DNA of 64,000 bases from Pseudomonas phage PaBG: the sequence record KF147891.1. One strand, given 5' to 3'. Every line of letters starts with the position of its first letter. Positions within the stretch are counted from its first letter, which is position 1. The position numbers and the translations under genes are program-made. Of this stretch, positions 1-64,000 are shown in pieces. The notes below the pieces were generated by a model that saw nothing but the letters and a program-made list of their open reading frames with translations, searched no databases and was not told the DNA's origin.

Positions 1-614
1 ATATGGAGGGTCGTCTCGCCGCGCAACACATGCTCACGCACCTTGTCGAAAGTCTGCGCAGGCAGTTGAAGAATCGCACAACGCGGTTGATCCCCTGCCA
101 AGTAGACGATCGGCATACCTACGGCAGCGTGCTTGTTGTCCTGTACGGACAACGCATCCTCAGCACTCCCATTTATCAGAATGGGAGGCAGGCGGAAGGC
201 ACGACGCTCAATGCCGTGAAGCCAGATGGTATTTTTCAACACCACCGTATTTGCACCGAGGCCCAGAGCGAACAGCGGTGCAAATTGTTTGACATCGGAG
301 TAGGCAGCCTTGTTGTCCGCGTAAAACGGCGGGTCACGCAGGAAGCTCGGGATCACATGATCCACTCCGTTGCCGATTGTTTGGATTGTGAAGTAACCGC
401 GCTCGTCCAGAACGAGGTTCTTTGCCCGAGACATCAAGGCATACGCAAACACCAAGCTTCCGCTTATGCCTGCCATGATGTACAGAGCCTCGACTATGAT
501 TGCCAACTCGCTGAACGTCAAACGGCGACGTTCCTCGAACGAATCGATCTGCTTGTTGGCGTAAACAATCGCCGGGGTTATTTCGTGGTCACGCTTTATG
601 CGCTGGGCATTCAT
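1..614 (-). CDS. hypothetical protein with a predicted transmembrane helix; the 3' end is truncated by the window edge
   Basis: The reverse frame is open from ATG (rc of 612-614) to position 1. None of the codons in the same register on the + strand is TTA, CTA or TCA, so there is no stop. It encodes MNAQRIKRDHEITPAIVYANKQIDSFEERRRLTF...LAIIVEALYIMAGISGSLVFAYALM (TM-like). The co-registered + ORF 3..629 is R/C/H-rich antisense junk. All neighbours are on the - strand. Confidence 0.45.
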   Translation of the reverse strand, partial: MNAQRIKRDHEITPAIVYANKQIDSFEERRRLTFSELAIIVEALYIMAGISGSLVFAYALMSRAKNLVLDERGYFTIQTIGNGVDHVIPSFLRDPPFYADNKAAYSDVKQFAPLFALGLGANTVVLKNTIWLHGIERRAFRLPPILINGSAEDALSVQDNKHAAVGMPIVYLAGDQPRCAILQLPAQTFDKVREHVLRGETTLH

Positions 615-625
615 AGATTCACCTG

Positions 626-997
626 TTAGGTTTTTCGCCCTAACTCAGAAGGGTCCGTCCCCTCAGTTATCAGCATGTAAGGACCCTTGTTGTAAGCGGG
701 CGCTAGCATTTTCCGTTTACGTTCCTTTTCCTTCTGCGCCAAGGCTTCGCGGCGCACCATTTCTGGATCGTCCAACTGGACGCATTTACTCGGTTTGGTT
801 TTCCTGGCAGCTTGCGCCGACGGAATAGTTCGAGCTTTGACTGGGTCGTCGTACTCGTATGTTGGTATTTTGTTTACGGAGATTTCCTTGTCACTCGGCT
901 TGTCGCGCTTACGCAGCGCTTTCGCCAGCTTCGCCTGTTCCTGCTCCTCACGGAGTCGTTTGGCTTTCGCTTGTGCTTTGGTCAGTCTCTTGGTCAT
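626..997 (-). CDS. hypothetical lysine-rich protein
   Basis: ORF 626..1126 trimmed to the internal start MTKRLTKAQAKAKRLREEQEQAKLAKALRKRDKP... The upstream N-terminal extension is non-coding-like. Confidence 0.45.
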   Translation of the reverse strand: MTKRLTKAQAKAKRLREEQEQAKLAKALRKRDKPSDKEISVNKIPTYEYDDPVKARTIPSAQAARKTKPSKCVQLDDPEMVRREALAQKEKERKRKMLAPAYNKGPYMLITEGTDPSELGRKT

Positions 998-1310
998 GCC
1001 CTGTCTCAGCCATGATGGTAGAAAAACACGACGGTGCAAAGCCGCCGCATTGTTTACGCAACGACTCCTTCTGCTTATGGCTAATAGCGATGATGTCGTG
1101 TGCGTGCTCCAGGTACGTCGCAACATTTGGCGAGTTGTCTGCGATGAAGCCCCAGAGCTTCCCGTGCTCTACTACAGCTTCCGCTGGAGCGGGAAGATCG
1201 TTGACCAGCACCAGTTTTGCCATGGTGTCGGTCGGAATGCTCAGGTAATACTGGTCGGCGAGAGCAGGCTGTGCTGAAACAATCGCCAGTGCAATAATCA
1301 GATTGCGCAT
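948..1310 (-). CDS. hypothetical secreted protein (signal peptide)
   Basis: N-terminus MRNLIIALAIVSAQPALA is a typical Sec signal. The 3' end overlaps the next gene. Confidence 0.45.
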   Translation of the reverse strand: MRNLIIALAIVSAQPALADQYYLSIPTDTMAKLVLVNDLPAPAEAVVEHGKLWGFIADNSPNVATYLEHAHDIIAISHKQKESLRKQCGGFAPSCFSTIMAETGHDQETDQSTSESQTTP

Positions 1311-1375
1311 GTTCGAGTCCTTGAAACGATGAGTGGACCTCTCGGTCCACTCGGTTGAGCCTTTCGGCCGCTAAC

Positions 1376-1588
1376 TTAGCCCCACGTGGTGCGTCGTCCG
1401 GAACTGCCCAGTTGGGTCAGTTTGTCGTTCATGACGACGCGGTTCGCATTACGAGGTGCCTTCTTTACCTTGGACGAAGTACCTTGAGGTACCTGCCCGG
1501 TAGTTTGTCGAATGTGCCTCTCAAGGAGAAGAATCTCCCGTTGAAGTTCATCGAGCGTTGGGTCCGCCACAAACTCATCGGCACTCAT
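1376..1588 (-). CDS. hypothetical small protein
   Basis: 70-aa ORF in the leftward early block. Confidence 0.35.
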   Translation of the reverse strand: MSADEFVADPTLDELQREILLLERHIRQTTGQVPQGTSSKVKKAPRNANRVVMNDKLTQLGSSGRRTTWG

Positions 1589-1645
1589 ATCGTCTCCCCA
1601 TGACGGTTGTGGAGAGGCGAGCCTTAACCCGCCTCTCGTGGCGGA

Positions 1646-2071
1646 TTAGTTTGCAGCTTGCTTCGACGCGGCCTTGGCTGCCGGCTTGGCAGTTGGCTTG
1701 GTGGCTTTGGCCGGCAGCGGCTTGGCCACGGTCTTCTTGCCGACGCTCGGCTTGGCTGCCGGCTTGGTGGCTTTAGCCGGCAGCGGCTTGGCTACTTTCT
1801 TGGCTTCGGGCTTGGCAGCCGGCTTGACTGCCGGAACCTTCTTCACCGGCTTGGCAGCCACGGTGTTCGCGGCCTTGGTGGCAGCTTGTGCCTTGGTCAG
1901 CACGGCTTGCACGCCGTTGATGGCCTTGTCGAGTTCGTGCTGGGCGGCAACCAGTTTCTTCTCCAGTGCCGCCACGTTCTTCACGGCGCGAGTGTAGTTG
2001 CGACCGGCGGCGTCCAGTTCTTTGCGGACAGCTTTCGCGGAGGTCAGAGCTTGTTCGATTTTCTGAGTCAT
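1646..2071 (-). CDS. AlgP/histone H1-like KPAA-repeat protein
   Basis: Internal start MTQKIEQALTSAK preceded by aaggaa. C-terminus has repeated PAKATKPAAKP / KPLPAKATKP units, as in Pseudomonas AlgP and H1-like tails. Overlapping + ORFs 1658..2311 and 1674..1997 are repeat-induced. Confidence 0.55.
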   Translation of the reverse strand: MTQKIEQALTSAKAVRKELDAAGRNYTRAVKNVAALEKKLVAAQHELDKAINGVQAVLTKAQAATKAANTVAAKPVKKVPAVKPAAKPEAKKVAKPLPAKATKPAAKPSVGKKTVAKPLPAKATKPTAKPAAKAASKQAAN

Positions 2072-2150
2072 GTTCGATGTTCCTTTATGTTGGTATTCAA
2101 ACTGTGCGCCACATGCACACATCGAGTGGCACCCGAAGATGCCACTGAAT

Positions 2151-2375
2151 CTATGCAGGCTGGGCAATCGTGTCCGCTGCGGCGAGAACCGCGTCTACAA
2201 ACTTTTTGCGTGCCCGTTGTTCAAGCAGGTTTCTCTTGGCGTGGGTGGTGTCCAACTTCTGGAGTTCCTCCAACTTCACCAGTTGTGCCCAAAGAAACGT
2301 GGCTTGTATAGGTCCGAGTTGGCATCGCACACTTCCGTTGGTGCTATCGAACGTCACTGTTACATGCTGCGTCAT
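2151..2375 (-). CDS. hypothetical small early protein
   Basis: Start MTQHVTVTF with SD gaggt. First gene after early promoter cassette A. Confidence 0.45.
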   Translation of the reverse strand: MTQHVTVTFDSTNGSVRCQLGPIQATFLWAQLVKLEELQKLDTTHAKRNLLEQRARKKFVDAVLAAADTIAQPA

Positions 2376-2432
2376 CTTAACCTCAACTAAGTCCGTAACC
2401 ACTATCGCTACAGCACATGCTGCTAACGTGAT

Positions 2433-2468
2433 GTCATTATAGCATACCGGCGGTACCCACGTGAAGGC
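2433..2468 (-). promoter_or_regulatory. sigma70-type early promoter cassette A (leftward)
   Basis: On the - strand: TTCACG-N18-TGcTATAAT (extended -10). It is followed by a conserved leader with hairpin cagcaTGtgctg and SD gaggt. Paralogous to cassettes at 6.1 and 12.8 kb. Confidence 0.55.
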
Positions 2469-2485
2469 GTTTAGTGGTTATGTTT

Positions 2486-3367
2486 TTAGCTCAGGTATTT
2501 GACGTACCGACTTACGGTGCTGCGAATCGCGTTGGCTTCTAATGCTTTACAGATGAAGTGGATCATCTTGGTATCTGGTTTCCCAGGCACCAGCTTCGAC
2601 AACTTGATCGGCATGATGTCTCGATGAATCGTAACCAGACGCCGGATGAGGCGGAACCGTTCGCGTGCTGCCTCGAAGTTTGCGCGTTGGGTCTTGTTGA
2701 GCACTGAGAGGTCAGCGTCCTCGATACGCTTCGACGTAGCCACGAGTTTGACGATAGCCGCAGGGCCGATTGCTTCGACGCCTGGAATGTTGTCCACCTT
2801 GTCACCTTGCATCATCAACATGCACGGGATGCGGCTTGGCTTAACCAGATAGTGCTCAGCGCAATTCTTGCGCGTGATTTCCAGGTAGTCTTTAGTGTCC
2901 TGCTGGTATTTCAGCAGAGTCACCTTGCCCTTGTCGAGAAGCTGGGCCATGTCCTTGTCGTTGCTGACAATCTCGACCTCCATGTCAGCTTCAACACCCA
3001 GGCGAGTCAACGTGCCGATGATGTCATCCGCCTCGACGCCAGCTTTGTGTACCACCTTGATCCCCATTGCGGTCAGCAGATCATACATGGGCTTGCGCTG
3101 CGGTATCAGGCGAGCTTGCTGCTCAGGGTCTTTCTCTCGATTGCCCTTGTATGCCTTGAATATCTTGTGGCGGTGCGTCGGTGCTTTGCGGTCCATGACG
3201 AACGCAATGTGCGTTGGTTGGCGAGCCAACACGACACTCACCACGATGTTGACGACGCCTTTGATTGCGTTGGTGTGGAACCCTTTCGAGGTCACCAGCT
3301 GAGGTACGGCAAAGAAGGCACGCATCAACACGTTCGAGCCGTCGAAGATCAGGAGCTTCTGTTTCAT
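2486..3367 (-). CDS. 5'-3' exonuclease / flap endonuclease (Pol I 5' nuclease, T5 D15 / T4 RNase H family)
   Basis: N-terminus MKQKLLIFDGSNVLMRAFFA and the GVEADDIIGTL motif are hallmark FEN/5'-3' exonuclease motifs. Confidence 0.85.
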   Translation of the reverse strand: MKQKLLIFDGSNVLMRAFFAVPQLVTSKGFHTNAIKGVVNIVVSVVLARQPTHIAFVMDRKAPTHRHKIFKAYKGNREKDPEQQARLIPQRKPMYDLLTAMGIKVVHKAGVEADDIIGTLTRLGVEADMEVEIVSNDKDMAQLLDKGKVTLLKYQQDTKDYLEITRKNCAEHYLVKPSRIPCMLMMQGDKVDNIPGVEAIGPAAIVKLVATSKRIEDADLSVLNKTQRANFEAARERFRLIRRLVTIHRDIMPIKLSKLVPGKPDTKMIHFICKALEANAIRSTVSRYVKYLS

Positions 3368-3654
3368 TGGATGGTGTACCACTTTGGTATGTACATGCGC
3401 CGACGTGCGTTCGCCTCAATCAGGAAGAAGTCTCCGTCATCGGAGAGCACTTCTATCTCACCGAGAAAAGCTGGAACGCACCGTTGGGATAGGCGGATGT
3501 TGCGGATGGTGTTGTTGTCGCTCTCAGCGATTGCGCGTGCATACTCCACCCAATGCTCAGGTGTTTTGCACGCGAATCCCTCGACAGTGATCACCACTGG
3601 CTGCGGTGGTTGAATTACGACAACCATCAACAGCGCAACCAGAAAGAGTCTCAC
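3364..3654 (-). CDS. hypothetical membrane/secreted protein
   Basis: Hydrophobic N-terminus MRLFLVALLMVVVI. Confidence 0.4.
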   Translation of the reverse strand: MRLFLVALLMVVVIQPPQPVVITVEGFACKTPEHWVEYARAIAESDNNTIRNIRLSQRCVPAFLGEIEVLSDDGDFFLIEANARRRMYIPKWYTIQ

Positions 3655-4064
3655 GGCTGAGCCTGCAAGGCACGCTCCCAGAGCAACGTCTGCGGGCCGG
3701 CCTTATCGAAATAGTTGGGAGAGCTGTACATGACCTTGGCGTCCTGTACGAACTCGATCACGAACAGCGTGCCGTTGAGGGTGCGAATAGGCGCATACCC
3801 GAGAACGTCGAGCGGGTGGGTGTTGTTCAGGAAGCGGCAGCGATTGGCCTTTCGGGCATCACGCACGAATTGCACAAACTCTGCGCTCTGGTTGTTGCCG
3901 GCGAGAGCAACGATGGCTTTGGCGTCCACAGAGGCATCACACACGATGGCATCGGGATTACCCGTGTCGGCAAAGGCAGGTATCGGCGTGAAAGACGAAT
4001 CGCCTTTGGGTTGAGTAGCGCAAGCAGCAAGCGCAATGGTAGCAAGCAAAGCCAACTTTTTCAT
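3651..4064 (-). CDS. putative lipoprotein
   Basis: Internal start MKKLALLATIALAAC. Signal peptide plus lipobox LAAC. Confidence 0.55.
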   Translation of the reverse strand: MKKLALLATIALAACATQPKGDSSFTPIPAFADTGNPDAIVCDASVDAKAIVALAGNNQSAEFVQFVRDARKANRCRFLNNTHPLDVLGYAPIRTLNGTLFVIEFVQDAKVMYSSPNYFDKAGPQTLLWERALQAQP

Positions 4065-4065
4065 G

Positions 4066-4287
4066 TTATTCCTCGTCCGAATGTTCTGCAATTGTTTGTG
4101 GCGTGATCATGGCCACCTGCACCCAATGAGCGATGACCAGAGTAACGACCAGAGCTGCGCACAGTGCGAGCCTTGGAACCGACGGGTCGGGCGTCTGTTC
4201 AAGCACGCCGAAGATAATCAGTAACGCCATCAGGTACATCATGGCGTAGTAGCGGTGTACGATAAACTTCAGGCTTGGTCGGTTCAT
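4066..4287 (-). CDS. hypothetical small membrane protein
   Basis: 73 aa with two hydrophobic segments. Confidence 0.4.
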   Translation of the reverse strand: MNRPSLKFIVHRYYAMMYLMALLIIFGVLEQTPDPSVPRLALCAALVVTLVIAHWVQVAMITPQTIAEHSDEE

Positions 4288-4300
4288 GTTCGTGTGATGC

Positions 4301-5110
4301 CTAGAGAATGTTCCATATACGATCGTGGATAGACCACAGGGCGAAAGCCTCGGGTTTGGCTTTCTTTCTGTGCCTGTTGATCACTGCTGGGATGTGAGGC
4401 ACGTTGCGTTTCGAGTGAGCGCGTCGCGCCTCTTTGTAGCTATTGTATTCACGGCTCGGCGGGTAGCCATCGAGTTCGATGGTGTACGTCGCCTTGTCCT
4501 TCTTGTCGAGCCGATCCTGTGCGTCGTCATGCAACGTCGTGAAGTAGTTGAGACGGTTGCGGTAGCGACCACGAGTTGCAGCCACGCGAGCCTCGTATTC
4601 CCGCTCCAGCGAATCGAGCTCCTCGATCATCTGCGCGTGCAGGTCAGCCTTCAGGTTGGTCAACGTCTTCGGATCGAGCGCTGCAATGTACTCAGCAAAC
4701 GCCAGATCAAGTTTGCGCTGGTTGGGCTTGCACCAGTGAGCCAGTGCATCAGAGAACGAGCCGACAAACAAGCCGCCTGCAAACTCACCAGACATTCGGA
4801 AGACCCCGACTGCCCACTGGGTGGCTGCGTTCTTGATCGGCAGGTCGAAGCCCTGTGGCGGGGCATTACCGCGGAACAGGGCGAACACCAGGTCGCTGTC
4901 GAACGGCCGCAGCTTGAACACTGGGCTCGGCTTACCGCGCTGCGCAAACACAGCATCTACGCACACGGAAAACGGCTCGTCTAAGCGAAGGTCTTCCCAG
5001 TAGTTGTTTGGCCAGTCAAGCGGAGTTCGCGCCTTGAGGAGAGCACTCTGGCCGAGCCTGTTCAACAGGGCGGAGTGCGTTTGCGCAACCGAGAGAGACT
5101 TGAGTTTCAT
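4301..5110 (-). CDS. hypothetical protein
   Basis: 269-aa ORF in the leftward block. No recognisable motifs. Confidence 0.5.
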   Translation of the reverse strand: MKLKSLSVAQTHSALLNRLGQSALLKARTPLDWPNNYWEDLRLDEPFSVCVDAVFAQRGKPSPVFKLRPFDSDLVFALFRGNAPPQGFDLPIKNAATQWAVGVFRMSGEFAGGLFVGSFSDALAHWCKPNQRKLDLAFAEYIAALDPKTLTNLKADLHAQMIEELDSLEREYEARVAATRGRYRNRLNYFTTLHDDAQDRLDKKDKATYTIELDGYPPSREYNSYKEARRAHSKRNVPHIPAVINRHRKKAKPEAFALWSIHDRIWNIL

Positions 5111-5153
5111 TCGTAACCCTCAAAAGGCGACCCGAAGGCCGCCCAAGCGTATG

Positions 5154-6077
5154 TTAGAAGAGGAGTGTCCAGACGCAGCGCTCGGCGTCATACGTGGCGT
5201 ACTTGTGCCAAACGCCAGCGCCGTCTACGTCTGTCTCTTTTACAGTCCACAAGATCGTGGCGTCGATCATGCCGTGCTCACGTTCGTGGCGAGCCATCAG
5301 GCCGCGCACGCTCTTGACCGCAGTTGTGCGCAGAGGCGTCTTGTCATTGTTCGATCCGAGCACCAGACCGTACACGCGCGTGGCGTCATTCTCTTCCTGC
5401 CACTGCGCCTCTTCCGCATGAATCAACTGCGCCTGTTGTGCGGCCCACTGTTCGATCAGCTTTTTCCGCTGGGTGCGCCACTCCTCATCCAGCTTCTGGA
5501 GTTTGTGGTCACGATGCACGGTCACCGACTTGTTCATCTTTGGTAGCAAGCCCGAAGTCTCTTCGGCCATTTGTTTGCGCACCAGCTTTATCAGGTCAGC
5601 GTGCGAGGCGTTGATGAACTCGTACAGGCAATGGTCCCAGTCGCCCATGAAAACGTGGGCTTGTTCGTTGTTGTTGCTTACGTCAACCACAACCCAGCCG
5701 TACTCATTCATGTTGGTACTGTTGGGATTGACACACATGGTGGGCGCCAATGCAGCGCGCTGGTGAAGTGAGTCACTCCACGGAAACACGGAAGCGGCAC
5801 CACGAAGTTCGCAGTTGCTCGGCATCAGGTAGCGAGTGTGCGACCAGAGCGAACGCCAGAAGGCGTGGACAATGTCGCCGTCGATGTTGTACCAGCGGTC
5901 CCGCGTTGGGAAGCCGATTGGGGTACGCAGGTCGAAAGCCGCCTGCTCTGGTGCTTTCGTACCGTGGTAGCCTGCACGAACCAGATTGCCGTCAGGCAGT
6001 GCGAACACTCCCATCAGCTCGCACAGGCTTTCCGGAGTTTCGTAACCGCTAGTGTCTACAGTCGCACGTTCAGTCAT
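5154..6077 (-). CDS. hypothetical protein
   Basis: Start MTERATV after SD gaggt. First gene after promoter cassette B. Confidence 0.5.
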   Translation of the reverse strand: MTERATVDTSGYETPESLCELMGVFALPDGNLVRAGYHGTKAPEQAAFDLRTPIGFPTRDRWYNIDGDIVHAFWRSLWSHTRYLMPSNCELRGAASVFPWSDSLHQRAALAPTMCVNPNSTNMNEYGWVVVDVSNNNEQAHVFMGDWDHCLYEFINASHADLIKLVRKQMAEETSGLLPKMNKSVTVHRDHKLQKLDEEWRTQRKKLIEQWAAQQAQLIHAEEAQWQEENDATRVYGLVLGSNNDKTPLRTTAVKSVRGLMARHEREHGMIDATILWTVKETDVDGAGVWHKYATYDAERCVWTLLF

Positions 6078-6135
6078 ATCTAACCTCATCTAAGTCCATA
6101 ACCAATATACAATACAAGCATGATGCTTGCCCGTG

Positions 6136-6170
6136 CTCAGTATAACACACCGGCGGATGAGTGTCGATGG
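6136..6170 (-). promoter_or_regulatory. sigma70-type early promoter cassette B (leftward)
   Basis: On the - strand: TCGACA-N17-TGtTATACT (5/6 match to the -35 consensus, extended -10). The leader with hairpin caagcATCATgcttg and SD is conserved with cassette A. Confidence 0.6.
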
Positions 6171-6203
6171 AGATAGCGGTTATGTTTATAGCGCAGGTAA
6201 CGA

Positions 6204-6230
6204 CAAACCCCGACACTAGGCCGGGGTTTG
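6204..6230. terminator. intergenic stem-loop (terminator-like hairpin)
   Basis: 9-bp stem caaaccccg/cggggtttg with 9-nt loop. Lies between the upstream gene stop (6466) and promoter B. Same hairpin family as 12079-12095. Confidence 0.4.
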
Positions 6231-6465
6231 TTTGATCACAGTTCGCGCAGTTCGCGCTGGATTTCACGATCAGCAATGCGGCGCTCCGCTCTATGGCAGA
6301 GGGTCTTGAGTTCGCGCCCGTAGCCGATGCTACTGAACGGGCGACGACTCCAGAACTCGCCGGGTTGTTTGCTGCCGTGTTTGGTTCTGCTCATGGTGGT
6401 TCTCCGAATATGACGGGAATGTCATATTCGGATAGTACGGTTGGTCATAGCGGACCTCCTTGGTG

Positions 6466-6951
6466 TTATATCACGTTGCCGACATCGATGTTCTTCTGCG
6501 ACGCGAAGTCAGCAGGTCGCTTGTACTGTTCCTGCGGAATGTGACGGCCGTCTTCGTCGAGGTAACCCCACTCGTACTCTTTGGGCTTGCGTGGATGAAC
6601 GATGATCGTCCAGACGCCGCCCTTGGGGATACTGATGATGCGATGATAGCGCAGCCGTGCGATGTTGCACCAGCGGAACGCGGTGTGCAGCACCTCGCGA
6701 GTCACAGGCTTTTGACAATCGCAGTCGGGCACAGTGACGACCTGCTCCTCGACATACCAGCCTTTGACAACCATCGACTTGAACCCGTACGGGTGGTTGT
6801 GATGGATGCGAGTGTCGACCATCTTGATGTGGTGCAGCCGCACGCAAAACGGCAGATTCCACTCAGGCGGTACGATGTACCAGCGGTCCATGTAGCGACC
6901 GATGTTACGGTTGCGGTGCAGACCAATCAGTGCTTTGAATTTTTGCAACAT
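6466..6951 (-). CDS. hypothetical protein (His-rich HHxxxxxxHHNH segment)
   Basis: ORF 6466..7158 trimmed to the first ATG (MLQKFKALIGL...), which abuts the stop of the upstream gene. The GTG-started extension looks non-coding. Confidence 0.45.
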   Translation of the reverse strand: MLQKFKALIGLHRNRNIGRYMDRWYIVPPEWNLPFCVRLHHIKMVDTRIHHNHPYGFKSMVVKGWYVEEQVVTVPDCDCQKPVTREVLHTAFRWCNIARLRYHRIISIPKGGVWTIIVHPRKPKEYEWGYLDEDGRHIPQEQYKRPADFASQKNIDVGNVI

Positions 6952-6956
6952 TCTGA

Positions 6957-7475
6957 TCACCCCAGGTAATGCGCTTTGCCGCAGTTGCACGGCTTTGGCG
7001 ACACGGCCTTCTTGACTTCGGTGAACAGCTTGTTGGTGGAAGACACGGAGAAATACGCATCGGTATTCACGCCGTTCTTCTCGCGGTAGCGGCGGTTCAC
7101 ATCCGCGCTGTTGAACATCGCGCCGTACGGCCACGATTGCTGATTCGCCTTTTCCCACATCGGGATGTCGAAGGCTTCCCGCTCGATTGCGCTCAGTTGG
7201 CTGGGTGCAACCTTCTGGTCGACCTTGGCACGGTTGGCTTTCAGCAAGCGGCCGTTGTCGGAGACCATCATCATTGCAGACATTTCGATCTTGCTATTGA
7301 TGATGGTGTACGAAACGCTGTCTCTCGACTCCTTGCGGATTGCAGGAACCTTGAACCAGGTGTCGCCGGTGAATTGGTGCTCAGGAATTTCCGGGCAGTA
7401 CCAGTTACGCATGAACACATACAGGACGGAGTTGAACTCCAAGCCCTGCGGATTGTCGTGTACATAGATCATCAC
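6957..7475 (-). CDS. hypothetical protein
   Basis: 172-aa ORF. Confidence 0.5.
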   Translation of the reverse strand: MMIYVHDNPQGLEFNSVLYVFMRNWYCPEIPEHQFTGDTWFKVPAIRKESRDSVSYTIINSKIEMSAMMMVSDNGRLLKANRAKVDQKVAPSQLSAIEREAFDIPMWEKANQQSWPYGAMFNSADVNRRYREKNGVNTDAYFSVSSTNKLFTEVKKAVSPKPCNCGKAHYLG

Positions 7476-7981
7476 GTTACCTCAAATGGGAGGAAGACAG
7501 GCCGACGGCCAGCTCCGATAAAGAGCGCGCACGGGTCCATTGAATAGGAGTAGTGCGCGTAGTTCGTGATGCGTCTAACTTCAAGCACTTCCAAGTGGTC
7601 GTACTCTTTGACGCCGTTGTTGAAACGCAGGCCGTTGTACACCTGGCACGGCTGCACTTCGATCAGATGGTGAGAGTTCAGGCGGACGTGGCGTATCGAG
7701 GTCATGAACGACACGATCTGCCCATTCGACTCCCGCATCCGAAGCGCGTAGGCTTCACTGCCGAACGCGCCTATCTGGATACGCACAGCAATCTCGCCGT
7801 CTGGCCCAAGCACGCGATGGACGTGGTTGTTGGGTTTCGACATAGCGAGTTCGCTGACACGAATCGGTGTGCCATTCGGGCGGAGCACGAAGCATCCGCC
7901 GCAAATGGTGTTCTGACTCAGAGGCATCGGGCGCAGCGATTGCAGGTTTACGCCTTTGTTGAAGCCATTGGTGAGCGGCAT
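7472..7981 (-). CDS. hypothetical protein
   Basis: Trimmed to MPLTNGF, immediately after the topo A-subunit stop. Confidence 0.45.
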   Translation of the reverse strand: MPLTNGFNKGVNLQSLRPMPLSQNTICGGCFVLRPNGTPIRVSELAMSKPNNHVHRVLGPDGEIAVRIQIGAFGSEAYALRMRESNGQIVSFMTSIRHVRLNSHHLIEVQPCQVYNGLRFNNGVKEYDHLEVLEVRRITNYAHYSYSMDPCALFIGAGRRPVFLPFEVT

Positions 7982-7985
7982 GATG

Positions 7986-9602
7986 TCAGGCAAACTCCAG
8001 GCCAGACTTGTTCTTGTCAGGGTTCTTGAGGTACGACTTGACGCGAGCTTCGGTGTCACGCGCTGCTCGGGCACCCGGGGCCTTGAGGTCTTTGGCGAGC
8101 TGCTTCAATTCGTCCTTGAGCTCCTTGATCTTCTCCTTGAGCGCGGCCGCTTCCAACTTGGCAAGCTGGCGAACTTTTCGGTCGAGGATGATGATCGCGT
8201 CTTCGACCGGAATCTTCAACGCCTTGGCGAGTGCTGCGTTCGGGTCGTTGCTCACCAAAACTTTCGGCAATGCCTTGAGCAGTTGCTCCATGTTCTCGAC
8301 GGCGAACAGGTAGACCTCGTTGATGTGCAGGTCACGCTCAGCGCGCTTGGTCAGATACTTGATCAGCCGCACTTCCAGCTTGGTGCGATAGTTGATCCAC
8401 TTGGTGAAGAAGTCCACGTAGTTCAGGTACTTGAACTCGTTCGCCTCTTCCGCCTTACGGATCGTGACACCCAGGCGGTAGTTCACGGAGCTGGTGGTTG
8501 CCTTCTCAACGGCTTCCACGATGTCAGCGAAGCGATCCTCGCCGACGTTGCGACCGCACTCGACGATGAACAGGGCGCCGTACGGACCAGAGCCCTTCGA
8601 CTTCTTGCCCTGCTTGGAAAAGGTCTTCTTCACGCCGTTGATGGCGCTCAACTTCTCCAGGGTCTTGTCGATGGTCTTGGTCGACGACAGGCCTGCGGGT
8701 ACGAACGAGCGAATCTGGATCGTGCGGGTTTTGAAGTCCGCATTCATCAGCGGTGCGTACACGATGTTGCCGCGGCCGGTCTTGAGCATTTCGGCGAACT
8801 GGCTGCCGGCAGTGATGTCCTCGCAACCGAACGGGTGCTGAATCTTCAACACCTTGGCGAGTTGCTTGGCGTTGAACTCCTTGCCGTTCAGCATATCGAT
8901 GACGACGCGCGCCACAGACTTGAACGAGAAGCTCGGGTTGCCAGCGCGCACGCCGTACGCAGGTGCAGGCACGTTGCCGTTAAACAGCACGTACGGGAGC
9001 AGCGCAGGCAGGAACAGCGGGATCACGTCGTCGCCGGAGAAGTTGGGGACTTTCGGCACGACTTCCAGGTACTTGGTGTCCAGCAGGAACATGTGCGAGA
9101 ACTTCGACATCCGCGCTTCGGTGTAACGCTGTGCGGCTGCCGGGTTGATCGGAGTACCCCAGTTACCCTGACCATCGACAGCAGGCGGCATGGTGTTCGC
9201 AATCGTCACCATCGCACCGTATGCTGCGGCGTCGCCGTGCGGGTGGTACTTACCGATGGTGTCACCGACAGTACGTGCCGACTTCTTGTAGCCGCTCGAC
9301 GGACGCAACGACAGACCAGCGAGCGACCAGAGCAGCGAACGGTGAACTGGCTTCAACCCGTCACGGATGTCAGGCACAGCACGGTCTTCAACCACGTAGC
9401 TGCCGTAGGTGAACATGGCTTCGGCAGTGTACTGATCGATGGTGGTGGTCTGCACGGTGTTTGCTTTCAACGGAAAGCGGTCTTCGGCATGCAGTACCTT
9501 GCCTTTGCCTTTCTTCACCTTCTTGTTGCTGACTTCAATCTGCACGTCAGCAGCAGCAGCGCCGCGGGTTTTTTCTTTCTTGGTTTTCTTGACCTTGGCC
9601 AT
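7986..9602 (-). CDS. type II DNA topoisomerase, GyrA/ParC-like subunit (T4 gp52-like)
   Basis: DGLKPVHRSLLWSL and YHPHGDAAAYGAMV match the GyrA breakage-reunion motifs (DGLKPVHRR / YHPHGD). The ORF at 7956..9746 on the + strand is an antisense artefact. Confidence 0.8.
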   Translation of the reverse strand: MAKVKKTKKEKTRGAAAADVQIEVSNKKVKKGKGKVLHAEDRFPLKANTVQTTTIDQYTAEAMFTYGSYVVEDRAVPDIRDGLKPVHRSLLWSLAGLSLRPSSGYKKSARTVGDTIGKYHPHGDAAAYGAMVTIANTMPPAVDGQGNWGTPINPAAAQRYTEARMSKFSHMFLLDTKYLEVVPKVPNFSGDDVIPLFLPALLPYVLFNGNVPAPAYGVRAGNPSFSFKSVARVVIDMLNGKEFNAKQLAKVLKIQHPFGCEDITAGSQFAEMLKTGRGNIVYAPLMNADFKTRTIQIRSFVPAGLSSTKTIDKTLEKLSAINGVKKTFSKQGKKSKGSGPYGALFIVECGRNVGEDRFADIVEAVEKATTSSVNYRLGVTIRKAEEANEFKYLNYVDFFTKWINYRTKLEVRLIKYLTKRAERDLHINEVYLFAVENMEQLLKALPKVLVSNDPNAALAKALKIPVEDAIIILDRKVRQLAKLEAAALKEKIKELKDELKQLAKDLKAPGARAARDTEARVKSYLKNPDKNKSGLEFA

Positions 9603-11618
9603 TTAGTCCTCCAGACCCAGCAGACGGCGACGGTATACAGCATCTTCTGCAACGACGCCACGGAACCAGAGTTCTTGCTCGTGGTTGGCGAACGGATTGA
9701 TGCGAATGAGATTGCGGTGTTCAGGCGAGAACGCGATCGGTTCTAGGAAAGTCTCATCGACCTCACCCCAGCCCTTGATGCGAACGATGTCCTTGTCCTT
9801 GACTGCCTTGGGTGCGGCTTTACGGCACTCATCGAAGGTCATGCCACCGTAGAGTTTGCCGTCATGGAGCACAGCATACAGCGGAGCCTTGACGCACCAG
9901 ACGCGGCCTTCTTTGAACAGGTCTGGCAGCAGTCGGTAGATCGCCGCTAGGAACAGTACGGCAATGTGCCCACCATCCGGGTCCGGATCGACCAGGAAGA
10001 TGATGTTGCCAGTACGCAGATTGTCGGTCGACAGACGCGGGTTCTCAGCTTTCGGATCGAGCGTCTTGATGTCGGCGCCCAGGCTGATGAGCATGTTCTG
10101 GATTTCTTCGTGACCCAGAATCTTCGCCAGGGTCGCTTTCAGTGCGTTCAGTGGCTTACCGCCAGCACCCAGCACTTCCTGATAGTTCGCGTCTCGGGCG
10201 TCGATTGCAGTACCTGCGGCCGAGTCACCCTCAACGATGAACAGCTCGCGCTCATGTGGCTTGGCCTTGTCGGCGACAGCAAGTGCGCTCGGCAGACTGG
10301 AGCCCTTGATCGACTTCTTCGCGTCAGCCATGGACTTGACGACAGCAGCGAGTTCTTCACGGCCCTTGTTCATCACCAGTGCGCGCTTGATGATGGTCTT
10401 CGCAACGCGCTGGTTGGCTTTGAAGTACTCCTCGAACACTGGCAGCATTGCCTCGTGAACTTCGCGGTCGACCTTCGAAGCCAGCTTGTCTTTCACCTGC
10501 GAGGTGTACTGGGCGCCGTGCATACGCCAGTCAAACATACCAACCAGACCGATCAGCAGGTCAGAACCAGAGAATCCATTGCCGCCTTTCTTCTTGCCCT
10601 TGGGCTGAGTCATGTACGGCTTGATCGCAGCCATCAGGGCGCTGGTAAATCCGGTGACGTGCCAGCCACCATCGACAGTCGGCGACGTGTTCACGAACGT
10701 CAGGAAGTGGTCGGCATCCGGATGGTCAGCCCACACGACAGAGCAACTGATGTTGTCGGTCTTGAACGTCATGGGCTTGCCGATCATGCCCAGTTCGCGT
10801 TCCTCACACATTGCCTTGGGTACCCAAGCCAAGTCCTTCTTGTTCAGGAAGGTAAACGCTTTGGTCTTGCCGCCCTTGATGACCTTGAAGCGAATCTCCA
10901 GACCTGGGTTCAGGTTCGCCATGTTCTTCAACCACATGGCAATCGGCTTGGCCTGGGGCGAGGCATGCACATAATCTTTCGGCAGGGCCTTACCACGACG
11001 GGCAGACTCAGACACGACGGTCTGGTCGAGCTTGCCCGCGATGATGGTGCCGTACTTGCTCTGCTTCATCGACAGGCGCGAGGCCACGTCCTTGTCGATG
11101 CTCTTGACCTTGATCGGGTCTTTACCCTTGGTTGTGATTTCGCCTTTCGAGAACGACTGGAAGGCGCACTTGCCGTTGTACATACTCCAGACACGCAACT
11201 CCTCGCACACGGCGTTCACCGCCGCAACACCAACGCCGTGAGTACCGGCCGAAGTCTTGTACGAATCGGAGTTGAACTTGCCACCTGCGTGGGCGCGAGA
11301 GAACGCGGCCGTCATGATGGTCTCTTTCGTCCCGTCTTTCAACTTCTTGTAGTCGGTCGGGATACCGCCAGCAGCGTCGGCGACGATGTGGAAGTCGGCG
11401 TCGTAGTCGAGGATGACCTCGATCAACTTGTTACGACCGGCGATGGCCTCGTCGTATGCGTTGTCTACCTCTTCCTTGATGACACGGTACGCCATGTCAT
11501 GACCGAGGTTACCCAAGTACATCGTGGGGTTTATACGGATGCCTTGGAGGCCCTCCGCGATGACGAAGCCCTCCTGAGAGGCAGACTTCTTCCCCTTCTT
11601 GATCTTTTCCTTAGCCAT
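9603..11618 (-). CDS. type II DNA topoisomerase, GyrB-like ATPase/Toprim subunit (T4 gp39-like)
   Basis: GHKL ATPase motif GTHGVGVAAVNAVC and Toprim motif LFIVEGDSAAGTA. Adjacent to and co-directional with the A subunit. Confidence 0.85.
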   Translation of the reverse strand: MAKEKIKKGKKSASQEGFVIAEGLQGIRINPTMYLGNLGHDMAYRVIKEEVDNAYDEAIAGRNKLIEVILDYDADFHIVADAAGGIPTDYKKLKDGTKETIMTAAFSRAHAGGKFNSDSYKTSAGTHGVGVAAVNAVCEELRVWSMYNGKCAFQSFSKGEITTKGKDPIKVKSIDKDVASRLSMKQSKYGTIIAGKLDQTVVSESARRGKALPKDYVHASPQAKPIAMWLKNMANLNPGLEIRFKVIKGGKTKAFTFLNKKDLAWVPKAMCEERELGMIGKPMTFKTDNISCSVVWADHPDADHFLTFVNTSPTVDGGWHVTGFTSALMAAIKPYMTQPKGKKKGGNGFSGSDLLIGLVGMFDWRMHGAQYTSQVKDKLASKVDREVHEAMLPVFEEYFKANQRVAKTIIKRALVMNKGREELAAVVKSMADAKKSIKGSSLPSALAVADKAKPHERELFIVEGDSAAGTAIDARDANYQEVLGAGGKPLNALKATLAKILGHEEIQNMLISLGADIKTLDPKAENPRLSTDNLRTGNIIFLVDPDPDGGHIAVLFLAAIYRLLPDLFKEGRVWCVKAPLYAVLHDGKLYGGMTFDECRKAAPKAVKDKDIVRIKGWGEVDETFLEPIAFSPEHRNLIRINPFANHEQELWFRGVVAEDAVYRRRLLGLED

Positions 11619-11676
11619 GTTCGATTGAACTCCGTTGGTTCGGTATGAGGACTAGAGCGAAAGTGTTGGACCTGAT

Positions 11677-11701
11677 TGCAGGCCGTACGTAAGCTGTTTA
11701 C
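11677..11701 (-). promoter_or_regulatory. 5'-UTR hairpin containing a GTGTAAAC promoter-like motif, upstream of the topoisomerase operon
   Basis: Inverted repeat acgtaag / cttacgt. The - strand reads aaGTGTAAACag, which matches the recurrent TGTAAA motif. Confidence 0.3.
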
Positions 11702-11708
11702 ACTTACG

Positions 11709-12041
11709 TCATTTTCGAGTTGTGGTTTGTTTGGCCTTGTCGAGTTTTGCTTTTTCCTTCTTCGCCCAGGTGTAACCAGAGTCGCCGCCCCAAAGCAGCC
11801 ATGCGATATAGCCGTTGCTGGGGTTGGCTCGATTGCCAAAATTTGCCGCACGTTTGTCCACTTCATGGCGGGCGAAGAAGGAGACCATGCGACGTATCAC
11901 AGCATCGCTGACGGTGCGACCCTGCGACAACTGGCGGGCGCGTGCCCAGCCAACCTTCGTACCTCCCCTCTTAAACTCTTTGTGCAAAGTCAAGCCAAGA
12001 GCGGCAGCACGTCGAACGGATGCAGGTGCAGTGCGAGACAT
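11709..12041 (-). CDS. hypothetical protein
   Basis: Trimmed to MSRTAPASVRRAAALGL... Confidence 0.45.
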   Translation of the reverse strand: MSRTAPASVRRAAALGLTLHKEFKRGGTKVGWARARQLSQGRTVSDAVIRRMVSFFARHEVDKRAANFGNRANPSNGYIAWLLWGGDSGYTWAKKEKAKLDKAKQTTTRK

Positions 12042-12060
12042 AGCGAGTAGTCCTTTGAGG

Positions 12061-12096
12061 TGAGAGAAAAACGACAAACCCAGCACTAGGCTGGGT
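12061..12096 (-). terminator. intrinsic terminator (leftward)
   Basis: On the - strand: ACCCAGC-cuagu-GCUGGGU followed by UUGUCGUUUUUCUCUC. The stop codon of gene 12086..12469 lies in the loop. Confidence 0.6.
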
Positions 12097-12469
12097 CGGT
12101 CTGTTGGCGTATGAATATTGGATCGATGTGGCCTTCGATGTACCAGCACACGTCATCTGGTCGGTGTGCGGGATCGTCGTTGTCGTAACTTCGCCACTCT
12201 GGGTCCGGCCGTAAGGTTGACTTGAACAGCGAAACGTCCACTTCAAGAACGACAGCATCAGGGCCTTTGAAGAAGGCGGCGTTCAACGTATCGTCGGTCA
12301 ACACGTCCGCATCGAGCGCGAGAAACACGCGCCCTGCAACTTCGCCGCCGTCTGTGGCGCGCGGCATGTTCGGCAGTAAGCCGTCACGCAGAATTGCGCT
12401 CACGTTGTCACGATGCGTAACGTGAACAAGCACGTCTGGGATATGGTCCATGAGAGTCTTCGCCGTCAC
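12086..12469 (-). CDS. hypothetical protein
   Basis: 127-aa ORF. Confidence 0.5.
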   Translation of the reverse strand: MTAKTLMDHIPDVLVHVTHRDNVSAILRDGLLPNMPRATDGGEVAGRVFLALDADVLTDDTLNAAFFKGPDAVVLEVDVSLFKSTLRPDPEWRSYDNDDPAHRPDDVCWYIEGHIDPIFIRQQTDPA

Positions 12470-12768
12470 AGGTCTATGATGGCGCCGACAATCGGCATTT
12501 GGAGTTCGTCGTCTTCGTGGCAGCCCATGCTAGCCATCCAGTCGAGAACTTCTTCCTCGGTCAGGATGCCAGGCTCAGATGCGCCCGTTTCACGCAGCAG
12601 GTCAGGCAACACAGCCGCAGACAACGCCTCAGTTACATGCTTGCCATTCATGACTTCGGCATTGCCGTCAGCCAGTTCAGCCGTCAGGTGCAGAATCAAG
12701 CTGGACGGCAACAGGCCATCGACATCACCAGACTCCAGTGCCGCTTTGACGTGTTCGTAGTTGGACAT
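12466..12768 (-). CDS. hypothetical acidic protein
   Basis: ATG start MSNYEHV with SD aaggag. The tracker start is an upstream TTG. First gene after promoter cassette C. Confidence 0.45.
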   Translation of the reverse strand: MSNYEHVKAALESGDVDGLLPSSLILHLTAELADGNAEVMNGKHVTEALSAAVLPDLLRETGASEPGILTEEEVLDWMASMGCHEDDELQMPIVGAIIDL

Positions 12769-12835
12769 GTGCAAACTCCTTAAACGTAACCTATGAGCGT
12801 AACCAATATAGTTGACACAATCTAGGTGTCACGCA

Positions 12836-12870
12836 TCCAGTATATCACACCAGACACACGCAGACAAGCG
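12836..12870 (-). promoter_or_regulatory. sigma70-type early promoter cassette C (leftward)
   Basis: On the - strand: TTGTCT-N17-TGaTATACT. Shares taacc...gtaaccaatata and cagtatatcacacc blocks with cassettes A and B. Confidence 0.5.
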
Positions 12871-12899
12871 CCTTAATGGTTACGCCCATAGTTGACGTA

Positions 12900-13778
12900 T
12901 CAGGACTGCTGGGCCACACCGTAAACGATGTCGTCGATCACGTCGCTGAGGTACTGGCCAGGTTGCAGTACCACATGCACGCAGCCCTGTTGCTTGGCAC
13001 ACGACTCCAGGAACTTGTCCCAGTTGGTGTACATCAAATCGAGGAAGGCTTTCGGGCTACCGCGGTTCAGATAGCGCAGCATGTAGTCATCCTTCTGATC
13101 TGCGGTCGGGTAGACCAGGATGAAGTCGAAGCCTTGTTCTTCCAGCTCGTCGCGCACCTCGAAATGGCTGGACACCAGAGTCACATCGTTCTTGGGTGCA
13201 ATCTCCCGAATGTGGGCAATGTAGTTGTTCGGGAAGTCATCCTTCGGGAACTGCGACGAATCACTGTCGGAACAGACCAGGCCCTTCAGGTGACACAGTG
13301 CAGACTTGCCAATGCCAGGAAAGCCGCTGATGATCACCGGGCCTTTTCCAGCAGCAGTAGCAGCCAGCCGGCGGATGCGACGCTTGCCAGAAGTGAGCTG
13401 ATTGCTGCGGCCGCCAGCACTTGCAGCAGCCTCTTCGGAGTCTTCGGAGTCTTCGTCCTCTTCTTCGCCTTCATCGGATTCGTCTCCGGAATCGGCGTCT
13501 TCGTCAGAGTCATCCTCTTCTTCCTCTTCCTCGCTGTCATCGCCGCCGCCGAGGTCTTCATCTTCCTCTTCGGCATCACCGTCGGCTTTGGGCTTCTCTT
13601 TTTCCTTGACCTTTTTCTTGGCCAGTTCGAGTTCCTCAGCCTTGCGGTTCTTTTCGATCTGCTCCAGTTCTTCGTCACTGGGTAGCAGTTGTTGGGCGCC
13701 ACGACCAGCAGTTTGATCGACAGTGCCGTACATGTTGGAATTGGCCTCGGCGGAACTGAGCGGTACGTTGATCTTCAT
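12900..13778 (-). CDS. P-loop NTPase/kinase-like protein with a long polyacidic N-terminal tract
   Basis: C-terminal Walker A motif VIISGFPGIGKSALC. About 70 residues of D/E (EEEDEDLGGGDDSEEEEEEDDSDEDADSGDESDEGEEEDEDSEDSEE). Confidence 0.55.
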   Translation of the reverse strand: MKINVPLSSAEANSNMYGTVDQTAGRGAQQLLPSDEELEQIEKNRKAEELELAKKKVKEKEKPKADGDAEEEDEDLGGGDDSEEEEEEDDSDEDADSGDESDEGEEEDEDSEDSEEAAASAGGRSNQLTSGKRRIRRLAATAAGKGPVIISGFPGIGKSALCHLKGLVCSDSDSSQFPKDDFPNNYIAHIREIAPKNDVTLVSSHFEVRDELEEQGFDFILVYPTADQKDDYMLRYLNRGSPKAFLDLMYTNWDKFLESCAKQQGCVHVVLQPGQYLSDVIDDIVYGVAQQS

Positions 13779-13786
13779 TGGAACTC

Positions 13787-14836
13787 CTACGCGCGTGCGA
13801 TGATTTCGGGTTTGACCTCATCAGGCATCCGCGCTATCAACTTGTCGCGGGCCTCGTCGGTGTATTTGATTTCCTTGAGCAGCTTCTTGAGTTCGATGTC
13901 CAGGCCAGGCTTGAAGCAGATGCCGAGCAGCGGGCATTCGTCGTAGAAGTTGATTTCGTCCTCGTACTGAGCCAAGCAACTGCACGGCTTGGCTTTGATC
14001 GCGGCTTTTGGATCACGGGAGAAGAACGACTGCACGCCAGCGCGGAATTTCTTCTTCTCGTCCTTGATGACCTGGGCGATGCGGCGATCCCAAGTTGGCG
14101 ACCAGTGCTCGGCGTACTCGAAGAACTCGAATGGGTTGTCGCGGCTCAGGTACAACAGGCTGAACCCTTTGACGTCCATCTTGTACTTCTTCTTGAGGAC
14201 ATAGCAGTACGTCGGAATCTGCTTAAGGTGAGCCTTGTGCGGCAGATGCCCTTTCTTGTTTATCTGGAACTTGGTTGTGGTCTTGTAGTCAGCCACCCAC
14301 CAGCCGCCGCCATCGAGTTTGACGATGGCATCGATGTGGCCCTTAAGGCCTTTGTACTTGATGCACTTCTCGACGTATTCCATCGGGTGAGAGCACTTCG
14401 GGCATTTGTTGTTCACCGTGTTCTTACGGGTCAACTTACCTTTGCGCCAGCACACGCCGTTTTCGTCGAACAGGTCCTGCGCGTCGTGCCGCTTCTGGCA
14501 GGTCGGGTTCTTGCACTTCCAGTCACCCCACACCTTGCCGCTTTGGCCGATGTAATACTGGATGTTCTCATGCGCGGCCGTCCCGACTGAGGTGAAGTAG
14601 CCGCCACTAGTGGACATACGCCCCTCGAAGTAACCCAGGTGAGCACCCTTCGCAAGACGGAGCATCGTGAGAATCGAGCAGGTCGGGAACGAACTGGGTC
14701 GATATTCCGGACCGCGCCCATAGCTAACAGTGACCGACTCATCCATTGTCTTCTGGTACAGACGGCCGAACATCGAGGCAATCGTACCCTTTGGCTGGAG
14801 GTCGAATGCCTTTTTAGGTTTTAGGTTTGCGAACAT
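13787..14836 (-). CDS. PD-(D/E)XK nuclease, Cas4/RecB-like, with an Fe-S cysteine cluster
   Basis: IDAIVKLDGGGWWVADYKTT (motif II D, motif III DYK). QIPTY (QhxxY). C-terminal CSC...C...C cysteines plus an N-terminal Cys, as in Cas4/AddB. Start MFANLK with SD aggcagagg. Confidence 0.6.
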   Translation of the reverse strand: MFANLKPKKAFDLQPKGTIASMFGRLYQKTMDESVTVSYGRGPEYRPSSFPTCSILTMLRLAKGAHLGYFEGRMSTSGGYFTSVGTAAHENIQYYIGQSGKVWGDWKCKNPTCQKRHDAQDLFDENGVCWRKGKLTRKNTVNNKCPKCSHPMEYVEKCIKYKGLKGHIDAIVKLDGGGWWVADYKTTTKFQINKKGHLPHKAHLKQIPTYCYVLKKKYKMDVKGFSLLYLSRDNPFEFFEYAEHWSPTWDRRIAQVIKDEKKKFRAGVQSFFSRDPKAAIKAKPCSCLAQYEDEINFYDECPLLGICFKPGLDIELKKLLKEIKYTDEARDKLIARMPDEVKPEIIARA

Positions 14837-14892
14837 TTGCCTCTGCCTTATCTGTAAACAGAGAGAAATTAGACGAATTGCTGGCGATTCAC

Positions 14893-15954
14893 ATGGCAAA
14901 CAAATCAATCACGAAAGCGCGCAGCCCGCTTGCTACCAAAGGTGACAAGAACAAGGTCGTGGAAAAAGACCCGGGCATCATTGTCGATGACCTGACTCAC
15001 GTCCTTGAAGAGTTGCAGGAGTACGGAGGCCGCACGAAGCAGATGGGCTCTAACGTCCATGTGCTCTGTCCATTCCACGGCGAGAAGACGCCGTCATGTT
15101 CAATCAACCTGAGTCGCGAGGCTGACGTTCCGATCGGTGCGTTCTTCTGCTTCGGTTGCGGTGAGAAAGGCGCCTGGAACAAGTTTGCCAACCAGACTGG
15201 GTTGAAGAAGCTCAAGAAGTGGCAGCAGTTTGAATCAAACACCGACGGCGGAAAGCTGCGATTCTCGAAGCGGCAGATCGAGTTGATGGGCGCGAACAAC
15301 ATGTCCATCCAACGGTTGTTCGATGAGGTCGGTAACGCTGTAATCCCGTGGCCGCCTGAGCGTAAATGGCGTTCGTACTCAGGGAAGTTGATCAGCCGCA
15401 TCGGTGGGTATTGCTACAACGACGACCATCGCGATGAGCTGATGTTGGTGTTTCCTGTTTACACTAACGGCAGGTACCGTGGCGGTGTTCGGGCCTTCTT
15501 TGAGAAGCAAGACAATGGCTTGTCGTACCTGACGACCAAAGGCGACTGGGTAAAGTCGTACGGGCTGCTTGGGTACGACTACATGATGAAGAAGGACCTG
15601 TGGGGTTGCAAGAGCATCGTCCTTGTTGAAGGTCCGCGTGACTGGTTGCGCCTTGTGAAGAACAAGATTCCGTCTTGCGGTATTCTCGGTTCCAACATGT
15701 TTGACGCGAAGAAGTTGCAACTCCTCGTGGCGTTGGGAATCAAGAAAATCTTCGTCATGCCGGATAACGACAGAGCAGGCAAAAAGATGGCGAATCTGGT
15801 GAAAGGGTTCGCCAAGGAATTTGGCATAGACTGCGAGTATCTGAAACTGCCTCGTCCGATCAACGAGAAAGGCGAAGTGGTAAAACTCGACCCAGACAAC
15901 TGCGACCAGAAGATCATCGACAAGGTGAAAGAGCTGGTGTACGCGGTACGGTGA
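14893..15954 (+). CDS. DNA primase (DnaG-like: CHC2 zinc finger + Toprim)
   Basis: CPFHGEKTPSCSINL...FFCFGCGEKG zinc finger. Toprim motifs IVLVEGPRDWL and VMPDNDRAG. The tracker start is an upstream TTG; ATG MANKS is used here. Confidence 0.8.
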   Translation: MANKSITKARSPLATKGDKNKVVEKDPGIIVDDLTHVLEELQEYGGRTKQMGSNVHVLCPFHGEKTPSCSINLSREADVPIGAFFCFGCGEKGAWNKFANQTGLKKLKKWQQFESNTDGGKLRFSKRQIELMGANNMSIQRLFDEVGNAVIPWPPERKWRSYSGKLISRIGGYCYNDDHRDELMLVFPVYTNGRYRGGVRAFFEKQDNGLSYLTTKGDWVKSYGLLGYDYMMKKDLWGCKSIVLVEGPRDWLRLVKNKIPSCGILGSNMFDAKKLQLLVALGIKKIFVMPDNDRAGKKMANLVKGFAKEFGIDCEYLKLPRPINEKGEVVKLDPDNCDQKIIDKVKELVYAVR

Positions 15955-16229
15955 CGAAAGTGATTGAGCTAGTAGGCGTAGAGCAGTTGCACATTGGAAA
16001 GTTGACACCTGCGGAGATTAAGCGTGACTACCACCGTTACCTGATCGAGGACGTGTCGTCGCTGTTCTACGAATACCGCAATCGCCAAGTCGCACGCGAC
16101 GAAGTGCAAGAGATTAGACGACGAGTGGAGTTTCTTGAGGAAGCGTACCACAGCATCAACGGCAGGACATTCGGAATCATGTTCAACACGCATGACGGAT
16201 ACTTGGATATGTTGCTGTACCCACTGTAA
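15951..16229 (+). CDS. hypothetical small protein
   Basis: GTG start overlapping the primase TGA (GTGA coupling). Confidence 0.4.
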   Translation: MTKVIELVGVEQLHIGKLTPAEIKRDYHRYLIEDVSSLFYEYRNRQVARDEVQEIRRRVEFLEEAYHSINGRTFGIMFNTHDGYLDMLLYPL

Positions 16230-16233
16230 TACT

Positions 16234-16259
16234 GGGGAGTCTTCGGACTCCCTTTTTAT
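16234..16259 (+). terminator. intrinsic terminator
   Basis: GGGGAGTC-uucg-GACUCCC followed by UUUUUAU. Exact copy of the terminator at 31716-31742. Confidence 0.8.
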
Positions 16260-16295
16260 GGCCTGCGGAAAGTCCACAAACTATTCGGTGGAGAC

Positions 16296-16333
16296 CTAAA
16301 AAAGGGAGAGCACATGCTCTCCCTTTTTGTTTG
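16296..16333. terminator. bidirectional intrinsic terminator between convergent genes
   Basis: A-run, GGGAGAGC-acau-GCUCUCCC, T-run. Terminates rightward and leftward transcripts. ORF 16314..17012 on the + strand, which starts inside it, is spurious. Confidence 0.7.
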
Positions 16334-16346
16334 GCGCTGGATGGGA

Positions 16347-17018
16347 TTACTGGCCTTCGGGGCGAGTTTCTTCTTCCAGCTTCATTTCTTCCAGCTGCTC
16401 GGCAGCGTAGGTCTTGATTTCGGCATTGCCGGCGTGCTTGCTGATGTACTCCAGATCAGCCAGAGTCAGCGTGTGCAGCTTGCCGTCGATTTCGCTGATC
16501 AGGTCAGCGGCATCTTCATCGCCTTTCGAACGGCCGACGATGTTCTCGACGAACGGGTTCTCGCTGCCGGCGCCCAGCTTCTCGCTCAGGCTGCGAGCGT
16601 GCGAGTCGTCGATGTTGGCTTCGGCGCCCAGGATCGGATCGTTGCCTTCTTCGATGACCTCGTAGATACGCTTGGTCTCGGAGATACCGCGCGGATCGGT
16701 CTCGATGAACTTCTGGGCTTGATCCGGATCGACCAGCTTGAACAGACCCTTGGCCACCAGGCGGCGGAAGGTCGGGTCGCGCAGGACGGAGGTCTTCTCG
16801 GCGAAGTTGGCGAGGTCGACCGGTGCGCTGGTGACGGGCACAGTGATGACCTGGCGCTGACCGGCGCTGTCGGTGATGTTGAAGTTGACGTTGGCGCTCG
16901 GATTGCTGCGATTCAGCACGAACAGTCGGCTGTCTTCGGATACTTCGGCGTCACGGATGGAAATGAGAGTGAACTTAACCTTGGCCACGATGAGAGGTCC
17001 TCGTTTTGGTGAAAGCAT
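16347..17018 (-). CDS. hypothetical protein
   Basis: Start MLSPKRG with SD ggaga. An alternative GTG start at 16988 gives MAKVKFTL. No recognisable motifs. Confidence 0.4.
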   Translation of the reverse strand: MLSPKRGPLIVAKVKFTLISIRDAEVSEDSRLFVLNRSNPSANVNFNITDSAGQRQVITVPVTSAPVDLANFAEKTSVLRDPTFRRLVAKGLFKLVDPDQAQKFIETDPRGISETKRIYEVIEEGNDPILGAEANIDDSHARSLSEKLGAGSENPFVENIVGRSKGDEDAADLISEIDGKLHTLTLADLEYISKHAGNAEIKTYAAEQLEEMKLEEETRPEGQ

Positions 17019-17532
17019 CGACCACTGTCTCCAACTCCTTTGGCGTCCACCTGAACAGCAGATGAATGGCGAAGCGATTGAAGTCTGGGACGATTCGGTT
17101 TGCGTACTCAGGGTTGAGCACAAATGGGAGCATCCAGACTTGAATGTCCAAATGCTTTATACGGAACAGCTTACTGCGGAAGGACTTCTTCAACAACTGC
17201 TTGGCTTCGCTCGGAAGCTGCCGCATCATGTGAGAGTTTAGTCCATGCTCAGGCCGCTCGTTATTCTGAACGTGCCGAACAACTTGGTTGAGCGCAAGCA
17301 CTGCCTGCACTCGACTTACTGCTCGCTTCCGTATGGAAGCGACTTCCCGTTGGCTGTGGTTCGGGAACTTAAAGATCACCAGCTCGGCGTCGCTCATGCT
17401 CTTGTCATTTGCGGCAAAGCTGGTGTCCATACTCAGGCAACGACTCGGTGTCTTCTCGTTGTACATCTTGCACGTGGCGATTCGACACTGGGTCTTGAAG
17501 CGGTATGCGTCGTGAAGTGGGCATTGTTTCAT
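16975..17532 (-). CDS. hypothetical Cys-rich protein, possible DNA-binding regulator
   Basis: N-terminal CPLH...C...C and the segment SQREVASIRKRAVSRVQ resemble a zinc finger plus an HTH. Weak support. An aaactgtaaagg motif lies upstream on the - strand. Confidence 0.35.
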   Translation of the reverse strand: MKQCPLHDAYRFKTQCRIATCKMYNEKTPSRCLSMDTSFAANDKSMSDAELVIFKFPNHSQREVASIRKRAVSRVQAVLALNQVVRHVQNNERPEHGLNSHMMRQLPSEAKQLLKKSFRSKLFRIKHLDIQVWMLPFVLNPEYANRIVPDFNRFAIHLLFRWTPKELETVVDAFTKTRTSHRGQG

Positions 17533-17594
17533 GGCAAATCTCCATAGACACCTTGGTGTCCCTGGGATGCCTTTACAGTTTGCCTACAAACTCC

Positions 17595-18236
17595 TTAGGA
17601 CTTCCGCCGGCGCTTCTTGGTCTTTTTCTGCTTGGGTAAATGCGCAGGCAGAAAGTTGATCGGAGGTGCAGAGGACAATGCCTTGAGTAGTTTCGCCTCT
17701 TTCTCGCGTGTATCGATGAAGGAGAAAGGACGCACACCCAGCAGCTTGCAGCCGACGTAGATGCCGAGCAACATCGAATCCAGTTGGTGGATGGCGATCT
17801 TGGTCAGCTTCTCTTTACGCAGGTCAGCAAGGTCAAGGTACATTTCCTTCAGGTCGGCGTATCGATTGAACTCGTTCTTCCACACACCTGCCGTGATGAA
17901 GTCGGCGTTCTTGATGTGGTTAGACTGCTGAGCCATGCAGCCCAACATGCAGTTCACGGACTCAATCGTTGGACCTTTACCGCCACGAGCTTGGAAGCGC
18001 TCTGCTACAAACGCATCCAGATTCTCAACCTCGAACAACGGTTGGACGTAATCGCGGAACGTATTCAACGAACTCCGCATGGTCTTCATATCTTTCAGCA
18101 GACGCTGCGGATCAAGCATCGTCGTGCCTTCGCACTTGAACTGGAATCGGTTGTTTGCCCATCGCAAGCGCATGATCGACACTGCGAAATTGGATGTTCC
18201 TGGGTCCATTGCGAGAATGCGCAGATCAGTCATTGC
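17595..18236 (-). CDS. RuvC-like Holliday junction resolvase
   Basis: Start MTDLRILAMDPGTSNFAVSIM matches the RuvC family catalytic motif (D-P-G-[ST]). SD aaggag. Confidence 0.6.
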   Translation of the reverse strand, partial: AMTDLRILAMDPGTSNFAVSIMRLRWANNRFQFKCEGTTMLDPQRLLKDMKTMRSSLNTFRDYVQPLFEVENLDAFVAERFQARGGKGPTIESVNCMLGCMAQQSNHIKNADFITAGVWKNEFNRYADLKEMYLDLADLRKEKLTKIAIHQLDSMLLGIYVGCKLLGVRPFSFIDTREKEAKLLKALSSAPPINFLPAHLPKQKKTKKRRRKS

Positions 18237-18324
18237 ATCACTCCTTCGAATATGAGGGCAAATAACTATCTCATGGTTCGCAGCTCGGTCGTGTAATTTA
18301 CTCACAGATTCGGAGGAACAACCA

Positions 18325-19446
18325 ATGGCAATCAAACGAGGCACGAACACGATCCGCCGCGAACACGCTCGGAACTACACGCACGTTCAGGCGCAAAAGA
18401 GGCTGGATGAGGCAGTGGCTCCGTTCAATCGGCAGGTCGAAAACTCGCTGGCTGTGGATGCAGTAGAAATCGACTACTACCACATTCAACAGAAGACAGG
18501 CATCCCGTGCACCTGCGAGAAGGTGGCACTTGAGCCGCTGATCGACGACCTGGAAGAAACCAACATCCCGCCGATCATCCCAACGGCAGACGATGACAAC
18601 ACAGGCATCAAGGTCAAGTTTCAGGACGACGAAATCTTCGGTGACAGCATCGCCGAGAAAATCTTCAACGACGGGCCTGATACCATTATCGATGTCACAG
18701 GAGACAGCGGCCGTTCGACGTTCCAAGAACTCAAGGCCATGGGTGAGGACAACTTCGCCGATGGGCTACTCGGCGGAGGAAGTGTCGATTGTGGCGTGTG
18801 TTACCGTACAGGCTTCCAACCGCCGTACAAAGCATACGGCAAGCAGCGTTTCATCTTCACCAATTATCAGATCGAAGGTGCTAGTGGGTACCGAGTAAAC
18901 ACCACAAAGCAACCTCACACAATCGAGCGGCATTCGCCGAGCACGCCAGGCTACGTCATGTTCAAGACGCTGGTGCCGAAGTATTTCGTGTCGTTGACCT
19001 ACAGCATCCGAGATAACCTCGTGTATCTGGTCAGCGACAAACTGTTCCGTACCGACGGCGAGCCGTTGCGTGCAGAAGACGTGCGGTCGTTTGCCGGACG
19101 TGAAATGGAGTTCTTGGTCAAGGCTGAGTGCTTCACGCACATTGTCCTTGAGTTTGAACTCGACGTACCAAAGCTGCTGGCGAATATCAGCGGGGAAGTT
19201 GCGGCCCTTGACTACGAGCGGCTGGTGACCATCGGAGACATCAACGTCATCCTACCGCCGTCACTCGCCGAAGTCGAGAACGGGGACATTCTCATAATCA
19301 AGAAACGCAACCTGGCATTGAAGGTGCGCGATAAGGACCGCAAGATCACGGCAGACAAACGTCGGCTGGAGTGGAGCGTTTCTACTCGCGTGCTGCAACC
19401 AACAGAGGCACTGCGCAACATTGCCGCAGGCTTCAAGCTCTACTGA
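18325..19446 (+). CDS. hypothetical protein
   Basis: 373-aa ORF. Upstream gtgtaatttac promoter-like motif. Confidence 0.5.
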   Translation: MAIKRGTNTIRREHARNYTHVQAQKRLDEAVAPFNRQVENSLAVDAVEIDYYHIQQKTGIPCTCEKVALEPLIDDLEETNIPPIIPTADDDNTGIKVKFQDDEIFGDSIAEKIFNDGPDTIIDVTGDSGRSTFQELKAMGEDNFADGLLGGGSVDCGVCYRTGFQPPYKAYGKQRFIFTNYQIEGASGYRVNTTKQPHTIERHSPSTPGYVMFKTLVPKYFVSLTYSIRDNLVYLVSDKLFRTDGEPLRAEDVRSFAGREMEFLVKAECFTHIVLEFELDVPKLLANISGEVAALDYERLVTIGDINVILPPSLAEVENGDILIIKKRNLALKVRDKDRKITADKRRLEWSVSTRVLQPTEALRNIAAGFKLY

Positions 19447-19454
19447 GGTGATGT

Positions 19455-19706
19455 ATGGGAATCACAGTGATTGTAGTGCGGCAAGACGGACGTAGCGTCG
19501 CATCGTCTCTTGCGACCAACAACACGGTGGTTGTTGAAAATCTTGGAGGCCTGCGCCACGTTGTTCGAGGACGTAGCGTCTCCAAGGTCATACTGGTAGA
19601 CCTGAAACGCAGCGAGCTGAATGGCGAACTGGCAGATACGATTCAGGCCGGCACCAAAACACACGAACTCGAAACTGGGGCTCCTGTCCCGTACCTGGAG
19701 GTTTGA
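19455..19706 (+). CDS. hypothetical small protein
   Basis: 83-aa ORF. Confidence 0.35.
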   Translation: MGITVIVVRQDGRSVASSLATNNTVVVENLGGLRHVVRGRSVSKVILVDLKRSELNGELADTIQAGTKTHELETGAPVPYLEV

Positions 19707-20152
19707 CAATGGACCAACGTGACATCAAAATCATGGGCAACATGGTTGCTCTCGCCCGTCGAGGCAAAGGCAAAGGTGCCGGGTCGAAGCGTAGCCTGAT
19801 GCTGCGCACCATTCTGCCGCACCTGTCGAAAGAAACTGGCGACCTGTTGGCGAACGCGATTCAGCAGGGCAACACAGCCAAGTTCAACAACATCTGGAAC
19901 AAGGTACGCGACGAAATCTCCACGAAGATTGCTCACCGTCACGCTGCGCACGCAGGCAACGAGGAGTACGAAGGCCTGGGTATCGCTTTGGCGGGCGAGT
20001 CTGGCTTCTTCAAAGTCTTCGGCGAAGAGTTCGGTCGCATGATGGACGAAATCAACGCCAAGCGTAACGAGGAAATCGCACAGGGCCGTATTCATCCGAA
20101 GGGCAGCCCGCTCTATCGAGCAGAGGATGACCCGATCGCTCACCTGCCGTAA
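19703..20152 (+). CDS. hypothetical protein
   Basis: 149 aa. ATGA overlap with the previous ORF. Confidence 0.45.
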   Translation: MTMDQRDIKIMGNMVALARRGKGKGAGSKRSLMLRTILPHLSKETGDLLANAIQQGNTAKFNNIWNKVRDEISTKIAHRHAAHAGNEEYEGLGIALAGESGFFKVFGEEFGRMMDEINAKRNEEIAQGRIHPKGSPLYRAEDDPIAHLP

Positions 20153-20160
20153 TTCCTGCG

Positions 20161-20205
20161 AAAACCCGAGTAGTGCTCTGTGCCTGCTCGGGTTTTTCAT
20201 TTTGG
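20161..20205 (+). terminator. intrinsic terminator
   Basis: AAAACCCGAG...CUCGGGUUUU stem followed by UUUUUCAUUUU. Confidence 0.75.
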
Positions 20206-20399
20206 GCGTCATTGGCGATTTCTGGTACAAGACGCCATTAAGATAGCGCAGACCCAGTGATCTGCGGAAACGTCCTAGAGGATGCGATTCAAGGAAACGC
20301 GCCGCGATGACCCCGTACGCCTGACAAGGCATAACGTAGGTTCGTTTCTTCGCAAAGTGCCCTGCTTTTCCTGTGTCAGTCACACTCGTTCAAACGCCC

Positions 20400-20470
20400 G
20401 TTTGAAAATATTTTTCGTCGATTGATCACTTTTTGTACAGCATTTTTGTGACCACGGATTTGGTAAAATG
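20400..20470. other. AT-rich tract (DUE-like) inside the 1.4-kb non-coding region
   Basis: tttgaaaatatttttcgtcgattgatcactttttgtacagcatttttgtg...ggtaaaatgg, in an otherwise roughly 58% GC genome. Confidence 0.4.
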
Positions 20471-20472
20471 GC

Positions 20473-20619
20473 AGGTCCTACGCAGCGGGGCGCCATCAGG
20501 TTACAACCTTCCGTACGTTTTTCGCAAAGGTGCAAGGTTTGACTACTGATTGCAGTAGCGGACGATTCCGCAAAACACGCATTCTATGCGAAGGACCTAG
20601 TGAAACTTGCGAAGGACCT
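20473..20619. repeat. three copies of a 12-mer TGCG(A/T)AGGACCT (two direct, one inverted)
   Basis: aggtcctacgca at 20473-20484 (inverted). tgcgaaggacct at 20587-20598 and 20608-20619. Confidence 0.5.
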
Positions 20620-20675
20620 GCCGTTCTGCGGAAACGCAAAAATCGGAGCACTCGTTTTGACTACTGATTGCAGTA
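20538..20675. repeat. two direct 20-bp repeats TTTGACTACTGATTGCAGTA, 118 bp apart
   Basis: Copies at 20538-20557 and 20656-20675. Each contains the interrupted palindrome TACTG-attg-CAGTA and a TTGACT -35-like hexamer. Confidence 0.55.
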
Positions 20676-20914
20676 ACAGATTCGTGTGGGTAGCATGTGA
20701 CCGAAAAAGGACCCACCTAAAGTCGAGACCTTTTGCACATAGGATTACCACGGGGCGGTCCTACGGCATGGCATTTCCCGTGACCATCGACCTCGCTGGA
20801 GAGCGCGTAGAATCTAGCTTCCAGAGCGGTTGGTGAAAAAATGTCCAACCTGTCCAAAAAATAACCAAAAAGCAGGGAAATCGAAAAAATGGATAGTGTC
20901 AAGTACCACGAAGT

Positions 20915-21000
20915 TACTTCGCATCTTCTCCTTCCAGTCTCTTCCAGTCAAGCTGACAAGCTCGTCTCGTCCCTCGCCTCCCTCTCGTACAACTTCGTCG
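20915..21000. repeat. pyrimidine-rich (CT) tract with a cttccagtc direct repeat
   Basis: cttctccttccagtctcttccagtc...ctcgtctcgtccctcgcctccctctcgt, with strong strand asymmetry. Confidence 0.4.
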
Positions 21001-21366
21001 CTCACCAGTGTGGTTAACTCGCATCACAGGATTACTCCAAGCGGAGCGTTAGCGTAGCGCAGGAGAGAATTGAAGAAGGCTTTCGCCGCAGGCGAAACGC
21101 GCAGAGCGCCAGCGATGCGCCTTACGCCTCTGCAATTCCCTGTGCGCAATGGCGACGATTAAAGAGCGCGGATGCTTACTTTGCCTCATTTAGCAGTGAT
21201 GCAACGTAAGCGTCTTCGCTCAAGTATCTGGGTACAAGTCTGCTTCCTTACCTCACGGAGTGAGCAGGTCGCCTGCGAAACGACGTTTTCCGAAATTTTC
21301 TGGATGAACAGGACACACTGGATGGGAGCCTTGGGAGTCTGGGTCGTCGCACATAGACACTTAGGA

Positions 21367-21514
21367 GTTCGCTGGCGCTCACTCCTTGTGAGCTTCGCTC
21401 ACGGAATTTCTTTAGCCTACGGCAGGAGTCGCTGCGCTCCTCTGGTTCGCTGGCGCTCACGGGTGACGCTCATAGACTACCGGACGTTCAAACGGCGAAG
21501 CGAGCTGGCGCTCA
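21367..21514. repeat. iteron-like direct repeats GTTCGCTGGCGCTCAC (x2) plus GCTGGCGCTCA (x1)
   Basis: Copies at 21367-21382, 21445-21460 and 21504-21514. A degenerate copy occurs at 21426-21440. Confidence 0.5.
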
Positions 21515-21562
21515 AACGCCAAGAGCATATTCCGCCCCGCCCGCCGCCGGATTCCCGCCGGA

Positions 21563-21575
21563 AACTGTGAAAATA
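21563..21575 (+). promoter_or_regulatory. AAACTGTGAAAAT promoter-like motif upstream of gene 21630
   Basis: Variant of the recurrent AAACTGTAAAT motif, about 55 nt upstream of the ATG. Confidence 0.4.
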
Positions 21576-21629
21576 GTTTGCACGCCACAATAAACGCCGG
21601 GCGAAAGCCTCGCAATAAGGACATCGAAC

Positions 21630-22436
21630 ATGGGAATCTACCTTCGCGTCACCGATCAGGCGCTGATCGACGCTGTTTCAAACATGAGAGGGAACACCAC
21701 CCTCGTTCAGGACAAGACTCTGCTGGAGCTGTGCAAGGCTGCCAGCCATGTGCATTACGAGAATGGCGAGCCAGTGGGTTTGCTGGTCGATCACACCATG
21801 CGAAAATCGGAGCTGACTGCGCACAGCCTGGAAGGGCTTGTGTTGCGACGTGACGACGTTCCGTGTTTCGGCCGTTTGTGCTCGCTGTACGTTCCGAATC
21901 GCAGGACGATCATCGGAAAAGAGATTGCGTCTATCATGGATGCAATCTCCCAGTCGTCTCGCGTTGCGCGCTACGCTGTTGACTTGGTTGCGCCCAGGAT
22001 CAAATCCAAAATCGCCATCGATGACTTCCAGTTCGACTACCGCGCCCAGGCCCGCGTTCACTTCATCGCCGGCAACCTGTACATCGGCATGGCGGGTGTC
22101 AGCATCGTTAAGCATGTGTATGACGTTGGGCATGGTGTGGAGTTGATCGAACGTGCCGAGTATCGCGCCGCAGTGAAGCAACATCAGGTATCCGCACACA
22201 ACCATCTGTTCAACGAGAACGACAGTCTGGTGCACCGTGCGAAAGCCGCGCTCGACCCATTCCTGCCGCTTGATTTGGCTGTGGTTAGTTCGCTGCTGAC
22301 CGACATCTATCAACGGGTGATCGTCAAACCAAAGGACATCGCCCATTACATTCCGCATGTGTTGCTGGAGCGCGAGCTGATGTATGTCTACGCCTCGCTC
22401 GTTGCGATACTGCATGCCTTCTACGGGGTGGAGTGA
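21630..22436 (+). CDS. hypothetical protein
   Basis: 268 aa with SD aagga. First gene after the non-coding region. Confidence 0.5.
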   Translation: MGIYLRVTDQALIDAVSNMRGNTTLVQDKTLLELCKAASHVHYENGEPVGLLVDHTMRKSELTAHSLEGLVLRRDDVPCFGRLCSLYVPNRRTIIGKEIASIMDAISQSSRVARYAVDLVAPRIKSKIAIDDFQFDYRAQARVHFIAGNLYIGMAGVSIVKHVYDVGHGVELIERAEYRAAVKQHQVSAHNHLFNENDSLVHRAKAALDPFLPLDLAVVSSLLTDIYQRVIVKPKDIAHYIPHVLLERELMYVYASLVAILHAFYGVE

Positions 22437-22777
22437 TGAACACCGTACTGCTTCTGGGCTTGGCAGTTTTCCTGTTCTTCTGGCTGACCGTCATCTGGAG
22501 CCGCTTCGTCACTGACGTGTATCTGAATGTGGCGCAAGCGGCAATCGATGCCTCTCGGTGCTGCATGTTGTTCGACCAGATCACTGCCGGCGATTGGGAT
22601 TTCTCTACGGTCTGCAACTCCTGCGAGTTTGACCTTCCATTCGTTGACTTTGCCTCGCAGCCTATCTCTTGGTGGCCTGCTGTCTGGGTGTGGGATTTCA
22701 TCGGACGGCAGATCGTCATGGAGCACAGCGCCAGCAACATGGAGCTCGATTGGGCTGGCGTGGAGTTCTCGGTATGA
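22433..22777 (+). CDS. hypothetical membrane protein
   Basis: N-terminal TM segment LLLGLAVFLFFWLTVIW. ATGA overlap. Confidence 0.45.
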   Translation: MMNTVLLLGLAVFLFFWLTVIWSRFVTDVYLNVAQAAIDASRCCMLFDQITAGDWDFSTVCNSCEFDLPFVDFASQPISWWPAVWVWDFIGRQIVMEHSASNMELDWAGVEFSV

Positions 22778-23451
22778 CTGAGCATCAGGTATTGCCTGAG
22801 GAAATCGCCAATAACCAACGGCTGCTGCGCATCCACATTTCGCTGACGTCCGAAGAACTGCGTGAGTATTTTGCCATGCGCTCTGCGTGCCGAGAGCTTC
22901 CAGCAGGATCGGAAGCCCAACGTGCTCTCGTTGGCAATTTCACCCAACGCTTCTCTGATTTCGTGGCTGACTGGAAGACGTTTGGTGTTACGCAGTACCC
23001 GACGCCGCTGCTTCCGTCGCTGCCGTACAACTACTTCGCCACGATCGACCGTGAGCACGCATCTGGTGCCGTGCTCTTTCTGCTAGCGAACCCGTCGCCG
23101 CAGAGTCGCGCAATCTACGCCCATTGGGCGACGTGGAGAGCAATGCTGGCTGCGGTTGGTTTAGGTTCGTTGCATGACGATCTGTGCCAGTGGAGTTCGT
23201 ACTTGCAAGTCATGCGCAAGGTCTGCTCGCAGAAGACGTTCCCGCGTCAAACCCTCTGGGCTGAACTGATTCCGCAACTGGTGATGCGCCGCGACTTGGT
23301 AGACGGCCGCGTAACTGGCGTCGTTGCTTATGTTGCCCGCTGCATCCGAGACTGCCTTGGGTTGGATCGTAATTCCGATCGTCTGATAATCAGCGACACC
23401 GGTCTGGTAGTTGACGGACCTGCCCTTACCATTGAACGGAGACTCCCATGA
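22774..23451 (+). CDS. hypothetical protein
   Basis: Trimmed to MTEHQVLPEE (ATGA overlap with the previous stop). Confidence 0.45.
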   Translation: MTEHQVLPEEIANNQRLLRIHISLTSEELREYFAMRSACRELPAGSEAQRALVGNFTQRFSDFVADWKTFGVTQYPTPLLPSLPYNYFATIDREHASGAVLFLLANPSPQSRAIYAHWATWRAMLAAVGLGSLHDDLCQWSSYLQVMRKVCSQKTFPRQTLWAELIPQLVMRRDLVDGRVTGVVAYVARCIRDCLGLDRNSDRLIISDTGLVVDGPALTIERRLP

Positions 23452-24098
23452 TGGAAAACTTCCTCACGCACGACGACATCGTAACCTTCTTCTCGGACAT
23501 GGATGTCAGCGTGCAAATCCTGCAGCAACACCAGGGTTCGCAGTACACCGACATCAACGGCCAGCAGGCTGTCGCTGCGTTCGCAGAGTTCAGCGGTCAC
23601 ATTCCTTTCCCGAACACTGACGGTGATCTGCGCGAAGCGGCCGCAGCGCTCAAGCGCAAACTGCGCGAAGCTCGTGGCGACGCCAACACCGTACTGGTTC
23701 GTTCCATGGTCGCCACCTCGGCACCCACAGGCGTGTCCTTGTTCGCACACTGCGCCTTCGTCAAGGCCTTCGTCGAAGTCGATCCGCGCACTGAGCGCGT
23801 TCGTCGTTTGGTTGAGCGCGGCGAGTGCTGCAACGTCGGCGATGTGGCTCACGCTCTGATCCTCGGCTATCGCTGCGCCCGACCTACGTGGGAGAACGAT
23901 GCGTTCATCTACCTGCAGAACGCGAGCGAGTTCAAGGTCAATCGCGCACCTCTGCTCGGTATTTTCCCCGAGGGCACCAACATCAAGTTCGAGGCGCACA
24001 TCGATCAGTACCAAGACGACGGCAGTGTTCGCGTCTGGTCGCCGAGTGTTGCCGACATCCTGGCCACCGACTGGATCATCCTGGCTCACGAAGTGTGA
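23448..24098 (+). CDS. hypothetical protein
   Basis: 216 aa. ATGA overlap. Confidence 0.5.
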   Translation: MMENFLTHDDIVTFFSDMDVSVQILQQHQGSQYTDINGQQAVAAFAEFSGHIPFPNTDGDLREAAAALKRKLREARGDANTVLVRSMVATSAPTGVSLFAHCAFVKAFVEVDPRTERVRRLVERGECCNVGDVAHALILGYRCARPTWENDAFIYLQNASEFKVNRAPLLGIFPEGTNIKFEAHIDQYQDDGSVRVWSPSVADILATDWIILAHEV

Positions 24099-24227
24099 CA
24101 GCCGAAGTCGAAAATGCTAATTGACTAAGCACTGAAAAGTGTAAACAAAGTTCACTGGTCACTGCGAGTGCGTCGGAAGTCCCCCGACATTCAACCGATG
24201 CCCACACTCCTCGCAGTGATCCTTTTT

Positions 24228-24303
<76 letters not shown>

Positions 24304-24325
24304 TATTCTCTGGAGATACACGAAC

Positions 24326-24799
24326 ATGCCGCAAGTTTCTGCGCCAGAAGGCGATGCGCTACTCGACCTCGCCAACATGCCTGATCCTGCCATCGACGAT
24401 GCGTTCGATCTTCACCTGATCGAGGCGAATGACGGCGTATGTCGTGCGGTCGCGCCGATCTTCAAGTCCCTGCAACTGGCGCTGTCCGATATGAGTTACA
24501 CGGACAACGGTGCGCAGTACAAGGAAGAAACTGGACATCGCGGTGCGCTGACGCTGGAGTTCTTCAACAACGTCGGTGGTCAGCAGTGGATCGACGGTTG
24601 CGACGCGCTCATCGCCGAACTCGATGCCGTTGTATTCCACGTGTACCATGCCAACGGCGAGCTGTACAGCGAACTCCGCTTCTCTGGCTTGACCGAGCCG
24701 GAGTTCACCCGCGAGTTCTCGCACAGCGATCCGACAGTGCAGGTCCTGCAGTACGTCTGGCTGTTTGCCGACGTCAAGGAAACTGTGAAAGAGCAGTAA
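24326..24799 (+). CDS. hypothetical acidic protein
   Basis: 157-aa ORF with SD ggaga directly after tRNA-Thr. Confidence 0.45.
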   Translation: MPQVSAPEGDALLDLANMPDPAIDDAFDLHLIEANDGVCRAVAPIFKSLQLALSDMSYTDNGAQYKEETGHRGALTLEFFNNVGGQQWIDGCDALIAELDAVVFHVYHANGELYSELRFSGLTEPEFTREFSHSDPTVQVLQYVWLFADVKETVKEQ

Positions 24800-25111
24800 A
24801 GAACATCCGACCGCCGATTGCGTGCTCGTCCCACGTGATCGACGGTTTTGGCAGCGACTCCGCTAAGCTGCCGACCAGATGGGTGTGCGGAAGGGTTCGG
24901 CGGAGGTAGCAACTTCGCCGTCGATTGGCCAGTGCAGCGCGTCCTCAGCGTACTCGTCCTACGCAGTCCTCAGCGCTGTACCGCCGTTAGCGTTTACCAA
25001 GCGCCTGCCGAATGCCTGCTCGTCCCAGGATTGGCTGGCCAAAAGACGCAAAGCCCTGCTCGACTTTCCGGTGGAGTAGTAACCGGCTCGATTACTTGAA
25101 GGAGAACAGGC

Positions 25112-25348
25112 ATGTTCCTTTCGCTTTGCCTTGGGCTTGCTCTGGTGTGCGTTGAGCCGACTGCTCCGCCTACACGACCAGATGTCGTGTACTACCAGAC
25201 AGAGACCCGCATGGTTGCTGTTCGGGAATACACCGAACCAAAAGAAGTCGCCGCACTTCCGGAACAGAGTGGCGGTGCGCCCTATCCACGATCAGCGCCT
25301 AACGACCGCGGTCGTGAAGGCCACCGATGTACCATCGGGGTTGCCTAG
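25112..25348 (+). CDS. hypothetical small exported protein
   Basis: SD aggaga. N-terminus MFLSLCLGLALVC is signal- or lipoprotein-like. Confidence 0.3.
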   Translation: MFLSLCLGLALVCVEPTAPPTRPDVVYYQTETRMVAVREYTEPKEVAALPEQSGGAPYPRSAPNDRGREGHRCTIGVA

Positions 25349-26105
25349 CTGTCCGGAGCTTCCGCGATCCCGCCCCAAACCGAAACACCACATCGCTAGG
25401 CTTAACGGCCAACAAAATCGCTGAGAGCGAATGAAGTGCGCGAGAAATCGTAGGCACTAAGAAAGGGCAAGGCGGCACGTTAGAGAACAAGGCAAGAGGC
25501 TGACTCGCTGGATTTAGCGACCAGATGCGCCGGGAAACAAACCTCTGCCGCCTGCCAACCTAAAGCGGACTGATGAGTGGTTCAAGTCCACATGGCGAAA
25601 GCCTCGGGTGAAAGGCCCACGAAACTCAAACGAGTATCCGCATGAACGCCGCTCCTGGATGAGCGGTGGGTTCAAGTACACCGACCCACTAATCGGGTCG
25701 TTTCTCGGAGCTGCTTCTGCTGAGATTTCTGTGCGTAGTGAGAAGCCATAGGAGCCTTCGGATACCTGGTCGGCTCATGCCGATAGCGCTTTTTCATCGG
25801 CGCTATCGTACAGGGTTATGGTGGTCATGTGAAACACAAGCACATGCACGCTGCACTCGTTCCCGCCCGCGAGTTCCACCATGCCTGCGGTGAAAGCCAC
25901 AGGTGCAGCCTATTTATGCCATCACGCTCGGCAACGTGCTGAGAAGAAAGAAACGATAAGGCGAGTCTACATACGCCGATCGGCCGCATAGCAGCCCATT
26001 GTGGCAGCCGCATAGTGCCGATTGCCGTTGCGACCAAGCACTTGGACACAAACGCTTCTTGAGTCGTCGAGCGTGATGGCACCCTATTGAACAGAGGTAA
26101 CACGT

Positions 26106-26288
26106 ATGTGTATTTGCCGCCGTGCATGGTTCCTGATTGTCGTCAGCGCATTGTACCTGTTGGGTTGCGTTGTCGCATGGTCCATGGGTTGTCTGAATGT
26201 TTACGTCAACCCGGCACAGCTGGTATACGTTGCCGTTCTCTCTGTTCCGCTGTGGTGCAAGTCAGTAGGACGTTTGCTTCACATGTGA
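26106..26288 (+). CDS. hypothetical small membrane protein
   Basis: 60 aa with two hydrophobic segments. SD agagg. The overlapping ORF 26087..26296 was rejected. Confidence 0.3.
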   Translation: MCICRRAWFLIVVSALYLLGCVVAWSMGCLNVYVNPAQLVYVAVLSVPLWCKSVGRLLHM

Positions 26289-26294
26289 GTCTGT

Positions 26295-26388
26295 GACCCA
26301 GTAGCTCAGTTGGTAGAGCGCGTGAACGCCTGCGCCGATAGCGGGAGTAACGTCATAGAGGTCGAGAGTTCAAATCTCTCCTGGGTCT
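26295..26388 (+). tRNA. aberrant tRNA-like element (possible tRNA pseudogene or non-canonical tRNA)
   Basis: Perfect 7-bp acceptor stem (GACCCAG/CTGGGTC), canonical D arm (TAGCTCAGTTGGTAGAGC) and T arm (GAGAG-TTCAAAT-CTCTC). There are 43 nt between the D and T arms. The only 5-bp stem with a 7-nt loop (CCTGC-GCCGATA-GCGGG) is displaced 8 nt and lacks U33. Confidence 0.35.
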
Positions 26389-26394
26389 GCCTAT

Positions 26395-26405
26395 TTCTGT
26401 AAAGG
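26395..26405 (+). promoter_or_regulatory. TTCTGTAAAGG promoter-like motif
   Basis: Variant of the recurrent TGTAAA motif directly upstream of ORF 26406. Confidence 0.3.
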
Positions 26406-26615
26406 ATGTACACGATGTTGCCGTCAATGCACTTTCCACTAAAGCGTCCTGTGCTTACTCCAGAAGAAGCCAGTGCGTCGCGTGCCAGAACCCTTGAGGC
26501 TATTCGCAAATGCCGCGAAGCCCAAGCTGAACTGGAGCGAGTTTGCCGTGAGAAAGGCATTGAGATTCCGGTGATGGTCTGTCGTTCTAGTTTCCGAGTT
26601 CGTTCGGGTCGTTAG
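26406..26615 (+). CDS. hypothetical small protein
   Basis: 69 aa. The 3' end runs into the tRNA-Lys gene. Confidence 0.3.
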   Translation: MYTMLPSMHFPLKRPVLTPEEASASRARTLEAIRKCREAQAELERVCREKGIEIPVMVCRSSFRVRSGR

Positions 26616-26681
26616 CTCAGTTGGTAGAGCATGGCGCTTTTAACGCCGTGGTCGTTGGTTCGAGTCCAACACGACCCACCA
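26606..26681 (+). tRNA. tRNA-Lys (anticodon TTT)
   Basis: GGGTCGTTAGCTCAGTTGGTAGAGCATGGCGCTTTTAACGCCGTGGTCGTTGGTTCGAGTCCAACACGACCCACCA. Acceptor stem and D arm identical to E. coli tRNA-Lys. Confidence 0.8.
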
Positions 26682-26689
26682 GTTTCATA

Positions 26690-26765
26690 GGCCCCATAGT
26701 CGAGCGGTTAAGACGCTTGCCTGTCACGCAAGAAATCGCGGGTTCGATTCCCGCTGGGGTCGCCA
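26690..26765 (+). tRNA. tRNA-Asp (anticodon GTC)
   Basis: Anticodon arm CTTGC-CTGTCAC-GCAAG. T arm GCGGG-TTCGATT-CCCGC. Encoded CCA. Confidence 0.75.
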
Positions 26766-26766
26766 T

Positions 26767-26843
26767 AGGACGTTAGCTCAGTTGGTTAGAGCATCTGACT
26801 TTTAATCAGAGGGTCCTGGGTTCGAGTCCCAGACGTCCTACCA
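26767..26843 (+). tRNA. second tRNA with anticodon TTT (tRNA-Lys-like)
   Basis: AGGACGTTAGCTCAGTTGGTTAGAGCATCTGACTTTTAATCAGAGGGTCCTGGGTTCGAGTCCCAGACGTCCTACCA. Anticodon arm TCTGA-CTTTTAA-TCAGA. Separated from tRNA-Asp by 1 nt. Confidence 0.65.
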
Positions 26844-27128
26844 TATAAATGCCGCCGCCCACATTCTAGCTTGGTCGCCTGATTAGGCGGAGGCAACGCA
26901 GCAGCTTGTTCAGTTTCGTCACGGCTTCTGAACTACCTTGCAGCCAAGAGCGGGAAGAGCGCTCACCTATCCTGGCCTGTAGTCCGGAACACTCGGGCTC
27001 GACGGTGCACTCCTCGACAAGTGCGCTGTGACTGTGATTAGACTGACCGGTGTCGAGAGGATCGCCAGTGGCCGGTATATCTTCAGGGAGTGGAAGGAAA
27101 AACTCCCTTAGCCTTTTTGGAGATTGTG

Positions 27129-27326
27129 ATGCTTGCCCAATTGTTGAAGACGGCACGTAGAAAGTGGTACGACTTCTGGGATTACCAGATCGTTCGCGTT
27201 TGGCACCAAGACAGCCCTGGTGTTCGTGTGTACGTCAGTCGAAATTGGTTGCAGCGCATGATCTACAGCAAGGAGTTCTCTCACGTTGGTGAGAGGCACC
27301 TTGAACAGAATCAACCTGCCAGTTGA
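27129..27326 (+). CDS. hypothetical small protein
   Basis: Trimmed to MLAQLLKTARRKWYDFWDYQ after SD ggag. Confidence 0.3.
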   Translation: MLAQLLKTARRKWYDFWDYQIVRVWHQDSPGVRVYVSRNWLQRMIYSKEFSHVGERHLEQNQPAS

Positions 27327-27375
27327 TGCCTGCTTTGTTGCATAGCCCAAGTCTACGGAAAGACATCTACCTCAG

Positions 27376-27405
27376 CGGCGGCCTTCGGGTCGCCGTTTTT
27401 GTTTG
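27376..27405 (+). terminator. intrinsic terminator
   Basis: CGGCGGCC-uucg-GGUCGCCG followed by UUUUUGUUU. Same family as 27885 and 59529. Confidence 0.7.
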
Positions 27406-27427
27406 GTTCAACCCAAGGAGATACCCA

Positions 27428-27880
27428 ATGGCGTCTAACGTCTTTTCCAACTTCGACACGCGCCAGCTGGAGCGTCGTCTGTACATGCTGCTGGATGAGT
27501 TCTCCGCAGTCGATCCTGTGTTCGGCAAGATCACCGCGGCGAAACACTTCCTGACCAACTACGCCTCCATCGACATCTTCCACAACATCTGGCTGTTCGT
27601 GTTCTACGCGCTGCTCGCCGACTACGGTGACAAGTCCGCCACGATCCACGACTGGCTGTACTCCGGATATGGCATCACGCAGGCTGACGGTAGCATCTAC
27701 TACCCGACGCGCAAGGAATGCGACCAGATCATGTATCGGCTACTTCGTGCTGAGGGTGTCGCCCGATGGCGAGCGTGGATGTTCTACGCAGGTGTCCGTA
27801 TTGGCGGCAATAGCCACTACACGCAATTCGCAGATCGCGCCATGATCGAAGTGCGCGCTGCTGACTATATCGACGCATGA
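27428..27880 (+). CDS. hypothetical protein
   Basis: Start MASNVFSNF after SD aaggaga. Lies downstream of a terminator. Confidence 0.45.
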   Translation: MASNVFSNFDTRQLERRLYMLLDEFSAVDPVFGKITAAKHFLTNYASIDIFHNIWLFVFYALLADYGDKSATIHDWLYSGYGITQADGSIYYPTRKECDQIMYRLLRAEGVARWRAWMFYAGVRIGGNSHYTQFADRAMIEVRAADYIDA

Positions 27881-27884
27881 ATCT

Positions 27885-27912
27885 AGGCGGCCTCCGGGTC
27901 GCCTTTTTCATT
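27885..27912 (+). terminator. intrinsic terminator followed by a CTGTAAAT promoter-like motif (27914-27921)
   Basis: AGGCGGCC-uccg-GGUCGCCU followed by UUUUUC. The promoter-like motif follows immediately. Confidence 0.7.
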
Positions 27913-27948
27913 TCTGTAAATGAAGCGCAACAACATGGAGGCTTCGCA

Positions 27949-28419
27949 ATGAAGTGCAACATCAAGATTATGTGGCAGGACATCTTCGCCCGCGATACTT
28001 TGTTTGAGGCGCTGACGCCGCATACGAAGAAATTCAGCGTCTCCACGGAAGTGGATGATGGAGTTTACTGGCTTGGTGCCGATGCGGTGCAAGAGCGGAT
28101 CAGCGTGAACGTGTACGCAGCCTCTTTGGGCCGAGACAACGATGCCGTGGCCGACCGCATTGTCGAACTCTACCGAACTCGCAACGTGCGTTACGTGGCG
28201 CTCGACACTCGACACGTCAACCAAGACGTGTACCACGCCTGGCTGGAGAAACTGCAGGCGCGACTGCCCGATCCGATATACGTCTTCGACCCGTCAGTCG
28301 GCGGGCCTTACTTCGATCAACTCATTCAGGACATGAACGATGGTGTCACACGAATCCCAGAAAGAGCACTTCCAGACGCTTCGGCAACTGGCCGCGACAA
28401 TGGGGAAGAACATTGGTGA
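27949..28419 (+). CDS. hypothetical protein
   Basis: Start MKCNIKIMWQDIF after SD ggagg. Confidence 0.45.
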   Translation: MKCNIKIMWQDIFARDTLFEALTPHTKKFSVSTEVDDGVYWLGADAVQERISVNVYAASLGRDNDAVADRIVELYRTRNVRYVALDTRHVNQDVYHAWLEKLQARLPDPIYVFDPSVGGPYFDQLIQDMNDGVTRIPERALPDASATGRDNGEEHW

Positions 28420-28621
28420 GTTCGTCAACAGCGGCAACGTCTTCCATCGGCCGTGTGCTGATTATCAAGGTAAAGGCGCAACGCTGACGATTACTGCCCG
28501 CGGGACCATACGCGCAAGTGTCCACACGCCAACACCCACAGGCATCGAGACTTTCTGGGGATGGACCTACATGGACGATCAACCCGGACTCAAGCGCCTG
28601 ATCAAGCGCATCGCACTCTAG
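28340..28621 (+). CDS. hypothetical protein (start uncertain; overlaps the previous ORF)
   Basis: 93-aa ORF overlapping the 3' end of 27949..28419. Confidence 0.2.
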   Translation: MVSHESQKEHFQTLRQLAATMGKNIGEFVNSGNVFHRPCADYQGKGATLTITARGTIRASVHTPTPTGIETFWGWTYMDDQPGLKRLIKRIAL

Positions 28622-28688
28622 GGAGCCAATGGCTCCCTTTTCCTTTGGCCGTGGTAATTTCTCCGAATCGAACATGAGGAGATTTGCC

Positions 28689-29192
28689 ATGCTTGGATTA
28701 TTCGGCAACGTGACTGTGAAGAAAGGCAAGCGGAAACGCAAATTCAAGAAGTACCGCCAGTACGAATACGATTTCTACGGGCGCAAGCTGGTGCTGCAAG
28801 GCTACGAAGCACAAGCGCTTGAGTACCTTGTCGAAGTCGGCGGGTTCGATCCTGCGGACATCAAGACCGAGTGCGAGTTCGGCGACGCCCTGAACATCCG
28901 TTACAAGTATTCGGGCAAATGGCGTTCCTACATGCCTGACATTTTCATCCGCAACCACAACATCATCGTCGAAGTGAAGTCGAAATCCACGATGGGCTTG
29001 TTGAACAACAAGAAGCGTGGTTGGTCGATGAACCAAGCCAAGGCGAAGGCGTGCCATGCCCGCGGTTTCAAGTTCTGCGTGCTTCTGATGACCGACTCAG
29101 GCAAGCGCATTCCGCTGCCGAAGAACTGGCCGCTGATGAAGAAGGCGGAGTGCCTGCGCATCATGCGTGAGGAGCTTGGAGTTCGCATCTAA
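28689..29192 (+). CDS. PD-(D/E)XK family nuclease, homing-endonuclease-like (paralog of 41438..42262)
   Basis: YMPDIFIRNHNIIVEVKSK gives PD...EVK. The C-terminal 110 aa align with the C-terminus of the 41438..42262 product. Confidence 0.5.
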   Translation: MLGLFGNVTVKKGKRKRKFKKYRQYEYDFYGRKLVLQGYEAQALEYLVEVGGFDPADIKTECEFGDALNIRYKYSGKWRSYMPDIFIRNHNIIVEVKSKSTMGLLNNKKRGWSMNQAKAKACHARGFKFCVLLMTDSGKRIPLPKNWPLMKKAECLRIMREELGVRI

Positions 29193-29200
29193 ACTGTAAA
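29190..29200 (+). promoter_or_regulatory. AAACTGTAAAC promoter-like motif
   Basis: About 40 nt upstream of the ATG at 29232. Confidence 0.35.
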
Positions 29201-29231
29201 CTCCAGCTATACCAACACAGAGCACACGGAC

Positions 29232-29879
29232 ATGAGCATTACCTACAAGTACGGAAACGGCAAGTTGATCGGCTACCGTTCCGTAGACAAGTTTCATGGT
29301 GGCCTGTCGTTCAAGTTTCATCCAGACGGCGGAGACTCGTTCGATCGGTTCATCGACAAGGGTTTGATTCTCGAAATCAAAACTCAGTACGGTGAGCAAA
29401 CGATCGCGCTGAAACGGAACGACTACCGCGTAGTTCCCGAGCTGTGGAACTGCACCACGCTGATTTTCCAGAGTAACGAGTTGGCGCGCTCGCTCCACCT
29501 TGCTCTCGACGTTGAAGGCTTCCTGCACGTTTCGACACACAGCACGGCGACCCTTGCCGCTGAGTTGGCGAGCACCATCACGCACCAGCTGGCAACACCG
29601 TTCATGAAGCGCAAGCAGATTGACGTGCATCTGCGTAGTGAGCCCAGCGTCATCGCGCATTCCATTCTTCGGTGCATCGGGCTCAACCGATTCGCACCCG
29701 GCATGGACGTCAAGACGTTCTACCAACAGCATACGCCAGAAGCAGCCTACTCTGCGCTGTGTGCGTGGCTGAGCAACAAAGACCTTCGCGTGAACTTCCT
29801 GCCGCATGATGGCACGAAGCGCGCCGCATTCGTTTCTCGCATTGGCGAGAATGTTTTGGAGTTCGCCGAACAGGCGTAA
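29232..29879 (+). CDS. hypothetical protein
   Basis: 215-aa ORF. Confidence 0.45.
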   Translation: MSITYKYGNGKLIGYRSVDKFHGGLSFKFHPDGGDSFDRFIDKGLILEIKTQYGEQTIALKRNDYRVVPELWNCTTLIFQSNELARSLHLALDVEGFLHVSTHSTATLAAELASTITHQLATPFMKRKQIDVHLRSEPSVIAHSILRCIGLNRFAPGMDVKTFYQQHTPEAAYSALCAWLSNKDLRVNFLPHDGTKRAAFVSRIGENVLEFAEQA

Positions 29880-29895
29880 GCAAATAGGACCCATC

Positions 29896-30693
29896 ATGGC
29901 AGCCGTACGTAAACTATCCGACCTGAAAGAAGCTGGCTACAACCCGCGCGTCATCAGCAGCAAGCGCCTCAGCAACCTGCACAAGTCCATGACGACCTAC
30001 GGCGACCTGAGCGGCGTCGTGTTCAACGTCAAGACCAAGACCCTGATTTCCGGCCACCAGCGCCTCAAGCCGCTGCGTGATGCTGGCATCAAAGTCGAAA
30101 TCAAGACCAAGCCCATCACCGACAAGTTCGGCACTGTAGCCGAAGGCTACGTCGTCGCCAAGACCAGCGCCGGCGAGCTGCGCATCCCGTACCGCGAAGT
30201 ATCCTGGAGCGACAAGAAAGCCGAGTACGCTGCCAACATCGCTGCAAACGCTCACGGCGGTGACTTCGACCGCACCAAGCTCGGTACCCTGCTGGCTGCT
30301 CTGGAGAAGGGCAAGTCGTTCGACATCGACGTTCTGGGTCTCGATCCGTTGAGCGTGCGCAGCCTGATGCCGAAGATGCCGAACGTCGAAGGTAGCGGTG
30401 ACGATGACGGTGAATCGTTCCAAGAGTACGGCGAGGACAGCTTCGAGTTCGATCATCAGTGCCCGAAGTGCAAGTTCCAGTTCAACTCCAGCTCTGCAAG
30501 CAAGCCCAAGAAGGACAAGCCGCAACCCAAGGCGCCGAAGCTCGACGTGAAGAAGGCCAAAGCCGAAGTCAAAGCCAAGAAGATCAAGGCTGAGAAGAAG
30601 ACCGACAGCAAGGCCAAGTCCAGCGCCGCAAAAGAATCGCTGAAAAAAGCGAAGTCCAGTAAGCTCAAGGCCAAGATCAAGAAGGCCAAGTAA
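29896..30693 (+). CDS. ParB N-terminal (ParB/Srx-like nuclease) domain protein with a Lys-rich C-terminal tail
   Basis: Start MAAVRKLSDLKEAGYNPRVI after SD agga. The LISGHQRLKPL motif resembles the ParB/sulfiredoxin DGHHR box. C-terminus has CPKCKF and about 70 residues of K/A repeats. Confidence 0.5.
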   Translation: MAAVRKLSDLKEAGYNPRVISSKRLSNLHKSMTTYGDLSGVVFNVKTKTLISGHQRLKPLRDAGIKVEIKTKPITDKFGTVAEGYVVAKTSAGELRIPYREVSWSDKKAEYAANIAANAHGGDFDRTKLGTLLAALEKGKSFDIDVLGLDPLSVRSLMPKMPNVEGSGDDDGESFQEYGEDSFEFDHQCPKCKFQFNSSSASKPKKDKPQPKAPKLDVKKAKAEVKAKKIKAEKKTDSKAKSSAAKESLKKAKSSKLKAKIKKAK

Positions 30694-30704
30694 GTAGGTC
30701 AGCC

Positions 30705-31712
30705 ATGGAAAAGAAAATCGTCAAGATACCTTCGATGAAGAAGATCAACGCTCTTCCGAAGGCATTCAAAGGCATCAGTTCGTTCTCCGGTTGTGGCGGG
30801 AGCTCCACTGGTGTGAAGATGGCTGGCGTCCAAGTGCTGCTCGCAACCGAGTTCATCAAGCCAGCCATCGAAACCTACGAGAAGAACCACAAAGGCACCA
30901 TCGTCATCGGTGAAGACATTCGCAAGGTCGACTGGGAGTCGTGGCGCAAGGAGCTCAAGCTCAAGCGCGGCCAGCTGGACTTCTCCGAAGGCAGTCCGCC
31001 GTGCAAGTCCTTCTCGACCTCTGGCACTGGCAGTGACGACTGGGGCAAGGAGAAACTCTACTCTGAGAACGTCTACCAGCGCACCGATGACCTCTTCTAC
31101 GAGGAAATGCGCAAGCTGGAAGCGTTCATGCCCAAGGTCTTCGTCTGCGAGAACGTCAAGGGCATGGTTGAGGGTGACGCCAAGGGTTACTTCATCGAAA
31201 TCCTGCGTGACCTTAAAGCAATCGGGTATAGCGTGAAGGCGCAGGTGTTGAACGCTGCCCGTCTCGACGTACCCCAAGCCCGCGAGCGCGTGATCTTCGT
31301 TGGTGTGCGTAACGACTTGGTGAAGAAAGGCTTTGAGCCTGTGTTCCCCAAAGCGAAGCCGTACGAGGTGAACGTCAACGACGTCCTACCTCACATTGCG
31401 TACCTCAAGTCGAAGTACCGAGGCGACATCAAGTACGTCCCAGCTTCGATCCCGAGTCCTACGATCGTGGCGAGCGATGGTACCAACAGTGAGACTGCCG
31501 GCTTCTCGTCTGGCGGCTTCATTGAGACTGTCGATGGCGAGCGCCGCAAGTACACCATCGACGAGTTGAAGAAGATTTTCACCTTCCCGGATGACTTCAT
31601 CTTCACTGGTACCTACAAGCAGCAGTTCGAGCGTCTCGGCCGCTCAGTTCCGCCACTCATGATGTATCGCGTAGTCGCGGAGCTTCGCCGCCAGATTCTG
31701 GAGAAGCTGTAA
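30705..31712 (+). CDS. DNA (cytosine-5)-methyltransferase family enzyme with an atypical PCK catalytic motif
   Basis: Motif I FSGCGG, motif II ATEF, motif IV SPPCKSFS (canonical is PCQ), motif VI ENV (FVCENVKG), motif VIII QARER, motif X RLGRSVPP. Confidence 0.8.
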   Translation: MEKKIVKIPSMKKINALPKAFKGISSFSGCGGSSTGVKMAGVQVLLATEFIKPAIETYEKNHKGTIVIGEDIRKVDWESWRKELKLKRGQLDFSEGSPPCKSFSTSGTGSDDWGKEKLYSENVYQRTDDLFYEEMRKLEAFMPKVFVCENVKGMVEGDAKGYFIEILRDLKAIGYSVKAQVLNAARLDVPQARERVIFVGVRNDLVKKGFEPVFPKAKPYEVNVNDVLPHIAYLKSKYRGDIKYVPASIPSPTIVASDGTNSETAGFSSGGFIETVDGERRKYTIDELKKIFTFPDDFIFTGTYKQQFERLGRSVPPLMMYRVVAELRRQILEKL

Positions 31713-31715
31713 CCC

Positions 31716-31742
31716 AAGGGAGTCTTCGGACTCCCTTTTTAT
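31716..31742 (+). terminator. intrinsic terminator followed by AAACTGTAAAT (31751-31761) and TATAAT (31768-31773)
   Basis: GGGAGUC-uucg-GACUCCC followed by UUUUUAU. Exact copy of the 16234 terminator. Confidence 0.8.
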
Positions 31743-31793
31743 GGCCTCCGAAACTGTAAATCCACAGTATAATCCATTGGTTGGAGCCTAAAC

Positions 31794-32570
31794 ATGAGCC
31801 AAGAACCTGTAGTAGACAACCACGTCCCAGGCGAACGCTGGGAGTTCAACGAGGACGTAGCCAAGCAGTTCGACCTGATGCTGGAGAAGTCGATCCCCGG
31901 CTACGGACAGATGCGTGATCTGGTGTATCGCATCGGCAAGCGTTTCGTTCAGTCGCCGTCGAACGTCATCGATCTGGGTGCTAGCCGTGGTGAAGCCGTG
32001 GCGCGCTTTATCGCTGAGTTCCCGCACTCTGACTTCTTCCTCTCGGAAGTTTCCGAGCCAATGCTGGCTGAAATGCACGAGCGCTTTGCTGATCTGCCGA
32101 ACGTGTTTCCTGTGAGCTACGATCTGCGCAAGACGTCCGAGCAGATTGCCACAGCGATTCGTAATCCGAAGTTCGGCATGGCCCACGCTGGGCTGAACCC
32201 TGTTGCGTCGCACACTACGCTGGTGCTGTCTATTCTCACCATGATCTTCGTGCCCATCAACTTCCGCCCGAGCATCTACAAGGGCGTGTACGACGGACTG
32301 GCCCGCGGCGGCGCGTTCATCGTTGTCGAGAAGGTGCTTGGCAACTCCGCCGCCATGCAAGAGCTGCTGGTTGACGTGTACCACGAGTACAAGCACGACA
32401 ACGGCTACAGCTGGGAAGCCATCGAGCGCAAACGCGCCGCCCTCGAAGGCGTGCAAGTACCTGTGAGCCATGAGACCAACATCGATATGTTGCGTGCCGC
32501 TGGCTTCCGCAACGTCGAATCGTTCTGGCGCAACATGAATTTCGTGGCCTATCTGGCTATCAAGGATTAA
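31794..32570 (+). CDS. cmoA: carboxy-S-adenosyl-L-methionine (Cx-SAM) synthase CmoA homolog
   Basis: About 45% identity to E. coli CmoA in two blocks: WEFNEDVAKQFDLMLEKSIPGYGQ..FVQSPSNVIDLGASRGEA vs [42 protein letters not shown], and GGAFIVVEK...YKHDNGYSWEAIERKRAALE...AAGF vs GGALVLSEK...[20 protein letters not shown]...KAGF. Confidence 0.8.
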   Translation: MSQEPVVDNHVPGERWEFNEDVAKQFDLMLEKSIPGYGQMRDLVYRIGKRFVQSPSNVIDLGASRGEAVARFIAEFPHSDFFLSEVSEPMLAEMHERFADLPNVFPVSYDLRKTSEQIATAIRNPKFGMAHAGLNPVASHTTLVLSILTMIFVPINFRPSIYKGVYDGLARGGAFIVVEKVLGNSAAMQELLVDVYHEYKHDNGYSWEAIERKRAALEGVQVPVSHETNIDMLRAAGFRNVESFWRNMNFVAYLAIKD

Positions 32571-32572
32571 CG

Positions 32573-33025
32573 ATGCGTGAACTCAAGCTACTCCGCAAGC
32601 GCGTAAAGCAGGCTTGGGCGGCAGAAGCTGACCTGAGTCCGAATGAGCGAGAACTGCACCAGTGGCAGTTCCTGTCGATGCAGAGCAACGTGCCCTATGT
32701 CGTCGGTAAGGGTGCCGCCAACACGTTCTTCTATCGTGTCGGTACTACTGGTGAAATGACCTACGTGATGCCAGACGAAATGTTTGCCATCATGGACAAG
32801 TGGGTCAACTCTAGCTTTGCTTTGTTCGCCATCACCAAGACGCGCGACATCAAAGACGCCCCGTGCTCCACGGACATCAACGTCCTGCTGCAAAAGACGA
32901 AGGACAAGTACGTCGGTTATTTCATTGTCGGTATCACACCCGACCAGCGTGTAGTTCGCCTGCATGTATTGAAAAGCGGACTCCGCAAAAACCAATGGGT
33001 GCCCTTCAAGCCGAAGAAACGGTAA
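32573..33025 (+). CDS. hypothetical protein (within the modification cassette)
   Basis: 150-aa ORF directly after the cmoA-like gene. Confidence 0.45.
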   Translation: MRELKLLRKRVKQAWAAEADLSPNERELHQWQFLSMQSNVPYVVGKGAANTFFYRVGTTGEMTYVMPDEMFAIMDKWVNSSFALFAITKTRDIKDAPCSTDINVLLQKTKDKYVGYFIVGITPDQRVVRLHVLKSGLRKNQWVPFKPKKR

Positions 33026-33034
33026 GGAAAGACA

Positions 33035-33859
33035 ATGGACCAGAAGACTCGTTCCAAGAAATTGCGCCGAGCGCTCGTTGCGCAGGCGAAGTCGGTGGGC
33101 GTCAAGAATGTAGCCGTTCCCATGAGCAGCGGTGTGGACAGTCACTGTGCGCTGTTCGCCTGCCTCGAAGCTGGGTTGAGCCCGCACGTCTACTCGTTCC
33201 ATCTGGACGGCGTTGAAAGCCGTGACGTGCGTGTCGCCGAGAAGACAGCGGAAGCCTTCGATCTGCCGTTCACCAAAGTGACGCTACCCAATGGCAAGAA
33301 GCAACTCATCAAGGACGTCATCGAGCTTGCCCGTTTCGGCTGCCGTAGCAAGACGGACTTCGAGTGCTTCTGGCCAATGTGGCACTTGCTGCCGAAGATC
33401 AAGCAGAAGGCTTTCTTCACCGGCCATGGTGCCGACAGCCTGTACTGCCTTAGCCGCAAAGCTGTTCAACACTACGCCGGCCGCGAAGATGAATTTCGTA
33501 GGCTGGCTTTCTCGTCCAACAAAGCCTTCCAGAAGGGCTTGATCGAGAAGTGGTGTGAGACTAAGGGCAAAGGCAAAATCTACTGCCCGATCTTCTTCAA
33601 CCAGCAGACGCTTGCAATCTTCCAAGGCGCCAAGCCTGCTGATCTGAACAAGCCGATCCAGAAAGCCGTGAGCCGCATGGCGTTCGAGGAATACTTCGAG
33701 CATGTGCGCGTCTACGTTCACCAACCTTTCCAGTTGGGTGACACCGGCATCAAGATCGGCTTCGAGCAGCATCTGCTGGACAGCGAACTCAACACCAAGT
33801 CCTACAAAAGCGTTGTCGGCATTTATAATGAGCTGGTGCGCAACTACGGGAAGAAGTGA
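33035..33859 (+). CDS. PP-loop (adenine-nucleotide alpha-hydrolase) superfamily ATP pyrophosphatase
   Basis: N-terminal VAVPMSSGVDSHCALFA matches the PP-loop motif SGGxDS, as in asparagine synthetase, QueC, NAD synthetase and TilS. Confidence 0.55.
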   Translation: MDQKTRSKKLRRALVAQAKSVGVKNVAVPMSSGVDSHCALFACLEAGLSPHVYSFHLDGVESRDVRVAEKTAEAFDLPFTKVTLPNGKKQLIKDVIELARFGCRSKTDFECFWPMWHLLPKIKQKAFFTGHGADSLYCLSRKAVQHYAGREDEFRRLAFSSNKAFQKGLIEKWCETKGKGKIYCPIFFNQQTLAIFQGAKPADLNKPIQKAVSRMAFEEYFEHVRVYVHQPFQLGDTGIKIGFEQHLLDSELNTKSYKSVVGIYNELVRNYGKK

Positions 33860-34473
33860 CCATGTTCATCCAAAACTATATCCACTACAAGACCGATCCC
33901 GCCTCGTGGGTGCTGAACACGCTGTTCCCGCTGACTGCGGAAGAGTACGGCGACCAGCAAGCTTGGCTCGATGCTGGAGCTCCAGACGAACCTCCGATGA
34001 CTCGCGTCCTGAATGCTGAGCAAGATCGACTGTTCAAGCTGGTACACAAGCACGCCAGTGACTACTACGCGCAGAACAAGCCGTACCTGAACTCCGTCGC
34101 AATCATGATGGCAATGACCGCGCTCTACGGTGAGCAGCAAGTTCTCGGCCATTCGTATCGCGGTGCATTCCTGTTTGCCGGCAACTGCGAAGCGATGTTC
34201 AGTCGTCTGGTGATGCAAGGTCAAGGTGCAATGGATTTCATGCGCTACAACCTTGCACAAGAAGTAACTGGTGACCCGATGCTCGCGGTAATTCGCGCCG
34301 AGCAACTGTGCCACAAGTACGGCCTGCGTAATCACCGCATGCCAACCGGTGACGGTACCGACATCGTGTTCAGCCTTGAGCCGATCGCCAACCCGGTGTT
34401 CGATAACGTCAAATACATTCCATCCGTCGCTGGCTACTATACCATCGTCGGCAAAGGTGCAGCGAGGGATTAA
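33856..34473 (+). CDS. hypothetical protein
   Basis: GTGA-coupled to the PP-loop gene. Likely ATG 6 nt downstream (MFIQNY). Confidence 0.45.
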   Translation: MTMFIQNYIHYKTDPASWVLNTLFPLTAEEYGDQQAWLDAGAPDEPPMTRVLNAEQDRLFKLVHKHASDYYAQNKPYLNSVAIMMAMTALYGEQQVLGHSYRGAFLFAGNCEAMFSRLVMQGQGAMDFMRYNLAQEVTGDPMLAVIRAEQLCHKYGLRNHRMPTGDGTDIVFSLEPIANPVFDNVKYIPSVAGYYTIVGKGAARD

Positions 34474-34475
34474 CC

Positions 34476-35537
34476 GTGGCCAAGAAAGACAAACTCAAGA
34501 AGAAAAAAGGTGATGTCAAGATCGATGTCACCGTCGAGAAGAAAAAGAAAAAGAAGGCGAAAGCCGAGGTAATGCCGATCGCGAAGGACAGCTACATCAT
34601 CGTTCGTGTCGGTAGCAAGCACAAGCTGGCACTCGCCATCAACCCGGAACGCGGTCGCGCTGTCATCGACGAAACTCTGGCGGACGACGAGCCACAGCAC
34701 ATCGAGTTCGACGAGAACAACCTGGTGTGCAACCTGGGCACCAAGCCCAAGGGTGGCGCTGCCTTCGGCGTGCGTATCGAACCCTACGTCTCCAGCGTCG
34801 AATCCAAGTACGGCCAGATGCACTTCTTCCGCGAGCTGGGTGACCTGGAGAAGAAAGCACTCAAGCGCGCACTGCGTCGCACCTACGACGGCATGCTGGA
34901 ACAGAACCTGAACGTCTTCCCGTTCACCCAGATGAAGATTACGCCGAAGCGCGGCAAGTACGCGGGTATGTATCTGTTCCGTCGCAAGTCTGGCGAGGTC
35001 TGGGATGCCGTTGTACTGCACCCGGAGACGTTCGAGGACACCAAGTTCAACGAGTACCTGCTGTACCACGAATACGGTCACGCTGTCTGGTACAAGATGA
35101 TCACTGCCAGCTACAAGGCCAAGTGGATCAAGCTCTACCACAAGCGCCTGGAGCTGATGAACATCCTGAAAGATCGTCTTGAGCCGATGCTGGACGAACT
35201 GCTCAAGTTCGCCGGCAGTCTCAAGGACTTCTACAAGGAACTCGAAGAGGAAGACCGCCTCGTGTTCCGTGAGGTGCTGTCGCACTACAAGCGCTACCAC
35301 AAGATGGATGGCTACTCGATGGACATCCTGCACATGGAAGACACTGAGAAGTTTGCTTCGATGTGGCCGAAGCGTGCAACTCTCGTTGAATCGCGCCCTG
35401 ACCTGAGCGAATATGCGATGGTCAAGCCTGAGGAGTTCTGGGCAGAAGCGTTTGCGTTCCACATGACTGGGCGCAAAATGCCCAAGGACATTACCAAAGC
35501 CATGGAGAAAACGCTGACTGCTTTGCAGAGCGTGTAG
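34476..35537 (+). CDS. HExxH zinc-metallopeptidase-like protein with a poly-Lys N-terminus
   Basis: MAKKDKLKKKKGDVKIDVTVEKKKKKKAKAEV followed by LLYHEYGHAVWYK (HExxH). Confidence 0.45.
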   Translation: MAKKDKLKKKKGDVKIDVTVEKKKKKKAKAEVMPIAKDSYIIVRVGSKHKLALAINPERGRAVIDETLADDEPQHIEFDENNLVCNLGTKPKGGAAFGVRIEPYVSSVESKYGQMHFFRELGDLEKKALKRALRRTYDGMLEQNLNVFPFTQMKITPKRGKYAGMYLFRRKSGEVWDAVVLHPETFEDTKFNEYLLYHEYGHAVWYKMITASYKAKWIKLYHKRLELMNILKDRLEPMLDELLKFAGSLKDFYKELEEEDRLVFREVLSHYKRYHKMDGYSMDILHMEDTEKFASMWPKRATLVESRPDLSEYAMVKPEEFWAEAFAFHMTGRKMPKDITKAMEKTLTALQSV

Positions 35538-35547
35538 AGACTCCCAC

Positions 35548-36111
35548 ATGAACGACCTTGCGACGTTAAAGTCCCTAACCTCGATCAAGCCCATTGCTAC
35601 ATTGGGCAACACACCAGGCACCACCATGTTCAATCGTTTCTTCTTTGAGCGACTGAGCGCATTCGGCTCTGTGAAAAATGGCATCGTCCTGACGATTAAC
35701 GACGAAGCCTTTGAAGATGTAGAAGACTGGGGTGAGTTCATCCAGACCCCGATGGGTAACGTGACGGTTCGCCGTGCTGTTACCGAAGATGACCTGCAGA
35801 GTCTGAGTTTGCCGGGTATGGCCCATCTTCGTCATGCAGGCGTGCGCAATTTTGCTCGCCTGTTATCTGACGATGCCGTGATCTTTCGGTTTGAGACTGC
35901 GCGTTGGCAAGGCGTTGAGTATCCGATCGAGGAATTGAATCGGTACTTTGAAACCCTGCGTCGCGCTTATCACCTGAGTGACGAGGCTGGCATCATCGAC
36001 GTGCCGATTCAGCTCGGTAGTGTAAACCACCGATATACGACCAGAGCGCAGATTGAATCTGTCCTCTACCCAATGGCGTACTACTTTTTTCGAGAAGATA
36101 CGGAGCTCTAA
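35548..36111 (+). CDS. hypothetical protein
   Basis: 187-aa ORF. Confidence 0.45.
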   Translation: MNDLATLKSLTSIKPIATLGNTPGTTMFNRFFFERLSAFGSVKNGIVLTINDEAFEDVEDWGEFIQTPMGNVTVRRAVTEDDLQSLSLPGMAHLRHAGVRNFARLLSDDAVIFRFETARWQGVEYPIEELNRYFETLRRAYHLSDEAGIIDVPIQLGSVNHRYTTRAQIESVLYPMAYYFFREDTEL

Positions 36112-36112
36112 C

Positions 36113-36346
36113 ATGAACTTTGGTGAAGCGCTACACGTACTGGAACAAGGCGGCAAAGTCCAGCGCACCGGCTGGAATGGCAACGGCATGTGGCTCGAAC
36201 TCCAAGTGCCTGACGAACACAGCAAGATGACGCTACCGTACATCTTCCTGTCGTATCCTGCAGATGCCAAGAACACGCCCGGTGCGCGCGTACCCTGGGC
36301 TCCGTCGCAGACCGACGTTCTGGCGAAAGACTGGCAAGTGGTTTAA
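36113..36346 (+). CDS. DUF2829 / Tad2-like protein (putative anti-Thoeris sponge)
   Basis: MNFGEALHVLEQGGKVQRTGWNGNGMWLELQ...MTLPYIFL...VPWAPSQTDVLAKDWQVV matches, from memory, the GEA..L..G.kv.R.GWNG.GM and SQTD.LA.DW signature of DUF2829/Tad2. Start after SD ggag. Confidence 0.5.
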   Translation: MNFGEALHVLEQGGKVQRTGWNGNGMWLELQVPDEHSKMTLPYIFLSYPADAKNTPGARVPWAPSQTDVLAKDWQVV

Positions 36347-36358
36347 CAGGAGCCCATC

Positions 36359-37498
36359 ATGGCAAAGAAAAAAGAGAAGGCACCGCTCCCGCAACCTTCT
36401 GCAACCGAATCCCTGGCGGTCAAGTATCGCCCACGCACGTTGAAGGACGTGAAAGGCCAAGACAATGCTGTCGCCGCTGTCAAAGGTATGATCAAGCAGC
36501 GCAAGTACCCGGGTGCCATCCTGATCACCGGGCCGAGCGGCACCGGCAAGACCACGCTTGCCCGCATCCTTGCCACGTACATGAATGCCGACGACCCGAA
36601 GAAAGTGAAGGAGTCGATGGCGTATCGTCTGGGCGAAAAGCACCCAGACATCCTGACGCTGAACGCTGGCACCAACGGCAAAGTCGAAGACATCCGTACG
36701 CTGGTCAAGGGCTCGCGCTCTGCTCCGATGTCCAACTACCGCGTCATCATCATCGACGAAGCACACAAGCTCACCGGCGCCTCTGCCGAAGCTCTGCTTG
36801 TTCCAATGGAAGAGCCGCCGAGTCGTACCATCTGGATTCTCTGCACGACCGACCCGGAGAAGCTGCTCGACACGATGCAGAACCGCTGTGTCAAGTTGCA
36901 CCTGAGTCCTGTGGAGCCCAACCACATCGTTGATCGTCTGGCAGAAGTTGCTGCCGCAGAAGGCGTCAAGATGGGCAAAGAGAAGGAAGCGAAGAAGGCG
37001 CTGAATGCCATCGCGCAACTTTCCGACGGCAGTATGCGCAACGCCATCTCCATTCTCGAAAACCTCATGTTCGCCGTTGCTGGTGGCTTGGATTTCTCGG
37101 CCGAGGGTGCCCTCAAGTCCTATGTCGAGTCCGGTGCTGCCGACCTAGACAAGGCAGCAGCCTCCATGGTGGCTGCGTCGCTCAATCTCGACCTGCCGGG
37201 CGCTGTCAGTATGATTCGTCGTGCTGAGAACCCGCGCGGTATCGTGTACAAGTCGCGTATGCTGGTCGATTTCCTGATCGGCGAAAAGACGAAGACTGCC
37301 AAGTTCCAACCGTACACTGGTCGCGTGTTCAAGCAGGTTGCCGAGAAGATGGGCATTAAGTACAGTCTGCGTGCCCTGCTGCTTCTCCAGACGACCATCA
37401 CGAACGTGGAGTTGCAAATGAACAGTTGCAGCATCGCCGAAGCCGTGCTGCTCCAAACCGCCATCGGCAATTTTATCATCGAGAACAAGAGCGAGTAA
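36359..37498 (+). CDS. AAA+ clamp loader subunit (DnaX/RFC-like)
   Basis: KYRPRTLKDVKGQD box, Walker A GPSGTGKTTLARILA, Walker B IIIDEAHKLTG, sensor CTTDPEKL. Confidence 0.8.
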   Translation: MAKKKEKAPLPQPSATESLAVKYRPRTLKDVKGQDNAVAAVKGMIKQRKYPGAILITGPSGTGKTTLARILATYMNADDPKKVKESMAYRLGEKHPDILTLNAGTNGKVEDIRTLVKGSRSAPMSNYRVIIIDEAHKLTGASAEALLVPMEEPPSRTIWILCTTDPEKLLDTMQNRCVKLHLSPVEPNHIVDRLAEVAAAEGVKMGKEKEAKKALNAIAQLSDGSMRNAISILENLMFAVAGGLDFSAEGALKSYVESGAADLDKAAASMVAASLNLDLPGAVSMIRRAENPRGIVYKSRMLVDFLIGEKTKTAKFQPYTGRVFKQVAEKMGIKYSLRALLLLQTTITNVELQMNSCSIAEAVLLQTAIGNFIIENKSE

Positions 37499-37504
37499 TC
37501 GAAC

Positions 37505-39949
37505 ATGCTTGAAGGACTTGACGTTGAGCTAAACAACGTCGTCTATTTCAAGAACGCGAAACTGGACATTACCCGGCATCCGTTCACTGTCATCAGTGGG
37601 CACAACAAGGACAGCCGCATTTCCACAGAGACCAGTAACGGTGCAGGTAAGTCGCTGCTCTGGTCTGCTGTGCCAAACCTTCGTTATGAAGCAACGCCGC
37701 TTGCAACTCAGAAAAAGCGCAAGGACATCTTGGGCGCCTCCGACTCGTCAATCGCGTTTCGGTTCAAAGGCAACGACGGTAAAGTCTACCGTATCACCCA
37801 GACGCCCTCCAAGTTCGTTATTGAAAGAGACGGCAAAGACATCGAATGTCGAACCGTACCTCTACAGAAAAAGAAGATCGAGGAAATCTTCCCGATCACC
37901 GAAGATGAGTTCTACTCGTATGTGTACCTGCAATCGCAACGGCCGCTGCTGTTCCAGATAGCCAAGCCTACCGAGCGCCTGCAGTACATCACGTCCGTGT
38001 TCCGTTTGGACGTGTACGACCAGCTCAAGAAATACTTCACCAAGAAGCTTGGTGAAATCAAAAACAAGCAGGTCGAATTTGACGTGCTCAACACCCAGCT
38101 GGTGAAAGTCGATGGTCTCCTGTCGCGCCTTGACTGGAGCAAGGAGAAAGCCAAGGAACTGGAGAAGGCACAAGCCATCATCCGTACTCTTGGCGACGAC
38201 TCCAAGAAACTCCAGTCGTCCATCGAGCGGTACAAGGCGGCCATCGCGGCCAGCGAGCAGTATGCGAAGCTCAAGAAGCAACGCAAGAAGCTCAATCCTC
38301 CGATCAGCAGGAAAGAAGCCCTCGAACAGCAGGAGCTCCACGAAGCTCAGGCAGACTACCAATCTGACCTTAAGTCGTACCAAGCGCAGCGCAAGCAGCT
38401 CAAGCAACAACTGGATGAACTCGGCGACATCGAGTCTCTCCAGAAGCTGGAGAAGCGCCTCAAGAAACTCATCGACCATCAGGCAGGTGAAGAGGCTAGC
38501 TTGACCATGCTGCACGAGGCTCGCCAGGCCTACAAGCAGATCACTGCCGAACTCGACGAAGCCATTAGCGAGGCGAAATCCCTAGGCATCAAGCGTAAGG
38601 ACATCGACATCATCGTCGCCATCGGCCCTAAGGGGATGGAAGACGAAATCGCCAAGCACAGCGCCGTGTTGCAGCTTGAGTCGATTGTGTCTGACTGTGC
38701 TGATGGCGAATGCCCAACGTGCCAACAATCCGTAAATGTCAAGGCGTTCAAGAAGCAGATCGCTGCGGCAAAAGAAGCGGTGAAGAAACACAAGAAGGGG
38801 CTCGCCAAGTACGCTGCAAGCAAGGCAGTGTTTGACTTGCAGAAGAAAGCAAAGAAGCATGAGTTCAACGAAGCCAGCGAGCAGGAGTTTCTGGATCGCC
38901 GCTTGAAGTATCGGGAAACCGAAGAAAAGCTGGAGCAACTCCAAGAGCGTGTACGGGCCGCCAAGCAGGCTGACCGTATTCAGGCTAAGCTGAACGATCT
39001 GGAAAAGCCCAAAGCTCCGAAGAAAGAGCCAAGCTACTCGACCAAGCAGCTCAAGGAAATCCTTGAACAGCACTCCGAGCTGAAACGCATTGATAGCGTT
39101 CTGGCATCACTGGAAGAGCAGCACGGAACTATCGATGCAAAGGCGCTGTCTAATAAACTGGCCGATGCAGAAAAGCGCTACGCCAAGATTGAGTGTAAGT
39201 ACACCAGCGCTCAGGATGTGTGCAGCAATCTAGGTTCCAAGGCAAGTGAGTTCAAGGTCCTGCGCCGCGAGCGTAAGGATGTACTCGCACAGCTCGAAGC
39301 GATCAAGCCTATCATCGACCAGCGCGACCTGTACAAGTCCCTGGAGAAGGCATACTCCGCCAAAGGCCTCAAAGTGTTTGCGGCGAATCAGATTCTGGGT
39401 CAGATCGAACAGAACATGAATCGCTACGCCAATCTGATCTTCGCAGAACCCTTCAAGTTCAACCTGTTCGCCAAGGAAGACGGTGTGCATTGTATCGTCG
39501 ACCGCGGTAATGGGAAGAAGTCGGATGTCCGTATGCTCTCCGGAGCTGAATCGGATGCGTTCCGCCTTCTCTGGATGTGGGTAATGCTGATCATGGTTGA
39601 AGACGACCGTCGTACCAACTTCGCCGTTCTGGATGAGCCTGATTCGCACATGGACGAGACCACTCGTTCCTTGTTCATCGAGCGCTTCCTGCCGGCGCTG
39701 CGTTCGCTCGTTCCGCATGTGTTCTTGATCACTCCGTTGAGCAAGCACATGTACAGCGAGTGTGCGTACCTGACTGTCGTTAAACACAAAGGCGTTTCCC
39801 AACTGGTGGAGAATTTCGATGAGAGTAGCGGGCTTCGGATGCCACGCGCCGGACGAAGTTCTGGTGCGGCTGAACCGAGAAAACGGAGTAAGAAGAAGTC
39901 AGGTGCTCATGGTAGCGCCAGACGAAAAGCTGCCAAAGCGGCGGCCTAA
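37505..39949 (+). CDS. SbcC/Rad50-like recombination ATPase (T4 gp46-like)
   Basis: N-terminal Walker A TSNGAGKSLLWSA, long coiled-coil, CPTC zinc hook, C-terminal signature and D-loop LSGAESDAF...FAVLDEPDSHMD. Confidence 0.8.
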   Translation: MLEGLDVELNNVVYFKNAKLDITRHPFTVISGHNKDSRISTETSNGAGKSLLWSAVPNLRYEATPLATQKKRKDILGASDSSIAFRFKGNDGKVYRITQTPSKFVIERDGKDIECRTVPLQKKKIEEIFPITEDEFYSYVYLQSQRPLLFQIAKPTERLQYITSVFRLDVYDQLKKYFTKKLGEIKNKQVEFDVLNTQLVKVDGLLSRLDWSKEKAKELEKAQAIIRTLGDDSKKLQSSIERYKAAIAASEQYAKLKKQRKKLNPPISRKEALEQQELHEAQADYQSDLKSYQAQRKQLKQQLDELGDIESLQKLEKRLKKLIDHQAGEEASLTMLHEARQAYKQITAELDEAISEAKSLGIKRKDIDIIVAIGPKGMEDEIAKHSAVLQLESIVSDCADGECPTCQQSVNVKAFKKQIAAAKEAVKKHKKGLAKYAASKAVFDLQKKAKKHEFNEASEQEFLDRRLKYRETEEKLEQLQERVRAAKQADRIQAKLNDLEKPKAPKKEPSYSTKQLKEILEQHSELKRIDSVLASLEEQHGTIDAKALSNKLADAEKRYAKIECKYTSAQDVCSNLGSKASEFKVLRRERKDVLAQLEAIKPIIDQRDLYKSLEKAYSAKGLKVFAANQILGQIEQNMNRYANLIFAEPFKFNLFAKEDGVHCIVDRGNGKKSDVRMLSGAESDAFRLLWMWVMLIMVEDDRRTNFAVLDEPDSHMDETTRSLFIERFLPALRSLVPHVFLITPLSKHMYSECAYLTVVKHKGVSQLVENFDESSGLRMPRAGRSSGAAEPRKRSKKKSGAHGSARRKAAKAAA

Positions 39950-40547
39950 GGGAATCGATTACGTCATCATGTTCAGTGTCAAGGACATGCGGCGTAATCT
40001 GGATGCGCACCAGAGCTTTGAACCCGTGGTGTTCCTAGTGTTCGATACGCCAATCGCCCTCAGTGGTTACACGATCCAACACATGGACTTCAAGATCGGA
40101 AGCGACGTGCATATCGACGGGTTCGAGTGCATTCCACTGAATCTCAATTTAAGCATTGACTCCAAGCCGTTTGAGCGCAGCGGTCTCGACATCGTGCAAC
40201 TGTCCATCGAAGAGGTTAAGGCCCAGCGGACACTGCTCAACCAGTTGATGACCTTCATCTACTCCCTGCCAAGGGCGACACACCAACGACCAATCAACTC
40301 GGCGGTGTGTTCCTGGATGGGTAGCAAGACCACGCTCGTGAAGCTCAACAACGACTTGGCCAAGATGCGGGATAGTCCGCTGACCGCCAAGCAGCTCGCC
40401 AGACTGAACGACATCCTTTCATCCGAGACCGCAGTCCTCTATCGAGAGGCGATGCGTGAAGGTGGGGATTCCGAAGTCTTGGCTCGCCGCTATGGCATCA
40501 GCGCGTATGAAATCAACTATATGCGCGCGATTGCCGCAAGGAGCTAG
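39909..40547 (+). CDS. hypothetical protein with a C-terminal HTH (sigma region 4-like)
   Basis: Start MVAPDEK after SD aggtg. C-terminus LARRYGISAYEINYMRAIA is HTH-like. Confidence 0.4.
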   Translation: MVAPDEKLPKRRPKGIDYVIMFSVKDMRRNLDAHQSFEPVVFLVFDTPIALSGYTIQHMDFKIGSDVHIDGFECIPLNLNLSIDSKPFERSGLDIVQLSIEEVKAQRTLLNQLMTFIYSLPRATHQRPINSAVCSWMGSKTTLVKLNNDLAKMRDSPLTAKQLARLNDILSSETAVLYREAMREGGDSEVLARRYGISAYEINYMRAIAARS

Positions 40548-40551
40548 ACCC

Positions 40552-41403
40552 ATGGCAAAGGTAGTGCTGTACCACGCAGAGTGCAATGACGGGATCATGG
40601 CAGCAGCCATCGTCTCGTACTTCGAGAAAGACCCGACCATCATTTACCACCCTGTACACTACAACCGACCTTTGCCGGATATTCCAAAGGACTCCGATGT
40701 CATCGTTGCGGATTTCTGCCACGGTGATGTCGGGGCAATGTTTGCCCTGTTGGAGAACTCCAAGTCTCTGCTGGTAATTGATCATCATGCTGATGCAATC
40801 CCAGTGCTGGATGAGTTGCTGAAAGTCGATTCTCCGAAGCTCCAGGTCGTCTTCGACTCTGAGAACTCGGGCGCTGGTTGCACCTGGCGGCACTACACTG
40901 AGAAACAGGCACCCCTCGTTGTGCAGCGCGTTCGCGGTCATGACCTGTACAAGAACAAGGTGATCGATGACGATTACTTCTTCTACGGTGTGATGACGAA
41001 TCCGCAAACCATTTCCTACTGGGCGTCGTTGATCGATAACGACGCTGAGGTCACCAACCTTGTTGCGGCTGGTCGTCACATCTACAACTTCGTGATGAAC
41101 TCCGTGCTTCCGCAGATGCGGACCAAGGTGCGCTACACCAGCCATGCAGGTTACATCATTCCGATCGTGAACTGCAACCGTATCATCCAGCCGCTGATCC
41201 TTGATCGCCTGATCGAGATTGACTCTGTGGCTTTCGCGTATGAAGACATCGGCGGCGGAAAGCGTAAATGGAGCGTACGGTCCAGCACTTTCTGCAATGG
41301 TGCCGCCAAACGCATTGCCAACTCCTTTAACGGAGGCGGCCATCAGAACGCTGCCGGTTTCGTTACCGATGACACGTTCATGTTCCCGATCTTGGATACC
41401 TAA
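40552..41403 (+). CDS. DHH-family phosphoesterase (NrnA/RecJ-like)
   Basis: Start MAKVVLYHAECNDGIMAAA after SD aaggag. Motifs DG, ADFCHGD and LVIDHHAD (DHH motif). Confidence 0.7.
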   Translation: MAKVVLYHAECNDGIMAAAIVSYFEKDPTIIYHPVHYNRPLPDIPKDSDVIVADFCHGDVGAMFALLENSKSLLVIDHHADAIPVLDELLKVDSPKLQVVFDSENSGAGCTWRHYTEKQAPLVVQRVRGHDLYKNKVIDDDYFFYGVMTNPQTISYWASLIDNDAEVTNLVAAGRHIYNFVMNSVLPQMRTKVRYTSHAGYIIPIVNCNRIIQPLILDRLIEIDSVAFAYEDIGGGKRKWSVRSSTFCNGAAKRIANSFNGGGHQNAAGFVTDDTFMFPILDT

Positions 41404-41437
41404 GCATGTTGGAAGCCCTTTCGACCAGTGACTGGCA

Positions 41438-42262
41438 TTAGCCGATTACCGCTCGCCGAACCTGTGCTTTCGTCATGTTGTACCAACCACTTGGCAGGCT
41501 TCGCCTGTTCCCGCCTTTGTCCATGAGAAGAAGGGTGAAGTTATACCCAGCGGCGATTGCAGCCTTTGCCTTCGCCGCGTTCTTCTTGAACGGACCGCCG
41601 TCTTGCTTCCCGCTCAATCCTAGAGTCCAGACGCTCTTGACCTCGATCACGTTGTTCTTGGTAACGTGGTAGAAGTCAGGAATGAACGTCCGGACCTTGC
41701 CCTCGAAACGATACTTGATCGTAGGCTTCCCGTCACGCACTTCGGAGACGATGTTCTCTGGCTTGGCACCACGGGCGATCATGTATTGCAGTGCCGCAGG
41801 TTCAAAGCCTTGGAGCTTGCGCGTCACGCCCGCTATGACTACCTCTTTCCTCTCGAAGTAACCGTAACGCTGTTTATCTTTCGCACAGACGAAACAGCCA
41901 TGCCCCTTGATGATGTGATTTGGGAGCATCTTTCGTTCGCTCTTACATTCAAGGCAGACGTGCATGATTTTCTTCAGGCGGCCCCTGTAGTCTTCCAAAG
42001 GCCTGAGTGTGGAGTCGCGCTCTTTAAGTTCGGCGATATAGGCATCCGTAGTTGGCAACTGATAACAACACAACAACTTGCCACGAGACGTTTTGGAACT
42101 CATAACGACCCCAGGATGGCGGTCGCGGATATCGCCACATTTGGTGCATTGGTGTTTGATTGAAGTCTTGATATTGACGTACTGTTCCAGTACGATGAGG
42201 TCAGGCCCGTACTTTTGCCTAACTAAGGCCAAGTACTCCTGATGGGTGATGCGCTTAGGCAT
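41438..42262 (-). CDS. PD-(D/E)XK nuclease with an N-terminal Cys-rich (zinc-finger-like) region; free-standing homing-endonuclease-like gene
   Basis: CTKCGD, CLECKS and CFVCAKD motifs. FIPDFYHVTKNNVIEVKS gives PD...EVK. The C-terminus is paralogous to 28689..29192. Antisense insertion between the DHH and Mre11 genes. Confidence 0.5.
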   Translation of the reverse strand: MPKRITHQEYLALVRQKYGPDLIVLEQYVNIKTSIKHQCTKCGDIRDRHPGVVMSSKTSRGKLLCCYQLPTTDAYIAELKERDSTLRPLEDYRGRLKKIMHVCLECKSERKMLPNHIIKGHGCFVCAKDKQRYGYFERKEVVIAGVTRKLQGFEPAALQYMIARGAKPENIVSEVRDGKPTIKYRFEGKVRTFIPDFYHVTKNNVIEVKSVWTLGLSGKQDGGPFKKNAAKAKAAIAAGYNFTLLLMDKGGNRRSLPSGWYNMTKAQVRRAVIG

Positions 42263-42352
42263 GTGATACTCTCTGAAAGTAAGGTGAAGGTGCCCAGACG
42301 GTATCCGTATTCAGAGTACGGAAGGACTGGCCGGTCTTTTCCCGTCTGGACA

Positions 42353-42362
42353 AGTGTAAATT
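42353..42362 (+). promoter_or_regulatory. AGTGTAAATT promoter-like motif upstream of the Mre11 gene
   Basis: Recurrent TGTAAA core about 25 nt upstream of the ATG at 42383. Confidence 0.3.
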
Positions 42363-42382
42363 AGTCGCATACGGAACAGACT

Positions 42383-43462
42383 TTGGTGTTTACCATGTTA
42401 GAAGCAATCAGTACGTCAGATTTCCACCTCGAGGGAATGTTCAAGCATTTCGCCGATGCAACCGCGCGCCAGTTGCGTGAAATCGACAAGATTTACCAGT
42501 ACGGAATGAGCAAAGGCATTCGCCATGTCTTCATTCCGGGCGACATTTCCGATACGCCTCACATGAAGTTCGCCACGTACATGCAGTTGGTGATGTTCTT
42601 CAAGAAGTACGACGGCATCATCAACAGCTACTACATCGGAGGTAACCATGACCGTTCCGATGTCGAGTCCACGTCGTGTGACTTCCTCAAGATGATCGCG
42701 GATCACGGCTTCTTCAAGTCGTTCCGCATCTTCCTGCAACCTGAACAAGACCGCATCGATGGTACGCTCGTAAACTTCTGCGCATGGCCGTGCTACGAGA
42801 CCATGACCGAGAAGGAAGGTTGCCTGAACTTTGCCCACGTTGAATACAACGGCGCAATCGGTGATAACGGCCGACCGTTGAAGACCAAGCATGAGTTCCG
42901 CAGCCATGAGCGCGACTTCACCATCAGCGGTCACATCCACCAGTACCAGTATTTGAAGAACAAGCGTGCCATCTTCAATGGTAACCCGTACCAGAAGAAC
43001 TTCGGCGAGGCGTTGCCTAAGGGTTTCGTTCACTTCAAGGCCAGAACCAGTAAGAATACGGTTGACGTGAAGCACCGCTTCATCGACAACATGCCGAACT
43101 TTCGCCTGGAGACGGTCGTTGTGGAATCCCCGAAGGACTTCGCACGCCTGAAGGATGACAACAACATCCGCTACAAGCTGCTGGTGGCCCCTGATGTCCT
43201 GGTGCCCGCTGATCTGCGGCTCACCTACCCGAACATCACAGGTGGTATCTTCAACTCGGAAACCAAGAAGGCCGCCGCGAACGATGATTCGCCAATGGTC
43301 GAGCAACTCGGCCAGGTGGCTCAGATTAGCCGCGTGAAGCCTACCACCGGATTGAACAATTGGTTGGCTGGTGAGGGTTTCTCCAAGAAAGAAATCTCCA
43401 TGGCCAAAGGTATGGTCAAGGAGGCCATGAACGAACTCGGCATTTCCGTTGGAGAGTCCTAG
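42383..43462 (+). CDS. Mre11/SbcD-like nuclease (calcineurin-like phosphoesterase, T4 gp47-like)
   Basis: VFIPGDISD, YYIGGNHD and GHIHQ phosphoesterase motifs. The antisense ORF 42416..43306 was rejected. Confidence 0.8.
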   Translation: MVFTMLEAISTSDFHLEGMFKHFADATARQLREIDKIYQYGMSKGIRHVFIPGDISDTPHMKFATYMQLVMFFKKYDGIINSYYIGGNHDRSDVESTSCDFLKMIADHGFFKSFRIFLQPEQDRIDGTLVNFCAWPCYETMTEKEGCLNFAHVEYNGAIGDNGRPLKTKHEFRSHERDFTISGHIHQYQYLKNKRAIFNGNPYQKNFGEALPKGFVHFKARTSKNTVDVKHRFIDNMPNFRLETVVVESPKDFARLKDDNNIRYKLLVAPDVLVPADLRLTYPNITGGIFNSETKKAAANDDSPMVEQLGQVAQISRVKPTTGLNNWLAGEGFSKKEISMAKGMVKEAMNELGISVGES

Positions 43463-43630
43463 GAAATCCTAGGCATTCCTCCTAAGTTTGCCAATGTCAT
43501 TCTGATGTCAGAGAAATACATAGCTAGAGAATGCTAATTTTTCTGCATCGAGTGACAAAGCACCTTGGCGCTAAGGTTGTACGTCGTCCTCGATGTTCAC
43601 AACCAAGCTCATTCCTAAGGAGACAAGGTC

Positions 43631-44629
43631 ATGGCGACCCGTACTCGTAACAAAGTGGTTGGCGGCAAAGTCGTCAAGCAAAAGGTAACGGTGGACAACT
43701 CCCCCGAGGCCAAAGCCAAGCGTAAGAAGGCGGCGCAGACTCGCAAGAAGACTGCTTCCAAGGACAACGCCAAGGCTCGCACCGAGCGCAAGTCGCGCAC
43801 CCCGCAAGAGAAGCTGGAAGCCGGCATCAAGCGTGCCATGCTCCGCGCCGCTCGCGAAGGCCGCGATCCGAAGAAGGCGAAGAAAGACTACATCGCCTGG
43901 CACAAGAAGCAGCAGTCCCACGGCGCTGCCAAGTCCAAGTCCAAGGAAGCCGCTGCCAAGGTGCGCGAAGCTCACAAGAAGCAGCGCGAAGCCCTGACTG
44001 CCAAGCGCAAGGCCATGGCCGACAGCTACAAGGCTGCCCGCGCCAAGCTGAAAGGCCTGCCGATCGAGAAGCGCAAGGCTCAAGGTGCCAAGCTGCGTGA
44101 CAAGTACAAGGCCAGCCTGGCCAAGCTGTCGCAAGCTCGCACCAAGCTGACCGCCGCCAAGAAGAAGAAGCTGGACGGCATCAAGTCCAAGCTGGCTGCC
44201 AAGAAGCCCGGCGCCAACCCGAACCGCAAGGTGAAGGCTGCTTCCGCTCCTGGCGTTACCGCTGCTCCGGCCAAGAAGCCGCGTAAGATGAAGACCACAC
44301 CGGAAAAAGCGAAAGCCCAATCCAAGACCCCGGCCAGCGGCGCTAAGGCTCCGGCCAAGAAAGCTGCAACCAAAGCTGCCAAGCCGGTAGCCAAGAAAGC
44401 AGCAGTCAAGGCCGCCAAGCCGGCAGCCAAGGCCGAAGCCAAGAAAGTGGCAACCAAGGTCGCTAAGACCGAGGCCAAGAAAGCCGCGACCAAAGCTGCC
44501 AAGCCGGTAGCCAAGAAAGCAGCCACCAAGGCCGCCAAGCCCGCCGCTAAGGCGACCGCGAAGAAAGAAGCTGCCAAGCCGACTACTCGCGCTCGCGCCA
44601 CCGGCAAAAAGGCTATCAAACGCGGCTAA
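43631..44629 (+). CDS. histone H1 / AlgP-like K/A-rich DNA-binding protein
   Basis: 332 aa, strongly basic, with tandem AKKAATKAAKPVAKKAA repeats encoded by tandem DNA repeats (about 44390-44560). Confidence 0.55.
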   Translation: MATRTRNKVVGGKVVKQKVTVDNSPEAKAKRKKAAQTRKKTASKDNAKARTERKSRTPQEKLEAGIKRAMLRAAREGRDPKKAKKDYIAWHKKQQSHGAAKSKSKEAAAKVREAHKKQREALTAKRKAMADSYKAARAKLKGLPIEKRKAQGAKLRDKYKASLAKLSQARTKLTAAKKKKLDGIKSKLAAKKPGANPNRKVKAASAPGVTAAPAKKPRKMKTTPEKAKAQSKTPASGAKAPAKKAATKAAKPVAKKAAVKAAKPAAKAEAKKVATKVAKTEAKKAATKAAKPVAKKAATKAAKPAAKATAKKEAAKPTTRARATGKKAIKRG

Positions 44630-44654
44630 TCCCCGCACGGTAGTCTGACCTCAA

Positions 44655-44697
44655 AAAGGCCCGAGTCACTTCACTGTGGCTTGGGCCTTTTTGTTTC
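44655..44697 (+). terminator. intrinsic terminator
   Basis: AGGCCCGAG...CUUGGGCCU followed by UUUUUGUUU. Confidence 0.7.
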
Positions 44698-44752
44698 TCC
44701 AGCCACCTGATCGCTAATTTATGAGCACGACACCTCTTGGCTGAGCATTACG

Positions 44753-45748
44753 ATGCAACTACAACCAAAATCTATCGACAGTAGCCAGAATGTCATCGAC
44801 ATTCGCAAGGCACGCAACGCCAATGAGCTTATAACGGTCATTGGCCGTATCAACACAGCATTACGGCAACAGCAATCCCAACACAAGACAGAGCGCACCA
44901 AAGTGAAATTTGGTCCTATGTCGAAGCTGTATGACGGCCTTCGTTGGGTGCTGCAAACACAAGGCGAACTGCTGGCTGCGTCTACCGTAGCTCAGAGCCT
45001 GAACGATGCTAAGCGCGAGCGCTGTGTTACTGCGTTGGATCACCTGAACGCCGACGTGCTCGCATTGAAGCGATCCCTGATTTCCCGCATCAACGCCGCA
45101 TCGAAGCCTATGGTCAGCGAGAAGCTTGGCCAGTATGCCGATGCCGTTCACGACTTTCTGCGTCCGCTGTGTGAGAAGTTGTACTCCATCAGCATGTACG
45201 ACGATTCCACGACCTACGTGGCATTCATCGCTCGGAACGTACAGACGGAAGGTTTTACCTCGCCGGAAGTGTGCTTGAAGCTGTCCGAGCGTGATGGTGT
45301 ACTCAAGGTCTCCATCCCGTACAGCCCGTTCGTGGATACTGAACAAGTCCCGCTGACCTCGTTGCGCGACCTGACCTACTTCCTTCAAGGTACGTTGAGC
45401 GTTCGCAAGACGGCTGCTCCGAAGCCGAAAGAAGAAAAGCTGCTACGCATCGAAGGTGTTACCGGAGTCGATGTTACCGATACCTTGAACCTGAATCTGG
45501 ATGCTGCCGTTCGTCCTGCTGACATCAACGGCATTCTGCGATTGGTCATTCCGATGATCCGCAAAGCCTTCTCTCCAGACCAGTTCGAGGTCTTGCATCG
45601 CTTCAACAACCAAAGCGATAAGAAGTGCCTGCAGTTCTGTGTATGCAAGCGCGCAGTTGTAGACCCGAGAGCATTGAGTCGTTTGACCCGCCTGCTGGGT
45701 ATGACCAAATCGCAGATCACTCAAATGACCGAACCGGAGACCCCATGA
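44753..45748 (+). CDS. hypothetical protein (late/structural-like block)
   Basis: 331-aa ORF. Confidence 0.45.
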   Translation: MQLQPKSIDSSQNVIDIRKARNANELITVIGRINTALRQQQSQHKTERTKVKFGPMSKLYDGLRWVLQTQGELLAASTVAQSLNDAKRERCVTALDHLNADVLALKRSLISRINAASKPMVSEKLGQYADAVHDFLRPLCEKLYSISMYDDSTTYVAFIARNVQTEGFTSPEVCLKLSERDGVLKVSIPYSPFVDTEQVPLTSLRDLTYFLQGTLSVRKTAAPKPKEEKLLRIEGVTGVDVTDTLNLNLDAAVRPADINGILRLVIPMIRKAFSPDQFEVLHRFNNQSDKKCLQFCVCKRAVVDPRALSRLTRLLGMTKSQITQMTEPETP

Positions 45749-46788
45749 AACATCTCGAAAAATTGACCGAGGAACAACTGCTGGAGCACGCCAAGAAGCA
45801 GATGCCTCTGTATCGCCGCCTTCTGGCTCGCGCCACTTCCTTCCTCGGTGGGTTGTTCGGCAAGGGCCGCCAAGTGGCTACTGCCGCAGACGTTCAGATC
45901 AGCGTTGACGGCATGGGCGGTCGCCAAGTCGGTAAGCTCACCCTGAGCAACTTCAAGGCACCCAGCTTCAACAAGCTCAAGTCGCACGTCACTGCGCTAC
46001 AGGAAAGCGACGCCATCGACGAGCTGGACTATATCGTCAGCCGTCTGGCCAAGAGCGAAAATACCAAGATGAAGGCCGAGGCCAAGCGCATGTTGCCCAT
46101 GCTGGTAGCGATGCAAGAGGCCTTCAATGATGCGCATGAAGCGCTGGAGTCCATTGCGGACAAGCACTTGCCTGCCGAAGTAGGCAATGTATTCCAAGCG
46201 GCCGACAAGCATGTCACCGAGTTCATGCGTGAATATACCGGTGACGCCAAAGTCGAAGTCCCGGCGAACGTGTTGGTTGGTGCCGAAGACGACCACATCG
46301 ACTTCGTGCAATACTTTGAACTCACCGAGTTCGTCGAGCAGCGCATCTACCTGATGGTCACCTGTTCGCTGACCGCCGTGGGTAATGAGTACGTCATGTC
46401 CACGCACGTTACCTCGCAGGATCGCTTCCAAGGCCCTATGAGCTACGACATCGGCGAGGCGACACAAGACGTCGGCAAGGCCATGCGCCAAGAGCTGGCT
46501 GTTCAAGGTGTGATCGTCACGACCGGCGCCATCAAGCTCAAGGTGGACGAGAAGCGCGTCACCAATGCGCTCAAGCGCCTCCCATTCGTTACCGACGTTA
46601 AGGTAGCACCGAAAGCCATCAACGTCTGGGTGAAGGGCAACAAGCGCACGCACGATCAGGAGAAGGAAATCTTTGCGATTATCTCCTCCGATTCCGACGT
46701 CCGCACTCAGTTGGGCCGCAGTCGCCGCCTGGTGAGCAACTTCACCGAAGACAAGCACTGGCAGTTCACCGTCACCGCCCGGGGCTGA
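45745..46788 (+). CDS. hypothetical protein
   Basis: Trimmed to MKHLEKLTEEQ (ATGA overlap). Confidence 0.45.
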   Translation: MKHLEKLTEEQLLEHAKKQMPLYRRLLARATSFLGGLFGKGRQVATAADVQISVDGMGGRQVGKLTLSNFKAPSFNKLKSHVTALQESDAIDELDYIVSRLAKSENTKMKAEAKRMLPMLVAMQEAFNDAHEALESIADKHLPAEVGNVFQAADKHVTEFMREYTGDAKVEVPANVLVGAEDDHIDFVQYFELTEFVEQRIYLMVTCSLTAVGNEYVMSTHVTSQDRFQGPMSYDIGEATQDVGKAMRQELAVQGVIVTTGAIKLKVDEKRVTNALKRLPFVTDVKVAPKAINVWVKGNKRTHDQEKEIFAIISSDSDVRTQLGRSRRLVSNFTEDKHWQFTVTARG

Positions 46789-46790
46789 CC

Positions 46791-47720
46791 ATGTACCAAT
46801 ACTTCCATGACCCGTTGTCGTTTCGGCTGTCAACGTGGCCGTGGGGTGGTGCGTCTTACATCAAGACGTTCAACTACCGCGTCCACAACATCCTGTTCAA
46901 ACCGCTGCTGGACTATCTCGCCGCTGAGCTGGACAAGAGCCCGACACTGAAAGTACGCAAGACCACGTTCACTCTGGTCAACGTCTACAGCGGGTTCACG
47001 GATATGAGCTACGGCTCAGGGCCTGCGCCGTATCGTTCCATTCGACGCGGTCCAATCGTTTTCACGTTCGCCATGACACGTCGCGAGGGAGGCTTCCAAT
47101 TCCCTCGCCACGTTATTTGGAACACAGGACACACCGCGCTCTGGGGTCCGAACCTGCAACGCGGACACGACTACCTGTCGATCAGCGTGCCGATCAACAT
47201 TGCCATGCAGTGTCGGTTGAACAACACGCTGCGCACGCAGATGGAGTGGCTGTACAAAATCGTTGGAGGCTGGAGCAAGTCGTATGCGATGAGCCGTGAT
47301 TCATTCACGCTGCGCAGCGACAGCAACAAGCTCACGCATGACCAGTTGTACTTCCGAACCATTCCGAAGACCATGTGGATGTTCCCGTGGCAGGACTGGA
47401 AGTACGTTCGAGAGTTCTGGGATCGCGGCGCCGATGTGCTGAATCTGGACAACCTGGACGTGCAGTTCGTGGATTACTTCTTGTCGTACCTGACACGGTA
47501 CTTCAACAAGGTCGACGACCCGAACGTGAAGCCTGCCTTTGAGTTCATCGAGCAGACCGTACGTTCCGGTATTCTGGATTGCGTACAGCGCACTTCGAGT
47601 GACCTGTCACGTCTGGTTGAACCGTACATCCCAATCGACATCAAGACACAGATGGTACAAGGCGAAGCGACCGATGTCGAATCGCTTGTTCGTGCCATTT
47701 GCAATGGGGACACCAAATGA
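46791..47720 (+). CDS. hypothetical protein
   Basis: 309-aa ORF. Confidence 0.45.
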   Translation: MYQYFHDPLSFRLSTWPWGGASYIKTFNYRVHNILFKPLLDYLAAELDKSPTLKVRKTTFTLVNVYSGFTDMSYGSGPAPYRSIRRGPIVFTFAMTRREGGFQFPRHVIWNTGHTALWGPNLQRGHDYLSISVPINIAMQCRLNNTLRTQMEWLYKIVGGWSKSYAMSRDSFTLRSDSNKLTHDQLYFRTIPKTMWMFPWQDWKYVREFWDRGADVLNLDNLDVQFVDYFLSYLTRYFNKVDDPNVKPAFEFIEQTVRSGILDCVQRTSSDLSRLVEPYIPIDIKTQMVQGEATDVESLVRAICNGDTK

Positions 47721-48937
47721 GTTCCGTCCATAAGTGTGTCGAGGGTACCAACCTGGCCGTGATCGATGTCATCTTGGATGAGTTCGATCAGCCAGTCCAT
47801 CCTGCAGATAACGTCGCAGGCCCTCGCGTCCGTGTTTACGATACGGACAAATCAGTCATCTGCGAAGTCATCGCAACTGTCGATCCGAGCGAGCCCGGTG
47901 CTTGGCGTGCCGACCTCGCCATCCCCAAGATGGGGCTCAAGGATCGTGTTGATCTGCGCTGCGTGTGGCACCTGCGAGGCAACGACGGTGAGTCGTACAA
48001 GTCCACGCACGTCCTGCAGGTAAGTCCACAGACGGATGAGCGCACTGGCGACGTTATCGCCATGTACTCCCGCGATATGCACCTGACTGTGGCTCTGCCG
48101 TTCTCGTTCGATCCCGGCAAACCAAAGCAGCCTGCAAATCCTCAGAAAGGGCTGCCTGCTGTTCCAGGACGTCCCGGCGATATGCTGACCTTCAGCCTGT
48201 ATCGGAACAACGAACCTCTCATGGTCGATCTTCCGTTCAGCGATCCTGCCGTTGCGTATGAGCAATATGCGGACAAGACCGTTGTTCGGGTGCCGAACGT
48301 GGCTGGGTTGGCAAAGCTGGAGCCGCTGCTGTTGTACGTCCAGCACACCCGGAAAGATGCGTTCACTCCGACGATGTACACGTTCAAGGTGTGGATCATC
48401 ACGCCGCAAGTCCTAGTGGCCGCCAACAGCCTTGAGCAGTTCATCAACAAGGCGCGGGTGCAGAACGTGATCCCAGAGCTGGAGTACACGCAGAGCGACC
48501 TGTTGGAGTATCTGGCCCGCGGCTTGAACCTGTTCAACATGTTCCCACCGCAGCTCACTGCGTTCAACGGTACCAACATGCAGGGCCTGATCTACGACTG
48601 CTGGTTGCAGTGCAGTTCGTACTACGCTCTGGCTGCGCAGCTCCAAGCTGAAGGTGCCCTTGCGTTCGACTTCTCCGGTCAGAGCGTGTCGCTGAACGTG
48701 GATCGCACTCCCGCCATTGAGTCGGCCCTGGGTCGCGTGGAACAAGGCATCGAGCAGTATGTCAAACCCGCCAAGAAGCTGCTGGCTCGTGCAGGTGTCA
48801 ACTCTGGTGATGGTTCGCAAGGTGGCAAGTTCATCGATGGCAGTTCGCAGATCGGCGCTGTCGGACTTATCAACGCTCCGACTACACGTCTTCCATGGAC
48901 TGGTCGTGGCGCTACGTGGAGCCGCGGCTTCTTGTAA
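47717..48937 (+). CDS. hypothetical protein (possible virion protein)
   Basis: Start MSSVHKC (ATGA overlap). Confidence 0.45.
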   Translation: MSSVHKCVEGTNLAVIDVILDEFDQPVHPADNVAGPRVRVYDTDKSVICEVIATVDPSEPGAWRADLAIPKMGLKDRVDLRCVWHLRGNDGESYKSTHVLQVSPQTDERTGDVIAMYSRDMHLTVALPFSFDPGKPKQPANPQKGLPAVPGRPGDMLTFSLYRNNEPLMVDLPFSDPAVAYEQYADKTVVRVPNVAGLAKLEPLLLYVQHTRKDAFTPTMYTFKVWIITPQVLVAANSLEQFINKARVQNVIPELEYTQSDLLEYLARGLNLFNMFPPQLTAFNGTNMQGLIYDCWLQCSSYYALAAQLQAEGALAFDFSGQSVSLNVDRTPAIESALGRVEQGIEQYVKPAKKLLARAGVNSGDGSQGGKFIDGSSQIGAVGLINAPTTRLPWTGRGATWSRGFL

Positions 48938-48955
48938 TTTCATGTGGAGAGCAAC

Positions 48956-49396
48956 ATGACGCAACTCACGCAAAACTTCACGCTCGCCGAGTTCGAGCGC
49001 TCCGACACTGCACGCGCACAAGGGATCGACAACTCCGTCCCCAAGGCGTTGCTTCCCAATGTTCAGCGCCTCGCCGAGTTCCTGCAGGAACTGCGTGATG
49101 CTCTGGGCAAGCGTATCATCATCAGCTCCGGCTATCGTGGTGACGCGCTGAATCGCATGGTTGGTGGTGTCACGTCCTCTGCGCACACGCAGGGTCTGGC
49201 TGCCGACATCAGCGTTCCGGGCATGAGCCCTGAGGAGCTGTTCCAGGCGATCATCAAACTGGACCTCGGTTATGACCAAGTGATCCAGGAGTTCGACAAA
49301 TGGGTCCACGTCGGCCTGAGCGTCGGCAAACCGCGCAAGCAGCGTCTTCGCGCAACGAAAAACTCGGCCAAGAAAACGGTCTACACTCAAGTCTAA
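48956..49396 (+). CDS. peptidase M15 (D-Ala-D-Ala carboxypeptidase-like) peptidoglycan hydrolase / endolysin-like
   Basis: IISSGYRGDALNRMVGGVTSSAHTQGLAADI matches the M15 Zn-binding signature. Start MTQLTQNF after SD ggagag. Confidence 0.7.
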   Translation: MTQLTQNFTLAEFERSDTARAQGIDNSVPKALLPNVQRLAEFLQELRDALGKRIIISSGYRGDALNRMVGGVTSSAHTQGLAADISVPGMSPEELFQAIIKLDLGYDQVIQEFDKWVHVGLSVGKPRKQRLRATKNSAKKTVYTQV

Positions 49397-49408
49397 ACGG
49401 AGACACTC

Positions 49409-50269
49409 ATGTCCAGTTTCGAGCATACTCGCCAGAACGTGACTCAGGCGCTGCGCAACCTGCAAGCCGAAGGCCCGTCCTTCCAAGTCCAGCGCGTCAC
49501 TCCCATCGGCGACAAGTTCGCCCGCATCCTCGGCACCATCACCGCCAGCGCCAGCCCGGAAGCCGTGCGTAACGCCGTCTCCAAGCTCAGCAACAAGGTC
49601 GTGCCTGTTGAGGGCAGCTTCGCAGCCATCGCCTCCAACGGCATCACCCAGACCGTCGAAGGTATCGTCGGTGTGCTGGAGCAGCGTGTAGTTCTCGACG
49701 AGAGCAACGCCAGCGGCTTCACTGCCATTGCCAACACCAACATGTACATGGACTCCGAAGAGCGCCTGTGGAGCCTGAACAAGACCGACGCCGGCGACAT
49801 CCTGATCAAGTCCCACGCGGGCGACGATCTGGAGATCATGAACAGCCTCATGGCCTGTGTCGCTTCCAACAGCGTCGGCATTCAGGAATCCATCCCTGCC
49901 AGTGATCGCGTCGCTCAACAGCGTATCGGTCTGCAAGGTGGTGACCTGATGGCGTATGTCAGCCCGTCGCTCGGTCGTACCGTCATGGGCTTCGCTGTCG
50001 CCAGCGTGGATGACGCTCACGGCAACGACACCGGCCTGCTGGCTGTGATCGACCGCGATGGTAACGTCGAGCAGGTGCACCGTGATCTGGTTATCGCCTC
50101 GGTGGCCAGCAACGACATCGAGTTCGACGACACTACCGAGATGGAAGCCGTCGCTGCTGGGAACTTCTCGCTGGAGTTCATCGCTGACTACTACCGCAAG
50201 ATGTTCATCCGCAGTCCGGAATACTTCGACAAGTTCTGGGCTCGCTTCAAGAGCCACGCTTTCATGTAA
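49409..50269 (+). CDS. hypothetical protein
   Basis: 286-aa ORF. Confidence 0.45.
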   Translation: MSSFEHTRQNVTQALRNLQAEGPSFQVQRVTPIGDKFARILGTITASASPEAVRNAVSKLSNKVVPVEGSFAAIASNGITQTVEGIVGVLEQRVVLDESNASGFTAIANTNMYMDSEERLWSLNKTDAGDILIKSHAGDDLEIMNSLMACVASNSVGIQESIPASDRVAQQRIGLQGGDLMAYVSPSLGRTVMGFAVASVDDAHGNDTGLLAVIDRDGNVEQVHRDLVIASVASNDIEFDDTTEMEAVAAGNFSLEFIADYYRKMFIRSPEYFDKFWARFKSHAFM

Positions 50270-50295
50270 TCTGTGGCGCCATCCAGTAGTGAAGG

Positions 50296-50323
50296 AGGGG
50301 TGCCTTAGGGTGCCCCTTTTTTA
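50296..50323 (+). terminator. intrinsic terminator
   Basis: AGGGGUGCC-uuag-GGUGCCCCU followed by UUUUUU. Confidence 0.65.
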
Positions 50324-50333
50324 GGTCCGCGAT

Positions 50334-51146
50334 ATGCCAAAACTCAAGACGAAAACCAAAGGTGATCGACGCATAGACGTTAGCGGCGTTGACGTTGATG
50401 AGCGCGGTCGCCTCAGAAACAAGGATGTGCCAGATGACGCACGCCGTAGTTCTGGCGTGAAGAAAAAGAAACGCACGGATGACAGGAAGGCAAAACTCGC
50501 AACTCTGTCTGAGGAAGAACCCAAGAAGCGCAAGAAGAAACGCGCTCTGGATGAGGATGAACTTCCGAAGAAGAAAAAGCTGAAACAGGCTACGCTATCC
50601 ACTGAGGAGAAGCGAGCCAAGAAGAAGGACAAGCTGGAGCGAGAGCCCGCAACATCGAAGCAGCTTGCCAAGATGGAGCGACGCAAAGCTAAGCTGCTGG
50701 ACGACCTCGAAACTCTGCCGGTACCATCCGATCACGGAGACGAGTTCGATCACCAGTATCGCGGCATGTTCGATAACCTGCGGACCATCACGGCACTCTT
50801 CGAGGAGAAGATGCTGTCGAATCCAACGGGTCGTGACGTGTACGCCCTCTCCACGCTTTACTCGCAGATGCGAGAGGTGATTGCGGACATCCGTTCCGCG
50901 AAGGACGTAACCTCTCAAATTCATGAGCTGGAGTCCAAGGCCTATTCTTCGTTCCTGACCATGGTTGGCCAGACGTATATCGACACCTTCTTCAAGATGC
51001 AGAAGGACATCCGCATGTACGTCAAGGACACTGATGCCCAGTCGCAGCTCATCGCCTCGTTGCAGGGCGTTTGCAAAGACCAGGCAGACAAAATCCAGAT
51101 CGGTTACGGCGCAATGCTAGACCGTGTCCGTACGGTACTGATGTGA
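50334..51146 (+). CDS. hypothetical K/E-rich protein
   Basis: 270 aa with a highly charged N-terminal half. Confidence 0.45.
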   Translation: MPKLKTKTKGDRRIDVSGVDVDERGRLRNKDVPDDARRSSGVKKKKRTDDRKAKLATLSEEEPKKRKKKRALDEDELPKKKKLKQATLSTEEKRAKKKDKLEREPATSKQLAKMERRKAKLLDDLETLPVPSDHGDEFDHQYRGMFDNLRTITALFEEKMLSNPTGRDVYALSTLYSQMREVIADIRSAKDVTSQIHELESKAYSSFLTMVGQTYIDTFFKMQKDIRMYVKDTDAQSQLIASLQGVCKDQADKIQIGYGAMLDRVRTVLM

Positions 51147-51520
51147 TGAAACGACCCAAGGTCCACAAGTCGAAAGCGCGCCTCGTAACCGGCCCCAAGA
51201 AAGTAGGGACCGTTGCCAAGATACGCCGCACCAAAACGCAAGCGTACGGTGATCGGTGGACCTGGGCTGCGATGTGCGCCGAAGTAAAACGTCGTGCCGG
51301 ACATAAGTGCCAGAAGTGCGGTCGACCCGAATCCGAATACGGACTGCAGGTTGATCACATTGTCGAAGTTTCGCGCGGTGGGCAGACGGCCTTCTACAAC
51401 CTGAGGGCCCTATGTCCCATCTGTCACGCGAACCGACCCAGCCACAAATCCGCCAAGAATCTCATCCTACATGAAGCTAAGAATCGTGACCAACGTCGAG
51501 TTTCCAAGGGACGTAAGTGA
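51146..51520 (+). CDS. HNH endonuclease
   Basis: HKCQKCGRPESEYGLQVDHIVEVSRGG...NLRALCPICHANR is a classic HNH motif. Confidence 0.75.
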   Translation: MKRPKVHKSKARLVTGPKKVGTVAKIRRTKTQAYGDRWTWAAMCAEVKRRAGHKCQKCGRPESEYGLQVDHIVEVSRGGQTAFYNLRALCPICHANRPSHKSAKNLILHEAKNRDQRRVSKGRK

Positions 51521-52154
51521 AGACTACCGTCCTGTATGGGATGCGTTCCTTAAGATGCGTGCCGTTACTCAGCTTCGGATGTTTGAGAATGCGGAGACGG
51601 CCGTACCGGAATGCTTTCGTTTGTTAATCAACCAGACTGGCGCCAAAGTCAAGCTGCTCCATACTGTAAAAGAGTGTATGCCGCTCGCCAAGCCCATCAA
51701 ACGCCTGAAGGATTTTCTTCGCAAAGGCGACGTGTTGGGTCACATGCGAATCGTGCGGCATTCGCAGTCTATGCGGTACCAAGAAGCTGGCTCTGTTTGC
51801 GCCCTCTATAACCCTGTCTTCCAGGGTATTGTCGTTTTACGGCCGATGCGATTCGACCTGAACTACATGGTCAACCGCATGCAGGGCTTGTTGTTCAAGC
51901 ACGTGCCGTACCAGATCAGCGACAAGATGCCGAACGGCAACCCGAAGAAGCAGAAGAAATTCGGTGCACTGCGCGACGCTGATTATGCGACCGTGCTTAG
52001 TACCACGGACCTCGTCGTCTACATGGCGCGAACCGAGAACGAACTTGTCTTGAAGTACGAAGTCAAGTTGGCAGCCATAGTGCCCCTTTACCAGCGGGTA
52101 GACGTTGCTCTAAAGAGTACATGGCGTAACGCAATCACAGGAGTCTTTGTATGA
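51471..52154 (+). CDS. hypothetical protein (start uncertain; overlaps the HNH 3' end)
   Basis: 227-aa ORF. Confidence 0.35.
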   Translation: MKLRIVTNVEFPRDVSEDYRPVWDAFLKMRAVTQLRMFENAETAVPECFRLLINQTGAKVKLLHTVKECMPLAKPIKRLKDFLRKGDVLGHMRIVRHSQSMRYQEAGSVCALYNPVFQGIVVLRPMRFDLNYMVNRMQGLLFKHVPYQISDKMPNGNPKKQKKFGALRDADYATVLSTTDLVVYMARTENELVLKYEVKLAAIVPLYQRVDVALKSTWRNAITGVFV

Positions 52155-52531
52155 GCGGCGATATGGACAATGTCCAACAGAAGCTGCAAGAACTTGCCGA
52201 TGGGCAGTCCAGCCCAGGCACCCTACAGATCATCGACAGTCTCAGCCGAGAGTTGGACAGTGCGCGATCTGAACTGCTGTACGAGCGCATGAGCGATGCT
52301 CAGGACGTGACCGACAAGGAGGTGACCGAGTTCAAGCGCAAAGTCTACGCCTCGCTCAAGACGGAGCGGGCCGCCGACCTTGCAATGCTTTACGGTCGCA
52401 AGTTCTTCGAGGCGCATACTCCTGCCGTGTGTCTGGCAGTAGCGCAGGCCCTCGTTACCATCGCAAACGAGCAGAAGGCCAAGACGCCAAAACTTTGGCA
52501 AGACCTTCTGGAATCTCGTGGTCACATTTGA
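52151..52531 (+). CDS. hypothetical protein
   Basis: 126 aa. ATGA overlap. Confidence 0.4.
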   Translation: MSGDMDNVQQKLQELADGQSSPGTLQIIDSLSRELDSARSELLYERMSDAQDVTDKEVTEFKRKVYASLKTERAADLAMLYGRKFFEAHTPAVCLAVAQALVTIANEQKAKTPKLWQDLLESRGHI

Positions 52532-52540
52532 GGACATATC

Positions 52541-55500
52541 ATGGGCTCTCTGTTTACGCTGAACAGCCTCTCTGCCGCAATCGACGCGGCGGTTGAGGAA
52601 GCATCGAAGACTCCCTTCAAGCGCGAAATCGATGCCATGTACGACGCGCTTGGTGCGTCCCTTTCCGGTGATGCTCCAGAGTACGTTTCGCTGGCTGCCG
52701 GCGCACCCGACCTGGTGAAGTCTTTGCAGCCGGTCTCTCTGGACCCTGAGCTGTATAAGGCTTACAACTCCTTCTTCTACAACAAGCGCCGCGCCTTCCT
52801 GGTCGAACTGTTCGATCAAGTCGCTGACGTTGCCAACTCCGTGAACTGCTTCTTCCTGTTCATGCGGGAAATGCTGCAACAAGGCCGCAGCCTGTTCGCA
52901 GCCGAATCCAATCGTACCGAATGGGATCGTCGCATTCAGGAGCTGGCTGAACGTGCTGTCAAGCAGCGCGATATGCTGCGTCAAGGCGACAAGTCGTCGG
53001 TCAACGAATCGATGTATCGCCTGCTGGGTGCGATGATGCACGGCGACAAGCACTCCATCCGAGCCTCAGAGGTCTACTCTGGCGGTGTCGATGTGATGCT
53101 GGCACGCTCCGCGCGTGACAAGGCACTGATGTGCTCCAACATCCAGTACGGCTATTTCCTGGCGTCCAATACGTCGCAGTTCGGTTATGAGAATGACCGC
53201 ATGCAGGCGTTCATGACAGAGACTTCGCTCAAGGTCAAAGAAGCCGCTCGTGAAATCCTGGAGTACCTGTTCGGCGCCGGCCACGAAGGCAGCAGCTACG
53301 AGCCGTACATGAAGTCGCTCCCGCTGACCACGGACTTCACCGAAATCCAGCGCATCTTCGAGAAGGTTGTGGGCGTCAAGCTGGGCGTCAACTTCTTCCA
53401 CAACATCACCTTCGGCACCGACAGCAAGTCCAAGGCTGAGCAGTTCTGCCGCGCCGTGTTGGTGCTGCACGCAGAGAAGTCGGCCGAAGCTGAACTCTCC
53501 AAGCAGTACAGCCGCGAAATCGCTCGCTCCGACATCGGCCCGGAGGGTTTGCTGTCTGTCGAAGCCCTCGTTAAGCAGCGCGTACAGCAGGACATCACCA
53601 CGGAAGCCGCCCTGCTCAACCGTGTTGTTGGCTCCACAATCGCGTTCACCTTCGACAAGCCCACGGCGCGATTCATCGCACAGGCAGAAGAAACCGAAGA
53701 CCTCAACTTCGCCAACTTCGACTCCTGGTTCAGTCTGTGGAGCACGCAGTTCCTGCGCAAGAAGGGCAGCACTGTCTCCAATGACCTCGTCAAAGGTCGT
53801 GTCAAGCTCGCCAACATCCCGCGCTACGTGCTGCCTGTGTCCAAGCTGGCCCAGATCACCAAGGCGCGTCAACGTCTCGGTATGTCTGTCGAGGCTACCC
53901 GCGCGAACGAAGACGGTCTGTACATCACGCCCCAGGGCACGCTCGCCTATCTGCCGACTGGCGAAGACCGTGACAAGCTGACGGCCATCAACGAGTTCGA
54001 GCGTCTGGGTGCTGCTGTGGCCAAGGTCTGCTCCGACTACGGCATCAACAACAGCATCCTCGCCGAGAGCTACGAGAAGGTTGCCCAGTACGGCATTCCG
54101 CACAGCGTCTACGCTGAGGCAAACGCCAACCTGAAACGCCTGACTGAGTTCCACGACTCCGTGCTGAGCTACGACTGGGACTACGGTCTGCGTGTCTACG
54201 GCTCCGAGCGCCCTGGTCTGGTTCGCTGTGAGGTGCAAATCGGCGCGGTGAAGCCTGATACGCTTACCATCGCTGATTACCTAGGCTATAACATGGCCAA
54301 GGAAGGTGAGGCGCCGTTGCAGAAGACGTTCGCCGACAGTCTGATGTTGATGACGCATGACAACCCGATTGCGTCCGACACGCATCCGCGCGACATCTAC
54401 GGTTCCACCATGGAGCCGGACAAGTTCGTCAAGACCGCCCAGTTCCGTTCGATCTTCGAGACGTATTTCTTCCACGTCTACAAGGGTGAGCTTCCTGGTC
54501 TGCAGGAGCTGGTGAAGCGTGCCATGTCGGAACTCTCCATCGAGAAGCTCGACAAGGAAACTCCGCGCGATCAGGGTCCGCTGTACACTGGTCTGATCAC
54601 CAGTGACGGTACCATGCGCGATGCTGGCCGTAATCAGGAAACTGACATCGAGCTGGCTGAGCGTCTTCTGGCAGCCACTGCGAACGCCACCAGCGGTAAG
54701 AACGGCACTTTCATCGCCCGCGAACTGGGCGAGGATATGCGCGACGCCTCGTACCAGGAAATGCAAGATGCCATTGCCGAGCACGAAGACTTCTTCGTTG
54801 CCGACAAGTCGCCTGCCCACCACTTTGCCCGCCTGTTCAACTTCATCGGCGGTAACGTGTTCAAGCAGATTCTCGACGGCATCAACAGCCTGAGCGTCGA
54901 GCAACTCACCGATGGCTCTCGCAGCCATGAAGTGGTCGAGCGTCTGCCATCTGCCGATGGCGGTCAGCCCATGGACGTGAAGCGCACCATCGTGCGTCCG
55001 AACTCCAATGAGCTGCTGAACACGGTCAAGCCTATCGCCATCATGTTCGGCAAGTACGCGCAGAACTATGAGGCGTTGGAAGCCGAGGCCGAAGAAGCCA
55101 TCAAGTCTATCGAGTACGATCCGGGCGTCGATGTGGAAGACATCCACTTCGCGGGTAGCAAAGAGTCGTTCTCTGTGTTCCCGCACCAGCTGGACACCCA
55201 TCGGTATCTGCGCAAGCCGCAGCCGCCGAAGTTCGCAGTGCTCGACATCAGCCCCGGTGGCGGTAAGACCTCGATCGGCCTCGGCGACATGGCTGCCATC
55301 GTCAAGGATATGCAGGGCTTGGGCAAGAAGATTCGCCCGCTGGTTCTCTGCCCTGATGGTCTGATCCGTAACTGGTGTAATGATATGAAGTCGTTCGCCG
55401 GTGACACCTGGAACATGATCCCGATTGACAAGAACGTGTTCAATCGTTGGGGCGCCGAGCGTCTCCAGCAGGTGATCGAACAGGCTCCGCCGAACACGAT

Positions 55501-58450
55501 CGTGGTTGCTGGTCTGAACTTCCTGCGGAACAACCGCATGTCCATCGTTATCGGCAACGCCGTAATGAACGTGGGCACCAACCTGGAGTTCATCAAGGCA
55601 TTCAAGTTCAACTACATCATCATCGACGAAAGCCACAAGCTCAAGGGCATCAACACCGCCAAGCACAAGGTCACGAAGCAGCTCACCACTGCGTCGTTCG
55701 TGGAGTACCTGCGCATCGCAACTGGTACCCTGATCGCCGACCGTGTGCGTGACATCGAAGGTCAAACGGCTCTGTACTCGCCGCACATCTTCCGTCAGGG
55801 CGAACTGTCCAGCAGCACGGTCACGCAGTCGCTGAACGACGAGCTGAAACTCGGTGACGAAACCGTCCAGTTGTGGAAGGTGAACACGCCGCAACGCGCA
55901 CGGCAACGTCTGTCGCGCTACGCCGCAGTCATCACCAAGAAGAAGAAAGAGTGGGCCTTCATGCTGCCCTCCCCGATCGAAAACTTCTATGGTATCAAGT
56001 TCGTCAACGAGGAAGGTACCGAGCAGGAGATTCGTGAAGGCGAACTGCACCGCCAGCTCTATGATCTGGTAGTGGACGAGTCCGTACAGGCCCTGCAGCA
56101 GTTGCTGTCGAAGGCCAAGGGCCGTGCTGCTGGTGAAGATGATGACGACGATGACGATGGTGACGGTGACGAAGACGCCGAAGGCAACGAAATCGACTTC
56201 GAGATGGACGAAGGGGATGAACTGGCTGCTCTCAGCCAAGCAGACCTCGACGCCTACCTGCAGCGGATCGAGCGCCTGATCATCGCACCCGAGTACGACC
56301 CTCTGTTCGAGCAGGTCTTCGGTGCGTACGGCATCAAGAGCTACACGTCGCGGAAAGCGAAGTTCATCGCCAATCTGGTTGATCGCCATTTCAATCCCAA
56401 GGAGTGGAGTAAGGGCGAAGTGTACACCGAGTACGATCTGGTAACCTTCGAAGGTGACCTGTATCTGGCTCGTAAGTACAACAAGGAATCGACCACTCGC
56501 GACCAACTGCCGCGCGATACCATCGGCAAGGACCCGAAGTCCAACCCGTCGATCTGGAAGAAAGAGCCTGAGGGCAAGGTCATCATCTTCTGCCGCTACA
56601 CCAACTCGGTGAACGCGGTGTACAACGCGCTCGCGCCGAAGTACCAGAAGATGGCGGTCAAGTTCACCGGCGAAGAAGTGGACAAGTGGTCGAACCTGGA
56701 TGCGTTCATCAGTGACCCGAACGTCAAGATCATCGTTGCCAACGAAATGGGTCTGTCGGAAGGTCACAACCTGCAGATGGCCTCGCGCATGATTCGCGTG
56801 GAGTCTCCGTGGGGTCCGGGTGAACTCGACCAGTCGGCTTCGCGTATCTTCCGTCCTGATCCGAAGGGTGCGGCTGCTGGTGAAATCTACCGTGAAGTCG
56901 TGTTCCTGGACTGGGTGCTCGCGGACAACTCGATGGAGGTGGCTAAGCAAGGTCGCTTGATCGCCAAAATCTTCAACAAGACCCGCTTTGACGAGGCCGA
57001 GAACCCGCGCTACGCCGACGTGTTGGCACACAACATGCTGGAAGAAGTCAGCATGTCCTTGGCGACTCTGCAGGAGCGTCCGAGCCTGTATGACTACGAC
57101 GAGTATATCTCGGCGTACAGCCAGCTCAACGGCATCCAGCGTGCCGAGTTCACGCACATGCGGGCGACCATGCCTACCTCGATGCTTGAGGTTCCGCAGA
57201 CCCCTGTTGTTGATGGGGCGCGGTCGATCAACACTCCGTTCGTTTCGTCTCAGGACATTCCTGACCCGAACGGCTGGAAGCCTGTTGTGTTGAAGAAGGT
57301 GCTGCGTGCGGAAGACGGCAAGCAGTATGTCGAAGACCCGGATCGTCTCGTTGGGCAGCCGGTTATTACCGACCGCGGCAACGGCATGATCGTCAGTGTC
57401 AAGACCCGCTACGTTGGTCTGGCGAAAGACGGTGTGGTCAACAAAGACCGTCCGATCAGCTCCGTGTTGGTCAAGCTGAAAGGCAGCAACGAAATCATCA
57501 GCATTGGTGACATGGGCCTGCTGTTCATGCCTACTGCTGCCAGCTCGAAGGTGATCCAGAAAGAGTTTGCTGTCGATCTGGCCTACCGCAAGGCGGACAT
57601 CAAGAAGCAGGAACGCTTGCAGCGCGATCAGGAGCTTCTGGAAGAGCAGGAAGAGAAGGAACGTGTGCGTCGGGAACGTCGCAGCACTCGCCAGGCTCGC
57701 GTGCGTACAACTTCCATCGATGCCGGTGAAAAGCGTAAACGCAACATCAAGGAAGGTAAGCCTGTTAACCAGGGTGTGACCTACACTCCGAACTTGAAGA
57801 TTCCGACTTCGGTGAAGCCGGACGCAGCAGAAGTTGAGGCAACTCCACTGGTGCTGTCGCCTGCTTACTACCACGGGTATCTGACGCTCGAATCCGACAA
57901 CATCGACTACGCCAAGGCGTTGAAGAAGCACGGGTTCAAGCAGATCGGGGAGTACGCTTTCATCGTAGTGTCGCGCCGTAATCAGGCGAACGCTGTGATG
58001 GACTACATCGAGGAGAAGTTCCACCTGTCCGATCAAACGGCCAACCGCCTCGGTGAAGTGTTCGCTGCCTTTGAGAAGGGCAAGCGTGGTTTGTACAATC
58101 TGGAGCTCCTGCCTCAGAACACGCTGCCGCACTTCTTCCAAGTCAGCAAGCGCATGGTAACCGATCGGAAAGAGGCTCGTTTCTTCCCGTTCTTCATGGA
58201 TGACAAGCTGATGATTGCTGTGGACGTTGCTACGTCGCCGATCATCAAGCGCCATATCGGCAAGGAGATTCCGGGTGCAAATACCAAGTGGCAACTGTCA
58301 CCTGGTGCTCTGGTGTGCTTCCTGCAGAACAAGGCTGCCATGAACAGCAAGGTCAAGGAGCTGAAAGACGCTGGCTTCACCATCGCATCGCCTGACGTGC
58401 TCAAGAAGGAGATTGCTGCAATCAACTTCAAGGCATCGAAGAAGAAGTGA
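52541..58450 (+). CDS. giant (1969 aa) SNF2/Rad54-family helicase-domain protein
   Basis: Walker A AVLDISPGGGKTSIG, Walker B IIIDESHKLKG (DExH), motif III ATGTLIADR, motif VI QSASRIFRPD. Polyacidic insert GEDDDDDDDGDGDEDAEG. About 850 aa N-terminal and about 500 aa C-terminal of unknown function. The large antisense ORFs were rejected. Confidence 0.75.
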   Translation: MGSLFTLNSLSAAIDAAVEEASKTPFKREIDAMYDALGASLSGDAPEYVSLAAGAPDLVKSLQPVSLDPELYKAYNSFFYNKRRAFLVELFDQVADVANSVNCFFLFMREMLQQGRSLFAAESNRTEWDRRIQELAERAVKQRDMLRQGDKSSVNESMYRLLGAMMHGDKHSIRASEVYSGGVDVMLARSARDKALMCSNIQYGYFLASNTSQFGYENDRMQAFMTETSLKVKEAAREILEYLFGAGHEGSSYEPYMKSLPLTTDFTEIQRIFEKVVGVKLGVNFFHNITFGTDSKSKAEQFCRAVLVLHAEKSAEAELSKQYSREIARSDIGPEGLLSVEALVKQRVQQDITTEAALLNRVVGSTIAFTFDKPTARFIAQAEETEDLNFANFDSWFSLWSTQFLRKKGSTVSNDLVKGRVKLANIPRYVLPVSKLAQITKARQRLGMSVEATRANEDGLYITPQGTLAYLPTGEDRDKLTAINEFERLGAAVAKVCSDYGINNSILAESYEKVAQYGIPHSVYAEANANLKRLTEFHDSVLSYDWDYGLRVYGSERPGLVRCEVQIGAVKPDTLTIADYLGYNMAKEGEAPLQKTFADSLMLMTHDNPIASDTHPRDIYGSTMEPDKFVKTAQFRSIFETYFFHVYKGELPGLQELVKRAMSELSIEKLDKETPRDQGPLYTGLITSDGTMRDAGRNQETDIELAERLLAATANATSGKNGTFIARELGEDMRDASYQEMQDAIAEHEDFFVADKSPAHHFARLFNFIGGNVFKQILDGINSLSVEQLTDGSRSHEVVERLPSADGGQPMDVKRTIVRPNSNELLNTVKPIAIMFGKYAQNYEALEAEAEEAIKSIEYDPGVDVEDIHFAGSKESFSVFPHQLDTHRYLRKPQPPKFAVLDISPGGGKTSIGLGDMAAIVKDMQGLGKKIRPLVLCPDGLIRNWCNDMKSFAGDTWNMIPIDKNVFNRWGAERLQQVIEQAPPNTIVVAGLNFLRNNRMSIVIGNAVMNVGTNLEFIKAFKFNYIIIDESHKLKGINTAKHKVTKQLTTASFVEYLRIATGTLIADRVRDIEGQTALYSPHIFRQGELSSSTVTQSLNDELKLGDETVQLWKVNTPQRARQRLSRYAAVITKKKKEWAFMLPSPIENFYGIKFVNEEGTEQEIREGELHRQLYDLVVDESVQALQQLLSKAKGRAAGEDDDDDDDGDGDEDAEGNEIDFEMDEGDELAALSQADLDAYLQRIERLIIAPEYDPLFEQVFGAYGIKSYTSRKAKFIANLVDRHFNPKEWSKGEVYTEYDLVTFEGDLYLARKYNKESTTRDQLPRDTIGKDPKSNPSIWKKEPEGKVIIFCRYTNSVNAVYNALAPKYQKMAVKFTGEEVDKWSNLDAFISDPNVKIIVANEMGLSEGHNLQMASRMIRVESPWGPGELDQSASRIFRPDPKGAAAGEIYREVVFLDWVLADNSMEVAKQGRLIAKIFNKTRFDEAENPRYADVLAHNMLEEVSMSLATLQERPSLYDYDEYISAYSQLNGIQRAEFTHMRATMPTSMLEVPQTPVVDGARSINTPFVSSQDIPDPNGWKPVVLKKVLRAEDGKQYVEDPDRLVGQPVITDRGNGMIVSVKTRYVGLAKDGVVNKDRPISSVLVKLKGSNEIISIGDMGLLFMPTAASSKVIQKEFAVDLAYRKADIKKQERLQRDQELLEEQEEKERVRRERRSTRQARVRTTSIDAGEKRKRNIKEGKPVNQGVTYTPNLKIPTSVKPDAAEVEATPLVLSPAYYHGYLTLESDNIDYAKALKKHGFKQIGEYAFIVVSRRNQANAVMDYIEEKFHLSDQTANRLGEVFAAFEKGKRGLYNLELLPQNTLPHFFQVSKRMVTDRKEARFFPFFMDDKLMIAVDVATSPIIKRHIGKEIPGANTKWQLSPGALVCFLQNKAAMNSKVKELKDAGFTIASPDVLKKEIAAINFKASKKK

Positions 58451-58498
58451 TCCACAGGTGGGGAGGAAACTCCCCACTTCCTCAACGAGGGAATCTGA

Positions 58499-59011
58499 AT
58501 GCAAACCAGTAAAGAGAAACTGATGGCGCAGCAATTGGTGCTGTTCCATCTGGGCTTCTACAAAGGCCTGATCGATGGCATTTGGTCGACCGCCACCATC
58601 ACAGCCAAGAAGAAATTCGAGGCCGACATGAGCTTCTTGCCTGCCTATCCGAATCAAGGACTGCCCTTCGGTGAGCGCGACAAGTTGCCCAAGAACATGT
58701 ACTACGCCAACGGTCTCATCAAGCACCGTGAGCTGACGCCTGAACGCGAGAAGGAAATCATGGACGCCATGAAGGCGCGCATGGGTGCTGCCACGCGGGA
58801 AGAGCCGAAGGTCGAAGTCGGTATTACTGAGATCGACGGGGCAGGTCTCGTGGGTCCTGCCGGTGAAGCTGGTCAACCCGGCCCAGACTATCCAGCAGAC
58901 GGACAGCCCAACGCGTTGGCTGGTGCTGCAGGGCAGGAACAGAAGCCTGCACACCAGCAACAGGGCAAGCCACATCATCACGGCCATCGGCCCAAAGATC
59001 AACGGCGGTGA
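58499..59011 (+). CDS. hypothetical protein with a short collagen-like Gly-X-Y stretch
   Basis: GLVGPAGEAGQPGPD. Confidence 0.4.
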   Translation: MQTSKEKLMAQQLVLFHLGFYKGLIDGIWSTATITAKKKFEADMSFLPAYPNQGLPFGERDKLPKNMYYANGLIKHRELTPEREKEIMDAMKARMGAATREEPKVEVGITEIDGAGLVGPAGEAGQPGPDYPADGQPNALAGAAGQEQKPAHQQQGKPHHHGHRPKDQRR

Positions 59012-59014
59012 CCT

Positions 59015-59524
59015 ATGAAGCATCCGGCTAAGCTCACTTACGCCGCGCTGCGACTCAATGGTGCCACCCGCCGCTACCTGTTCTGCACAACCCAAGAGAA
59101 GCCACACTTCGGTGACGAGTCTTTCGACTTCTTGGCGTACTTCGGGTTTGGTAGTGGTGAGTTTGAGGGCATGCACCCGCCCGAGTACGACAAGCTGCGC
59201 GTTCGCGTTGTTCAACTGCCGTCGTCTGATGTCGAGTACAACCTGGCCTTCATCGCCAAAACGATGAGCCAGCCGACAGACGAGTTTCGTGGCTTCTACA
59301 CGGAAGACGGCACTACGTTTCACATGCTCATGCCCGATCCCGATGGTGTGTCCCTGACTCATCTTTCGGCGTTCAACTGGCATTACTACACCGCAATCGG
59401 CGGCGACCAGCATACTGCGTTCTCGCACATCAAAGCGATGAACCGCAAGCATGTGCTGTTCGAGACCTACGCGGAGCAAAGTCGCTTGCTGCTCGGCTAC
59501 AGCGAACTCGCCCGTGTGATCTGA
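59015..59524 (+). CDS. hypothetical protein
   Basis: 169 aa. ATGA overlap. Confidence 0.45.
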   Translation: MKHPAKLTYAALRLNGATRRYLFCTTQEKPHFGDESFDFLAYFGFGSGEFEGMHPPEYDKLRVRVVQLPSSDVEYNLAFIAKTMSQPTDEFRGFYTEDGTTFHMLMPDPDGVSLTHLSAFNWHYYTAIGGDQHTAFSHIKAMNRKHVLFETYAEQSRLLLGYSELARVI

Positions 59525-59528
59525 CTAT

Positions 59529-59557
59529 AGGCGGCCTTCGGGTCGCCTTTTCTTTTT
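59529..59557 (+). terminator. intrinsic terminator followed by an AAACTGTAAAT motif (59562-59572)
   Basis: AGGCGGCC-uucg-GGUCGCCU followed by UUUUCUUUUU. Confidence 0.75.
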
Positions 59558-59600
59558 CCGCAAACTGTAAATGCTATCCAGACATGGATTAGAGGTGTTT

Positions 59601-62600
59601 GGTATGCCTAAGTGCGATCATGTCGAGTTGGACTACAAATACTCCAAGAAGTTTCGCAGAGTCGAGAACAACTTCGGGTATGTCCGCTTGGCCAAATCGG
59701 TAGTCAAGAAGCCCAAGGGCAAGATTCTGTTTGTGTTGGACTACGTTCCGACCGAAGACCTGCGCAGTGGCCGTATGCTCAGCGGTGCCACTGGCCAACT
59801 GTTCGATAACGTCATCAAAGTAGCCGAGCAGTATTACAACAGCGACCACGAACTCGCCGATTATTCGTGGCTGGCAATATCGTTCCACGCGTTCAAGACG
59901 GCAGGCCAACCCGAGCAGTTTCGCTCTGACGCCAAGCTGGAGTTTGCGGAGCGCCTGAATTTCATCATCACCGAATACAAGCCAGATGTCGTAGTGACCT
60001 TCGGACAAGACCCGTACAAGGCACTGAACGGCGAGTTGATTGCCTCGAAGTACCGCGACCGAAAGGGTATCCACTACGAGCACTTCTACGGCGTACCAAT
60101 CGAGACGACCGTAAGCAAGGGTGAGAAGTCGCACACGTTCAAGCACGTTCCGACGCTCAGCCTGAACACCCTGGTAAACGCCAGCGGCAAAGGCGAGCCA
60201 ATGTACCTCGCTGGGTATGTTGCGCGTAACCTGATGACTGCGCTGTATGGCGGCGAGTTGCGGTACAAGATTCCTGAGTTGAAGTACAAGGTCAGGCTGG
60301 TCGACACTATCGACAAGTTTGACGAAATGCTCGACACGATCACCGAAGCCAAGGAAGTGGCAATCGACACGGAGACCAAGAACCTCATGCGGATCACAAA
60401 CCGCATGTTGACGATTCAGTTTGCCGTGGATGAAAAGGCTGCGTACATTCTGCCCATCGGACACAAGGACAGTCCTTGGTTGCCCGACGAGTTGAAGTAC
60501 ATCAAGAAGAAGTTGCGCCTGTACTTCGAGCGCAAGAACAAGAACAAGCAGCACATCTACGCCAACGCCGTGTTCGACCTGAACAGGATTCGCGTGGACC
60601 TTGGAGTTCGCCATTTCAAGAATGCTGTCTGGGACGTGTTCGCTGGTGAGTTCGGGCACGACGAAAACATGAAGGTGTTGGAGGGTATCACTGGCGGTAC
60701 CTACTACACCCTGCTCAACATTTGTATGCAGTACGGTTGTACCGCGTACTACGAGTCCGACTTCGGTAAGGACAAGCGGGCAACCATCGAACAGGCCGAC
60801 TTGGATAAGTCCCTGCTCAATTACTGCGCACTGGACGTCGTTACGCTCATCCACATCAAGCGCCTGCAGATTCAGCGCGGTAAGGACTACGGCTACAAGA
60901 AGTACCAGAGCATCGTGAAAGAGCAGATCAGTGATATGCTCCACGTGTTCTCGTGCCTTGAGGTCAACGGGTGCAAGACGGACATCAACTGGCTGTTCTA
61001 CCTGAAGTCCAAAGACAGCCCGATCTTGAAGCACCGTGCCGACGTCATCAAGGCACTCAACGAGACCAAGGGCGTACAGCGCGCCAACGCCAAGATGTCG
61101 AAGCAGTCTGGCGCGCCGCAACTCGGCCTGTTTGGAAAGACCAAGCTCAACATCTTCGACATCGGCAAGAAGGCACACTTGAACATGCTCATGTTCGACG
61201 TGCTCAAGCTCAAGCCGCTGTCTACGGGTAAGGGCGGTCAGGGCAACATCGACAAGGACTTCCAGAAGAAGTATGCGGACATACCGGAAGTGGCTCTGTA
61301 CAACGAGCTACAGAAGGTCAAGAAAATCTACAACAGCTATGTCAAGGCGTTTGTCAAGCAATGGGGTTCCGACTCCGACATGCGCTCCGACTCCTGCATT
61401 CGTCCGTTCTTCCAGTTCCGAGACGTGGTAACAGGCCGTACCTCGGCGAAGAAACCATCGCTGCACCAAATCCCAAGCAGAAACGAAATCACGGAGTTCA
61501 TCAAGAAGATGTTCCCCGGCCGTGCCGACTTGGGTAAGATCATCAAGCGCCTGTTCATTGCGGACAAGGGTCGCCTGATCTTGAAGATCGACTATGCGGC
61601 ACACGAAGTTCGTGGTTGGTCGATCATCACTGGTGACCAAGAAGTGGCAGACCTGTTCTGGCACGGCTTGCGTATGCGTAACCAGTACAAGCTCTACCCA
61701 ACGGAAGAGCTGGCGAAAAAGATTGACATGGAAGGTGACGTCCATAAGATCAACGCCGCGTACTTCTTCGGTATGAAGATCGAGGACGTAGATAAGCCGA
61801 AGCGTAACAGCGTTAAGCAGGTAATCTTCGGTCTGATTTACCAGCAGGGCATGGAGGGTGTTGCCAAGTCCACAGGGCAAACCCTTGAGGCGATCAAGTC
61901 TCTGGTCAAGGCGTTCTTCAAGCGCTTCCCGATCGGTGCTGGCTGGTTCGACAAGATCAAGGAGAAAGCTGCCAAGCAGTTGTATGTCGAATCGCCCCTG
62001 GGCCGTCGCCGTAACCTGTGGGCATTCCTGATCCCGAAAGATGCCAAGTCGTTCGAGGGTGTCTACGCTGCCACTGGCCGTCGTGCTGTGAACTCGCCAA
62101 TTCAGGGCATGGGTTCTGACTTCCTGGTGTCTGGCGCTCGGGAAATCGAGAACATGAAGTATGCCCACTACCGCGAGACTGGCCACTACCCGGACTTCTA
62201 CATGTGCAACTCTGTACACGACTCCTTGGAGTTTAGCGTTGCGTATGAGGACGTTTGGCTTGCGATTCGGATGATCGAACACGGCCTGACTTACGGCGTC
62301 ATGAGTGTCATGGAGAAACGTCATGGTCTGCGCTTCCCAGTGCCGCTGGAAATCGACTTTGAAATCGGCGCCAACATCCGTGACTGCAAAGGCTGGGATT
62401 ACAGCCTTGCCAATCTGGATGAGTTGATCGAAAAAGCTCTGGTACAGCAGCGCGATGAATTCGGCTACGAAGTGGACGTTGAGAAGACACTCAAGCAGAT
62501 CACCCGTGGTCAGTACGAGCACATGCCTGACTGGGCCAAGAAGCAAGCCTGGAACCTGAAACTCAAGATGAAGGGTATGAAGAAAGACCCGCGTGCCGCC

Positions 62601-62702
62601 GACGAAGTCTTCACAGCGAAGACTGCGAAAGCCGCCATCGAGAAATTCAACGCCAAGCCTAAGAAACCTGTGAAAGGCAAAGTCATGAAGGAGGCCGCAT
62701 GA
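59601..62702 (+). CDS. family A DNA polymerase with 3'-5' exonuclease and an N-terminal degenerate UDG-like domain
   Basis: Pol motif A KIDYAAHEVR (compare DYSQIELR). Motif B RNSVKQVIFGLIYQQG. Motif C CNSVHDSLEF. Exo I VAIDTET. N-terminus has PTEDLRSGRMLSGATGQLFDNV, which resembles the family-4 UDG motif but lacks the GEGPG box. Confidence 0.9.
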   Translation, partial: GMPKCDHVELDYKYSKKFRRVENNFGYVRLAKSVVKKPKGKILFVLDYVPTEDLRSGRMLSGATGQLFDNVIKVAEQYYNSDHELADYSWLAISFHAFKTAGQPEQFRSDAKLEFAERLNFIITEYKPDVVVTFGQDPYKALNGELIASKYRDRKGIHYEHFYGVPIETTVSKGEKSHTFKHVPTLSLNTLVNASGKGEPMYLAGYVARNLMTALYGGELRYKIPELKYKVRLVDTIDKFDEMLDTITEAKEVAIDTETKNLMRITNRMLTIQFAVDEKAAYILPIGHKDSPWLPDELKYIKKKLRLYFERKNKNKQHIYANAVFDLNRIRVDLGVRHFKNAVWDVFAGEFGHDENMKVLEGITGGTYYTLLNICMQYGCTAYYESDFGKDKRATIEQADLDKSLLNYCALDVVTLIHIKRLQIQRGKDYGYKKYQSIVKEQISDMLHVFSCLEVNGCKTDINWLFYLKSKDSPILKHRADVIKALNETKGVQRANAKMSKQSGAPQLGLFGKTKLNIFDIGKKAHLNMLMFDVLKLKPLSTGKGGQGNIDKDFQKKYADIPEVALYNELQKVKKIYNSYVKAFVKQWGSDSDMRSDSCIRPFFQFRDVVTGRTSAKKPSLHQIPSRNEITEFIKKMFPGRADLGKIIKRLFIADKGRLILKIDYAAHEVRGWSIITGDQEVADLFWHGLRMRNQYKLYPTEELAKKIDMEGDVHKINAAYFFGMKIEDVDKPKRNSVKQVIFGLIYQQGMEGVAKSTGQTLEAIKSLVKAFFKRFPIGAGWFDKIKEKAAKQLYVESPLGRRRNLWAFLIPKDAKSFEGVYAATGRRAVNSPIQGMGSDFLVSGAREIENMKYAHYRETGHYPDFYMCNSVHDSLEFSVAYEDVWLAIRMIEHGLTYGVMSVMEKRHGLRFPVPLEIDFEIGANIRDCKGWDYSLANLDELIEKALVQQRDEFGYEVDVEKTLKQITRGQYEHMPDWAKKQAWNLKLKMKGMKKDPRAADEVFTAKTAKAAIEKFNAKPKKPVKGKVMKEAA

Positions 62703-63028
62703 GTGGTGACCTGCAACACGCCGTCGATCTTTTGAACGAGGCAGTGGCGCTTGATCCGAAACTCTGGTCGCTGTTTGACGTGATGGTCCCTACGGCTACC
62801 GTCGTAGGGCTATCAACGCCTATCGAGTTGATGCAGGTCAATGATCGACTCGCCATGGCGAACGTGCTCGGAGTCCTGAACGGACTTCTTGCACCCAGTG
62901 CAAACGAGCGTATCAGCATTATCGTGGAAAACAAAAATGGACACACCCAACGCAAATTTTGCGTCACCGGGCTTGAACATTCCGCCGTGGGCGATGCTCA
63001 GCACCAGGATGTCGAAGGGTCTGTATAA
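62699..63028 (+). CDS. hypothetical protein
   Basis: 109 aa. ATGA overlap with the polymerase stop. Confidence 0.35.
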   Translation: MSGDLQHAVDLLNEAVALDPKLWSLFDVMVPTATVVGLSTPIELMQVNDRLAMANVLGVLNGLLAPSANERISIIVENKNGHTQRKFCVTGLEHSAVGDAQHQDVEGSV

Positions 63029-63350
63029 GCGCATTCTTGCCAGCCAGACCATAAGCCTGTCCAAGGGCGAATTGCAGCAATGGTTCGTTGAGTCGTGGAA
63101 TGCAACCTACGCCAACTTCACGCAGGTTGCAATCGCAATGTGTGAAGACACTACGTCGGCAGAGATTCTGATGCGCGCTGCCCGCGCCGTGTTTCTGGAA
63201 ATGCAAGTGCGATTCCCAGGACTTCACCGTTCTGGATACAACATGTACATGGCAGTGTCACCTCGCGGTAGAACCTGCCGTCTCTATTTAGACGTTGCGC
63301 CCAAGGGCGTGATCGTGACAGACGCTCCTGTTAATTGGACTCTGCACTAA
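62937..63350 (+). CDS. hypothetical protein (start uncertain)
   Basis: Part of ORF 62889..63350. Overlaps the previous ORF. Confidence 0.3.
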   Translation: MDTPNANFASPGLNIPPWAMLSTRMSKGLYKRILASQTISLSKGELQQWFVESWNATYANFTQVAIAMCEDTTSAEILMRAARAVFLEMQVRFPGLHRSGYNMYMAVSPRGRTCRLYLDVAPKGVIVTDAPVNWTLH

Positions 63351-63360
63351 GGAACGAAAG

Positions 63361-64000
63361 ATGAAGATTTCCCAGAAGCCAAACCTCTCTTTCACTGCAC
63401 ATGCCAAAGAACTGCAATCGGCAATCAGCAAGGTGCAGAGCATCACCCAGTTCGTCGATTGCCTTGACACCGAGCGCAAGCATGCCCTGATCGTCGCTGA
63501 TGGCAAAGCCTACGTTGCAGGTATCACACCTGATGCGTTTGCGTGCCTCCAGATTGCCGACAGTATGGCTGACGCTGAGGGTAGCCTGGTGTTCGATCCG
63601 CAGACGGTCAACGGCCTTATCAAAGGTCGTGATGTTCTGAGCGTCGAAGGCAGCAAAGCGCAAGTCACGTTCAGTGCCGTGAAAGGTAAGTACACCGCCA
63701 AGACCGAACTCGCCTTGTTCGATGACGCCGACATGGTGCGCGTCAAGTCCGTGTTCGAGGCTCCCAAGGCGAAGAAGCTCAAGAATGCCGTCATCAACGC
63801 AATTCGCGCAGGCATCAAAGCGGCCGAACTCACCAACTTCTACTCGGACGAAGTGATCCTCGCTTTCGTCAAGGTTGGTGAGAAAGGCGTCACCATCGAG
63901 TGCGCGGACAACTTCCACATTTCCTGCTACCAGGACAAGACACCGAGCGACGCCAAGTTTCGCTTTGCCATTCCTGCCAAGACTTTCGGCCTGATCGACA
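63361..64000 (+). CDS. sliding clamp-like protein (T4 gp45-like); 3' end truncated by the window edge
   Basis: ATG at 63361 after SD aaggaa. The frame is open to the end of the window. MKISQKPNLSFTAHAKELQSAISKV... resembles the gp45 N-terminus (MKLSKDTTALLKNFATINSGI). The antisense ORF 63331..63918 was rejected. Confidence 0.45.
   Translation, partial: MKISQKPNLSFTAHAKELQSAISKVQSITQFVDCLDTERKHALIVADGKAYVAGITPDAFACLQIADSMADAEGSLVFDPQTVNGLIKGRDVLSVEGSKAQVTFSAVKGKYTAKTELALFDDADMVRVKSVFEAPKAKKLKNAVINAIRAGIKAAELTNFYSDEVILAFVKVGEKGVTIECADNFHISCYQDKTPSDAKFRFAIPAKTFGLID

Follow-up and report, generated by a model that had tools for sequence, protein, structure and literature searches.

Why would a bacteriophage carry its own copy of an enzyme that makes a cofactor for tRNA modification? 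In the 64,000-nucleotide stretch from the genome of Pseudomonas phage PaBG that we analysed (KF147891.1; hereafter, the window), an open reading frame on the plus strand at 31794-32570 encodes a homologue of CmoA, the carboxy-SAM (Cx-SAM) synthase. PaBG is a jumbo myovirus of P. aeruginosa from Lake Baikal (PMC3886941, PMC7412058). A first-pass annotation, made from the DNA sequence, had considered such an enzyme out of place in a phage and had proposed that its product is used by a neighbouring methyltransferase-like enzyme. From comparisons of sequences, predicted structures, and gene neighbourhoods, we think it very likely that this protein is a Cx-SAM synthase and that it carries out the opening step of a CmoA-CmoX-CmoY module for DNA hypermodification in PaBG.

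The bounds of the reading frame are exact; it runs from an ATG to a stop codon and encodes 258 amino acids, with a GGAG about 8 nt 5' of the ATG. An identical gene is called on each of two independent metagenome contigs. The assignment to CmoA is based on the family model TIGR00740, on PDB sequence matches, on a structural model, and on phrog_4752. The protein matches TIGR00740 with an E-value of 7.6e-38 (130.5 bits, with residues 15-257 aligned to positions 14-239 of the 239-position profile) and NF011995 with an E-value of 3.9e-27 (95.3 bits). No NCBIfam family other than these two CmoA equivalogs matches at E<0.01. Likewise, the best PDB sequences are those of H. influenzae YecO/CmoA (1IM8, 4.5e-26) and E. 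coli CmoA (4GEK, 2.2e-25); the next family, BelI/CysG, follows at just 2.9e-11, a gap of 15 orders of magnitude in E-value. The match to phrog_4752 has an E-value of 2.7e-74, and a 100% identical database entry bears the name 'tRNA methyltransferase'.

Both profile scores fall below the curated CmoA cut-offs, which are 193.3 bits for TIGR00740 and 285 bits for NF011995. The CmoA of phage S-B43 (SpCmoA), which has been validated biochemically, scores 115.6 bits on TIGR00740 and 102 bits on NF011995. Because this validated enzyme scores lower than PaBG CmoA on TIGR00740, a score under the cut-off is no argument against Cx-SAM activity; the cut-offs therefore mark bacterial orthology rather than activity. 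The homology noted in the first-pass annotation is thus borne out, but the accompanying figure of about 45% identity to E. coli CmoA across both conserved blocks was too high. Overall identity is 29% by BLASTP and 31% in a global alignment, rising to 41% in the N-terminal block (residues 16-66) and to 37-42% within portions of the C-terminal one. Judged by its sequence, the product of 31794-32570 is a real, diverged CmoA.

An AlphaFold (AF2) model of PaBG CmoA, built on 48 homologues, has a pLDDT of 91.9. In a Foldseek search of the PDB with this model, the six best matches are all structures from 4GEK, 4IWN, and 1IM8 (TM 0.86-0.88), and the predicted class I Rossmann fold is closest to 4GEK/4IWN, at a TM of 0.88. 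The BelI/CysG C-methyltransferases are structurally almost as near, with a Foldseek E-value of 2e-19 versus 4.5e-21 and a TM of 0.88. The residues of SAM motif I (D60, G62, S64, and G66) are invariant in 48/48 homologues. E85, the acidic position that follows strand 2, is Glu in 39/48 and Asp in 9/48. In E. coli CmoA, R199 is the sole side chain that contacts the carboxylate of Cx-SAM (PMC4482062); PaBG R214 aligns with it. This position is not strictly kept in the 48 phage-type homologues, where it is Arg in 36, Lys in 6, Ala in 5, and Ser in 1, and the active SpCmoA is aligned with a Glu there. Given this variability and the Glu in an active enzyme, R214 is weak as a diagnostic residue. A review describes the prephenate site of CmoA as a hydrophobic cavity (PMC10491745).

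The first-pass annotation also pointed out an insertion separating the two conserved blocks, and it is readily seen: from the DLR motif to the following strand, the loop has 30 residues in PaBG CmoA compared to 9 in most homologues, or 21 extra. Its length varies among the nearest relatives, where the insertion is 17-39 residues. In the model, the insertion is predicted to form two short helices (115-128) followed by a loop of lower confidence, and the extra 21-residue loop would adjoin the strand that lines the CmoA substrate pocket.

The genes around cmoA encode, in order, a ParB-like protein, a C5-methyltransferase (C5-MTase) homologue, CmoA, ORF150, and an asparagine-synthetase-like ligase; all are tightly packed and co-directional on the plus strand. 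As the first-pass annotation had reported, cmoA has a methyltransferase-like neighbour and lacks a cmoB partner. The C5-MTase homologue lies immediately upstream on the same strand, ending at 31712 where cmoA starts at 31794, and a tblastn search of the 64,000-nt window with E. coli CmoB gave a best E-value of 0.022. Taken together, the observation made in that annotation stands with respect to the homology, the insertion, the lack of cmoB, and the neighbouring methyltransferase, and fails in the identity figure.

These enzyme families occur together in a characterised pathway. Yang et al (Nat Commun, December 2025; PMC12783734) described CmoA-CmoX-CmoY of the Synechococcus phage S-B43, in which CmoA makes Cx-SAM with a kcat of 2.33 per second, CmoX places the carboxymethyl group on cytosine C5 within GC motifs to yield 5-carboxymethylcytosine (5cxmC), and CmoY uses ATP to ligate glycine to 5cxmC; the glycyl amide is present in virion DNA. 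The same study lists 5,615 candidate CmoX proteins with the SPPC motif and the Arg discussed below, alongside 4,257 CmoA, 2,251 ligase, and 1,660 ParBc proteins (PMC12783734).

The C5-MTase homologue of PaBG (30705-31712, plus strand, 335 amino acids; PF00145, E 1e-51) is homologous to the DNA cytosine C5-carboxymethyltransferase CmoX. Among PDB sequences, the top match is 8YF3, the structure of S-B43 CmoX (SpCmoX), at 5.4e-56, with M.HaeIII next at 3.4e-22, and it is 40% identical to SpCmoX. The catalytic motif reads S97-P98-P99-C100 (S95-C98 in SpCmoX). Residues F27, E49, F50, and D71 correspond to the contacts that SpCmoX makes with the adenine and ribose of Cx-SAM (F25, E47, F48, and D69), and the cytosine-binding Glu and Arg are found in an ENV motif at 149-151 and at R193/R195. 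In SpCmoX, R350 replaces the motif-X Asn of ordinary C5-MTases (N304 in HhaI) and binds the carboxymethyl group; the wild-type enzyme took only Cx-SAM, and an R350N mutant took neither cofactor (PMC12783734). PaBG CmoX has the equivalent residue, R313, in the sequence 'ERLGRSVPP' ('ERVGRMVPP' in SpCmoX), where M.HaeIII has 'GNAVP'. Because it has the Arg on which the Cx-SAM dependence of SpCmoX rests, PaBG CmoX would need a source of Cx-SAM. C5-MTases usually carry a target-recognition domain between motifs VIII and IX, and this region of PaBG CmoX is shorter than that of SpCmoX and poorly conserved. Since the region has diverged, the GC specificity of SpCmoX is not transferable to the PaBG enzyme.

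The ligase gene, cmoY (33035-33859, plus strand), encodes a 274-residue homologue of ATP-dependent amide ligases. The protein matches PF00733 with an E-value of 4.9e-6 over profile positions 15-162 and has a PP-loop, S31-S-G-V-D-S36. Its length and match range indicate that it consists of the asparagine-synthetase ATP-binding domain only, without a glutaminase domain. PaBG CmoY resembles the S-B43 ligase (SpCmoY, 271 amino acids), with 33% identity over 259 positions, and the two have in common the family-invariant residues S31, G33, D35, S36, K106, E110, C111, D152, R155, and K210 (PaBG numbering). In a small similarity network of 77 sequences, CmoY and SpCmoY are linked via intermediates at an E-value of 1e-45, but not at 1e-56, the threshold of Yang et al (PMC12783734). 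In SpCmoY, which amine is added depends on the residues that bind the carboxylate of glycine.

Two further genes belong to the block. ORF150 (32573-33025, plus strand; PaBG gp307, phrog_23597) lies between cmoA and cmoY; it is conserved and, in jumbo phages, accompanies cmoA and cmoY. The ParB-like DNA-binding protein (29896-30693, plus strand) has 265 amino acids from the ATG used in the gene call and ends in a Lys/Ala-rich C-terminal tail. It matches phrog_620, 'ParB-like partition protein', at 2.9e-38, and its N-terminus matches the PADLOC MTase_II model at 2.4e-9; a Pfam search of this protein returned nothing at E<0.01. The only PADLOC matches are to generic methyltransferase models, from the C5-MTase and from the N-terminus of the ParB-like protein; they give no sign of a defence system.

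Between cmoX and cmoA, at 31718-31738 on the plus strand, we read from the sequence a hairpin with a UUCG tetraloop followed by a T-run, resembling a terminator (RNA fold -26.4 kcal/mol, z -2.5). An identical copy is found at 16235-16255, and related ones occur at 16301/16304 and 28621, where chance predicts 0. With a terminator-like hairpin between them, cmoX and cmoA may be on separate transcripts. A TATAAT lies upstream of cmoA at 31769-31774; a scan of the plus strand of the locus for sigma-70 promoters found none.

Downstream of cmoY are two genes that we left out as parts of the system, given the lack of informative homologues and, for the first of them, its lack of conservation in an Erwinia phage. 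ORF205 (33856-34473, plus strand; probable start at ATG 33862, giving 203 amino acids) is syntenic in close relatives only. It has no match in Pfam, PHROGs, PADLOC, or the PDB, a homologue occurs in 10/88 related loci, and the gene at the same position in an Erwinia phage is not homologous to it. The next gene (34476-35537, plus strand) encodes a 353-residue zincin-like protein with an HExxH motif (HEYGH) and a Lys-rich N-terminus; it matches phrog_17197, 'peptidase', at 1.2e-147 and, weakly, an ATLF-like PDB entry (9g0j, E 0.0015), and has a homologue in 13/88 loci. The whole gene block sits within a replication and repair region that encodes a primase, a 5'-3' exonuclease, a clamp-loader-like ATPase, and an SbcCD-like pair. 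Tad2-like domains, of an anti-defence type, are also encoded in this region.

The association of these genes extends well beyond PaBG. A scan of IMG/VR for CmoA relatives found 484 stretches, from which 80 loci were kept. With homologues on hundreds of viral contigs, CmoA can no longer be seen as out of place in a phage. A C5-MTase homologue is present in the fetched flank of 63/80 loci, and 53 of these 63 C5-MTases have the SPPC, ENV, and RxR motifs and the Arg all together. CmoY homologues occur in 30/80 loci and ParB-like homologues in 21/80. CmoB was found in 0/80 IMG/VR loci, and a search of 88 related loci gave no CmoB match at 1e-5.

Those relatives most like PaBG (53-70% CmoA identity) keep the order ParB-like protein, CmoX, (ligase or other enzymes), CmoA, ORF150. 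Among the related loci there is also a fusion of ParB_N to a class I MTase, about 510 amino acids long, next to a CmoA (for example at 6446-7999 of locus L037). A megablast of the PaBG locus against a phage collection that does not include PaBG gave no match. In a collection of isolates, homologues of CmoA, CmoY, and ORF150 alike are found in 48 Erwinia, 2 Dickeya, and 1 Yersinia records; the 48 Erwinia and 2 Dickeya records contain CmoX homologues as well. ORF150 occurs solely in these Erwinia, Dickeya, and Yersinia jumbo-phage groups, which also have CmoA and CmoY, and it is never more than a few kb away from those two. In close relatives, genes for a 2OG-Fe(II) oxygenase, a DUF1611 protein, and an arginase-family protein are inserted between cmoY and cmoA; these extra enzymes may reflect diversification of the end product in this clade.

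We propose the following pathway. Phage CmoA would convert SAM and host prephenate to Cx-SAM, as expected of a homologue of E. coli CmoA and of the validated S-B43 enzyme. Cys100 of CmoX would then attack C6 of cytosine, with Arg313 holding the carboxylate of Cx-SAM, and the carboxymethyl group would be transferred to C5 to yield 5-carboxymethylcytosine in phage DNA; this step is modelled on the 40% identity to the crystallised SpCmoX and the conservation of every named contact. Finally, CmoY would adenylate the carboxylate of 5cxmC with ATP and couple it to an amine, which in S-B43 is glycine. Accessory functions are probable for the ParB-like protein and ORF150. Once modified, the DNA would be expected to withstand host restriction and defence nucleases. 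The idea that phage CmoA supplies Cx-SAM to its methyltransferase-like neighbour, put forward in the first-pass annotation, thus gains support: the same arrangement has been established experimentally in S-B43, and the sequence features of PaBG CmoX point to the same use of the cofactor.

A variant of this pathway can be entertained more tentatively, in which the diverged CmoY adds an amine other than glycine, so that the resulting cytosine hypermodification would be one without precedent, and ORF150 is a new required component, for example a partner that helps the ligase by binding DNA or presenting the substrate; we regard this as possible, though rather doubtful. As for the origin of the gene, P. 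aeruginosa has its own cmoA-cmoB operon, and the host CmoA is 52.6% identical to E. coli CmoA (PMC12288880). Given that the phage protein is only about 30% identical to the E. coli enzyme, recent capture of cmoA from the host is unlikely.

Could the phage protein be an ordinary class I methyltransferase with a CmoA-like fold, which uses SAM to methylate a small molecule, a protein, or a nucleic acid and makes no Cx-SAM? Scores under the curated cut-offs, the closeness of BelI/CysG in the Foldseek search, and a lineage-specific 30-residue loop could all be read in this way. By sequence, however, CmoA models alone match, separated by that 15-order gap from the next PDB family; the validated SpCmoA falls even further below the TIGR00740 cut-off; and the adjoining CmoX has the Arg that is tied to Cx-SAM dependence in SpCmoX. 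We find this reading extremely improbable. If Cx-SAM is indeed made, it might still be a by-product, with the consumption of host SAM as the main benefit, an anti-defence strategy like that of phage SAM lyases that would weaken defences dependent on SAM. Yang et al raised SAM depletion as a possibility (PMC12783734), and the Tad2-like domains show that the region has other genes of the anti-defence type. The conserved linkage of cmoA to a Cx-SAM-specific transferase and to a ligase that uses the resulting carboxylate argues instead that the product is used; as the main function, SAM depletion seems highly improbable, and it is at best an additional effect.

The remaining possibility is that the product is used on tRNA, with phage CmoA raising the level of Cx-SAM for host CmoB, which would install cmo5U34 on tRNAs in the infected cell, those of the phage included, and DNA modification absent or secondary. 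This is the role implied by the database label 'tRNA methyltransferase', and the window does contain genes for tRNA-Thr(UGU) at 24228-24303 and tRNA-Ala(UGC) at 26295-26388, 5-7 kb upstream of cmoA; P. aeruginosa possesses CmoB, and its tRNA-Ala(UGC) and tRNA-Thr(UGU) bear cmo5U/mcmo5U (PMC12288880). But the host CmoA already provides Cx-SAM (PMC12288880), and no phage-encoded CmoB, TrhP, or TrhO was seen; CmoB was found neither in the window nor in any of the 88 loci. Moreover, cmoA is embedded between a C5-MTase of the Cx-SAM type and a ligase for its product, and the linkage to the C5-MTase recurs in most of the viral contigs, many of them small and without an evident link to tRNA. We consider it quite unlikely that tRNA is the main destination of the cofactor. 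The two roles are compatible, and a function in tRNA modification is possible as an addition to DNA hypermodification by CmoA, CmoX, and CmoY, which remains the reading we prefer.

The PaBG module is very probably a new example of the pathway published in December 2025; what is new is its host range and the conserved extra gene. The names PaBG, Pseudomonas, and Erwinia are absent from the text of Yang et al and from its available supplements (PMC12783734). If our reading is correct, Cx-SAM-dependent DNA carboxymethylation reaches from a marine cyanophage to a cultivable jumbo phage of P. aeruginosa PAO1, and extends to related jumbo phages of Erwinia, Dickeya, and Yersinia. We predict that 5-carboxymethylcytosine, or an amide derived from it, is present in PaBG DNA; DNA modification is not mentioned in the PaBG papers (PMC3886941, PMC7412058), and in the genome paper the ligase appears among the metabolism genes as 'asparagine synthase' (PMC7412058). 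This label, like the public label 'tRNA methyltransferase' for CmoA, is probably misleading. The predicted modification bears on how these phages evade restriction and defence, on their sequencing and cloning, and on where DNA-modifying enzymes might be sourced.

How does the PaBG system compare with known users of Cx-SAM? PaBG CmoA has in common with the E. coli and H. influenzae enzymes (4GEK, 4IWN, and 1IM8) its fold, the D-L-G-x-S-x-G motif, an Arg at the position of R199, and a match along the full length. It differs from them in its low identity (to E. coli CmoA), in its scores below the equivalog cut-offs, and in not being paired with cmoB, the other gene of a two-gene operon in gamma-proteobacteria; the presumed acceptor is C5 of cytosine in DNA, reached via CmoX, whereas E. 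coli CmoA serves ho5U34 of tRNA via CmoB. CmoA homologues of natural-product pathways, in the systems of TglE with TglF and of MccS from Bacillus microcin C, have likewise left tRNA modification to supply Cx-SAM to another transferase (PMC10491745). There, a peptide thiol or a peptidyl-nucleotide serves as acceptor and the partner is CmoB-like; the partner in PaBG is a homologue of C5-cytosine DNA methyltransferases. A closer parallel on the side of the transferase is the engineered M.MpeI N374K, in which a basic residue in place of the motif-X Asn, the counterpart of PaBG Arg313, allows the use of Cx-SAM to make 5cxmC (PMC12783734). That enzyme is a CpG-specific laboratory mutant that relies on the CmoA of its E. 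coli host, whereas PaBG CmoX is natural and has a dedicated CmoA adjoining it.

The S-B43 system is the closest to that of PaBG. The two differ in gene order (cmoX-cmoA-ORF150-cmoY in PaBG, cmoA-cmoY-cmoX in S-B43), and PaBG CmoA is just 29% identical to SpCmoA and has the 30-residue loop. ORF150 is conserved in the PaBG group and absent from S-B43, and PaBG is a 258-kb jumbo myovirus of a pseudomonad. In both phages, the same three enzyme families are encoded in one co-directional cluster with no cmoB; PaBG CmoX keeps all of the named Cx-SAM-binding and catalytic residues of SpCmoX, and PaBG CmoY is similar in length to its counterpart and likewise has no glutaminase domain. A gene for a ParB-domain protein lies near the PaBG cluster, as in many of the CmoX contigs of Yang et al. 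At the level of sequence, the PaBG locus has the features by which a CmoA-CmoX-CmoY system is recognised.

The enzymes around the ligase vary even among close relatives of the PaBG locus. In three related CmoA-encoding loci (L007, L008 and L009; L loci are given in their own coordinates), a different inserted enzyme separates the ligase from cmoA in each case: respectively, a 2OG-Fe(II) oxygenase (7231-7884), a DUF1611 protein (6160-7188) and an arginase-family protein (7029-7955), the last with a SET-domain protein nearby (1984-2346). These differences suggest that either the tailoring of the carboxymethyl handle or the supply of amines varies among these relatives. L009 also encodes a 400-aa Tad2-like protein immediately after cmoA.

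The ligase itself may have multiplied in Erwinia and Dickeya jumbo phages. In these records, the window's CmoY, the PP-loop amide ligase homologue, matches ligase genes at several separate positions across records (about 13.1, 14.1, 15.7 and 16.2 kb; for example, MZ443776 at about 13-17 kb), a few kb downstream of cmoA and with 24-43% identity to the window protein. This pattern suggests several CmoY paralogues per genome, which would imply several amines or sequential ligations.

ORF150 (phrog_23597, PaBG gp307; 32573-33025, and 7750-8205 in L004) keeps company with the same genes. It is present in 51 of 50,697 phage records, with hosts in Erwinia (48), Dickeya (2) and Yersinia (1); these genera and counts are identical to those of the jumbo-phage records in which CmoA and CmoY are found. 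Where records were compared, the distance from ORF150 to both CmoA and CmoY is 1-5 kb, whereas CmoX in the Erwinia phages is about 18 kb off. The PaBG and Erwinia phage proteins share 34% identity; we sought a fold and a function for ORF150, and neither could be assigned.

Two proteins in the window carry strongly Lys-rich, histone-H1-like tails: the ParB-like protein at its C-terminus (30480-30693) and the 353-aa HEYGH zincin-like protein at its N-terminus (34476-34570). These tails suggest that both proteins bind DNA. The position of a putative DNA-bound metalloprotease beside an enzyme predicted to form covalent DNA adducts is suggestive.

A hairpin of the form GGGAG...CTCCC, with a T-run after it, occurs five times in the window compared to 0 expected by chance, with copies at 16235-16255, 16301-16326, 28621-28640 and 31718-31738. 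The copies at 16235 and 31718 have the same sequence, with a UUCG tetraloop. The 31718 copy sits between cmoX and cmoA, with a perfect TATAAT after it (31769-31774), and was not among the results of a consensus terminator scan. All of these probably act as phage terminators or as regulatory hairpins.

The modification locus is flanked, one per side, by two proteins with Thoeris anti-defence 2 (Tad2-like, PF11195) domains, at 23448-24098 and about 36053-36346 (9936-10169 in L001). A DUF7487/TnsA-like endonuclease-fold protein is encoded at 28629-29192 (E 4.9e-14). In 13 of the 88 loci, those of PaBG-like relatives, its gene is likewise kept just upstream of the one encoding the ParB-like protein. 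There are also five phage tRNA genes, for Thr(UGU), Ala(UGC), Lys(UUU) (two) and Asp(GUC), located at 24228-24303 (Thr(UGU)), 26295-26388 (Ala(UGC)) and 26606-26843. The tRNA-Ala(UGC) call runs to 94 nt, which is unusually long, and places its anticodon at position 37. In the host, cmo5U-type wobble modification is found on tRNA classes including Thr(UGU) and Ala(UGC) (PMC12288880).

A C5-MTase homologue is missing from 17 of the IMG/VR CmoA loci, and 11 of these (L029, L037, L041, L042, L043, L044, L050, L051, L057, L061 and L073) encode a protein of about 510 aa less than 3 kb from the CmoA homologue; it spans 10611-12143 in L043 and 6446-7999 in L037, where it overlaps the CmoA homologue. 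We considered it as a CmoB-like, PF00145 or PF01555 protein, and it is none of the three. It is a fusion of a ParB_N domain with a class-I Rossmann MTase-like half, which has a DFGAG motif and weak matches to Methyltransf_23 and UbiG. Yang et al. (PMC12783734), describing the CmoA-CmoX-CmoY system of Synechococcus phage S-B43, report that they found no N6-A or N4-C candidates. The fusion may be another kind of transferase that uses Cx-SAM, in this case tethered to DNA.
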